Shown: in pieces, positions 1 through 9,234 of the stretch | How positions within the stretch are numbered: the first letter of the stretch is position 1 | Layout: the number at the start of each line of letters is the position of its first letter | Virus record (IMG/VR): IMGVR_UViG_2534681773_000016 | Coordinates: 1-9,234 of that record | Origin: a virus | Taxonomy: Duplodnaviria > Heunggongvirae > Uroviricota > Caudoviricetes | Direction: 5' to 3' (one strand) | Length of the DNA stretch: 9,234 nt | Position numbers and translations under genes: made by a program | Notes under the pieces: generated by a model | Databases searched by the model: none | The model's input: the letters and a program-made list of their open reading frames with translations, nothing else | Told to the model about the DNA's origin: nothing

Positions 1-1839
1 TATGATGTTGTCAGGGCGGCGTCGCCGTCAGACCTTGCGGAAAAGCTGACACACAAACTGAAAGAGGGCTGGCAGCCATACGGCGGACCGGTTGCCATTA
101 CGCCGTACACACTGATGCAGGCGGTGGCTATTGAAGGAGATCCACAGGTCGGCCCTTCATCTGAGCCGGACTGGTTCTACGTGGTTGTGCTTGCCGGACA
201 GTCCAACGGCATGGCCTACGGTGAAGGGCTTCCGTTACCGGATTCTTACGATGCTCCGGATCCGCGCATTAAACAGCTGGCGCGCCGCAGCACGGTAACT
301 CCGGGTGGAGAGAGTTGTACGTATAACGACATCATCCCGGCTGACCACTGTCTGCATGATGTGCAGGATATGAGTACGCTGAATCATCCGAAGGCAGACC
401 TGAGCAAAGGGCAGTACGGCTGTGTCGGCCAGGGCTTACATATTGCCAAAAAACTGCTCCCGTATATCCCGAATAACGCGGGGATCCTGCTGGTACCATG
501 CTGTCGTGGTGGTTCGGCATTCACCCAGGGCGCGGAGGGGACATTCAGTGCGGACGCGGGGGCCAGCCAGGATTCGGCGCGCTGGGGTGTGGGTAAACCG
601 TTATATCAGGACCTGATTGCGCGCACTAAAGCTGCATTACAGAAGAACCCGAAAAATGTGTTGCTGGCGGTGTGCTGGATGCAGGGAGAGTTTGACATGA
701 GCGCCGCCACCTACGCACAGCAACCTGCGCTGTTTACAGCCATGCTGAAGCAGTTTCGTGCTGACCTCACTGTGTTTAACGCGCAGTGTCATGGTGGCAG
801 TGCTGCAGATGTGCCGTGGATTTGTGGTGACACGACGTATTACTGGAAAAATACATACGCTACCCAGTACGACACCGTGTACGGCGGGTATAAAAACAGG
901 GAGAGTGAGGGCGTTTATTTTGTGCCCTTCATGGCAGACGGTAACGGCGTCAATACCGCCACTAACGCGCCGGCAGAAGATCCGGATATTCCGGCATCAG
1001 GATATTACGGTGCGGCATCGAGAACGAATGGAAACCAGGTATCATCAAACCGCCCGACACATTTCAGTTCATGGGCGCGCAGGAGCATTATTCCGGATCG
1101 TCTGGCAACCGCTATTCTGAACGCAGCCGGGCGCACCTCAGCCTTCATCAGTGGTAAGGCACCGGAAATCAAACCCTCGCCCGGCGGCAACACGCCATCG
1201 GGTCCGTCTGCAGATACGTCCGTTCGCACAATCTCCCTGCTGCCGGCAGCCGGAGAGGCTGCTGCGCAGGGCTGGAGCATTAAGGATGGCGGAATTCAGT
1301 TGTCAGATGGTGTATTTAAGATCACCAAGCAGAGCAATAAAACCTGGTCCCTGACGCATCCGGTGGATGACGCAATTACCCTGCTGACACAGGGCGGCAG
1401 ACTGACCTGTAAGTTCCGCCTGTCAGGCGCACTGACCAACAATCAGTTCGGGCTGGGGATTTATCTGTATACGGATGCTCCCGTTCCTGATGGTGTGGCG
1501 ATGACGGGTACCGGTAATCCGTTCCTGATGTCGTACTTCACTCAGACCACTGACGGCAGAGTGAATCTGATGCATCACAGGAAAGCCGGAAACACGAAGC
1601 TGGGGGAGTTCGGCGATTACGGTAACGACTGGCAGACGCTGGAGCTGGTGTTCACCGCCGGCAGTGCCACGGTTACTCCGAAACTGAATGGAGTGGCTGG
1701 CCCGGCATTCCAGGTTATAAAAGACGGTCTGACACTGGGACTGAATGCGCTGACGCTGACGGATGTTACCAAAAATGCAGCGTATGGCGTTGAGATAGAA
1801 AGTCTGGTGCTGGAGATAAATGCACCGGCATCATCATAA
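1..1839 (+). CDS. nanS-p: Prophage sialate O-acetylesterase, NanS-p-like (DUF1737-like N-terminal segment + SASA/SGNH esterase + C-terminal domain); 5' end lies upstream of the window
   Basis: Frame 1 is open from base 1 to TAA at 1837-1839; the ORF track starts at M115 only because the true start is outside the window. Residues 1-40 (YDVVRAASPSDLAEKLTHKLKEGWQPYGGPVAITPYTLMQ) look like the DUF1737 segment. The GQSNGMAYGEG block at ~aa 66-76 is the SASA-family (GQSN) variant of the SGNH active-site motif. Position immediately upstream of the holin matches NanS-p genes of Stx/lambdoid prophages. Confidence 0.8.
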   Translation, partial: YDVVRAASPSDLAEKLTHKLKEGWQPYGGPVAITPYTLMQAVAIEGDPQVGPSSEPDWFYVVVLAGQSNGMAYGEGLPLPDSYDAPDPRIKQLARRSTVTPGGESCTYNDIIPADHCLHDVQDMSTLNHPKADLSKGQYGCVGQGLHIAKKLLPYIPNNAGILLVPCCRGGSAFTQGAEGTFSADAGASQDSARWGVGKPLYQDLIARTKAALQKNPKNVLLAVCWMQGEFDMSAATYAQQPALFTAMLKQFRADLTVFNAQCHGGSAADVPWICGDTTYYWKNTYATQYDTVYGGYKNRESEGVYFVPFMADGNGVNTATNAPAEDPDIPASGYYGAASRTNGNQVSSNRPTHFSSWARRSIIPDRLATAILNAAGRTSAFISGKAPEIKPSPGGNTPSGPSADTSVRTISLLPAAGEAAAQGWSIKDGGIQLSDGVFKITKQSNKTWSLTHPVDDAITLLTQGGRLTCKFRLSGALTNNQFGLGIYLYTDAPVPDGVAMTGTGNPFLMSYFTQTTDGRVNLMHHRKAGNTKLGEFGDYGNDWQTLELVFTAGSATVTPKLNGVAGPAFQVIKDGLTLGLNALTLTDVTKNAAYGVEIESLVLEINAPASS

Positions 1840-1924
1840 AAAGTGAGCCAGTCAAATGGAAGGTATCGTTAAACTCACCGGTAGTGTCAGTGGGTCGTCT
1901 GAGATGCCTGCATGAGTTATCAGA

Positions 1925-1954
1925 GCCATCAGTACTTAACTGGTGGCTTTTTTT
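1925..1954 (+). terminator. Rho-independent terminator between nanS-p and the holin
   Basis: 8-bp stem 1925-1932 (GCCATCAG) pairing with 1940-1947 (CTGGTGGC), one G-U pair, 7-nt loop, followed by T7 at 1948-1954. Confidence 0.7.
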
Positions 1955-1989
1955 ATTGTTGTCAGCTTCCGGATAACGGGAGACGGGGT

Positions 1990-2205
1990 ATGTACCAGAT
2001 GGAAAAAATCACAACAGGTGTGTCATACACCACGTCAGCGGTGGGAACGGGCTACTGGTTCCTGCAGTTGCTGGACAGGGTTTCCCCGTCTCAGTGGGCG
2101 GCAATAGGCGTGCTGGGGAGTCTGCTGTTTGGGCTGCTGACATATCTGACTAACCTGTATTTCAAAATCAGAGAGGACCGTCGTAAGGCTGCACGGGGAG
2201 AGTAA
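1990..2205 (+). CDS. S: Class II pinholin, phage 21 S21-like, with dual-start motif (Met1 at 1990, Met4 at 1999)
   Basis: 71 aa, [71 protein letters not shown]. Two TMDs and a charged C-terminus, near-identical in pattern to S21 68/71 as I remember it. GGGAGACGGGG SD-like element sits upstream of ATG 1990. The ORF-track start at 1912 is rejected because it precedes the terminator and lacks an RBS. Confidence 0.9.
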
Positions 2206-2209
2206 TTCA

Positions 2210-2524
2210 ATGACTCAAAACTATGAACTGATTGTGAAAGGGATCCGCAATTTTGAGAATAAAGTTACGGTAACTTTAGCGTTACGGGACAAAAAACGCT
2301 TTGACGGTGAAATTTTTGACCTGGACATCTCGCTGGACCGTGTTGAAGGTGCCGCGCTGGAGTTTTATGAGGCAGCAGCCAGAAGGAGCATCAGACAGGT
2401 CTTCCTGGATGTTGCTGCCGGGTTATGTGAAGAGGACGAGCTGTTGCCAGAAACGCGCCCCTGTTCAGAGGCGCGGAATACCATAAAAATTAACAGTTCT
2501 GATAACTCGATTACGTGTTGTTAG
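2210..2524 (+). CDS. Small conserved prophage protein between holin and endolysin (YdfR / DUF1327-like, from memory)
   Basis: 104-aa ORF starting 5 nt after the holin stop, with GGAGAG SD 9 nt upstream. N-terminal half (MTQNYELIVKGIRNFENKVTVTLALRDKKRFDGEIFDLD...) resembles the small ORF found at this position in E. coli Qin-type lysis cassettes. Family assignment is unverified. Confidence 0.65.
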   Translation: MTQNYELIVKGIRNFENKVTVTLALRDKKRFDGEIFDLDISLDRVEGAALEFYEAAARRSIRQVFLDVAAGLCEEDELLPETRPCSEARNTIKINSSDNSITCC

Positions 2525-2579
2525 CTTTTTGCAGTTGGCTTTCCAGTATCTTTCATTGGTAGCATCCTGATAAATATCC

Positions 2580-3113
2580 ATGAGCGCAAAAATCAAATAC
2601 GGCCTGTCAGCTGCTGTTCTGGCGCTGATTGCTGCAGGCGCGTCTGCTCCTCAGATACTTGACCAGTTTCTGGACGAAAAAGAGGGTAACCACACAACGG
2701 CATACCGCGATGGTTCCGGCATCTGGACCATCTGTCGGGGGGCCACGATGGTGGATGGAAAACCCGTTTTTCCCGGTATGAAACTGTCGAAGGAAAAATG
2801 CGACCAGGTCAACGCCATTGAGCGTGATAAGGCGCTGGCATGGGTGGAGAAAAACATCAAAGTGCCATTGAGCGAACCCCAGAAAGCGGGGATCGCGTCA
2901 TTCTGTCCGTACAACATTGGTCCCGGTAAGTGTTTCCCGTCGACGTTTTATAAACGAATTAATGCAGGTGATCGCAGGGGAGCGTGTGAGGCGATTCGCT
3001 GGTGGATTAAGGACGGTGGCAGAGACTGCCGTATTCGTTCAAACAACTGCTACGGTCAGGTATCCCGTCGTGACCAGGAGAGCGCGCTGGCGTGCTGGGG
3101 TATCGACAGATAA
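2580..3113 (+). CDS. R: SAR (signal-anchor-release) endolysin, T4-lysozyme-like (GH24), R21/P1 Lyz type
   Basis: 177 aa. N-terminal Gly/Ala/Ser-rich weakly hydrophobic SAR domain (GLSAAVLALIAAGASA) followed by the catalytic E...D...T spacing (DEKEGNHTTAYRDGSGIWTICRGAT). Pairing with a pinholin is the expected arrangement. Confidence 0.9.
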   Translation: MSAKIKYGLSAAVLALIAAGASAPQILDQFLDEKEGNHTTAYRDGSGIWTICRGATMVDGKPVFPGMKLSKEKCDQVNAIERDKALAWVEKNIKVPLSEPQKAGIASFCPYNIGPGKCFPSTFYKRINAGDRRGACEAIRWWIKDGGRDCRIRSNNCYGQVSRRDQESALACWGIDR

Positions 3114-3207
3114 GCAGAATATTTTGCTGAAAAATAAGGCATGGCCACGCGGGCGGATAACATGAAATCCTGCGAACTGGCGAAACGTAAGTGAATAAAA
3201 GTAAAAA

Positions 3208-3237
3208 CCCCGTTTGTTGGCACCAAGCGGGGGTTTT
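3208..3237 (+). terminator. Terminator-like hairpin in the R-Rz intergenic insertion
   Basis: 9-bp stem 3208-3216 pairing with 3224-3232 (one G-U), 7-nt loop, then T4 at 3234-3237. An A5 run at 3203-3207 upstream means it could act on either strand. The T-tract is short, so strength is moderate. Confidence 0.5.
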
Positions 3238-3273
3238 GTGTTTCCTGACTCCGGAAAAGTCAAAGGAGAAAGT

Positions 3274-3411
3274 GTGTTTGATTTTAGCAAACTGATTCGG
3301 GAGATTCGAGTGATGGCTGAAAAATTATCCACCTGGAAGTTCATTCTTATCTGGCTGGTGTTTGTGATTATGGCCTCCGGTTATTTCATCGGTCAGATAC
3401 GCTGGTGGTGA
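3274..3411 (+). CDS. Small single-TMD membrane protein of unknown function, inserted between endolysin and Rz
   Basis: GTG start at 3274 preceded by AAGGAG (3263-3268) with a 5-nt spacer. 45 aa with one hydrophobic helix ([22 protein letters not shown]). Stop TGA 3409-3411 lies 1 nt before the Rz ATG at 3413, suggesting translational coupling. An alternative start at ATG 3313 would give 32 aa. Confidence 0.55.
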
Positions 3412-3412
3412 A

Positions 3413-3880
3413 ATGAACCGCGTACTGTGCGTGGTCATCATTGCCCTGCTGGTGGCCTGTGGTGCGCTTAGTCTGGGGCTGAATCATTACCGTGATAACG
3501 CCATTACCTACAAAGCCCAGCGCGACAAAAATGTCAGAGAACTGAAGCTGGCGAACGCGGCAATTACTGACATGCAGATGCGTCAGCGTGATGTTGCTGC
3601 GCTCGATGCAAAATACACGAAGGAGTTAGCTGATGCGAAAGCTGAAAATGATGCTCTTCGTCGCAAGCTTGATAATGGTGGCAGGGTGCTCGTCAAAGGA
3701 AAATGCCCTGTGCCATCCTCAGCCGAAACCTCCAGCGCCTCCGGCATGGGCAATGATGCCACCGTCGAACTCTCTCCAGTTGCTGGACGAAACGTTCTCG
3801 GTATCCGGGACGGAATTATCCGCGACCAAACAGCACTGAGAACGCTTCAGGAATACATCAGGACGCAATGCCTTCGATGA
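3413..3880 (+). CDS. Rz: Rz i-spanin (inner-membrane spanin subunit)
   Basis: 155 aa with N-terminal TMD. Central segment [59 protein letters not shown] is essentially lambda Rz as I remember it; both termini differ. Confidence 0.9.
3633..3839 (+). CDS. Rz1: Rz1 o-spanin lipoprotein, embedded in the +1 frame of Rz
   Basis: 68 aa. Signal peptide with lipobox MVAGC, followed by a proline-rich stretch ([17 protein letters not shown]). Lies wholly inside Rz in another frame, the canonical embedded-spanin arrangement. Confidence 0.85.
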
Positions 3881-4054
3881 TAGCGATAATTTTACTCATC
3901 ATCCTTCACATCTGGCTCTGTAGACAGGGTGGTGATCACTTCTGGAGTGAATCCAGATTTAACATCTCATTGCTGATGCTTGATATTGAGCATCTTGCGC
4001 GCGGTAAGGAGCTGCGTTGAGATAAGAGCCAGTCATCACAAACACCAGGATTTA

Positions 4055-4077
4055 GCCTCGCATTCGCGGGGCTTTTT
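4055..4077 (+). terminator. Rho-independent terminator downstream of Rz/Rz1
   Basis: 7-bp stem 4055-4061 (GCCTCGC) pairing with 4066-4072 (GCGGGGC), one G-U, 4-nt loop ATTC, then T5 at 4073-4077. Confidence 0.65.
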
Positions 4078-4098
4078 ATTGCAACAAAGGTAAAGACG

Positions 4099-4386
4099 AT
4101 GGATGAAGAATATCGTAAAGACCTGCAATTGTGGTTTGGCCTGACGCATGCGTCGTTCTGCGTGATGCCGAGAGTATTCATGGAGGCTATGCCGCAAGAA
4201 TGGCAAGAGAAGATGGCGCAGTTGCTTTTTGAGTATGGCGACACGATCAAAACGGATGTCTGCGGAGTTCACAGCTGTTTCGTTACTGCCAAAGACGGCA
4301 ACAACCGCTTTATGAGGATGCCAGAAGATATTCTGAACTATCGTCATCCCCGGCGTGAGTTCATCGAATCATTTCTGAAGAAGTAG
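4099..4386 (+). CDS. Hypothetical protein (moron ORF A), family not recognised
   Basis: 95-aa ORF with ATG start and weak AAGG SD. Codon usage looks enterobacterial (CTG, GCG, CCG). Contains a His/Cys cluster (H17, C21, C65, H68, C70). Sits 21 nt after the terminator. Confidence 0.55.
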   Translation: MDEEYRKDLQLWFGLTHASFCVMPRVFMEAMPQEWQEKMAQLLFEYGDTIKTDVCGVHSCFVTAKDGNNRFMRMPEDILNYRHPRREFIESFLKK

Positions 4387-4479
4387 CCATTACAAAGTCT
4401 ATCTGCGGGGGGCTTGATAAAGGTGCTTTCACCTCGCTTAGCATGGTATGTTCTGACTACCAACTTTTTGGGAGGACAC

Positions 4480-4704
4480 ATGGAACTGATAAATGGACGG
4501 CCAGGCAGAGATTTTATAGTGGGAACATATACCTACTCAGAAATTAAAGATCTTAACTTCATGGCTAAGGAAGAGAAAAGAGCTCGTGAAGAGCTAAAGC
4601 ATCGGGGTTACGAATTGGCGTATATCAAGGCGGACTCTGAATGTAACGGGATGTTTGTCAGGGCGTACCGGGTCTATACTGACAAAGCGCCATCTAATGT
4701 CTAA
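4480..4704 (+). CDS. Hypothetical small protein (moron ORF B), family not recognised
   Basis: 74-aa ORF from ATG 4480 with GGGAGGA SD at 4470-4476. Highly charged (KEEKRAREELKHR). The ORF-track start at 4414 is a TTG without RBS and is rejected. GC about 44% by hand count. Confidence 0.55.
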   Translation: MELINGRPGRDFIVGTYTYSEIKDLNFMAKEEKRAREELKHRGYELAYIKADSECNGMFVRAYRVYTDKAPSNV

Positions 4705-4751
4705 ATATACCTCGGGCGGTTTTTTACGTTCATTACCGTACGCAATTACAG

Positions 4752-4779
4752 CAGGCATTCATTGAGTGCCTGTGATAAT
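4752..4779 (+). promoter_or_regulatory. Candidate extended -10 promoter overlapped by an inverted repeat, upstream of moron ORF C
   Basis: TGtGATAAT at 4771-4779 is an extended -10-like element. Inverted repeat CAGGCA (4752-57) / TGCCTG (4767-72) with a 9-nt spacer overlaps the -35-equivalent region, which is itself poor (GCAGGC). No experimental support. Confidence 0.3.
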
Positions 4780-4839
4780 GATTTATCAACGTGCTTGCAA
4801 ACGGTATTCTAGACCTCCAATTATCCTAAGGAGGTTTTT

Positions 4840-5244
4840 GTGGTTAAAAATTTAGAATACATGAAGGGGATGCTTGAGGTATTTTTGAAAGCGAAAACTC
4901 CCTTTATATCTACAAAAGACTTAGCTAATGCGGGGTACGATATCTGCTCGAATGAAGGGATGTTTCATTATCTACTTCTTATTGAGCAAGGTTATATCAG
5001 TAATAAAGATCTAATAACGGATGACATAACTAAACTGGGCTACATGCGCCATTGTGGCCATATGCTAGATATGGGTACCGACGTGCGACTATCTGCGCAG
5101 GGACAAGAATTCGCCCAGGCATTAAATGAACCTACGGTTTTTGAGAAATTAAAGTCAATGAGCGATGCCCCTTTGAGTACAATCAAAGATGTTGGGCTGG
5201 AGTTAACGAAGGCCTATTTAAAGAAGAAATTTGGCCTCGAGTAA
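4840..5244 (+). CDS. Hypothetical protein (moron ORF C), low GC; possibly a winged-helix-type small protein (DUF2513-like is a guess)
   Basis: 134-aa ORF from GTG 4840, preceded by the strongest SD in the window (AAGGAGG 4828-4834, 5-nt spacer). GC about 40% by hand count over 4801-5280, versus 50% or more in terminase and esterase genes. Confidence 0.6.
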   Translation: MVKNLEYMKGMLEVFLKAKTPFISTKDLANAGYDICSNEGMFHYLLLIEQGYISNKDLITDDITKLGYMRHCGHMLDMGTDVRLSAQGQEFAQALNEPTVFEKLKSMSDAPLSTIKDVGLELTKAYLKKKFGLE

Positions 5245-5304
5245 AATTTCTACCCTCACGAGTTAAGTTGTTTTGTGATGGTTATTCGCAATGAATATCT
5301 CTAG

Positions 5305-5331
5305 CCACTGGCATTTGCTGGTGGTTTTTTT
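5305..5331 (+). terminator. Rho-independent terminator closing the moron cassette, upstream of cos
   Basis: 8-bp stem 5305-5312 (CCACTGGC) pairing with 5317-5324 (GCTGGTGG), two G-U pairs, 4-nt loop, then T7 at 5325-5331. Confidence 0.55.
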
Positions 5332-5456
5332 ATGCGCATCCCTCGCGCACCACAAAGGGAGTCTTTCAGTAGTGATTCTGAATATCAGTGTGATAAACGT
5401 ATTTGACAATCATTATCATTTTTGGTGGGTCCTTTCCGGCGATCCGACAGGTTACG

Positions 5457-5468
5457 GGGCGGCGACCT
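5457..5468. other. cosN: cosN cohesive-end site (12-nt sequence GGGCGGCGACCT), with a lambda-like cosQ-side flank upstream
   Basis: 5424-5502 reads GGTGGGTCCTTTCCGGcGATCCGACAGGTTACG / GGGCGGCGACCT / CGCGGGTTTTCGCTATTTATGAAAATTTTCCGG. From memory this matches the lambda right end plus the first ~46 nt of the lambda left end with one mismatch. It sits ~185 bp upstream of the small terminase gene, as in lambda. Confidence 0.85.
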
Positions 5469-5505
5469 CGCGGGTTTTCGCTATTTATGAAAATTTTCCG
5501 GGATC

Positions 5506-5604
5506 CATGTCCGGTTTCTCTGCAAGTTAACTATATGAAAAATATAAAAACAGGCTGTCCGTGAACCGGACATGTGCAAAAAACGGACATGTAAACCGGA
5601 CATG
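5506..5604. repeat. cosB: cosB-like region: four copies of a 9-mer (CCGGACATG) flanking an AT-rich tract; candidate small-terminase binding sites
   Basis: CATGTCCGG at 5506-5514 (inverted) and CCGGACATG at 5566-5574, aCGGACATG at 5583-5591, CCGGACATG at 5596-5604 (direct). AT-rich tract AAAAATATAAAAA at 5539-5551 lies between them, analogous to the lambda R3-I1-R2-R1 layout but with a different repeat sequence. Additional inverted repeat AACCGG(n6)CCGGTT at 5594-5611. Confidence 0.6.
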
Positions 5605-5651
5605 ACCGGTTTTGTGCTGATTGTGAGGTAAGAGTTTTTGCGAGGTGAGGA

Positions 5652-6161
5652 GTGGCTACGCAGACTGAAGTTGCCAGGCATTTGAGTCTGACCGATCGCC
5701 AGCTTCGCAGATTGCAGAAATTACCGGGTGCCCCGGTCTCGAATAAGCGAGGGCAACTGGATCTGGATGCCTGGCGCGATTTTTACATATCGTATCTGAG
5801 AAGAAGTAAAAACGATGTGCCTGATGGCGATAGCGAAGAAGACTATGAAGAGAAATTGCTTATTGCCAGATGGGAACTGACAGCAGAACAGGCTGTTACA
5901 CAGCAGTTAAAAAATGAGGTGTCAAAAGGAAAACTGATTGACACCGGGTTCTGTATTTTTGCCCTCAGTAAGCTGGCAATGGCGTTATCCAGTACGCTTG
6001 ATTCCATCCCTTTATCCATGCAGCGACAGTTTCCTGATTTAACACCGCGCCATCTTGACCATCTGAAAACCCTTATTGCTAAGGGGGCAAATCAGTGTGC
6101 GCGGGCAGGGGATAAATTACCGGATTTACTTGATGAATATATCAGAGCAACAACTGAATAA
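5652..6161 (+). CDS. Terminase small subunit (lambda gpNu1 family)
   Basis: 169 aa from GTG start with GAGGTGAGGA SD. C-terminal two thirds align to lambda Nu1 from memory (TGFCIFALSKLAMALSSTLDSIPLSMQRQFPDLTPRHLDHLK vs TAFCTFVLSRIAGEIASILDGLPLSVQRRFPELENRHVDFLK). The N-terminal HTH region is divergent. Confidence 0.9.
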   Translation: MATQTEVARHLSLTDRQLRRLQKLPGAPVSNKRGQLDLDAWRDFYISYLRRSKNDVPDGDSEEDYEEKLLIARWELTAEQAVTQQLKNEVSKGKLIDTGFCIFALSKLAMALSSTLDSIPLSMQRQFPDLTPRHLDHLKTLIAKGANQCARAGDKLPDLLDEYIRATTE

Positions 6162-8060
6162 TATGATGAGCGCTGTCACAACTGCATTACAGCCCCTGAT
6201 AAGGGCATTGCCGGTGACGCCAGTTGAATGGGCTGATCAAAATTATTATCTGCCTAAAGAATCTTCATATGGTGAGGGCGAATGGAAAACGCTGCCATTC
6301 CAGATCGCCATCATGAACAGCATGGGGAATGATCAGATCCGCACTGTTAATCTGATTAAATCTGCCCGTGTTGGCTATACAAAGATGTTGCTGGGGGTGG
6401 TCGGGTATTTTATTGAGCATAAATCCCGAAACAGTCTGCTTTTTCAGCCCACGGATTCTGCCGCTGAAGATTTTATGAAGTCTCACGTGGAGGCGACGAT
6501 TCGGAACGTGCCATGCCTGAAAGACCTTTCCCCATGGCTGGGTCGTAAACATCGTGACAATACTCTCACGCTGAAACGCTTTTCATCGGGCGTCGGTTTC
6601 TGGTGCCTGGGCGGCGCTGCCGCCAAAAACTACCGTGAAAAATCCGTGGACGTGGTCTGTTATGACGAGCTTTCCTCGTTCGAACCGGATGTTGAAAAAG
6701 AGGGTTCGCCAACCCTGCTGGGGGATAAACGTATTGAGGGCTCTGTATGGCCAAAATCCATTCGCGGCTCGACGCCTAAAATCAAAGGCTCCTGCCAGAT
6801 CGAAAAAGCCGCTAACGAGTCGGCACACTTCATGCGTTTTTATGTGCCCTGTCCGCACTGTGGGGAGGAGCAGTATCTGAAATTTGGCGATGATGCCTCG
6901 CCTTTCGGTCTTAAGTGGGAGAAGAATAAGCCAGAAAGTGTTTTCTACCTTTGTGAGCATCATGGCTGTGTGATCCATCAGTCTGAGCTTGACCAGAGTA
7001 ACGGGCGGTGGATCTGTGAAAACACGGGCATGTGGACCCGTGACGGCCTGATGTTTTTCAGCGCCCGGGGTGATGAAATTCCGCCGCCGCGCTCCATCAC
7101 TTTCCATATCTGGACGGCGTACAGTCCGTTCACCACCTGGGTACAGATTGTCTATGACTGGCTGGATGCACTGAAAGATCCCAACGGCCTGAAAACCTTT
7201 GTGAACACCACGCTGGGCGAGACCTGGGAAGAGGCCGTGGGCGAAAAACTCGATCACCAGGTGCTGATGGATAAGGTTGTGCGTTACACGGCGGCGGTGC
7301 CTGCCCGGGTGGTTTATCTGACGGCGGGCATTGACTCGCAGCGAAACCGTTTTGAGATGTATGTCTGGGGATGGGCTCCGGGAGAGGAAGCCTTTCTGGT
7401 GGATAAAATCATCATTATGGGGCGTCCCGATGAGGAAGAGACGCTGTTACGTGTGGATGCGGCGATCAACAAAAAATACCGCCATGCAGACGGAACCGAA
7501 ATGACCATTTCCCGTGTCTGCTGGGACATCGGGGGGATCGATGGCGAAATCGTTATCAGAGGTCAAAAAAACACGGTGTTTTCCGGGTGCTGCCGGTAAA
7601 AGGCGCATCTGTCTATGGCAAGCCGGTGATCACCATGCCAAAAACCCGCAATCAGCGGGGCGTGTATCTGTGTGAAGTGGGGACGGACACCGCAAAAGAA
7701 ATTCTCTATGCCCGTATGAAAGCCGATCCCACGCCTGTGGATGAAGCCACGTCGTATGCCATCCGTTTTCCTGATGATCCGGAGATTTTTTCGCAGACAG
7801 AGGCGCAGCAACTGGTCGCGGAAGAGCTTGTGGAGAAGTGGGAAAAAGGAAAGATGCGTCTGCTGTGGGATAACAAAAAGCGGCGTAACGAAGCGCTGGA
7901 CTGCCTGGTGTATGCCTACGCGGCATTACGTGTGTCCGTGCAACGCTGGCAGCTTGATCTGGCTGTACTGGCAAAATCCCGGGAAGAAGAGACGACCCGG
8001 CCAACCCTGAAAGAACTGGCAGCGAAGCTGTCCGGAGGAGTGAATGGTTACAGTCGCTGA
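6133..8060 (+). pseudogene. Terminase large subunit (lambda gpA family) interrupted by a 1-nt frameshift (frame 1 to frame 3) near 7555-7572
   Basis: Frame 1 from ATG 6133 (MNISEQQ..., overlapping the Nu1 end as in lambda) carries Walker A KSARVGYTK and aligns to gpA up to ...CWDIGGIDGEIVI, then hits TAA at 7597-7599. Homology continues in frame 3 (RSKKHGVFRVLPVKGASVYGKPV ... to TGA 8058-8060). Combined length is about 642 aa versus 641 for lambda gpA. The true start is ATG 6133, not the ORF-track start at 6076. Confidence 0.75.
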
Positions 8061-8250
8061 ACTGCAGGCGCTGCGTCAGGCGCGCCTTGATTTATTAACC
8101 GGTAAACGGGTGGTGTCTGACCAGAAAGATGGTCGCAGAATTGAATATACGGCGGCTTCTCTGGATGAGCTTAACCGGGCGATCAATGATGCGGAGTCGG
8201 TACTGGGGACAACCCGGTGTCGCCGTCGTCCGCTGGGAGTGAGATTATGA
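8044..8250 (+). CDS. W: Head-tail joining / head completion protein, lambda gpW family
   Basis: 68 aa. LTGKRVVSDQKDGRRIEYTAASLDEL matches lambda gpW [26 protein letters not shown]. Start overlaps the end of the terminase frame-3 segment. Confidence 0.85.
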   Translation: MVTVAELQALRQARLDLLTGKRVVSDQKDGRRIEYTAASLDELNRAINDAESVLGTTRCRRRPLGVRL

Positions 8251-9234
8251 AACGAACGCCTGTCCTGATTGATGTGAACGGCGTTCCGCTTCGTGAGAGT
8301 CTCAGCTACAACGGGGGCGGTGCAGGATTTGGCGGGCAAATGGCTGAGTGGTTGCCACCGGCGCAGAGTGTCGATGCGGCCCTGCTGCCCGCGTTGCGTC
8401 TGGGGAATGCCCGGGCAGATGATCTGGTGCGCAATAACGGAATAGCGGCTAATGCGGTGGCCCTGCATAAGGATCACATTGTCGGGCATATGTTTCTGAT
8501 CAGCTACCGTCCGAACTGGCGCTGGCTGGGGATGCGGGAGACCGCAGCAAAAAGCTTTGTCGATGAGGTGGAGGCGGCCTGGTCGGAATACGCCGAAGGG
8601 ATGTCTGGCGAGATCGACGTGGAAGGAAAACGCACGTTCACGGAATTTATCCGTGAAGGTGTGGGCGTTCATGCGTTTAACGGCGAAATCTTTGTGCAGC
8701 CGGTCTGGGATACGGAAGCCACGCAGTTATTCCGTACGCGTTTTAAAGCCGTGAGTCCGAAACGGGTGGACACGCCTGGACACGGTATGGGGAACCGTTT
8801 TCTGCGGGCCGGTGTGGAGGTCGATCGATATGGCCGTGCCGTCGCGTACCATATCTGTGAGGATGATTTTCCGCGCTCCGGGAGTGGACGATGGGAACGG
8901 ATCCCGCGTGAACTTCCCACCGGGCGTCCGGCCATGCTGCATATTTTCGAGCCGGTGGAGGACGGGCAGACCCGTGGGGCTAATCAGTTTTACAGCGTCA
9001 TGGAACGGCTGAAGATGCTCGATTCCCTGCAGGCAACACAGCTTCAGTCGGCCATAGTGAAAGCCATGTATGCAGCGACGATTGAAAGTGAACTTGATAC
9101 CGAAAAGGCCTTTGAATATATCGCCGGCGCGCCACAGGAGCAGAAGGATAATCCGCTTATTAATATTCTGGAGAAGTTCTCCAGCTGGTATGACACGAAT
9201 AACGTGACACTGGCGGTGTCAAAATTCCGCACCT
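8247..9234 (+). CDS. B: Portal protein, lambda gpB family; 3' end lies beyond the window
   Basis: Frame 3 is open from ATG 8247 (ATGA overlap with the W stop; GGAG SD) to the window end. Absent from the ORF track because no stop occurs in the window. Translation MKRTPVLIDVNGVPLRESLSYNGGGAGFGGQ ... HIFEPVEDGQTRGANQFYSVMERLKMLDSLQATQLQSAIVKAMYAATIESELDT aligns closely with lambda gpB. Confidence 0.9.
   Translation, partial: MKRTPVLIDVNGVPLRESLSYNGGGAGFGGQMAEWLPPAQSVDAALLPALRLGNARADDLVRNNGIAANAVALHKDHIVGHMFLISYRPNWRWLGMRETAAKSFVDEVEAAWSEYAEGMSGEIDVEGKRTFTEFIREGVGVHAFNGEIFVQPVWDTEATQLFRTRFKAVSPKRVDTPGHGMGNRFLRAGVEVDRYGRAVAYHICEDDFPRSGSGRWERIPRELPTGRPAMLHIFEPVEDGQTRGANQFYSVMERLKMLDSLQATQLQSAIVKAMYAATIESELDTEKAFEYIAGAPQEQKDNPLINILEKFSSWYDTNNVTLAVSKFRT

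Follow-up and report, generated by a model that had tools for sequence, protein, structure and literature searches.

Does a gene for a NanS-p-type sialate O-acetylesterase, found directly before the lysis genes of a lambdoid prophage, indicate a Shiga-toxin (Stx) phage, and is the enzyme there to feed the lysogen or to serve the phage particle? The question is raised by the window examined here, a 9234-nt stretch of DNA which is the entire draft contig AIGZ01000044.1 of assembly GCA_000250195.2, the one record returned by an exact look-up of the gpW product. The AIGZ accession is among the draft genomes of the E. coli DECA collection (PMC3558956). The best explanation of the locus is that nanS-p closes the series of accessory genes in the late operon of a prophage of the lambda/phage-21 type and is followed directly by a holin-endolysin-spanin cassette. 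Taken as a whole, namely a NanS-p esterase in the late operon of a prophage that most probably lacks stx, this explanation is given a probability of roughly 0.86.

Identification of the nanS-p gene and its protein domains

The nanS-p gene occupies positions 1–1839 of the + strand, on which all of the features described below also lie. Its reading frame (frame 1) runs for 612 uninterrupted codons from base 1 to the TAA stop at 1837–1839, and the remaining two frames of the + strand are riddled with stops over the same interval. The feature is real at these coordinates, far beyond anything expected by chance. The sequence-only reading of this DNA had stated that the window begins within the gene, and this is correct. 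The contig end cuts off only the first five codons of the gene, given that its full-length relatives begin 15 nt further upstream with MAFKH.

The three-domain architecture of NanS-p was found using Pfam, with each match exceeding its own gathering score. DUF1737 (PF08410, E 1e-13) forms the N-terminus at aa 1–44 (nt 1–132) and is of subtype A, with the loop PVAITPYTLMQ. The central SGNH/SASA catalytic domain covers aa 55–374 (nt 163–1122) and includes the Pfam SASA match at aa 61–257 (E 2e-12). The C-terminal lectin-like jelly-roll domain (nt 1246–1824) includes the DUF6645 match at aa 462–572 (E 5e-18). PHROG 143 covers the protein from end to end with a score of 1141 bits, and no NCBIfam model matched the protein. 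Searches against the PDB aligned aa 55–374 with E. coli NanS/YjhS (3PT5) at 57% identity over 320 residues (E 3e-121), and aa 416–608 with the homologous C-terminal domain of NanS-p (6YP6, E 1e-29), while no PDB chain was matched by sequence in the DUF1737 segment. An AlphaFold2 model made from an 18-sequence alignment had a mean pLDDT of 60 and was confident only for the beta-sandwich of the C-terminal domain (pLDDT 83–93), with most of DUF1737 and a large share of the esterase domain below 50. That the protein is a sialate O-acetylesterase of the NanS-p type, as had been read earlier from the letters of the sequence, is borne out by the SASA/SGNH domain detected both with Pfam and by the match to 3PT5. 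Judged by its sequence, the window protein has every NanS-p feature that can be checked at that level.

Chromosomal NanS (YjhS, 3PT5) was also considered as an identity for the protein. It has the GQSN, RGGSAF and MQGEFD blocks and the Ser/His pair in common with the window protein, but it is a single-domain protein without DUF1737 or DUF6645, and its gene is chromosomal and not a prophage late gene (PMC10462455). It was ruled out because of the two extra domains of the window protein and the prophage late-operon context.

Active-site motifs and predicted esterase activity

Definitions of the catalytic blocks were taken from PMC10792757, where the SGNH blocks of 3PT5 are GQSNA, RGGSAF, MQGEFD and R-x-SHFS. 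In the window protein, block I is GQSNG at aa 66–70 and contains Ser68 (nt 202–204), block II is RGGSAF at aa 169–174, block III is MQGEFD at aa 227–232 and block V is THFS, in the context R-P-THFS, with His354 (nt 1060–1062). On the sequence evidence, the protein is complete save for the first five residues and its active-site motifs are intact. In the numbering of the 617-residue full-length protein, Ser68 and His354 become Ser73 and His359.

Ser68 would act as the nucleophile and His354 as the base, with the oxyanion hole provided by the GQSN and RGGSAF blocks. The SGNH domain would strip O-acetyl groups off the sialic acids of mucin, for example Neu5,9Ac2, the targets being the 7-, 8- and 9-O-acetyl groups of sialic acids that are either free or mucin-bound, and the C-terminal lectin-like jelly roll probably aids binding of the glycan. 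Once de-acetylated, the Neu5Ac could be imported and catabolised as a carbon source by the surviving population of lysogens.

The activity of NanS-p alleles has been reviewed in PMC8065619 and PMC10462455, and those of strains EDL933 and C227-11 were all reported to act on Neu5,9Ac2 as well as on the O-glycans of mucin (PMC8065619). When compared with alleles of strains with reported-active enzymes, the window NanS-p is 95% identical to the Stx1a-phage allele, 85% identical to the allele in the syntenic non-Stx prophage of O104:H4 C227-11 and 56% identical to L0105/z1466 of phage 933W. The window allele is predicted to be an active esterase, and conservation of the motifs backs the proposed chemistry.

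The 933W protein L0105 is the biochemically and structurally characterised reference for the family. It corresponds to vb_24B_21/gp84 of phage phi24B, and PDB 6YP6 is its C-terminal domain. It resembles the window protein in the order of its domains, in its catalytic blocks and in the location of its gene upstream of S, with accessory genes before it as in the nearest relatives of the window. The overall identity of 56% breaks down into 62% for DUF1737, 70% for SASA and 35% for the C-terminal domain. The 933W protein has a subtype C DUF1737 and a longer linker containing 'SISSP', whereas the window protein is of subtype A and lacks SISSP. In addition, 933W is a short-tailed phage whose head module is of another kind (P22-like portal and Phage_capsid_3), and its nanS-p gene follows stx2AB.

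It is conceivable that the esterase targets O-acetylated glycans of bacteria, such as the O-antigen or capsule, and thereby aids adsorption or release of the phage, rather than acting on the sialic acids of host mucin. Bacterial substrates are left as an open possibility in a review (PMC8065619), and such a role would fit the association of the phi24B protein with the virion (preprint 10.64898/2026.04.10.717836). However, the catalytic domain has 57% identity to NanS, for which Neu5,9Ac2 is the substrate, the EDL933 and C227-11 alleles have the reported activities on Neu5,9Ac2 and mucin O-glycans cited above (PMC8065619), and the sequence gives no pointer to another substrate. A bacterial glycan as the main target is considered improbable.

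The region upstream of nanS-p and the scarcity of stx in relatives

The sequence-only reading had cautioned that stx, tRNA genes or Q immediately upstream could not be seen from the window, and the caution was justified since the window is the whole contig. Neither the window nor the E. coli genome loci examined, which reached at most 10 kb upstream, contained any Stx-like sequence. A sibling contig, AIGY01000038.1 (L008), has three differences from the window in positions 1–5500 and differs by ∼2% from 5500 onward, and it specifies the same NanS-p protein. The gene order on the sibling contig is a Q-like antiterminator, an N6/N4 DNA methyltransferase, three tRNA genes with anticodons CAT, TCG and TCT (tRNA-Ile2/Arg/Arg), a spacer of ∼490 nt and then nanS-p, and stx is absent from the 7.7 kb upstream of nanS-p.

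Alleles with at least 99% DNA identity to the window gene were found in 114 records of complete E. coli chromosomes. Five of these were inspected (O111:H11 8D, 14EC001, O145:H28 RM12581, O103:H2 12009 and PE164) and stx was not found upstream in any of the five, nanS-p being preceded at all five loci by Q and accessory genes, and in most cases by tRNA genes as well. A total of 80 IMG/VR relatives with 85–99% protein identity were also fetched, 68 of which had at least 2 kb of upstream sequence. Among these 68 close relatives, stx1 was found in two and stx2 in none, and stx was absent from all 13 of the IMG/VR relatives having the exact N-terminal signature of the window.

These observations have to be weighed against an arrangement in which the contig would be the right part of an Stx-converting prophage, stxAB being on a separate contig of the same assembly and ∼0.5 kb ahead of nanS-p. 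This arrangement is found in known phages: in the Stx1a phages, 500 nt separate the end of stx1B from a nanS-p allele of 95.5% DNA identity, and in 933W the distance from the end of stx2B to L0105 is 487 nt. Alleles resembling that of the window adjoin stx1 at loci L034 and L061, the contig break coincides with the 5′ end of nanS-p, and the late regions of lambdoid phages are highly mosaic, with flanks that hardly track each other. Nevertheless, the near-identical sibling contig has no stx in its 7.7 kb of upstream sequence, every inspected allele with at least 99% identity is without stx, and only two of the 68 close relatives have the gene, the 13 that share the N-terminal signature all being without it. 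An Stx-converting prophage is considered very unlikely. The absence of stx from the window strain is deduced from these relatives because the record itself holds no upstream sequence, and the prophage is, on their evidence, most probably not Stx-converting.

The allele of the Stx1a phages, yjhS (Stx1_14040, H-19B and YYZ-2008), resembles the window gene closely in having 95% protein identity, the same architecture and a subtype A DUF1737. It differs from what the nearest relatives of the window show in having stx1AB 500 nt upstream. The differences from the window allele are greatest at the 5′ end, including DUF1737, where the identity is 85.5% compared to 96–97% for the other domains.

Phage 434, a lambda-type phage without stx, provides a second comparison. 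Its protein CPT_434_71, annotated as 'SASA family carbohydrate esterase', shares with the window protein the three domains, a length of 616–617 aa and 96% identity, the two being separated by a few dozen substitutions, and in both cases nanS-p lies just before a class II holin gene. The upstream genes are different: phage 434 has a Q82-like Q and genes for membrane proteins, in contrast to the methyltransferase and tRNA genes in the relatives of the window. The lysis genes of phage 434 are also different alleles from those of the window.

Distribution of nanS-p in E. coli

The gene had been described, from the sequence, as characteristic of the Stx-converting and related lambdoid prophages of enterohaemorrhagic E. 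coli. This description needs qualifying, for the gene is not specific to such strains. A match to nanS-p was found in 2190 of 5426 complete E. coli genomes, with a median of two places per genome and as many as 15, and the copy in the classical non-Stx phage 434 has 95.8% DNA identity to that of the window. Non-Stx prophages have also been reported to carry active nanS-p (PMC10462455; PMC8065619). nanS-p is a common accessory gene of lambdoid phages and is not a marker for Stx phages. Given that most such copies are in non-Stx prophages, the presence of nanS-p beside a lysis cassette should not be taken to signal a Shiga-toxin phage, and the practical value of the present result is as negative evidence on this use of the gene. 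The presence of several copies of nanS-p may still boost growth on the O-acetylated sialic acids of mucin. As a finding, the gene itself matters little: the same protein exists in public records and the widespread alleles of at least 99% identity are annotated as 'SASA family carbohydrate esterase', so it is already known, belonging to a described family that is routinely labelled by annotation pipelines.

Genes downstream of nanS-p and the state of the prophage

The location of nanS-p immediately upstream of the lysis cassette, as noted from the sequence beforehand, was evident once the downstream genes were assigned. A hairpin resembling a terminator and followed by a T-run, a consensus match only, is present at 1922–1950 between nanS-p and the holin gene, which starts 150 nt past the nanS-p stop. 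The holin (1990–2205) is a class II protein of the P21 S-type with 71 aa (PF04971, E 9e-33). It is followed within the cassette by a protein of the DUF1327/YdfR family (2210–2524; PF07041, E 3e-38), whose PHROG is of unknown function, by an endolysin of the phage lysozyme type with a hydrophobic N-terminus (2580–3113; PF00959, E 2e-24), and by the i-spanin Rz (3413–3880), within which is embedded the o-spanin lipoprotein Rz1 (3633–3839), the pair matching PF03245/PF06085. Several small open reading frames after Rz/Rz1 matched PHROGs of unknown function only.

A head module of the lambda/phage-21 type occupies 5652–9234 and runs to the end of the contig. It comprises Nu1 (5652–6161), the large subunit of terminase split into two frames (6133–7599 and 7587–8060), gpW (8044–8250) and a portal gene from 8247 to the contig end. 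No Rfam families or tRNA genes were found within the 9234-nt window.

It is proposed that, when the prophage is induced, the Q-dependent late promoter would drive nanS-p along with the late genes and, as NanS-p has no signal peptide, that the protein would be released upon lysis of the cell. Treatment with mitomycin C has been found to raise nanS-p by 1–2.4 logs in Stx2a strains (PMC10462455).

With respect to all of the relatives compared, two genes of the head module have each lost 1 nt: that for the terminase large subunit, which is split by a deletion near 7553, and that for the portal, whose frame shifts after a deletion near 9211. Exact 41-mers spanning the terminase deletion were not found in IMG/VR or in the GTDB representative genomes, and an exact look-up of the broken terminase product gave no match. 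The deletions suggest that the prophage may be defective or that the contig is imperfect, and either could alter the behaviour of the late operon. If they are genuine, the prophage would be unable to package its DNA and the effect of nanS-p would be confined to induction and lysis. Carried further, the two deletions would be in keeping with nanS-p being a non-functional relic of a prophage under decay, or part of an assembly chimera, and giving no active enzyme; broken copies of nanS-p are indeed common elsewhere (e.g. L002, L006, L018 and L025). This is, however, the least probable of the alternatives considered and is hardly credible for nanS-p itself, since the frame of 612 codons is unbroken, the protein is identical in the sibling strain, all of the catalytic blocks are whole and there is not a single insertion or deletion with respect to the sibling contig across positions 1–5500 of the window.

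DUF1737 subtype and the phage head

A recent study of phage phi24B, a podovirus with a T=9 capsid, describes hexamers formed by DUF1737 of gp84, a NanS-p, on the central hexons of the capsid, with the esterase being cleaved off (preprint 10.64898/2026.04.10.717836, unreviewed). The relationship between DUF1737 and the phage head was examined using 84 loci which had a full-length NanS-p and an identifiable downstream head module, the head types being assigned by Pfam. Three subtypes of DUF1737 were apparent: A with the loop PVAITPYTLMQ found in the window, B with FSSYTDDGAALIQ and C with STAGYGAEFIQ, found in 933W and phi24B. The 69 loci with subtype A have lambda/21 heads (50 loci), HK97-like heads with a protease-capsid fusion (17 loci) or heads with a ClpP-capsid fusion (2 loci). 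All seven subtype B loci have ClpP-fusion heads, and the eight subtype C loci have 933W heads in seven cases and an HK97-like head in one. The window, with subtype A and a lambda/21-type head, has the commonest pairing, that of 50 of the 69 subtype A loci. Sub-variants inside subtype A do not separate the lambda/21 heads from the HK97-like heads.

Over the 84 loci, which share ancestry and are not phylogenetically independent, the adjusted mutual information (AMI) with head type was 0.56 for DUF1737, compared to 0.18–0.24 for the SASA and C-terminal domains and 0.08–0.15 for the sequences just upstream and downstream of nanS-p. When the loci were dereplicated to 16 combinations, the AMI was 0.39 for DUF1737 with a permutation p of about 0.004, and at or below zero for the other domains. 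Coupling of DUF1737 to the head amid shuffled intervening sequence is what would be predicted for a capsid-binding module.

Simple linkage was considered as the cause of the association and was rejected, because the segments flanking nanS-p are almost unassociated with head type, with shared ancestry remaining as a caveat.

The association is relevant to a possible role of NanS-p mainly as a virion protein, in which DUF1737 would dock on the lambda/21-type capsid in the manner of gp84 of phi24B. The esterase and lectin domains would then be carried on the particle, or freed by autoproteolysis, to the benefit of the phage in mucus or where it meets O-acetylated glycans on surfaces, and feeding of the lysogen would be secondary. 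This role would agree with the hexamers of DUF1737 on the capsid hexons of phi24B (preprint 10.64898/2026.04.10.717836), with the tracking of the head module by DUF1737 subtype (AMI 0.56 over the 84 loci, other parts of the gene and its flanks reaching at most 0.24), and with the presence in the DUF1737 loop of the window protein of a tyrosine at a position like that of the Tyr42 anchor. However, subtype A is found unchanged with two unrelated capsid families, Phage_cap_E and the HK97-like Phage_capsid, which argues against a tight lock-and-key fit, and the window protein is without the SISSP linker motif, the proposed site of cleavage. Furthermore, the loci are not phylogenetically independent and the structural work is an unreviewed preprint. 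A mainly virion-borne NanS-p is put forward as a tentative possibility, somewhat less likely than even. It is compatible with the esterase chemistry proposed above.

A more general form of the idea, to be held equally tentatively, is that DUF1737 may anchor NanS-p to a capsid of matching head type not only in the podoviruses phi24B and 933W but also in lambdoid phages with lambda/21-type or HK97-like heads. If this is true, then virions of the window prophage would display its esterase or release it. Selection would hold the subtype of DUF1737 together with the head genes, leaving the two other domains of NanS-p (catalytic and lectin), the lysis genes and the accessory genes upstream free to recombine. 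Confirmation would extend the idea of a virion-displayed NanS-p to a large group of lambda-type E. coli prophages, and the association between DUF1737 and the head would then outweigh the finding of nanS-p itself.

A further observation concerns the layout of these loci. The far end of the nanS-p gene is coupled to head genes located 4–7 kb away, and everything between the two is shuffled.

Association of the NanS-p N-terminal domain with the head module

The loci related to the window (L028-L187 together with the E. coli genome loci) were examined for any correspondence between the domains of NanS-p and the genes lying downstream. The subtype of the N-terminal DUF1737 domain, of which there are three loop types, was found to follow the downstream head-gene module with an adjusted mutual information (AMI) of 0.56. 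Across the same loci, the SASA domain, the C-terminal domain and the immediate flanks did not track the head module (AMI 0.08-0.24). Many related loci with lambda-type heads have a catalytic and C-terminal body like that of phage 933W joined to a lambda-type DUF1737.

In several E. coli genomes (L002, L006, L018 and L025) nanS-p is broken up, with two or three ORFs in its place; one such arrangement is a DUF1737 ORF alone followed by an ORF for SASA and DUF6645. Genomes carry multiple copies of the gene, and many of these have therefore decayed.

Variable genes around nanS-p and the lysis cassette

A gene of the DUF1327/YdfR family (2210-2524) lies between the holin and endolysin genes. In relatives the gene at this spot is either a version of 104-329 aa or a truncated pseudogene, and the position is a variable insertion site within the lysis cassette. 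Between the spanins and Nu1 there are three ORFs of 95, 96 and 134 aa (4099-5244), which gave no Pfam match and matched only PHROG families of unknown function. GC content is lowest across this part of the window, at 40-43% compared with ∼55% elsewhere, and the three ORFs are likely to be accessory (moron) genes.

In some relatives, UPEC69 and O104:H4 C227-11 among them, the interval from the tRNA genes to nanS-p holds iraM, encoded on the opposite strand (8390-8725 in related locus L001 and 5390-5725 in L188). The product of iraM is an anti-adapter that stabilises RpoS. The slot is the one occupied by stx in Stx phages.

Mosaic boundary and apparent frameshifts in the head genes

Comparison with L008, the contig from the sibling strain, showed just 3 differing positions over 1-5500 but a difference of ∼2% over 5500-9234, where all other relatives differ by ∼3-4%. 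A mosaic boundary lies at ∼5500, and it points to either recombination in the cos/Nu1 region or a short-read consensus collapsed from several similar prophages. The window is one complete draft contig, starting 15 nt into nanS-p and ending within the portal gene, and both ends probably run into repeats that recur in other lambdoid prophages in this genome.

The terminase large subunit is encoded by two ORFs (6133-7599 and 7587-8060) because of a single-base deletion near 7553, seen when 7540-7600 was compared with all six relatives. This deletion is either a genuine inactivating frameshift or an error of the draft assembly; if it is real, the prophage would be defective. The portal gene, which starts at 8247 and is cut off by the contig end, shows the same pattern. 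A second 1-base deletion near 9211 (GG rather than GGG, within 9205-9234) shifts its frame 24 nt short of the contig end.

Follow-up and report, generated by a model that had tools for sequence, protein, structure and literature searches.

Morons come with a promoter and a terminator of their own (PMC8065619; Juhala et al. 2000 as cited in PMC4104026), and predicted terminators inside the late operon of the P22-like phage L have been suggested to stop transcription lacking antitermination, their roles being stated as unknown by the authors (PMC8022706). In lambda and the Stx phages, the intrinsic terminator tR' (StxS) lies upstream of the late genes and is overridden by Q (PMC7547250, which also cites a Term-seq data set for EHEC Sakai in GEO). 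Terminator-flanked morons and terminators within late operons have therefore already been described, and the four sites characterized here (T1 to T4) would be a further instance. They lie in a stretch of 9,234 nucleotides (hereafter the window), a late-operon segment of a lambda-like E. coli prophage, and are most likely ordinary factor-independent (intrinsic) terminators, predicted on the sense strand of that operon.

About 1.1 kb (12%) of the window is non-coding. Its modules follow one another in the order nanS-p, T1, S-YdfR-R, T2, the 45-aa ORF with Rz/Rz1 and the 50-aa ORF, T3, ORFs A, B and C, T4, and then cos and the packaging genes:

1..1839, + strand: nanS-p-like SASA carbohydrate esterase gene (Pfam SASA PF03629 and DUF6645)
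1990..2205, + strand: class II (P21-type) pinholin S with dual start MYQM (Pfam PF04971, 9e-33)
2210..2524, + strand: YdfR / DUF1327 protein (Pfam PF07041)
2580..3113, + strand: endolysin (phage lysozyme) with a hydrophobic, SAR-like N-terminal segment (Pfam PF00959)
3274..3411, + strand: small membrane-type 45-aa ORF (phrog_6632, 5.5e-20; frame from sequence)
3413..3880, + strand: Rz i-spanin (Pfam PF03245 and PF06085, Rz/Rz1)
3633-3839, + strand: Rz1 o-spanin, embedded in Rz (Pfam PF03245 and PF06085, Rz/Rz1)
3868..4020, + strand: 50-aa ORF overlapping the 3' end of Rz (phrog_11822, 2e-36; hypothetical in relatives)
4099..4386, + strand: ORF A, a complete 95-aa phage protein with the highly conserved RBS AAAGGTAAAGACGATG (phrog_3527; tblastn)
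4480..4704, + strand: ORF B, a 74-aa protein (phrog_6100)
4713..4727, + strand: degenerate terminator remnant after ORF B, CTCGGGCGGTTTTTT, a T-run without a usable stem
4771..4779, + strand: extended -10-like TGTGATAAT, candidate ORF C promoter (read from sequence)
4840..5244, + strand: ORF C, a 134-aa protein (phrog_585)
5457..5468, + strand: lambda-type cohesive-end sequence GGGCGGCGACCT (cosN)

The nanS-p-like gene is truncated at its 5' end by the edge of the window (its stop codon is at 1837-1839), and its counterparts in relatives are annotated as SASA family esterases. The N-terminal segment of the endolysin is presumably a SAR, judging from its sequence and the established knowledge of R21. 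Q, pR' and the nanS-p promoter lie outside the window; in the closest relative an antitermination (Q-type) gene is found 3.3 kb upstream of nanS-p in the same orientation, separated from it by methyltransferase, tRNA and iraM genes, in line with the single co-oriented late unit proposed in an earlier note on this DNA. The terminase large-subunit gene is frameshifted, so that the prophage may be defective and selection on these elements may have ceased.

The locus matches each of the described systems in part. As in the lambdoid morons of HK97 and HK022, cargo of lower G+C lies between late-operon genes with a factor-independent terminator at its boundary (G+C is 0.36-0.44 for ORF C versus 0.50-0.55 for the lysis genes; ORF A, at about 0.50, is not deviant). 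Unlike those morons, ORF A lacks a promoter and is preceded by a terminator; T1 and T2 border core lysis genes instead of cargo, and the promoter-like sites of ORFs B and C are candidates. The resemblance to phage L consists in Rho-independent terminators within an operon served by one antiterminated promoter, although in phage L they are located at the end of the procapsid module, whereas the joints of the window fall in the lysis and cargo region. Likewise, tR' shields S, R and Rz of lambda from pR' transcription, but it sits directly downstream of pR'/qut and gives a defined short RNA, while T1-T4 are far downstream; Rfam detected no tR' sequence similarity in the window. We considered T1-T4 as pR'-proximal tR' elements and rejected this, since such an element would lie no more than a few hundred nt downstream of the late promoter and Q-utilisation site, whereas there is no pR' in the window and the Q gene of the closest relative lies 3.3 kb upstream of nanS-p.

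Each of the four sites combines a G+C-rich stem-loop (8-12 pairs, -13.9 to -17 kcal/mol) with a U-rich tract directly 3' of the stem (TTTTTTTATT in T1, TTTTTATT in T3 and TTTTTTTAT in T4, with a weaker tract, a G followed by TTTTGTGTTT, in T2):

1922..1957, + strand: T1 hairpin, core stem GCCATCAGT/ACTGGTGGC at 1925-1947, loop ACTTA, T-run at 1948-1954 and beyond (scan match 1922-1950, + strand, 12 pairs, tail TTTTATTGTT)
3208..3243, + strand: T2 hairpin, stem CCCCGTTTG/CAAGCGGGG, interrupted T-tract (G)TTTTGTGTTT (scan match 3208-3232, + strand, 9 pairs, tail GTTTTGTGTT)
4054..4083, + strand: T3 hairpin, AGCCTCGC-ATTC-GCGGGGCT plus TTTTATT, at the joint of the spanin block and ORF A (scan match 4054-4073, + strand, 8 pairs, tail TTTTATTGCA)
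5303..5336, + strand: T4 hairpin, AGCCACTGGC-ATTT-GCTGGTGGTT plus TTTTTAT, at the 3' end of the ORF C module (scan match 5303-5326, + strand, 10 pairs, tail TTTTTATGCG)

In a consensus scan T1-T4 were the top four of 16 terminator-like matches, where shuffled sequences led us to expect 8.4 +/- 2.8. Folding gave -17.0, -16.3, -15.2 and -13.9 kcal/mol for T1, T2, T3 and T4, respectively (z = -4.5, -2.1, -3.6 and -2.8 against dinucleotide shuffles), and G-U pairs make every hairpin weaker on the opposite strand. Scan and folding together confirmed the four + strand hairpin and T-run sites that the earlier note had described. A second, cruder scan returned 11 sites on both strands versus 5.7 +/- 2.2 in shuffles, so counts alone are only mildly enriched. 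Placement is the stronger argument: all four sites are non-coding and on the gene strand, for which our arithmetic puts chance at about 0.12^4 x 1/16. Across a comparison set of about 250 related loci all four are conserved in relatives, and tens to hundreds of related phages show a recombination breakpoint at each of them. T1-T4 are thus each a mosaic joint between exchangeable gene modules, which bears out the partition into modules that had been proposed from the window alone.

The joint between esterase and pinholin is marked by T1, which leaves 33 nt to the holin start. A near-identical T1 is present in Sakai Sp9 (NC_002695.2, about 1,776,771-1,776,805). A hairpin of the T1 family with a T-rich tail occupies this fixed place upstream of a 97-100% identical P21-type holin at every locus examined, while the preceding genes vary (nanS-p variants, an unrelated acidic protein of about 100 aa, or the PasA region of E2348/69), and in about 300 Stx phages homology to the window starts at 1920 or 1942, in the T1 region. 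In the T1 alignment A1, five of the 12 pairs show compensatory changes and 93.9% of cells are paired; a covariation score as high was reached by none of 500 shuffles, and in slid registers pairing is 72% at most. These compensatory changes indicate selection for pairing. Some T1 variants in relatives have poor U-tracts (e.g., CCCC-TCTTGTTGTTG) and still keep the hairpin, which may therefore be maintained by something besides termination.

T2 had been placed after the endolysin gene; this order holds, but the hairpin lies 95 nt past the stop codon and the lysis cassette itself is split, with S-YdfR-R on one side of the predicted terminator and the 45-aa ORF, whose stop adjoins the Rz start, and Rz/Rz1 on the other. 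The distance of 95 nt is constant in all 34 distinct contexts carrying T2, yet the sequence downstream is common to only 11 of the 34, with three unrelated alternative sequences beginning directly after the T-tract. In about 270 Stx phages homology to the window stops at 3199-3208, and variants with an ant gene have another hairpin in its place (GGCACC-GTAAT-GGTGCC-TTTGTCATTT, -16.8 kcal/mol). The loop is variable in relatives, and stem changes are mostly wobble. The window copy carries an extra G between stem and T-tract (GCGGGGG TTTTGTG versus GCGGGG TTTTGTG in relatives); together with the interrupted tract, this suggests that T2 may be weak. An A-tract upstream of T2 suggests that it may act in both directions.

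The earlier note had placed T3 after Rz/Rz1, and here too the order is right, with the correction that 175 nt separate T3 from the Rz stop and that the 50-aa ORF lies between them. T3 stays with ORF A behind at least eight unrelated upstream sequences, unrelated spanin families among them, and stays with the upstream side where ORF A is deleted (locus L167) or another gene lies downstream (L168). Identity in the T3 stem is 100% even where that of ORF A DNA has dropped to 68-73%. A covariation test gave nothing significant for T3, the stem being invariant in the sequences compared and the test hence uninformative; the conservation of T3 could stem from recent spread or recombination instead of selection for pairing.

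Full-length ORF A homologues of about 95 aa occur in 27 phage records (tblastn), usually directly after the spanin genes. The ORF A module consists of hairpin, RBS and gene, without a promoter and with no terminator directly after it. The 21 nt that separate T3 from the start codon of ORF A (4099) were correctly noted before, and no promoter fits into this gap; ORF A would therefore be expressed essentially through antiterminated read-through. In homologues from lytic phages a sigma-70 promoter is located exactly where the lambdoid prophages have the hairpin, which fits the read-through expression suggested earlier. Conceivably T3 might also serve as the 5' stabiliser that the earlier note offered as an alternative.

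ORFs A, B and C had been taken for one moron cassette ending at T4. They are instead three separate modules, which together form an insertion bounded by a T3-type hairpin and the pre-cos segment: they are missing from most holin-related loci, each has its own boundaries in relatives, and the insertion is indicated by other phages in which a T3-type hairpin joins the pre-cos segment directly (L179, L182, L189, L191, L246, L282, L283 and L292). The ORF B module starts at about 4389 (CATTACAAAG) with an 85-nt leader, and its left boundary is visible in L167. At 4713-4727, behind ORF B, folding found no stable hairpin (z = 0; -4.2 kcal/mol), while the corresponding place in L169 is occupied by a complete GCCGCC-TAC-GGGCGG-TTTTTT. 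Upstream of ORF C, TGTGATAAT is kept in L168 and L169; homology with these two loci sets in just about 15 nt before the motif. A two-hexamer promoter consensus scan returned no + strand site in 4080-4840 and missed TGTGATAAT, and the promoter-like sites of ORF B and ORF C are weak candidates. ORF C and T4, with this extended -10-like site, match the moron layout of lambdoid phages. The position of T4 stands, but it belongs to ORF C only: in L166, L168 and L169 it accompanies that gene and is followed by sequence other than cos, and two of these loci (L168 and L169) have GGTGGC for GGTGGT in the stem, so that a G-U pair becomes G-C. From the T4 T-run onward, the sequence is homologous to that following T3-type hairpins in other phages. 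It leads to GGGCGGCGACCT, which we take, from established knowledge, to be identical to the lambda left end. The late transcript must cross cosN to reach the packaging genes.

Taken as a whole, we consider it likely that T1-T4 are intrinsic terminators at module joints that are passed by Q-modified polymerase and insulate the modules in a lysogen. This reading starts from the hairpins, their placement, their conservation (with covariation for T1) and their match with mosaic breakpoints, all of which are observed. From lambda biology we infer actual termination, read-through by Q and insulation as the selected function. During lytic growth, Q-modified polymerase initiated at pR' would ignore T1-T4 and transcribe the whole unit. 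In a lysogen, unmodified polymerase starting at cargo-gene promoters or spurious sites would halt at the next hairpin and so would not enter the holin/endolysin, spanin or packaging genes; the lysis genes would probably be kept silent until the phage antiterminator is made. ORF C, and possibly ORF B, would be laid out as a classical moron, with a promoter before the gene and a terminator behind it.

It is unlikely, although several observations point that way, that the hairpins act mainly at the RNA level, as the 3' Hfq-binding module of an sRNA or as 5' or 3' nuclease protection for the message of the holin or of ORF A. In EHEC/EPEC prophages the corresponding two intergenic hot spots encode Hfq-bound sRNAs: PasA/PasC lie between the genes for sialate esterase and holin (PMC8550237 table S6; bioRxiv 10.64898/2026.05.13.724894) and HnrS lies just past Rz (PMC13502914; Sakai Sp9 layout), and these also end in intrinsic terminators. 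An sRNA derived from the nanS-p 3' UTR, which has two predicted hairpins of which the second is T1 (z = -2.5), could end at T1, and a short RNA from the promoter-like + strand site at 3959-3987 (consensus scan) could end at T3; the T1 variants with weak U-tracts, and the movement of T3 together with ORF A and its conserved RBS, would suit such a role. However, PasA/PasC and HnrS are encoded on the opposite strand by sequences missing from the window, PasA inside an insert of about 300 nt in E2348/69, and the post-Rz sequence of the window bears no relation to the HnrS region of Sakai Sp9. For the intergenic region of the window Sakai Sp9 has a nearly identical counterpart, in which the published Hfq-CRAC tables list no Sp9 peak, and T3 is also found without ORF A. 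Rfam 15, whose library holds models for AgvB, AsxR, Esr41 and STnc100, was silent in the window at E <= 1, and no known prophage sRNA (PasA/PasC, AgvB/AsxR, HnrS, StxS, Esr41, STnc100) had a family match there. A terminator and an sRNA 3' end can coexist and are not mutually exclusive.

We find it distinctly improbable that the hairpins are passive baggage, i.e., cargo-borne terminators or recombination scars that have no current role and were merely never removed. The remnant after ORF B, the spoiling extra G in T2 and the terminase frameshift of a possibly decaying prophage would agree with this, as would the recurrence of T3-type GC-rich hairpins in unrelated phage contexts (at least 120 exact matches, versus 72 when the G-U pair of the hairpin was shifted one position as a control), according to which such sequences arise or spread easily. 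Against it stand the selection for pairing at T1, T3 stems that are invariant next to coding DNA diverged by about 30%, the presence of T3 in the isolated, viable phage HF4s, and a hairpin upstream of the holin at every locus examined. Finally, chance matches to a loose terminator consensus, of which shuffled sequence gives about 6-8 in loose scans, are a most improbable source of the four sites and are effectively refuted by the conservation data, T1-T4 being the four best matches, all intergenic, on the gene strand and conserved, with covariation in T1.

All genes in the window are on the plus strand and make up the late region of a lambdoid E. coli prophage, in a gene order common to its relatives.

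Genes and sites of the late region, 5' to 3'
up to 1839 (stop), plus strand, nanS-p-like SASA esterase gene, 5' end truncated by the window edge
1990-2205, plus strand, P21-type pinholin S
2210-2524, plus strand, YdfR/DUF1327 protein
2580-3113, plus strand, endolysin
3274-3411, plus strand, 45-aa membrane-type ORF
3413-3880, plus strand, Rz with embedded Rz1
3868-4020, plus strand, 50-aa ORF
4099-4386, plus strand, ORF A
4480-4704, plus strand, ORF B
4840-5244, plus strand, ORF C
5457-5468, plus strand, lambda-type cos site, cohesive-end sequence GGGCGGCGACCT, as at the lambda left end
3' of cos, plus strand, terminase small and large subunit, head-tail joining and portal genes

The top complete-genome match, E. 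coli UPEC69, is only 94% identical to the window (O104:H4 strains, up to 92.6%) and carries a Q-type antitermination gene 3.3 kb 5' of the esterase in the same orientation.

Four hairpins followed by T-runs, which the earlier note had proposed as intrinsic terminators, are indeed present where it had placed them: T1 (1922-1957), T2 (3208-3243), T3 (4054-4083) and T4 (5303-5336). They are the best four of 16 terminator-like hits in a consensus scan (shuffles give 8.4 ± 2.8), with folding energies of -17.0, -16.3, -15.2 and -13.9 kcal/mol (z = -4.5, -2.1, -3.6 and -2.8), and G-U pairs make each of them less stable on the opposite strand. A second, cruder scan returned 11 sites against 5.7 ± 2.2, so the count by itself is weak evidence. 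What matters is placement and conservation: all four fall on the gene strand within the non-coding 12% of the window, and all are conserved in other loci. An Rfam search of the whole window (E <= 1) gave no match, and the window holds no tRNA genes. Terminators inside the late operon, thought to stop transcription that is not antiterminated, have been described (PMC8022706), as have morons with their own promoter and terminator (PMC8065619; PMC4104026), and T1-T4 are unannotated instances of this known design. The accompanying proposal, that RNA polymerase modified by the late antiterminator Q would read through the hairpins while they would insulate the modules in a lysogen, is sound textbook reasoning. 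The division of the region into modules is well supported by breakpoint mapping.

For T1 we compared 80 viral contigs encoding a holin 97-100% identical to that of the window. Every locus with sufficient upstream sequence has a hairpin and T-rich tail in this place (~30-60 nt 5' of the holin start), while the gene 5' of it differs, being a nanS-p variant, an unrelated ~100-aa acidic protein or, in EPEC E2348/69, the PasA region. The 18 distinct variants align as a 12-pair helix with compensatory double changes in five pairs and 93.9% of cells paired; none of 500 shuffles scored as high in covariation, and pairing in slid registers does not exceed 72%. Across ~300 public Stx phage genomes, homology to the window's intergenic region starts at 1920 or 1942, coinciding with the hairpin. 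The matching Stx phage records sampled carry no terminator or RNA annotation at T1, and no feature is annotated at the T1 or T2 hairpins in the matching phage records sampled. Copies of T1 lie at ~1,776,771-1,776,805 of NC_002695.2 in Sakai prophage Sp9, nearly identical to the window, and at ~25,231-25,265 of NC_000902.1 in Sp5/VT2-Sakai. Homologous sites, which would have made the K-12 transcript maps usable, were not found in K-12 Qin and DLP12, whose holins have different upstream regions. Some variants in relatives have poor U-tracts (CCCC-TCTTGTTGTTG), so that the strength of T1-type termination probably differs between them.

Since EPEC carries the PasA/PasC sRNAs between its genes for sialate esterase and holin (PMC8550237; bioRxiv 10.64898/2026.05.13.724894), T1 might have been taken for their terminator; PasA, however, is encoded on the opposite strand (NC_011601, 743499 to 743415) within an insert that the window lacks, and we rejected this assignment. 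Between esterase and holin the window is nearly identical to Sakai Sp9, and none of the Sp9 peaks in the published Hfq-CRAC tables falls at the T1 intergenic position. An N-terminally extended holin ORF (1912-2205) spanning T1 was likewise discarded: a one-T run difference in near-identical relatives breaks its frame, and residues 5-67 of the protein, 71 aa long, align across the 64 positions of the Pfam holin model. In VT2-Sakai (L173, NC_000902.1 25223-25513; L-numbers denote related loci or viral contigs) the GenBank start of holin S, 26 codons 5' of MYQM, reads through the T1-type hairpin and is probably mis-called. Directly 5' of the dual-start holin codons lies a further stem-loop (CTTCCG-GATAA-CGGGAG, 1966-1982), weak by energy alone and kept in relatives, which resembles the known start-site-selection structure of lambda S.

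T2 lies at a constant 95 nt 3' of the endolysin stop in the holin-related loci compared, while its distance to Rz ranges from ~260 to 1350 nt. The upstream 150 nt are common to all 34 distinct contexts, the downstream 150 nt to only 11 of them; three unrelated sequences start directly 3' of the T-tract, and in ~270 Stx phages homology to the window stops at 3199-3208. This joint, or mosaic breakpoint, constant upstream and varying downstream, therefore splits the lysis cassette, with S-YdfR-R on one side of T2 and the 45-aa ORF and Rz/Rz1 on the other. Stem changes among relatives are of the wobble type and the loop is variable; the window copy has an additional G separating stem from T-tract. 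Variants with an antirepressor gene (e.g., Sakai Sp9) lack T2 and have another hairpin ~30 nt further on (GGCACC-GTAAT-GGTGCC-TTTGTCATTT, -16.8 kcal/mol). T2 has an A-tract on its 5' side (region 3198-3245), so that on the minus strand the hairpin, weaker there (-12.4 kcal/mol), is followed by TTTTTACTTTTATT and could also stop leftward transcription. A short palindrome in the spacer between the endolysin stop and T2 (3136-3152) shows paired variation among relatives (GCATGGCCACGC, GCGTGGCCACGC, CGTTGGCCAACG), suggestive of a conserved small hairpin or of a site where a protein binds. The 45-aa ORF between T2 and Rz, found in some relatives only, has a hydrophobic core, belongs with phrog_6632 and ends with its stop adjoining the start of Rz; this may be a lysis-cassette accessory that has gone unrecognised.

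T3 was followed in 66 contigs encoding relatives of ORF A, the first of three small genes between T3 and T4. A GCCTCGC-NNNN-GCGGGGC-TTTTTA hairpin and the RBS AAAGGTAAAGACGATG are retained 5' of ORF A, while the sequence 5' of the hairpin is unrelated among at least eight groups, most of which end in spanin genes of differing families. The 14 stem bases stay identical even where identity in the ORF A DNA falls to 68-73%, so that a covariation test had no stem changes to score; the loop is variable. L167 has a precise deletion of ORF A and keeps the hairpin on the Rz side, and in L168 a different gene follows it; the hairpin is therefore not simply part of ORF A. T3 is also carried by the isolated phage HF4s. 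Lytic siphophages (e.g., Sasha) have a TTGACG-17-TATCTT promoter in the hairpin's place before the ORF A homologue, with the same RBS. Viral contigs contain at least 120 exact matches to the T3 motif, mostly in unrelated contexts, and 72 to a control hairpin whose G-U pair is displaced by one position, which tempered the idea of a uniquely special sequence: the stem is a common terminator solution, not a special signal. Nor does T3 correspond to the sRNA HnrS (EcOnc10-12), which lies just 3' of Rz in Sakai Sp9, Sp10 and Sp12 (PMC13502914) but on the opposite strand and with a sequence that is not present in the window.

In L179, L182, L189, L191, L246, L282, L283 and L292 a T3-type hairpin leads, from its T-run on, directly into the pre-cos segment, the one that follows T4 in the window (5323-5375; up to 5501 in L292), and thus ORFs A, B and C are an insertion between hairpin and pre-cos segment. 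The earlier note had described these genes as a moron cassette closed by T4. Cargo genes do precede T4, but they do not form a single cassette: ORF A, a widespread gene of 95 aa, is complete, ORF B has a separate left boundary at ~4389, and the ORF C module, of low G+C in the gene itself, starts ~85 nt 5' of the start codon and contains a conserved TGTGATAAT (4771-4779), so that three modules are present. T4 is retained with ORF C in L166, L168 and L169, whose downstream DNA is not cos; the stem in L168 and L169 reads GGTGGC, against GGTGGT in the window, giving G-C instead of G-U. L169 has a canonical terminator just 5' of the ORF C module, of which the window retains only the 3' half (4713-4727). 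A fifth terminator after ORF B was rejected, this being a T-run without a stem. One viral contig (L291) has both terminator types in tandem: 111 nt 5' of a T3-type hairpin lies one resembling T4, with 94% identity to window 5300-5333.

A match of ORF A to positions 139-230 of phrog_3527 had raised the possibility of a 3' fragment of a 233-aa gene, which we dismissed, stand-alone 95-aa homologues being the rule. Across loci L122-L147, the ORF A of temperate phages, with an almost invariant RBS, usually follows immediately on spanin genes, which belong to several unrelated families; in lytic siphophages it heads a small operon that has a promoter of its own. It may be lysis-associated.

These findings leave current understanding unchanged and refine a known design; that the terminators coincide exactly with mosaic breakpoints cleanly illustrates the way cargo of the late region is exchanged. 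Hundreds of Shiga-toxin phages have homologues of T1 and T2, and if T1 terminates efficiently, it is the element by which cargo 5' of the lysis cassette (nanS-p and, in Stx1 phages, the toxin transcribed from its own promoter) can be expressed in a lysogen while holin synthesis is not set off, with a bearing on toxin release without lysis. Term-seq, dRNA-seq and RNA-seq data already exist for EHEC Sakai (GEO series cited in PMC7547250), and the design can be checked against them. A bolder joint reading, which we think rather improbable as a whole, has three parts. The hairpins would serve, beyond insulation, as recombination linkers, short conserved elements at which lambdoid phages swap late-region modules. 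The T1 family, directly before the pinholin gene, would act in hundreds of prophages, of Stx and related phages, as a safety valve under selection, uncoupling the expression of cargo (nanS-p, plus Stx1 from its own promoter) from lysis. T3, together with the invariant RBS, would place ORF A under strict Q gating as an accessory gene of the lysis cassette.

Beyond the hairpins, the terminase large-subunit gene is split into ORFs 6076-7599 and 7587-8060 by a 1-nt deletion at 7550-7560 (ATCGT-TATCAG; the intact gene of UPEC69 has ATCGTCTACCAG). The O104:H4 copy is likewise annotated as frameshifted, but without this deletion. The prophage may be packaging-defective, or the frameshift may be a sequencing error. 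Between cos and the terminase small-subunit gene (5506-5604) CGGACATG occurs four times, three times in direct and once in inverted orientation (0.36 expected); these copies look like cosB-type binding sites for the terminase small subunit.

Follow-up and report, generated by a model that had tools for sequence, protein, structure and literature searches.

A 45-codon gene between the endolysin and Rz genes is probably part of a mobile phage late-gene cassette for a predicted inner-membrane microprotein

Dual-start holin/antiholin genes, such as S107/S105 of lambda and S71/S68 of phage 21, encode a longer product with extra charged N-terminal residues, and RNA structure near their ribosome-binding site tunes expression. 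Small single-pass membrane proteins other than holins, endolysins and spanins act at the inner membrane in lysis by SAR endolysins and pinholins. The Mu releasin gp25 (DUF2730) has 99 residues, in which the transmembrane domain (TMD) is N-terminal and a long cytoplasmic domain C-terminal, in the N-out/C-in orientation (PMC9239132), and LambdaSo Lcc6 has 65 residues, its TMD likewise being N-terminal and its cytoplasmic domain C-terminal, and is encoded far from the lysis cassette (10.1101/2024.01.23.576932). Small inner-membrane proteins are further encoded by morons such as HK97 gene 15, which are inserted late genes of deviating GC content that spread horizontally and, by definition, bring their own promoter and terminator for expression from the prophage (Cumby, Davidson & Maxwell 2012, PMC3594210).

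The micro-ORF that we describe here, which is carried by a ~215-nt cassette between an endolysin gene and Rz, shares traits with each of these systems. Its predicted product is a small single-pass membrane protein like gp25 and Lcc6, but it is only 45 residues long and is predicted to carry its TMD at the C-terminus, behind a cytoplasmic N-terminal helix; as there is no DUF2730 match above noise and the predicted topology is the opposite one, kinship with the releasin or Lcc6 was ruled out. As in the dual-start holin genes, two in-frame starts may be present in a small membrane-protein gene, the second of them being inferred; unlike in those genes, the candidate starts are 13 codons apart, no homology to a holin family is found, and the gene is not confined to lysis cassettes. 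The cassette resembles morons in being an inserted late gene with deviating GC content, horizontal spread and a small inner-membrane product, and it differs from them in that no promoter was detected, the hairpin lies upstream, and the 3' end is a coupling junction to the next gene. The micro-ORF product has no similarity to gp15/YebO, in that it gives no Pfam match. From the comparative sequence analysis below, we consider it probable that the ~215-nt unit is a mobile, moron-like accessory late-gene cassette encoding an inner-membrane microprotein, and that it is not tied to pinholin/SAR lysis.

The whole stretch of DNA analysed (9,234 nucleotides, the window) derives from an E. coli prophage of lambdoid (H-19B-like) type and corresponds to its late region. 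It contains a gene for a SASA-type esterase (115-1839), a class II S21-type holin gene (~1990-2205, PF04971), a YdfR/DUF1327 gene (2210-2524), and an endolysin gene (2580-3113, + strand) whose 177-aa product belongs to the phage lysozyme family (PF00959, E = 2e-24; phrog_7). The Ala/Gly-rich N-terminal segment of the endolysin, YGLSAAVLALIAAGASAP, is consistent with a SAR domain. Rz, encoding the i-spanin (3413-3880, + strand; PF03245, phrog_13), and Rz1, encoding the o-spanin in the +1 frame inside Rz (3633-3839, + strand; PF06085, phrog_3198), follow, and the terminase genes lie further downstream. The endolysin, Rz and Rz1 genes are the context of the cassette and do not belong to it.

Between the end of the endolysin gene (3113) and the start of Rz (3413) lies a gap of 299 bp. 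These 299 bp are extra DNA when judged against DLP12, Qin and PhiR49_2, whose R and Rz genes overlap. The initial annotation had proposed an insertion of about 300 bp at this place, carrying a hairpin terminator, a Shine-Dalgarno (SD) sequence and a 45-codon ORF with a transmembrane helix and a stop codon 1 nt before the Rz ATG; the insertion was borne out, and each of these features was found where it had been placed. The GC content of the insert is 43.5-46.7%, compared with 53% for R and Rz. The gap consists of two parts, namely the ~85 nt that follow the endolysin stop and form a conserved 3' flank of that gene (3114-3198, + strand; core GGATAACATGAAATCC at 3155-3170 in alignments) and the ~215-nt cassette (3199-3411). 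The flank is shared with 933W-type phages, which lack the cassette and instead have ant and a different micro-ORF after the flank, and it is therefore placed outside the mobile unit. Alignments revealed no conserved ORF in the 85-nt flank. Scanned against Rfam at E <= 1, the whole window gave zero matches, so that neither the flank nor the hairpin described below corresponds to a described RNA family. A minus-strand ORF at 3039-3344, which is annotated in CP-1639, was ruled out since the substitutions fit the + strand frame alone. No target-site duplication was visible when the filled site in the window was compared with the empty site in PhiR49_2, and this comparison is uninformative.

Judged from the alignments, the 5' boundary of the cassette is a hairpin, T (3203-3243, + strand): conservation across orthologues begins at its A-run and stops at the stop codon of the micro-ORF. 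Hairpin T is composed of the A-run (3203-3207), a 9-bp GC-rich stem (3208-3216/3224-3232) with a 7-nt loop, and a U-rich tail (3234-3243); the arm CCCCGTTTG (3208-3216) pairs with CAAGCGGGG (3224-3232) and is followed by TTTTGTGTTT (3234-3243). With six GC pairs among the nine and the tail GTTTTGTGTT, T has the GC-rich stem-loop and the direct U-run of an intrinsic terminator, and because of its symmetry it looks like a terminator on both strands. Its folding energy is -16.3 kcal/mol (z = -2.3). Terminator-like hits in the scanned region numbered 4 against 2.1 expected, which is not significant by itself, and it is conservation, not the terminator scan, that argues that T is real. In a plain MAFFT alignment, compensatory changes were seen in 8 of the 14 pairs of T and of a second stem, S, six of which belong to T, and the share of paired cells was 86%, compared with 30-61% when the partners were slid. 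Thus, the hairpin terminator that had been called at 3208-3237 is present as the stem at 3208-3232 with its T-run, shows covariation and is terminator-like. In ~1 Mb of scanned phage DNA, the T pattern occurred only upstream of the micro-ORF; the absence of T copies elsewhere in that DNA disfavours the idea that T is a generic repeated terminator driving recombination. The U-run of T is poor in the Azoarcus relative.

Stem S (3246-3262, + strand) is formed by TGACT (3246-3250) and AGTCA (3258-3262) around a 7-nt loop and directly abuts the SD, and in most relatives its 3' arm overlaps the SD (CCTTG / CAAGG-GAG). The support for stem S comes from covariation. It is built from 13 different arm pairs, including CCTTG/CAAGG, CGTTA/TAACG, TGACT/AGTCA and TCCTAT/ATAGGA, 90% of its cells in the alignment are paired, and a stem of at least 5 bp is found at this position in 71% of 42 distinct leaders as against 8% of shuffles. 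In single-sequence folding, the region of S is no better than shuffles, the stem is thermodynamically weak, and RNAalifold did not recover it. The SD, AAGGAG (3263-3268), is separated by a 5-nt spacer from the GTG start (3274-3276; the whole element 3263-3276, + strand); among 50 distinct full-length copies, the start codon is GTG in 48 and TTG in 2. At the other end of the gene, the 3' junction (3404-3415, + strand) consists of two Trp codons that constitute an SD-like GGTGG (3404-3408), the TGA stop (3409-3411) and, after a single intervening base, the Rz ATG (3413-3415). The cassette ends as CGN-TGG-TGG-TGA, and in other contexts the next gene begins 1-25 nt past the stop of the micro-ORF or overlaps it. 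The GGTGG and the stop near the next ATG would re-couple translation of the downstream gene. These findings agree with the strong SD and the close stop/start pair that the initial annotation had pointed out, and the 1-nt distance supports the translational coupling of the micro-ORF to Rz that it had suggested.

The micro-ORF (3274-3411, + strand, 45 codons) encodes a predicted bitopic inner-membrane microprotein with the C-terminus RWW, and its residues 1-45 align to positions 1-45 of the phrog_6632 profile (E = 6.4e-30). In some genomes, it is annotated by PGAP as the hypothetical protein WP_000459345.1. The substitution pattern indicates that it is a real gene under purifying selection. Nei-Gojobori dN/dS among E. 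coli, Salmonella and E. fergusonii was 0.09-0.15 in the ORF frame and 0.75-8 in the other two frames, the mean pairwise differences at codon positions 1, 2 and 3 were 12.3, 4.6 and 16.8 for 50 distinct full-length DNA versions, and the ORF was intact in 173 of the 183 copies collected; conservation of the frame under purifying selection, which had been proposed as a check of the gene, was thus seen in this frame only. Searched with a profile, a set of 1.8 billion representative proteins yielded 40 clusters at E < 1e-3, and relatives occur across Enterobacterales and also in Pseudomonas and Azoarcus. Conservation is highest in the N-terminal motif SK(L/I)(I/L)RE(L/I)R-x-M-x-E-(K/R)-L-P-x-W-(K/R)-F, which precedes the membrane span and is maintained down to 40% identity despite different C-termini and neighbours. 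Searches of Pfam, NCBIfam and PADLOC with the 45-aa protein gave nothing meaningful (0 PADLOC-DB defence families at E <= 1), its PHROG has no assigned function, and no paper was found for the accession or the peptide, so the earlier statement that this is not a named lysis gene holds. The peptide is absent from the supplements of the Sakai ribosome-profiling paper, and the Enterobacteriaceae microproteome preprint does not deal with the micro-ORF.

Hydropathy places the membrane span at about residues 23-42, and AlphaFold2 (pLDDT 85) models a helix at 4-17, a break, and a helix at 20-44, so that the single transmembrane helix suggested before is also obtained by prediction. From its hydrophobic moment, the modelled N-terminal helix 4-17 is amphipathic and is followed by a kink and the membrane helix at ~20-44. 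The gene also contains a candidate internal ribosome-binding site (3299-3315, + strand), in which GGGAG (3299-3303) lies 9 nt before an in-frame ATG at 3313 (Met14) that would give a 32-aa form. Met14 does not vary. Of 50 distinct copies, 44 have CGG or AGG as codon 9 and 6 have ATG, CAG or AAG; codon 10 reads GAG in 49 of them, and the GGAG 9 nt upstream of ATG 3313 is retained in 49, minority codons included; Arg43, in contrast to codon 9, is encoded by five different codons. Synonymous divergence is 0.27 for codons 2-13 compared with 0.73 for codons 23-43. Between the U-run and codon 24, RNAalifold detected no consensus structure, so that long-range pairing does not explain the frozen synonymous sites of codons 2-13. 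The SD-like run is also retained, via different codons, in the Pseudomonas, Azoarcus and other relatives, and truncated copies in Serratia-type baseplate loci start at or near Met14. A 32-aa isoform without the amphipathic helix, started at ATG 3313, is therefore plausible from these sequence patterns. The internal SD could also be a by-product of a peptide rich in Lys, Arg and Glu, and the conservation of the N-terminal motif supports the long GTG-initiated product.

We collected 183 loci, taking the best 80 matches per scan with ~2.5-3 kb of flank per locus, which makes a biased census. Among these loci, the micro-ORF has at least 14 upstream and at least 7 downstream neighbour families. The commonest slot is the junction of an endolysin and an i-spanin gene, and within the lysis cassettes listed the cassette always stands between these two. 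Five unrelated endolysin families adjoin it, namely the lysozyme type (phrog_7), GH19 (phrog_181), phrog_873, a GH108-like type (phrog_315) and an M15-like type, the last four of which show no membrane segment at the N-terminus over the residues read. Also next to it are at least two confirmed i-spanin families (PF03245/phrog_13 and DUF2514/phrog_312) and others, and at least four holin types, among them S21-type, HP1-type and holin_8, co-occur with it, while some loci have no holin nearby. Outside lysis cassettes, it is found between baseplate genes (Yersinia, Pantoea, Actinobacillus phage pPE4 and over 35 viral contigs), between genes for T7-like internal virion proteins (Azoarcus), in the tail moron island of a Pseudomonas phage, behind other structural genes, and behind an ant gene; a baseplate wedge gene is among the neighbours. 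T and S accompany the ORF in every context type, and relatives with 40-50% identity (Pseudomonas phage YMC11/02/R656, an Azoarcus MAG and metagenomes) retain the leader plan; truncated copies retain the ORF and have lost the hairpin. When synteny across phages, which the initial annotation had suggested as a check, is examined in this way, the endolysin/i-spanin slot stands out as the commonest one, but many unrelated late-gene junctions are used besides. The enrichment at the endolysin/spanin junction could still reflect a lysis function.

This diversity bears on the proposal that the micro-ORF is a dedicated lysis-timing regulator of the pinholin/SAR-endolysin system, acting like an antiholin or modulating SAR release. 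In the window, it lies inside an S21/SAR-R/Rz cassette and is coupled to Rz, its commonest home among the loci listed is the endolysin/spanin junction, 933W-type phages have a non-homologous single-TMD ORF in the same slot, and Mu gp25 (PMC9239132) and LambdaSo Lcc6 (10.1101/2024.01.23.576932) demonstrate that extra small membrane proteins can be required for SAR/pinholin lysis. Yet the same cassette stands beside unrelated endolysins, holins and spanins and in non-lysis slots, and a pinholin- or SAR-specific role is therefore unsupported. An antiholin would go with one cognate holin family, often as an isoform of that holin, whereas the holin here is S21-type, HP1-type, holin_8 or missing from the neighbourhood, which makes a holin-specific antiholin unlikely. 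The four endolysin types without an N-terminal membrane segment and the at least four holin types speak against the antiholin-like or SAR-release role that had been read from the position in the lysis cassette, and the same ORF and leader also occur in baseplate, internal virion protein and tail moron loci, so that the position is not supported as a functional pointer. With no DUF2730 or holin Pfam match and a predicted topology opposite to that of gp25 and Lcc6, we find the dedicated regulator quite improbable. Somewhat less improbable, although still unlikely, is a classical moron that is expressed from the repressed prophage and confers superinfection exclusion or another benefit on the lysogen, as does HK97 gp15, a small inner-membrane exclusion protein from a tail operon (PMC3594210). 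The insertion between genes that are adjacent in relatives, the GC content below that of the neighbours, and the horizontal spread into many late-operon slots, a moron island included, all fit such a moron. However, a sigma-70 consensus scan of 3114-3274 on the + strand found no promoter and the leader alignment has no conserved -35/-10, the only hairpin is upstream of the micro-ORF instead of downstream, the next gene follows within 1-25 nt (1 nt past the stop in the window), and there is no PADLOC match. With no promoter of its own, an upstream hairpin and 3' coupling, expression from the prophage is unlikely. The earlier idea of a membrane-targeted exclusion factor accordingly stands as far as the predicted membrane targeting goes and is weakened as to exclusion, because of the missing promoter and the upstream terminator.

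The features of the leader admit two further readings. Type I toxin mRNAs such as that of tisB have structured, poorly accessible ribosome-binding sites, and the size and hydrophobic helix of the micro-ORF product would suit a toxic membrane-active peptide, either type I toxin-like or an auxiliary holin, kept under three layers of damping by the upstream terminator, the structured ribosome-binding site and the GTG start; all three features are conserved across the family. A type I toxin-antitoxin locus would have a conserved antisense or overlapping sRNA with its own promoter, but no conserved antisense promoter or RNA was found, there was no Rfam match, and the only promoter-like site on the minus strand (3396-3367) was dismissed, since Salmonella and E. 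fergusonii do not conserve it. Moreover, the best conservation lies in the cytoplasmic helix and not in the membrane span, which points to a specific partner, and we see only a slim chance for the toxin. The last reading is that the cassette is a cis-acting expression adaptor in which the terminator or RNA hairpin is selected and the ORF merely ferries ribosomes to the next start. The stop that always lies 1-25 nt from the next start or overlaps it, the terminal TGGTGG as an SD-like run, and the frozen synonymous sites of codons 2-13 as an RNA-level constraint are in its favour. This reading is hardly credible given the purifying selection at the amino-acid level over the entire ORF, alongside the many synonymous changes in codons 23-43, the peptide motif that outlasts changes of C-terminus and neighbour, and the truncated copies that keep the ORF without the hairpin.

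Since the sigma-70 scan detected no promoter in front of the micro-ORF and its leader has no room for a conserved one, we infer that late-operon transcripts are the only ones from which it is read; immediately upstream of hairpin T, a conserved A-rich motif, ATAAAG, might serve as a weak -10 element. Late transcripts of lambdoid phages are made by a Q-modified, terminator-resistant polymerase. Transcription would thus occur only by read-through from the late promoter, with the Q-modified polymerase ignoring hairpin T. An upstream terminator makes little sense in phages that lack late antitermination, as in the baseplate contexts, which counts against this account of T. Translation from the GTG start behind the structured leader would be low, possibly giving two isoforms of 45 and 32 aa, and the upstream terminator, the structured ribosome-binding site and the GTG start would all reduce expression. 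The protein would be tail-anchored, inserted post-translationally with the N-terminus in the cytoplasm and the C-terminus outside, and its conserved cytoplasmic helix may engage a host target or a generic envelope target at the end of infection. Termination beside the Rz ATG would regain the translational coupling that the insertion otherwise breaks. These functional steps are less certain than the identity of the mobile cassette. Our leading guess, an effect on the timing or efficiency of lysis or on terminal events at the envelope, is a tentative one to which we give rather less than an even chance. A more far-reaching extension, which we regard as speculative and doubtful, is that the unit represents a new class of promoterless plug-in cassette, whose 5' hairpin module and 3' coupling junction allow it to enter any late-operon boundary without polar effects, and which supplies a large share of enterobacterial temperate phages, Shiga-toxin phages included, with a two-isoform modulator of the lysis clock or lysis efficiency that is independent of the holin type.

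Of 5426 complete E. coli genomes, 871 contain the 299-bp segment in full; H-19B and many Stx1/Stx2 phages have it as well, and it is usually unannotated. Shiga toxin is released by phage-mediated lysis. If the microprotein does alter the timing or efficiency of lysis, it would have a bearing on phage burst and Shiga-toxin release. Whatever its function, the cassette is an example of a small gene that moves among unrelated operons with its own translational control and re-couples the downstream gene, and with its conserved 45-aa product and possible internal start it offers a well-defined test case for microprotein biology.

The ORF that 933W/Stx2-type phages carry in the same R/Rz slot (phrog_4906, 48 aa, single-TMD) resembles the micro-ORF in following the same 85-nt flank and lying directly upstream of the Rz ATG. 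Homology between the two was ruled out (hhalign probability 0.2%). Unlike the micro-ORF, the phrog_4906 ORF is coupled to the ant stop (TGATG), has no hairpin leader and is found only in E. coli, and it is under weaker purifying selection, with a dN/dS of 0.32-0.45.

Truncated copies of the cassette, the probable mobile unit that in the window carries the membrane micro-ORF between the endolysin gene R and the spanin gene Rz, were found in two Serratia-type baseplate loci (L027:~3013-3114 and L121:~2501-2620). Neither copy retains the leader, and the micro-ORF has lost its first 6-13 codons; the residual frame starts at or near Met14, a candidate internal start, immediately 3' of the stop codon that closes the preceding baseplate gene, and the remainder of the micro-ORF is intact. 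In phage CP-1639 (L002:2443-2798), most of the endolysin gene is gone while the cassette and Rz are kept, stx1B lies close upstream, and the depositors labelled the micro-ORF "putative bacteriophage protein". Distant members of the micro-ORF family (~40-50% identity) were located at L194:454-603, L196:927-1079 and L198:3001-3144, where they adjoin a PrlF/YhaV toxin-antitoxin pair, a DUF5675 gene or metabolic genes, and hairpin T, the terminator-like hairpin at the 5' boundary of the cassette, is still present with them.

The ~85 nt past the endolysin stop (3114-3198) are kept across H-19B-type, 933W-type and Salmonella P22-like cassettes, both with and without the micro-ORF cassette. The core of this flank, GGATAACAnnAAATCC at 3155-3170, forms a 4-bp mini-palindrome; no conserved ORF was found in the flank and it had no match in Rfam.

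In 933W-type phages, the slot between R and Rz is occupied by ant and a different 48-aa single-TMD ORF (phrog_4906), seen in Stx2 phage II (L006:1947-2093) and in two further copies (L191:598-744 and L192:2501-2647). Its ATG start and the stop codon of ant overlap (TGATG), its end lies 7 nt upstream of Rz, and its dN/dS is 0.32-0.45; the hosts found were E. coli only. This ORF and the window's micro-ORF are not homologous.

Another accessory insertion in the lysis cassette of the window is the YdfR/DUF1327 gene (2210-2524, + strand, 104 aa), which separates the holin from the endolysin and has the same placement in the Qin prophage of K-12. At the flank of the spanin genes, a second unannotated micro-ORF of 50 aa (3868-4020, + strand) starts within the last Rz codons, has a hydrophobic N-terminus and matches phrog_11822 (E = 2e-36); a gene call for it was also present after Rz in L191.

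Two more terminator-like hairpins were detected on the + strand, one at 1922-1950 ahead of the S holin start and the other at 4054-4073 ahead of a 95-aa ORF (4099-4386, phrog_3527), each separated from its ORF start by ~25-40 nt. Therefore, the layout of a hairpin followed by a gene recurs in the late operon of the window.

Follow-up and report, generated by a model that had tools for sequence, protein, structure and literature searches.

The window analysed here (the whole 9,234-nt stretch) contains a lambda-like prophage segment in which three small ORFs, A, B and C, occupy the interval from the lysis genes to the DNA-packaging site (Table 1). The first-pass annotation had described these ORFs at the same positions and lengths, had bracketed them with intrinsic terminators and had placed them at the lysis-cos junction, and each of these points was confirmed, as both terminators gave folding energies below those of shuffled sequences and cosN was located to the right of t2.

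Table 1. Coordinates and properties of the features between Rz and Nu1.
Feature	Position	Strand	Properties
Rz i-spanin	3413..3880	+	Pfam Phage_lysis, E = 1e-31; left conserved flank of hotspot
Rz1	3633-3839		Embedded within Rz
50-aa hydrophobic ORF	3868..4020	+	Overlaps the end of Rz; phrog_11822, E = 2e-36
Intrinsic terminator t1	4054..4078	+	AGCCTCGC-ATTC-GCGGGGCT then TTTTT; stem 4054-4073, then T-run; dG -15.2, z -3.8
ORF A, 95 aa	4099..4386	+	Weak SD, no own promoter; stand-alone copy of a widespread phage domain
5′ region of B module	4387..4479	+	Conserved; DNA homology with L011 and L016 begins at 4385-4388
ORF B, 74 aa	4480..4704	+	Soluble protein; phrog_6100 end to end, E = 1e-55
Decayed B-module terminator	4710..4725	+	CCTCGGGCGG then TTTTTT
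Portable junction element, ~40 bp	4744..4782	+	Hairpin 4751-4773 plus TGTGATAATG; 5′ edge of C module
Candidate extended -10 of ORF C	4771..4779	+	TG-t-GATAAT, read from sequence; no recognisable -35
Palindrome, candidate operator	4773..4788	+	TGATAATGATTTATCA (TGATAAT-GA-TTTATCA); overlaps the -10
SD-sequestering hairpin (predicted)	4811..4837	+	AGACCUCC (4811-4818) pairs with GGAGGUUU (4830-4837)
ORF C, 134 aa	4840..5244	+	GTG start; divergent DUF2513-type winged-helix protein, phrog_585
Intrinsic terminator t2	5303..5333	+	Stem 5303-5326 plus T-run; 3′ edge of C module; dG -17.2, z -2.6
cosN cohesive-end sequence	5457..5468	.	GGGCGGCGACCT; right conserved flank
cosB repeats	~5497-5612		CGGACATG-type; near cosN
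Nu1 small terminase	5652..6161	+	Pfam Phage_Nu1, E = 1.5e-18

The low GC content claimed for the three genes (40-44%) fits B (43.6%) and C (40.0%), but A lies outside that range at 47.9%, and flanks above 50% are found on one side only (Rz 53.2%, Nu1 46.7%). All three ORFs are under purifying selection when compared with diverged homologs (omega 0.12 for A, 0.04-0.19 for B and 0.14 for C). Two antisense ORFs, at 3936-4250 and 4036-4347, were dismissed on account of a codon-position signal on the sense strand of A. The 50-aa ORF at the end of Rz travels with Rz and t1, is called by PGAP and reaches a maximum KD19 hydropathy of 2.07; substitutions were too few for dN/dS, and we list it as a putative gene. 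A generic promoter scan found 6 promoter-like sites against 4.2 expected, which is the chance level, and comparison of the full window with Rfam returned nothing at E ≤ 1.

The three proteins had been called unrecognised. This stands for Pfam, NCBIfam and PADLOC but not for PHROG, where A, B and C belong to families 3527, 6100 and 585, all of unknown function, nor for ORF C, which is also a remote homolog of DUF2513. No known defence, toxin-antitoxin or RNA family was matched by any of them: PADLOC-DB 2.0 returned 0 families at E ≤ 1, and Pfam and NCBIfam returned no known toxin, antitoxin or defence family, so the defence, toxin-antitoxin or exclusion role suggested earlier found no support in these searches. 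Profiles of A, B, C and their wider families produced only chance-level matches in a PDB sequence search.

Products and signals of ORFs A and B

ORF A corresponds to the C-terminal domain of phrog_3527, phrog_33008 and phrog_10794, matching their C-terminal ~90 profile positions (E = 5e-56); all three are annotated as 'unknown function', and the AF2 model of the protein is poor (pLDDT 57). Because the match covers just positions 139-230 of the 233-position phrog_3527, we considered a truncated remnant, but most homologs are stand-alone proteins of 94-105 aa and the longer members (243-344 aa) merely add variable N-terminal extensions, in which Pfam has no family, so this reading was rejected. 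The family is also found in other phage groups and hosts (Sashavirus, Carvajevirus, and phages of Vibrio, Pseudomonas and Stenotrophomonas), where its genes often lie in early or replication regions.

The SD of ORF A is weak (-3.9 kcal/mol), its ATG lies 21 bp after the T-run of t1, too close to leave space for a promoter, and only a degenerate hairpin follows the gene. Lacking a promoter at this distance from t1, ORF A would be made only when Q-antiterminated late transcription passes the terminator. The occurrence of the family outside lambdoid phages and in early or replication regions suggests that A serves the phage and has no lysogenic-conversion function. The earlier view of A as cargo expressed in the lysogen thus does not agree with the space left for a promoter or with the distribution of its family.

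ORF B matches its PHROG family, likewise annotated as 'unknown function', over its full length, and its SD (-10.2 kcal/mol) is the second strongest of 14 starts. Differences from homologs fall at third codon positions in 31/54, 20/36 and 33/48 cases. PGAP leaves the gene unannotated in RefSeq E. coli, with 'None' under the match in 36 genomes. We regard ORF B as a genuine gene under selection, which RefSeq leaves out in O104:H4 strains and other E. coli.

The region 5′ of B contains a degenerate hairpin at ~4396-4415, which is intact in one of the compared loci (L016), a candidate extended -10 (TGgTATGTT, 4444-4452) that is weak and conserved as TGgTA(T/A)(G/T)(T/G)T in the alignment, and the SD GGGAGG at 4470-4475; an indel in L011 indicates that this region is non-coding. 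Downstream of the gene, L016 carries an intact terminator hairpin, GCCGCCTCCGGGCGG then TTTTTT, whereas the fold in the window is no better than shuffles (z -0.07), and homology of the B module stops at 4726. ORF B would be a small cytoplasmic protein, and with its terminator decayed here its transcripts probably run on into C.

ORF C and its control signals

The SD of ORF C, AAGGAGGT, had been singled out as the strongest, and at -12.7 kcal/mol it does rank first among the 14 starts tested. Folding of the leader (4745-4845) gives -32.1 kcal/mol (z -3.9), and the predicted hairpin that pairs with the SD would lower translation; across five closely related sequences its pairing survives substitutions, but these are all C-to-U changes on one side of a pair, and compensatory double changes are absent. 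The extended -10 and the overlapping inverted repeat proposed earlier are both present, and they recur at five other loci, where the -10 is kept as TGtAATAAT or TGcGATAAT; the generic scan gave this site no score. The palindrome is identical in L028-L031 and has one substitution in L019. The window holds no second copy of the 16-nt palindrome within 3 mismatches. A second operator near cos was considered, as 4773-4783 and 5408-5418 match each other in inverted orientation over 11 nt, and was rejected, since about one match of this kind is expected by chance in AT-rich DNA of 1.9 kb. A Fur box at the promoter was rejected because the 19-bp Fur box GATAATGATAATCATTATC is unmatched within 3 mismatches anywhere in the window.

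The junction element that carries the -10 is present in 50 of the 153 fetched loci and also precedes other cargo: it lies 5′ of a DUF6694 gene in L011, L012 and L015, and follows ORF A in L034 and L076, from which C is absent. As no gene obviously follows it in the latter two, the hairpin and -10 may be a recombination joint or a terminator instead of a promoter. At the other end, t2 is conserved together with gene C in L019 and L028-L030, and homology stops directly after it. From leader to terminator, the C module is kept as a block even where the lysis and terminase genes of the backbone are unrelated. With a promoter and an operator as candidates, it is a clean portable promoter-operator-gene-terminator module that is easily testable.

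ORF C itself gives no Pfam hit to DUF2513 (PF10711) even at E ≤ 1 and lies below the gathering threshold, and 4 of 12 close relatives hit it weakly (best E = 0.005). A profile search collected 218 relatives, of which 40/49 and 18/20 hit PF10711, one of them with 32.6 bits against a cut-off of 29.6, and hhalign of the ORF C family against DUF2513 gave a full-length profile-profile match of 99.9% (E = 5e-35, 130 columns). DUF2513 and the related YjcQ (PF09639), which are winged-helix families found in phages and prophages, share with ORF C the fold with its C-terminal helices and the motifs FH..LL (in helix 3) and RL(T/S)..G.(E/D)F. These profile and model comparisons make ORF C a remote homolog of DUF2513 with a confidently predicted winged-helix fold, for which 'DUF2513-like winged-helix protein' is a suitable annotation. 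The DUF2513 family consistently fills the post-lysis slot of enterobacterial prophages. A literature search on DUF2513/PF10711 and on the PHROG families of the three ORFs returned nothing relevant, and DUF2513 is without a characterised member.

The fold is that seen in MarR-type regulators. However, MarR-family Pfam models hit neither ORF C nor its relatives, and MarR, PadR, HxlR and TubR show 9-18% identity and Foldseek E values of 0.02 or worse, with no membership at the sequence level; differences in the packing of the flanking helices keep TM-scores low (0.3-0.46). A viral fold library gave nothing below E = 0.02, with uninformative names. The protein is mildly acidic (pI 5.9).

ORF C would be a classical moron, with transcription starting from its own extended -10 and ending at t2. 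The fold and the palindrome suggest that the product binds DNA, probably as a dimer, and regulates itself, in which case it would act on the palindrome across the -10 to repress its own promoter. A further step, in which this autoregulated DUF2513 winged-helix repressor is made by the resident prophage and binds operators in heteroimmune phages or host promoters, is a tentative proposal to which we give a low probability. Targets in heteroimmune phages, if true, would make C a single-gene immunity or exclusion function, and targets among host promoters would mean lysogenic reprogramming, including in O104:H4 strains; either would be the first function for DUF2513, a family common in enterobacterial prophages.

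Distribution of the three genes and alternative readings

The view of the junction as a variable cargo site is well supported by the relatives, which keep the Rz flank and the cos flank and have differing genes or none inside. Homology of the Rz flank with L003 and L005 extends to 4082, placing the left module boundary at 4082|4083, and homology of the cos flank with L005 spans 5404-5501. An ST131 prophage (L003) has the segments 3482-4082 and 4387-5501 in common with the window, and thus B and C without A; phage HF4s (L004) shares 3845-4420 and only A; phage Kati (L005) shares the flanks alone. From such comparisons, the modules extend over ~4083-4386 (A), 4385-4726 (B) and 4744-5333 (C).

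While the flanks are matched in 4,770 of 5,426 E. coli genomes, A is found in 72 and B in 36, and these 36 also contain C. The complete set of three is present in 26, O104:H4 strains included; A occurs without B and C in 46 and B and C without A in 10. Of 80 viral loci, 69 have A but neither B nor C, and each of the three genes is found without the other two in related phages. Dispensability is seen within E. coli as well, as strain CT282 has an IS100 insertion at the SD of C and strain 2017C-4173W12 has a frameshift in A. The presence/absence comparison that had been proposed therefore bears out the variable site and contradicts a three-gene cassette, as A, B and C assort independently. The suggested division into A and B versus C is not the one found: at short range A separates from B+C (A | B+C), and among more diverged loci all three separate (A | B | C).

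One alternative is a two-gene unit of B and C, for instance a small effector or toxin paired with a winged-helix regulator or antitoxin, with A as a bystander. Each of the 36 E. coli genomes that has either gene has both side by side, and so do 22 of the 38 loci that the C and B surveys added; the decayed B terminator makes co-transcription probable, and a small protein beside a DNA-binding protein resembles toxin-antitoxin and regulator-effector pairs. All linked copies are, however, at least 99.4% identical, from which the perfect linkage within E. coli appears to be a single recent haplotype and no repeated co-selection. Diverged homologs were never adjacent among the loci compared: every diverged B (9 loci; 82-83% identity in L011-L017, 68-69% in L151 and L152) is without C, and every diverged C (more than 20 loci at 47-96% identity: L010, L018-L020, L024-L031 and L128-L140, with L128 at 96%) is without B. 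Together with the promoter-like element of C, the intact B terminator in L016, a 135-bp spacer with no overlap or coupling, the absence of a match to any toxin-antitoxin or defence family and the tolerated IS100 insertion between the two genes, this makes a B-C unit unlikely.

A lytic role for ORF C, as a DNA-binding accessory for cos/pac packaging or a late regulator instead of a lysogen-expressed moron, would agree with the position of its family, always on the late-operon strand and always between lysis genes and terminase, near the packaging site. Small terminases such as Nu1 also use winged-helix domains. But the family sits beside at least four unrelated packaging modules (Nu1/GpA, DUF1441/GpA, Terminase_2, Terminase_4 with HNH, ParB-like protein), C is present in 36 genomes against the thousands that match the same Rz and cos flanks and so is absent from most, and it has its own promoter-like element and terminator; we consider this role improbable.

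It is quite improbable that a single gene, most plausibly C or B, is an undescribed prophage-expressed defence or superinfection-exclusion determinant. The moron anatomy of C would suit it, and prophage cargo at variable sites is often defensive or exclusionary, as in BstA and the P22 ant moron with sieA (PMC8585504, PMC2629481), but there is no homology to any PADLOC 2.0 model, and C has a DNA-binding fold only, with no effector domain. One anti-phage defence, exclusion or toxin-antitoxin cassette made of A, B and C, although consistent with a known cargo site, bracketing terminators, GC below the flanks and the 26 genomes with all three, is extremely improbable and, as far as sequence comparison goes, already largely refuted by the distribution, given the separate breakpoints of each module, the genomes with A or with B and C alone, the A family in phages of other groups and hosts, replication regions included, and the empty PADLOC, Pfam and NCBIfam searches.

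Taken together, the Rz/Rz1-cos interval is probably a recombination hotspot for accessory genes, which here holds three unrelated, independently moving single-gene modules and no multi-gene system. What looks like an operon-like cassette dissolves into three separately assorting genes when diverged homologs are compared; the interval is ordinary phage mosaicism, in which only C would be a textbook self-contained moron.

Comparison with known morons

Set against the definition of morons in lambdoid phages (PMC2629481), the interval shows presence/absence between otherwise homologous phages, with flanks shared and content differing in L003, L004 and L005. An own terminator is found for C (t2); that of B is intact in L016 and decayed here, and A has only its degenerate hairpin. 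As for an own promoter, C has the conserved TGnGATAAT without a -35, B the weak conserved -10 and A none.

The regulators Mnt and Arc of the P22 immI 'ant moron' act on promoters within the moron (PMC2629481). Like ORF C, for which DNA binding is predicted, they are small DNA-binding proteins encoded in a variable insertion inside the late operon; however, they have no homology to ORF C, and they control an antirepressor, a target gene of a kind that does not lie beside ORF C. Mnt and Arc are ribbon-helix-helix proteins.

Lambda bor occupies the same Rz-cos position, and its presence likewise varies among otherwise homologous phages. It is encoded on the opposite strand and specifies a lipoprotein, whereas A, B and C all lie on the late strand and encode what appear to be soluble cytoplasmic proteins. 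ORF C has, with its candidate promoter, the same promoter-gene-terminator anatomy as the lambdoid morons and a GC content below its flanks (40% vs 53%), and among the three genes the full anatomy is found in C only.

Coding status of the three ORFs and their flanks

The gene order is that of a lambdoid prophage late region (see table), and ORFs A, B and C were confirmed at the positions first assigned to them between Rz and cosN. Among 5,426 complete E. coli genomes, 26 have a near-identical copy of 3800-5700, including many O104:H4 strains plus UPEC69, and the exact A, B and C protein sequences are common in public data, where they are invariably named "hypothetical protein". Both bracketing terminators are genuine, with a stem at 4054-4073 plus T-run for t1 (-15.2 kcal/mol, z -3.8) and a stem at 5303-5326 plus T-run for t2 (-17.2 kcal/mol, z -2.6). 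The low GC content described in the first-pass annotation holds for B (43.6%) and C (40.0%) but not for A (47.9%), giving a stepwise fall and no uniform block; likewise, Rz is richer in GC (53.2%), but Nu1 reaches only 46.7%.

Features of the lysis-cos junction and its flanks
Feature	Position	Remark
SASA/DUF6645 esterase	115-1839	first in gene order, followed by a class II holin
DUF1327/YdfR protein	2210-2524	
Lysozyme	2580-3113	
Rz with embedded Rz1	3413-3880	before ORFs A, B and C
Terminator t1	4054-4078	
ORF A	4099-4386	95 aa, plus strand
TGgTATGTT	4444-4452	candidate extended -10 of B
ORF B	4480-4704	74 aa, plus strand
10-bp hairpin	4751-4773	kept in C leader
Extended -10, TGnGATAAT (here TGtGATAAT)	4771-4779	kept in C leader; candidate promoter
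Palindrome TGATAATGATTTATCA	4773-4788	kept in C leader
Hairpin AGACCUCC x SD GGAGGUUU	4811-4818 x 4830-4837	kept in C leader
ORF C	4840-5244	134 aa, GTG start, plus strand
Terminator t2	5303-5333	
cosN	5457-5468	after ORF C, followed by cosB repeats
Nu1	5652-6161	followed by large terminase, head-tail joining protein and portal

A, B and C are real genes. Against diverged homologs, omega was 0.12 for ORF A, 0.14 for ORF C, and 0.11, 0.19 and 0.04 for ORF B, with third-position differences of 31/54, 20/36 and 33/48. This signal is important for ORF B because PGAP annotates nothing under the match in any of the 36 RefSeq E. coli genomes with the gene. An indel in the conserved DNA 5′ of the B ATG in L011 (here and below, L numbers are prophage or phage loci fetched for comparison) places the start at 4480 and rules out the TTG at 4414.

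Pfam, NCBIfam and PADLOC gave no significant match for the A, B or C proteins, leaving the defense or toxin-antitoxin system implied earlier without support. In these databases the proteins are indeed unrecognized, but PHROG families exist for all three (A, 3527; B, 6100; C, 585), each of "unknown function".

Several features were observed in the flanks. The esterase has 574 aa here versus 617-618 aa in E. coli homologs, with DNA identity of only 86-89% to L001 (816-2672) and L002 (365-2218), in whose genomes iraM lies upstream of it. The lysozyme-Rz gap (3214-3411) holds small ORFs, PGAP calls three tiny hypothetical proteins there in L001 and L002, and a short membrane-like peptide terminates 1 nt ahead of the Rz start. 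A PGAP-annotated 50-aa hydrophobic ORF (phrog_11822, 3868-4020) overlaps the Rz end; lambdoid and P22-like phages retain it along with Rz and t1, and it is putatively coding, with too few substitutions to judge. The large terminase gene (6133-8060) carries a 1-nt deletion at a non-homopolymer site near 7554 (AATCGT-TATC versus AATCGTCTATC in L001 and L002), which shifts frame 1 to frame 3 and splits the gene, one ORF closing at 7599 and the next opening at 7587 (window 7530-7620), and reflects either a packaging-defective prophage or a sequencing error. The O104:H4 and ST131 prophages, whose small terminase differs, cease to align at about 5497-5503, between cosN and the cosB repeats, and in L036, L125 and L150 the lysis genes and all three ORFs are ~100% identical but Nu1 only 47% and the large terminase 67%, indicating a mosaic joint between cosN and cosB/Nu1.

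Assortment of A, B and C

The junction had been proposed as a cargo hotspot, and this was borne out by pairwise DNA comparisons with sharp breakpoints, in which the flanks are common and the content differs. The ST131 prophage (L003) aligns at 3482-4082 and 4387-5501 and carries B and C, with 227 bp of other filler in the place of ORF A; the P22-like phage HF4s (L004) aligns at 3845-4420 and carries A alone; and phage Kati (L005), whose cargo differs and is encoded on the opposite strand, aligns at 3476-4082 and 5404-5501, in the flanks only.

When the 5,426 E. coli genomes were searched for each gene separately, 72 had A and 36 had B; these 36 were also the ones with C, always adjacent to B. 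This perfect linkage resembles a system but vanishes among diverged homologs; all 36 B-C copies are at least 99.4% identical and therefore represent one young haplotype. At 82-83% protein identity (L011-L017), B keeps its post-lysis position and C is never next to it, the neighbors being a 65-aa ORF and a DUF6694 gene or a minus-strand DUF6953/DUF2158 pair, and B at 68-69% (L151, L152) likewise lacks C. Conversely, none of the diverged C homologs has B: 96% (L128), 87% (L129), 82% (Klebsiella L019 and L020), 66% (Pectobacterium L018) and 47-55% (L010, L024, L026, L130-L140). Neither B nor C was present in 69 of the 80 viral loci with A.

DNA homology to diverged loci sets the unit limits at 4385/4388-4726 for B and 4744/4745-5333 for C. 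As the units are delimited and assort separately, we conclude that A, B and C are three single-gene modules placed end to end and not the three-gene cassette first described. The suggestion of two acquisitions was right in spirit, but the split is A, B and C rather than A plus B against C.

ORFs A and B

The A family comprises ~45 clusters, mostly of 94-105-aa proteins, found throughout Enterobacterales, with a conserved core ([KED]DLxxWFGLS...PR[VS]xMxxMP.EWQ...NYRHP). By tblastn it is present in 27 sequenced phages, including Sashavirus, Carvajevirus, Vibrio, Pseudomonas, Stenotrophomonas and Acinetobacter phages. In Vibrio phages Seahorse and ValSw3-3 the gene immediately precedes the small terminase, and in a Stenotrophomonas phage it immediately precedes DNA polymerase. 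Pseudomonas phages Psp6 and Jeremy encode longer proteins in their replication regions (344 and 243 aa), with A as the C-terminal domain. Neither Pfam nor the PDB yielded a relative, not even to a diversified profile, and the AF2 model of ORF A is unreliable (pLDDT 57). In E. coli 2017C-4173W12 (L034, 3010-3296), the ORF A homolog (83% DNA identity) bears a frameshift and is annotated as a pseudogene.

ORF A has a weak SD (AAAGG, -3.9 kcal/mol) and starts 21 bp past the t1 T-run, which leaves no room for a promoter. Across lambdoid and P22-like prophages, Rz, the 50-aa ORF and t1 stand ahead of the gene in nearly every case. We therefore read A as a late-transcript passenger that would ride the Q-antiterminated transcript and serve the phage, not lysogenic conversion.

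ORF B encodes a soluble protein (pI 7.8) without a hydrophobic segment. Only five B clusters were recovered from 5.8 billion proteins, and tblastn of 50,697 phage records gave no match. Its module includes ~92 bp of conserved upstream DNA and a good SD; the terminator hairpin and T-run are intact in L016, and the 5′ arm is lost in the window. A 60-aa chimeric relative, P0062, joins an unrelated N-terminus (MNPAIKTAINIVGSQKKLGAACEVSQQAVY…) to the final ~30 B residues, suggesting that some element has undergone recombination within B.

The ORF C module and the edge elements

The C module forms one conserved block across at least six backbones with unrelated lysis genes (class II holin and lysozyme, holin_3 and lysozyme, holin_8 and GH19) and packaging genes (Nu1/GpA, DUF1441/GpA, Terminase_2, Terminase_4 with HNH), its homology beginning abruptly ~95 bp 5′ of the GTG and ending just past t2. 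The extended -10 and overlapping palindrome noted in the first-pass annotation are both present, and the C SD is, as claimed, the strongest among 14 starts compared (-12.7 kcal/mol). The predicted fold of the 101-nt leader has a free energy of -32.1 kcal/mol (z -3.9); across five sequences its pairs show only one-sided G-C to G-U changes and no compensatory double changes, making the RNA structure plausible, not proven. A Fur box suggested by GATAATGAT failed the Fur-box test.

An exhaustive profile search found 218 relatives of ORF C. ORF C itself falls short of the Pfam DUF2513 model, which is matched by 40/49 sampled relatives and 18/20 of the most distant ones, and hhalign of the close family against distant relatives gave 99.9% probability (E = 5e-35, 130 columns). 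By these profiles, ORF C appears best described as a divergent member of the DUF2513 superfamily, a family of which we found no mention in the searched literature. C may be a dimeric winged-helix protein, expressed from its own promoter, that would repress this promoter via the palindrome overlapping the -10, with translation possibly further damped by SD sequestration. In CT282 (L035, NZ_CP095798), IS100 (istA/istB, 1613-3414) lies between B and C at the C ribosome-binding site (window ~4839), and PGAP then calls a 124-aa C shortened at the N-terminus; C is therefore dispensable for the host.

Taken together, the first observation was largely right, and the A-B-C region is ordinary lambdoid mosaicism, containing a late gene, probably a passenger, from a phage family of wide distribution (A), a small orphan-like gene (B) and a clean putative moron that encodes a DUF2513-type winged-helix protein (C). 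The residual interest lies in the target of ORF C and in ORF B, left unannotated.

The module edges fall at terminator-like hairpins of similar sequence (…GCGGG..GGCTTTTTATTGC). A 40-bp element (hairpin and TGTGATAATG) heads different cargo: C in most loci and, in L011, L012 and L015, a DUF6694 gene. In L034 and L076, where C is absent, it comes directly after A. The ~40-bp hairpin and extended -10 are >90% identical at window 4744-4782, L011 4587-4620, L034 3343-3364 and L076 3837-3858, and the element may act as a portable promoter and insulator or mark a recombination joint. Such recurrent edge elements fit the classical view of morons (defined in PMC2629481) as promoter/terminator-bounded units shuffled at short conserved joints.

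Follow-up and report, generated by a model that had tools for sequence, protein, structure and literature searches.

In the 9,234-nt stretch of DNA analysed here (the window), positions 5427–5651 form, judged by sequence, a lambda-like cos site, and we hold with good confidence, on a mechanism drawn by analogy with known systems, that this lambdoid prophage cos combines the cutting module of lambda with a cosB built on a different element, whose core is TCCGGTT (here ATGTCCGGTT). Both the N-terminal domain of the small terminase (TerS) and the cosB repeats differ from those of lambda, phage 21 and N15/Monarch, so that its packaging specificity is expected to be one of its own, although the ends would be compatible with those of lambda. 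The sequence comparison, in which repeats and TerS N-terminus are both found to differ, thereby supports the distinct packaging specificity, after the pattern of lambda versus 21, that a preliminary description of this DNA had put forward.

Cutting module and repeats of the cos region

The left part of the window contains the following genes.

115–1839: large protein, phrog_143
1912–2205: holin (PHROG)
2580–3113: endolysin (PHROG)
3413–3880: Rz-like spanin (PHROG)
3868–5244: small ORFs without assigned function

The features of the cos region and the terminase genes are given below, with cos numbering in brackets (bp 1 = window position 5457).

5427–5433, + strand: cosQ-like heptamer GGGTCCT, 24–30 bp left of the cohesive end
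5457–5468, + strand: cosN cohesive end GGGCGGCGACCT, 12 nt, identical in lambda and 21, predicted to be nicked
5469–5501, + strand: right flank of cosN (bp 13–45), identical to lambda
5506–5517, + strand: R3-like element CATGTCCGGTTT (bp 50–61), with the conserved core ATGTCCGGTT at 5507–5516 (bp 51–60)
5528–5540, − strand: I1-like candidate IHF site TTTCATATAGTTA (bp 72–84) within the AT-rich tract, IHF binding putative
5564–5574, − strand: R2-like element AACCGGACATG (bp 108–118), inverted relative to R3
5581–5592, − strand: degenerate middle copy AAACGGACATGT (bp 125–136)
5593–5612, no strand assigned: near-palindrome AAACCGGACATGACCGGTTT of the R1 region, 20 bp (bp 137–156), made of an inverted copy at 5593–5604 and an overlapping R3-oriented copy
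5601–5612, + strand: R3-oriented copy in the R1 region, CATGACCGGTTT (bp 145–156), matching R3 at 11/12 positions
5652–6161, + strand: TerS, 169 aa, GTG start, with a Shine-Dalgarno-like GAGGTGAGGA at 5642–5651
5652–5816, + strand: TerS residues 1–55, non-Nu1 N-terminal domain, putatively DNA-binding
TerS residues ~61–169, + strand: Nu1-like part, to which oligomerisation and TerL binding are assigned by likeness to Nu1
6133–8060, + strand: large terminase of the gpA family (Pfam GpA_ATPase and a truncated GpA_nuclease), overlapping the TerS gene

Two of the features by which a lambda-like cos is recognised, the cohesive end and a cosQ about 30 bp upstream of it, are present in the window. The heptamer GGGTCCT is annotated as cosQ in the phage 21 record and occurs at the same offset in lambda; it is invariant in alignment A6 and conserved at about 90% across 31 distant relatives. 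The 30 bases left of the cohesive end, cosQ included, match lambda except at 2 positions, bp 1–45 are identical, and homology to lambda stops just past TTTTCCGG, being lost from bp 46. The alignment thus agrees with the earlier statement that cohesive end and flanks are those of lambda and that divergence begins at about +45. From 5404, which is 23 bp left of cosQ, up to its last base, the window is 95.8% similar to PhiR12_1; most database matches begin at the same point, and therefore the cos region opens a conserved packaging and head module. The module boundary, previously placed exactly at cos, was roughly right and lies at about 5404.

In the whole window, exact CCGGACATG occurs three times, and all copies fall within 100 bp (5506–5514 on the − strand, 5566–5574 and 5596–5604 on the + strand), with an AT-rich tract at about 5518–5555 between the first copy and the remaining ones. 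The repeat unit extends to 11–12 nt, CATGTCCGGTT(T). The copy at 5583–5591, ACGGACATG, is an 8/9 match to CCGGACATG, and a fifth, CATGACCGG at 5601–5609, lies in the R3 orientation and overlaps 5596–5604. Of the four copies counted in the preliminary description, three are therefore exact and the fourth is the 8/9 match, while the fifth, overlapping copy had been overlooked. The R1 equivalent has to be revised as well: because R1 in lambda and 21 has the R3 orientation, the best equivalent is the overlooked + strand copy at 5601–5612 and not a third 'direct' copy. Against the IHF consensus WATCAANNNNTTR, the candidate site TTTCATATAGTTA shows 2 mismatches, as many as lambda I1 (bp 74–86).

Conservation of these elements was followed in close relatives whose TerS is 98–99% identical to that of the window (78 instances, 42 distinct, PhiR12 phages included; 40 were scored and two rearranged loci set aside). 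Among the 40 distinct sequences, the R3-position element (bp 50–61) shows no variation and variants of the 11-mer at the R2 position are rare, whereas the middle copy varies in 7/12 columns and is the most variable stretch, the spacers varying too. The proposed R3-I1-R2-R1 layout accordingly stands for the deeply conserved R3 and R2 positions and not for the middle copy, whose position reads ATAGACACT in the PhiR12 phages and which is absent from the L242–L246 loci in alignment A6; 5581–5592 is probably no functional site. The palindrome core is kept among the close relatives, is partial in L242 and is not conserved in L245 and L246; the R1 region is lineage-specific. Counts of variable columns at motif versus non-motif positions gave P ~0.07–0.12, a weak test because the close-relative sequences are too similar; mean minor-allele frequency was five times lower inside the motifs than outside.

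The L242–L246 lineage has a TerS that is 57% identical to the window TerS overall and 73% in the N-terminal domain, and two of its loci carry the N15-type cohesive end GGGCGGCGTCCG. Only three cosB blocks are invariant between the window and this lineage, namely ATGTCCGGTT (51–60), the IHF-like TAA-N5-TGAAAA (72–85) and AACCGGACATG (108–118); they occupy the same coordinates in both enterobacterial lineages, while the rest of cosB has almost wholly diverged. By our reading of alignment A6, the mismatches to the IHF consensus number 1 in L242 and L245. The earlier reading of the 9-mers hinged on their presence in related cos sites, and the repeats are indeed found in PhiR12, in the 40 relatives and in L242–L246. 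These comparative data support the repeats at the R3 and R2 positions as putative TerS-binding sites. The PhiR12_1 to _5 records represent isolated phages with this cos type, the listed host being E. coli K-12 or C; their database records are not cos-terminated.

The small terminase and exchange of its N-terminal domain together with the repeats

TerS of the window resembles Nu1 in its C-terminal part. Pfam Phage_Nu1 (PF07471) matches it at 67.4 bits (cut-off 30) over residues 61–150 only, corresponding to model positions 73–163, so that nothing aligns to the first half of the model, and tblastn against lambda Nu1 aligned residues 73–164 only (46% identity). Both results uphold the earlier suggestion of a divergent N-terminus joined to a lambda-like C-terminus. 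PHROG families of the terminase small subunit also match the window TerS, and PhiR12_1 annotates the same ORF as Nu1.

Residues 1–55 have no Pfam match; the corresponding domain of a Pseudomonas relative gave sub-threshold HTH_17 and MerR matches in Pfam, as did the domain of lambda Nu1. In the AlphaFold single-sequence model of residues 1–58 (pLDDT 87.6), a strand is followed by helix 4–10, helix 15–22, a loop or wing and helix 38–52. The best PDB matches of this model in Foldseek were RacA, RdfS, gpNu1 1J9I (TM 0.54), RppC 6hlk (TM 0.66) and MerR regulators, every one a MerR-like winged helix. Since the E-values were at least 0.4 throughout (1.2 for RppC 6hlk, with TM normalised to the query), the model can only be called consistent with a MerR-like winged-helix fold. 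Comparison of the domain family with the Nu1/N15 domains by hhalign gave a collinear alignment over 42 columns (P=0.003, probability 10%). We read the N-terminal domain as being of the same kind as the Nu1/N15 domains, too diverged, or replaced, to be called homologous. For full-length TerS the single-sequence model was of low quality (pLDDT 62.9) and gave no informative fold matches, and a sequence search of the PDB returned nothing relevant. Word-indexed searches for homologues, made with the first 80 residues or with an alignment of the domain, brought up hardly anything but truncated copies from E. coli and added no diversity.

A natural exchange of this domain was found in E. albertii prophages. 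A scan of genome contigs gave four loci, two of which (L007 and L008) are interrupted by insertion sequences and lack cos. In the other two (L009 and L010), TerS is 97% identical to that of the window at aa 101–169, 60% at aa 56–100 and 20% at aa 1–55; its N-terminus is N15-like (N15/Monarch-type), and GGTTGTTGT is found in cosB at the R3, R2 and R1 positions, bp 51 (+), 110 (−) and 188 (+). A TerS C-terminus that is 97% identical, a different N-terminus and GGTTGTTGT repeats together indicate that domain and repeats were exchanged together, and in this swap cosN and the TerL-binding end of TerS were left unchanged. Swappable recognition domains of TerS had been anticipated by the packaging field (PMC4669245), and the window and E. 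albertii pair is a natural example of such a swap in lambda-like phages.

The domain family (MATQxEvAxHLxLs-RQ...) also occurs in Pseudomonas phage LPPA33, in Aeromonas phiARM81ld, PhAER-2 and PCAh2, and in 65 IMG/VR loci, which came from a scan that used only distant sequences as the query. One candidate, P0041 (2465 aa, 19 'domains'), was rejected as a spurious, repetitive low-complexity prediction. TCCGGTT was present in 48 of the 51 distinct upstream regions of the family, typically as tandem TTCCGGTTCCGG(TT); with a single exception among those 48, it stood 15–28 nt ahead of the start of TerS. The phiARM81ld record starts at the cohesive end, and the element lies there at bp 55–68, TCCGGTT of the window being at bp 54–60, shifted by no more than 2 bp from the TTCCGGTTCCGG of the distant relatives. 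Across 31 non-redundant sites the TTCCGGTTCCGG block is conserved as strongly as the cosQ-like and cosN-like blocks. The putative recognition core shared across genera is TCCGGTT and not the 9-mer CCGGACATG named in the preliminary description. Since lambda has a lone TCCGGTT at bp 40–46, finding this 7-mer by itself does not identify the class.

In the distant relatives cosB is simple: R3 lies directly before the TerS gene, and a remote, inverted copy is found some 200 bp further on within that gene, at its nucleotide +175 (about bp 255 from the end). In three of them the R3 and the remote copy read as follows.

L231: R3 TTCCGC; remote copy GCGGAA, costing a Pro-to-Ala change
L227: R3 CCGTGTCCG; remote inverted copy with all 9 bases matching
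phiARM81ld: R3 CATTTCCGGTTC; remote copy matching 12/12

As far as the sequences compared go, the remote inverted copies change together with their own R3, and rR2 of N15 at bp 249–260 is a parallel to them (PMC4669245). The family may also have a readable specificity code: at residue 20 of TerS, in the recognition helix, Arg accompanies GTCCGG (window, L242 and L227), and Asn, Thr, Glu or Asp accompanies TTCCGG elsewhere. This pairing of a residue with the base that precedes TCCGG is supported by no more than two independent lineages.

By analogy, packaging would begin with binding of the winged-helix N-terminal domains of a TerS dimer to the R3-like (50–61) and the inverted R2-like (108–118) sites, which an IHF-type bend in the AT-rich tract would bring together, and the palindromic R1 region would probably add affinity. 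The lambda-like C-terminal part of TerS would then hold the gpA-type TerL over cosN, and lambda-type 12-nt cohesive ends would result. In vitro, TerS of lambda shows weak, non-specific DNA binding (PMC6739421).

Prevalence and alternative readings

Matches to the cosB segment 5503–5660 were found in 1168 of the 5426 complete E. coli genomes; the median is two copies per genome and the maximum 4. Matching genomes include O157:H7 and E2348/69, and O55:H7 and O104:H4 match larger queries. Searches of the full-text literature, mostly outside subscription journals, turned up no paper that describes this cosB class or the PhiR12 phages, and no experiment on the class, which is apparently uncharacterised but common.

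Whether the window copy is active is a separate matter, and it is a real possibility, though one we do not favour, that this cos is a dead relic in a packaging-defective prophage, used only via the terminase of a co-resident prophage of the same class, or never. One T is missing near 7555 compared with PhiR12_1 and L011, and this 1-bp deletion causes a frameshift that splits the large terminase inside its nuclease domain (tblastn: frame 1 for aa 1–484, frame 3 for aa 475–642). The gene is intact in relatives, with 642 codons, and is followed there by the genes for the head-tail joining protein and the portal. With its large terminase frameshifted, the window copy may not be packaging itself; since genomes with this cosB carry a median of 2 copies, complementation in trans is plausible. 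However, the missing base falls within a short run of T and may reflect a sequencing error, no cos subsite is damaged, and three other loci have an identical region. Moreover, the relic reading bears on the activity of the window copy and not on the identity of the element, which we continue to take as a lambda cutting module with a cosB of its own.

It is very improbable that the repeats serve some other role, as operators of a late-gene or host regulator, a terminator or an attenuator, and that TerS docks elsewhere. Weak terminator-like hairpins do overlap the repeats (5498–5514 on the + strand, 5572–5556 on the − strand), but they have just 5–6 bp, and an Rfam search of the window matched no family. 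In addition, the repeats occupy exactly the positions that R3 and R2 take in three other cos classes, and they change together with the N-terminal domain of TerS.

About as improbable is a cosB of the phage 21 type, with CATGTCCGG as a modified form of CATGTCGG, the R core of 21, and recognised by a terminase like that of 21. The annotated R sites of 21, TTTCATGTCGGACCTT and TTTCATGTCGGGCCTT, do have CATGTC-GG in common with the window repeat. The TerS N-terminus, however, has no detectable similarity to 21 gp1 (22% in a forced alignment; tblastn aligned residues 64–166 only), and the window core has an extra C and starts 3 bp nearer to cosN, the spacing between cosN and R3 being reported to tolerate only 1–2 bp (PMC4669245). 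Distant relatives with the same domain retain TTCCGG and not CATG. In view of domains that are unrelated in sequence, a 3-bp shift of the core and the lack of CATG in the distant relatives, we treat the resemblance to the 21 core as coincidence or convergence.

A chance cluster of repeats in a divergent spacer can practically be dismissed: although the count with one mismatch allowed, 6 in the window against a shuffle mean of 2.4, is only modestly elevated (5/200 shuffles reach 6), three exact copies of CCGGACATG lie within 100 bp against 0.11 expected from shuffled windows (0/200 shuffles reach 3), and they are conserved across lineages while their flanks diverge.

Comparison with known cos classes

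The cores and the starts of the R sites in the classes compared are as follows.

Lambda: core CGTTTCC; R3 53 (+), R2 114 (−), R1 155 (+)
Phage 21: core TGTCGG; R3 55 (+), R2 112 (−), R1 155 (+)
Monarch type: core GGTTGTTGT; R3 51 (+), R2 110 (−), R1 188 (+)
Window: core GTCCGGTT; R3 53 (+, bp 53–60), R2 108 (−, bp 108–115), GACCGGTT 148 (+), extra inverted GTCCGGTT 138

With lambda the window shares an identical cosQ, cohesive end and bp 1–45, the placement of R3, of the inverted R2 and of the candidate IHF site, a similar TerS start (bp 196, against 191 in lambda), a TerS C-terminal region that is 45% identical to Nu1, and a large terminase of the gpA family; the centre-to-centre spacing of R3 and R2, counted from the sequences, is about 57 bp versus about 56 bp in lambda. 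It differs in its repeat, ATGTCCGGTT instead of CGTTTCC(T/G)TTCT, in an extra degenerate copy, and in an R1 region that is a palindrome of two overlapping copies. No CGTTTCC is found in the window cosB, and TerS residues 1–55 have no significant match in lambda.

Phage 21, the classic example of another specificity on a cosN identical to that of lambda, follows the same principle: cosQ and cosN are common to both, the R sequences and the recognition helix are not, and the R cores are similar (CATGTCGG/CATGTCCGG); but the 21 gp1 domain is a close homologue of Nu1 and the window domain is not, and the window core has one extra base and a 3-bp offset. The motif C(A/G)TGTCGG at bp 53–60 and the gp1-type helix that mark the 21 class are absent, the window core being CATGTCCGG at bp 50–58. 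Alignment to the cos regions of lambda and 21, which had been suggested earlier, hence gives a shared cosQ and cosN and repeats that match neither R class.

The cos sites of PICIs, which are read by Rpp-TerS heterodimers and join cosQ and cosN resembling those of lambda to a cosB that does not (PMC6739421, PMC9026076), offer another parallel, the Rpp winged-helix domain 6hlk being among the best structural matches to the window domain model. The window, however, has a complete TerS-TerL-portal module downstream and no rpp gene, and its cosB is complex, whereas a single R3 has been proposed for PICIs by the authors (PMC6739421, PMC9026076); a PICI cos site was rejected on these grounds.

N15 and Monarch represent one specificity whose cosB is simple or complex (PMC4669245). 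The same split is seen in the family of the window, where the E. coli-type sites are complex (R3-I1-R2 and an R1 region) and the Pseudomonas and Aeromonas sites are simple. The window family differs from N15/Monarch in reading TTCCGG/GTCCGG and not GGTTGTTGTT, and in the sequence of its domain; the Monarch-type TerS of E. albertii shares only the C-terminal two thirds with the window TerS. R sites of the GGTTGTTGTT type and an N-terminus of the N15 gp1 type, both present in L009 and L010, are absent from the window.

We lean slightly towards the view that these sites make up a fourth specificity class of lambda-like cos phages, with a 'MATQ-type' winged-helix TerS domain reading (T/G)TCCGGTT. 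The proposed class would span phages of Enterobacteria, Pseudomonas and Aeromonas and uncultured phages, in complex and simple forms; the carriers named for it are O157:H7, O55:H7, O104:H4 and EPEC strains. Packaging specificity sets which DNA the terminase loads, and with it which defective prophages, plasmids and islands are mobilised by helpers; once the recognition element is known, sequence is enough to assign prophages to groups that can package one another. If it is real, the fourth class could decide which co-resident prophages package one another, because about a fifth of the complete E. coli genomes carry this cosB, often in several copies. As a packaging class it extends the paradigm of lambda, 21 and N15 and introduces no new principle.

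Small-terminase residue 20 and natural exchange of the binding domain

The identity of residue 20 in the recognition helix of the small terminase TerS was compared with the sequence of the cognate site:
5709-5711 of the window, codon for TerS residue 20
Arg occupied this position in all cases with the site GTCCGGTT (the window, the second enterobacterial lineage L242 and the distant relative L227); for the site TTCCGGTT, residue 20 was always Asn, Thr, Glu or Asp. This correspondence between protein and site sequences, seen in two independent lineages only, suggests that residue 20 may act as a specificity determinant.

A natural hybrid TerS was observed in E. albertii and Escherichia sp. prophages (L009 and L010, 1201-1935), in which the N-terminus was of the N15/Monarch type, the attached C-terminus shared 97% identity with that of the window TerS, and GGTTGTTGT repeats occupied the R3, R2 and R1 positions. 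In two other loci, L007 and L008 (about 517-1500; from a Shigella flexneri genome and an E. coli genome), the transposase of an insertion sequence (313-aa ORF) lay in place of cos and the first ~67 TerS codons, leaving a TerS remnant of residues 68-169 only.

Variation of cosB and a remote inverted site

Of the relatives, L031 (bp 133-230 from cosN) retained R3, R2 and the third, inverted copy and had other sequence in place of the R3-oriented half of the R1-region palindrome; in L018, the interval from the palindrome to the ribosome-binding site was shortened by a small deletion. In the relatives with a simple cosB (L177-L239, L093 and L006), their own R3 was repeated in inverted orientation inside the TerS gene at nucleotide +175, ~255 bp from the cohesive end, as in phiARM81ld (L093):
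bp 250-262 of phiARM81ld, remote inverted R3 copy
This copy co-varied with R3: in L231, TTCCGC was matched by GCGGAA, with Pro changed to Ala in TerS. The remote inverted copy resembles the rR2 site described in N15.

Reading frames and a hairpin outside cosB

Relative to the isolated phage PhiR12_1 and to L011, the gpA-type large terminase gene (6133-8060) lacked 1 bp of a short T run at 7550-7560. This deletion split the protein inside its nuclease domain, with aa 1-484 in frame 1 and aa 475-642 in frame 3, and is explained either by decay of the prophage or by an error in sequencing. A further ORF lies upstream of the lysis genes:
115-1839, large ORF with unassigned function (phrog_143)
In relatives, the annotation of this ORF is 'DUF6645' or 'SASA family carbohydrate esterase'. 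Its alignment to the phrog_143 profile begins at position 45, so translation may start at a codon other than the first ATG, or the protein may have a shortened N-terminus. A terminator-like hairpin (5303-5336; 10-pair stem and 4-nt loop followed by a T run) was also found between ORF 4840-5244 and cosQ, in the variable segment directly upstream of the cos module.

The cosB repeats compared with lambda and phage 21

Homology between the window and lambda stops directly after TTTTCCGG (window 5496-5501), where lambda reads TT next, giving a lone TCCGGTT at lambda bp 40-46. The TTCCGG common to both may mark a former recombination joint. The R core of phage 21, CATGTCGG (bp 53-60, 110-117 and 153-160), resembles the window repeat core CATGTCCGG (5506-5514), the latter containing an additional C and being offset by 3 bp; despite these similar repeat cores, the TerS binding domains of phage 21 and the window are unrelated in sequence.
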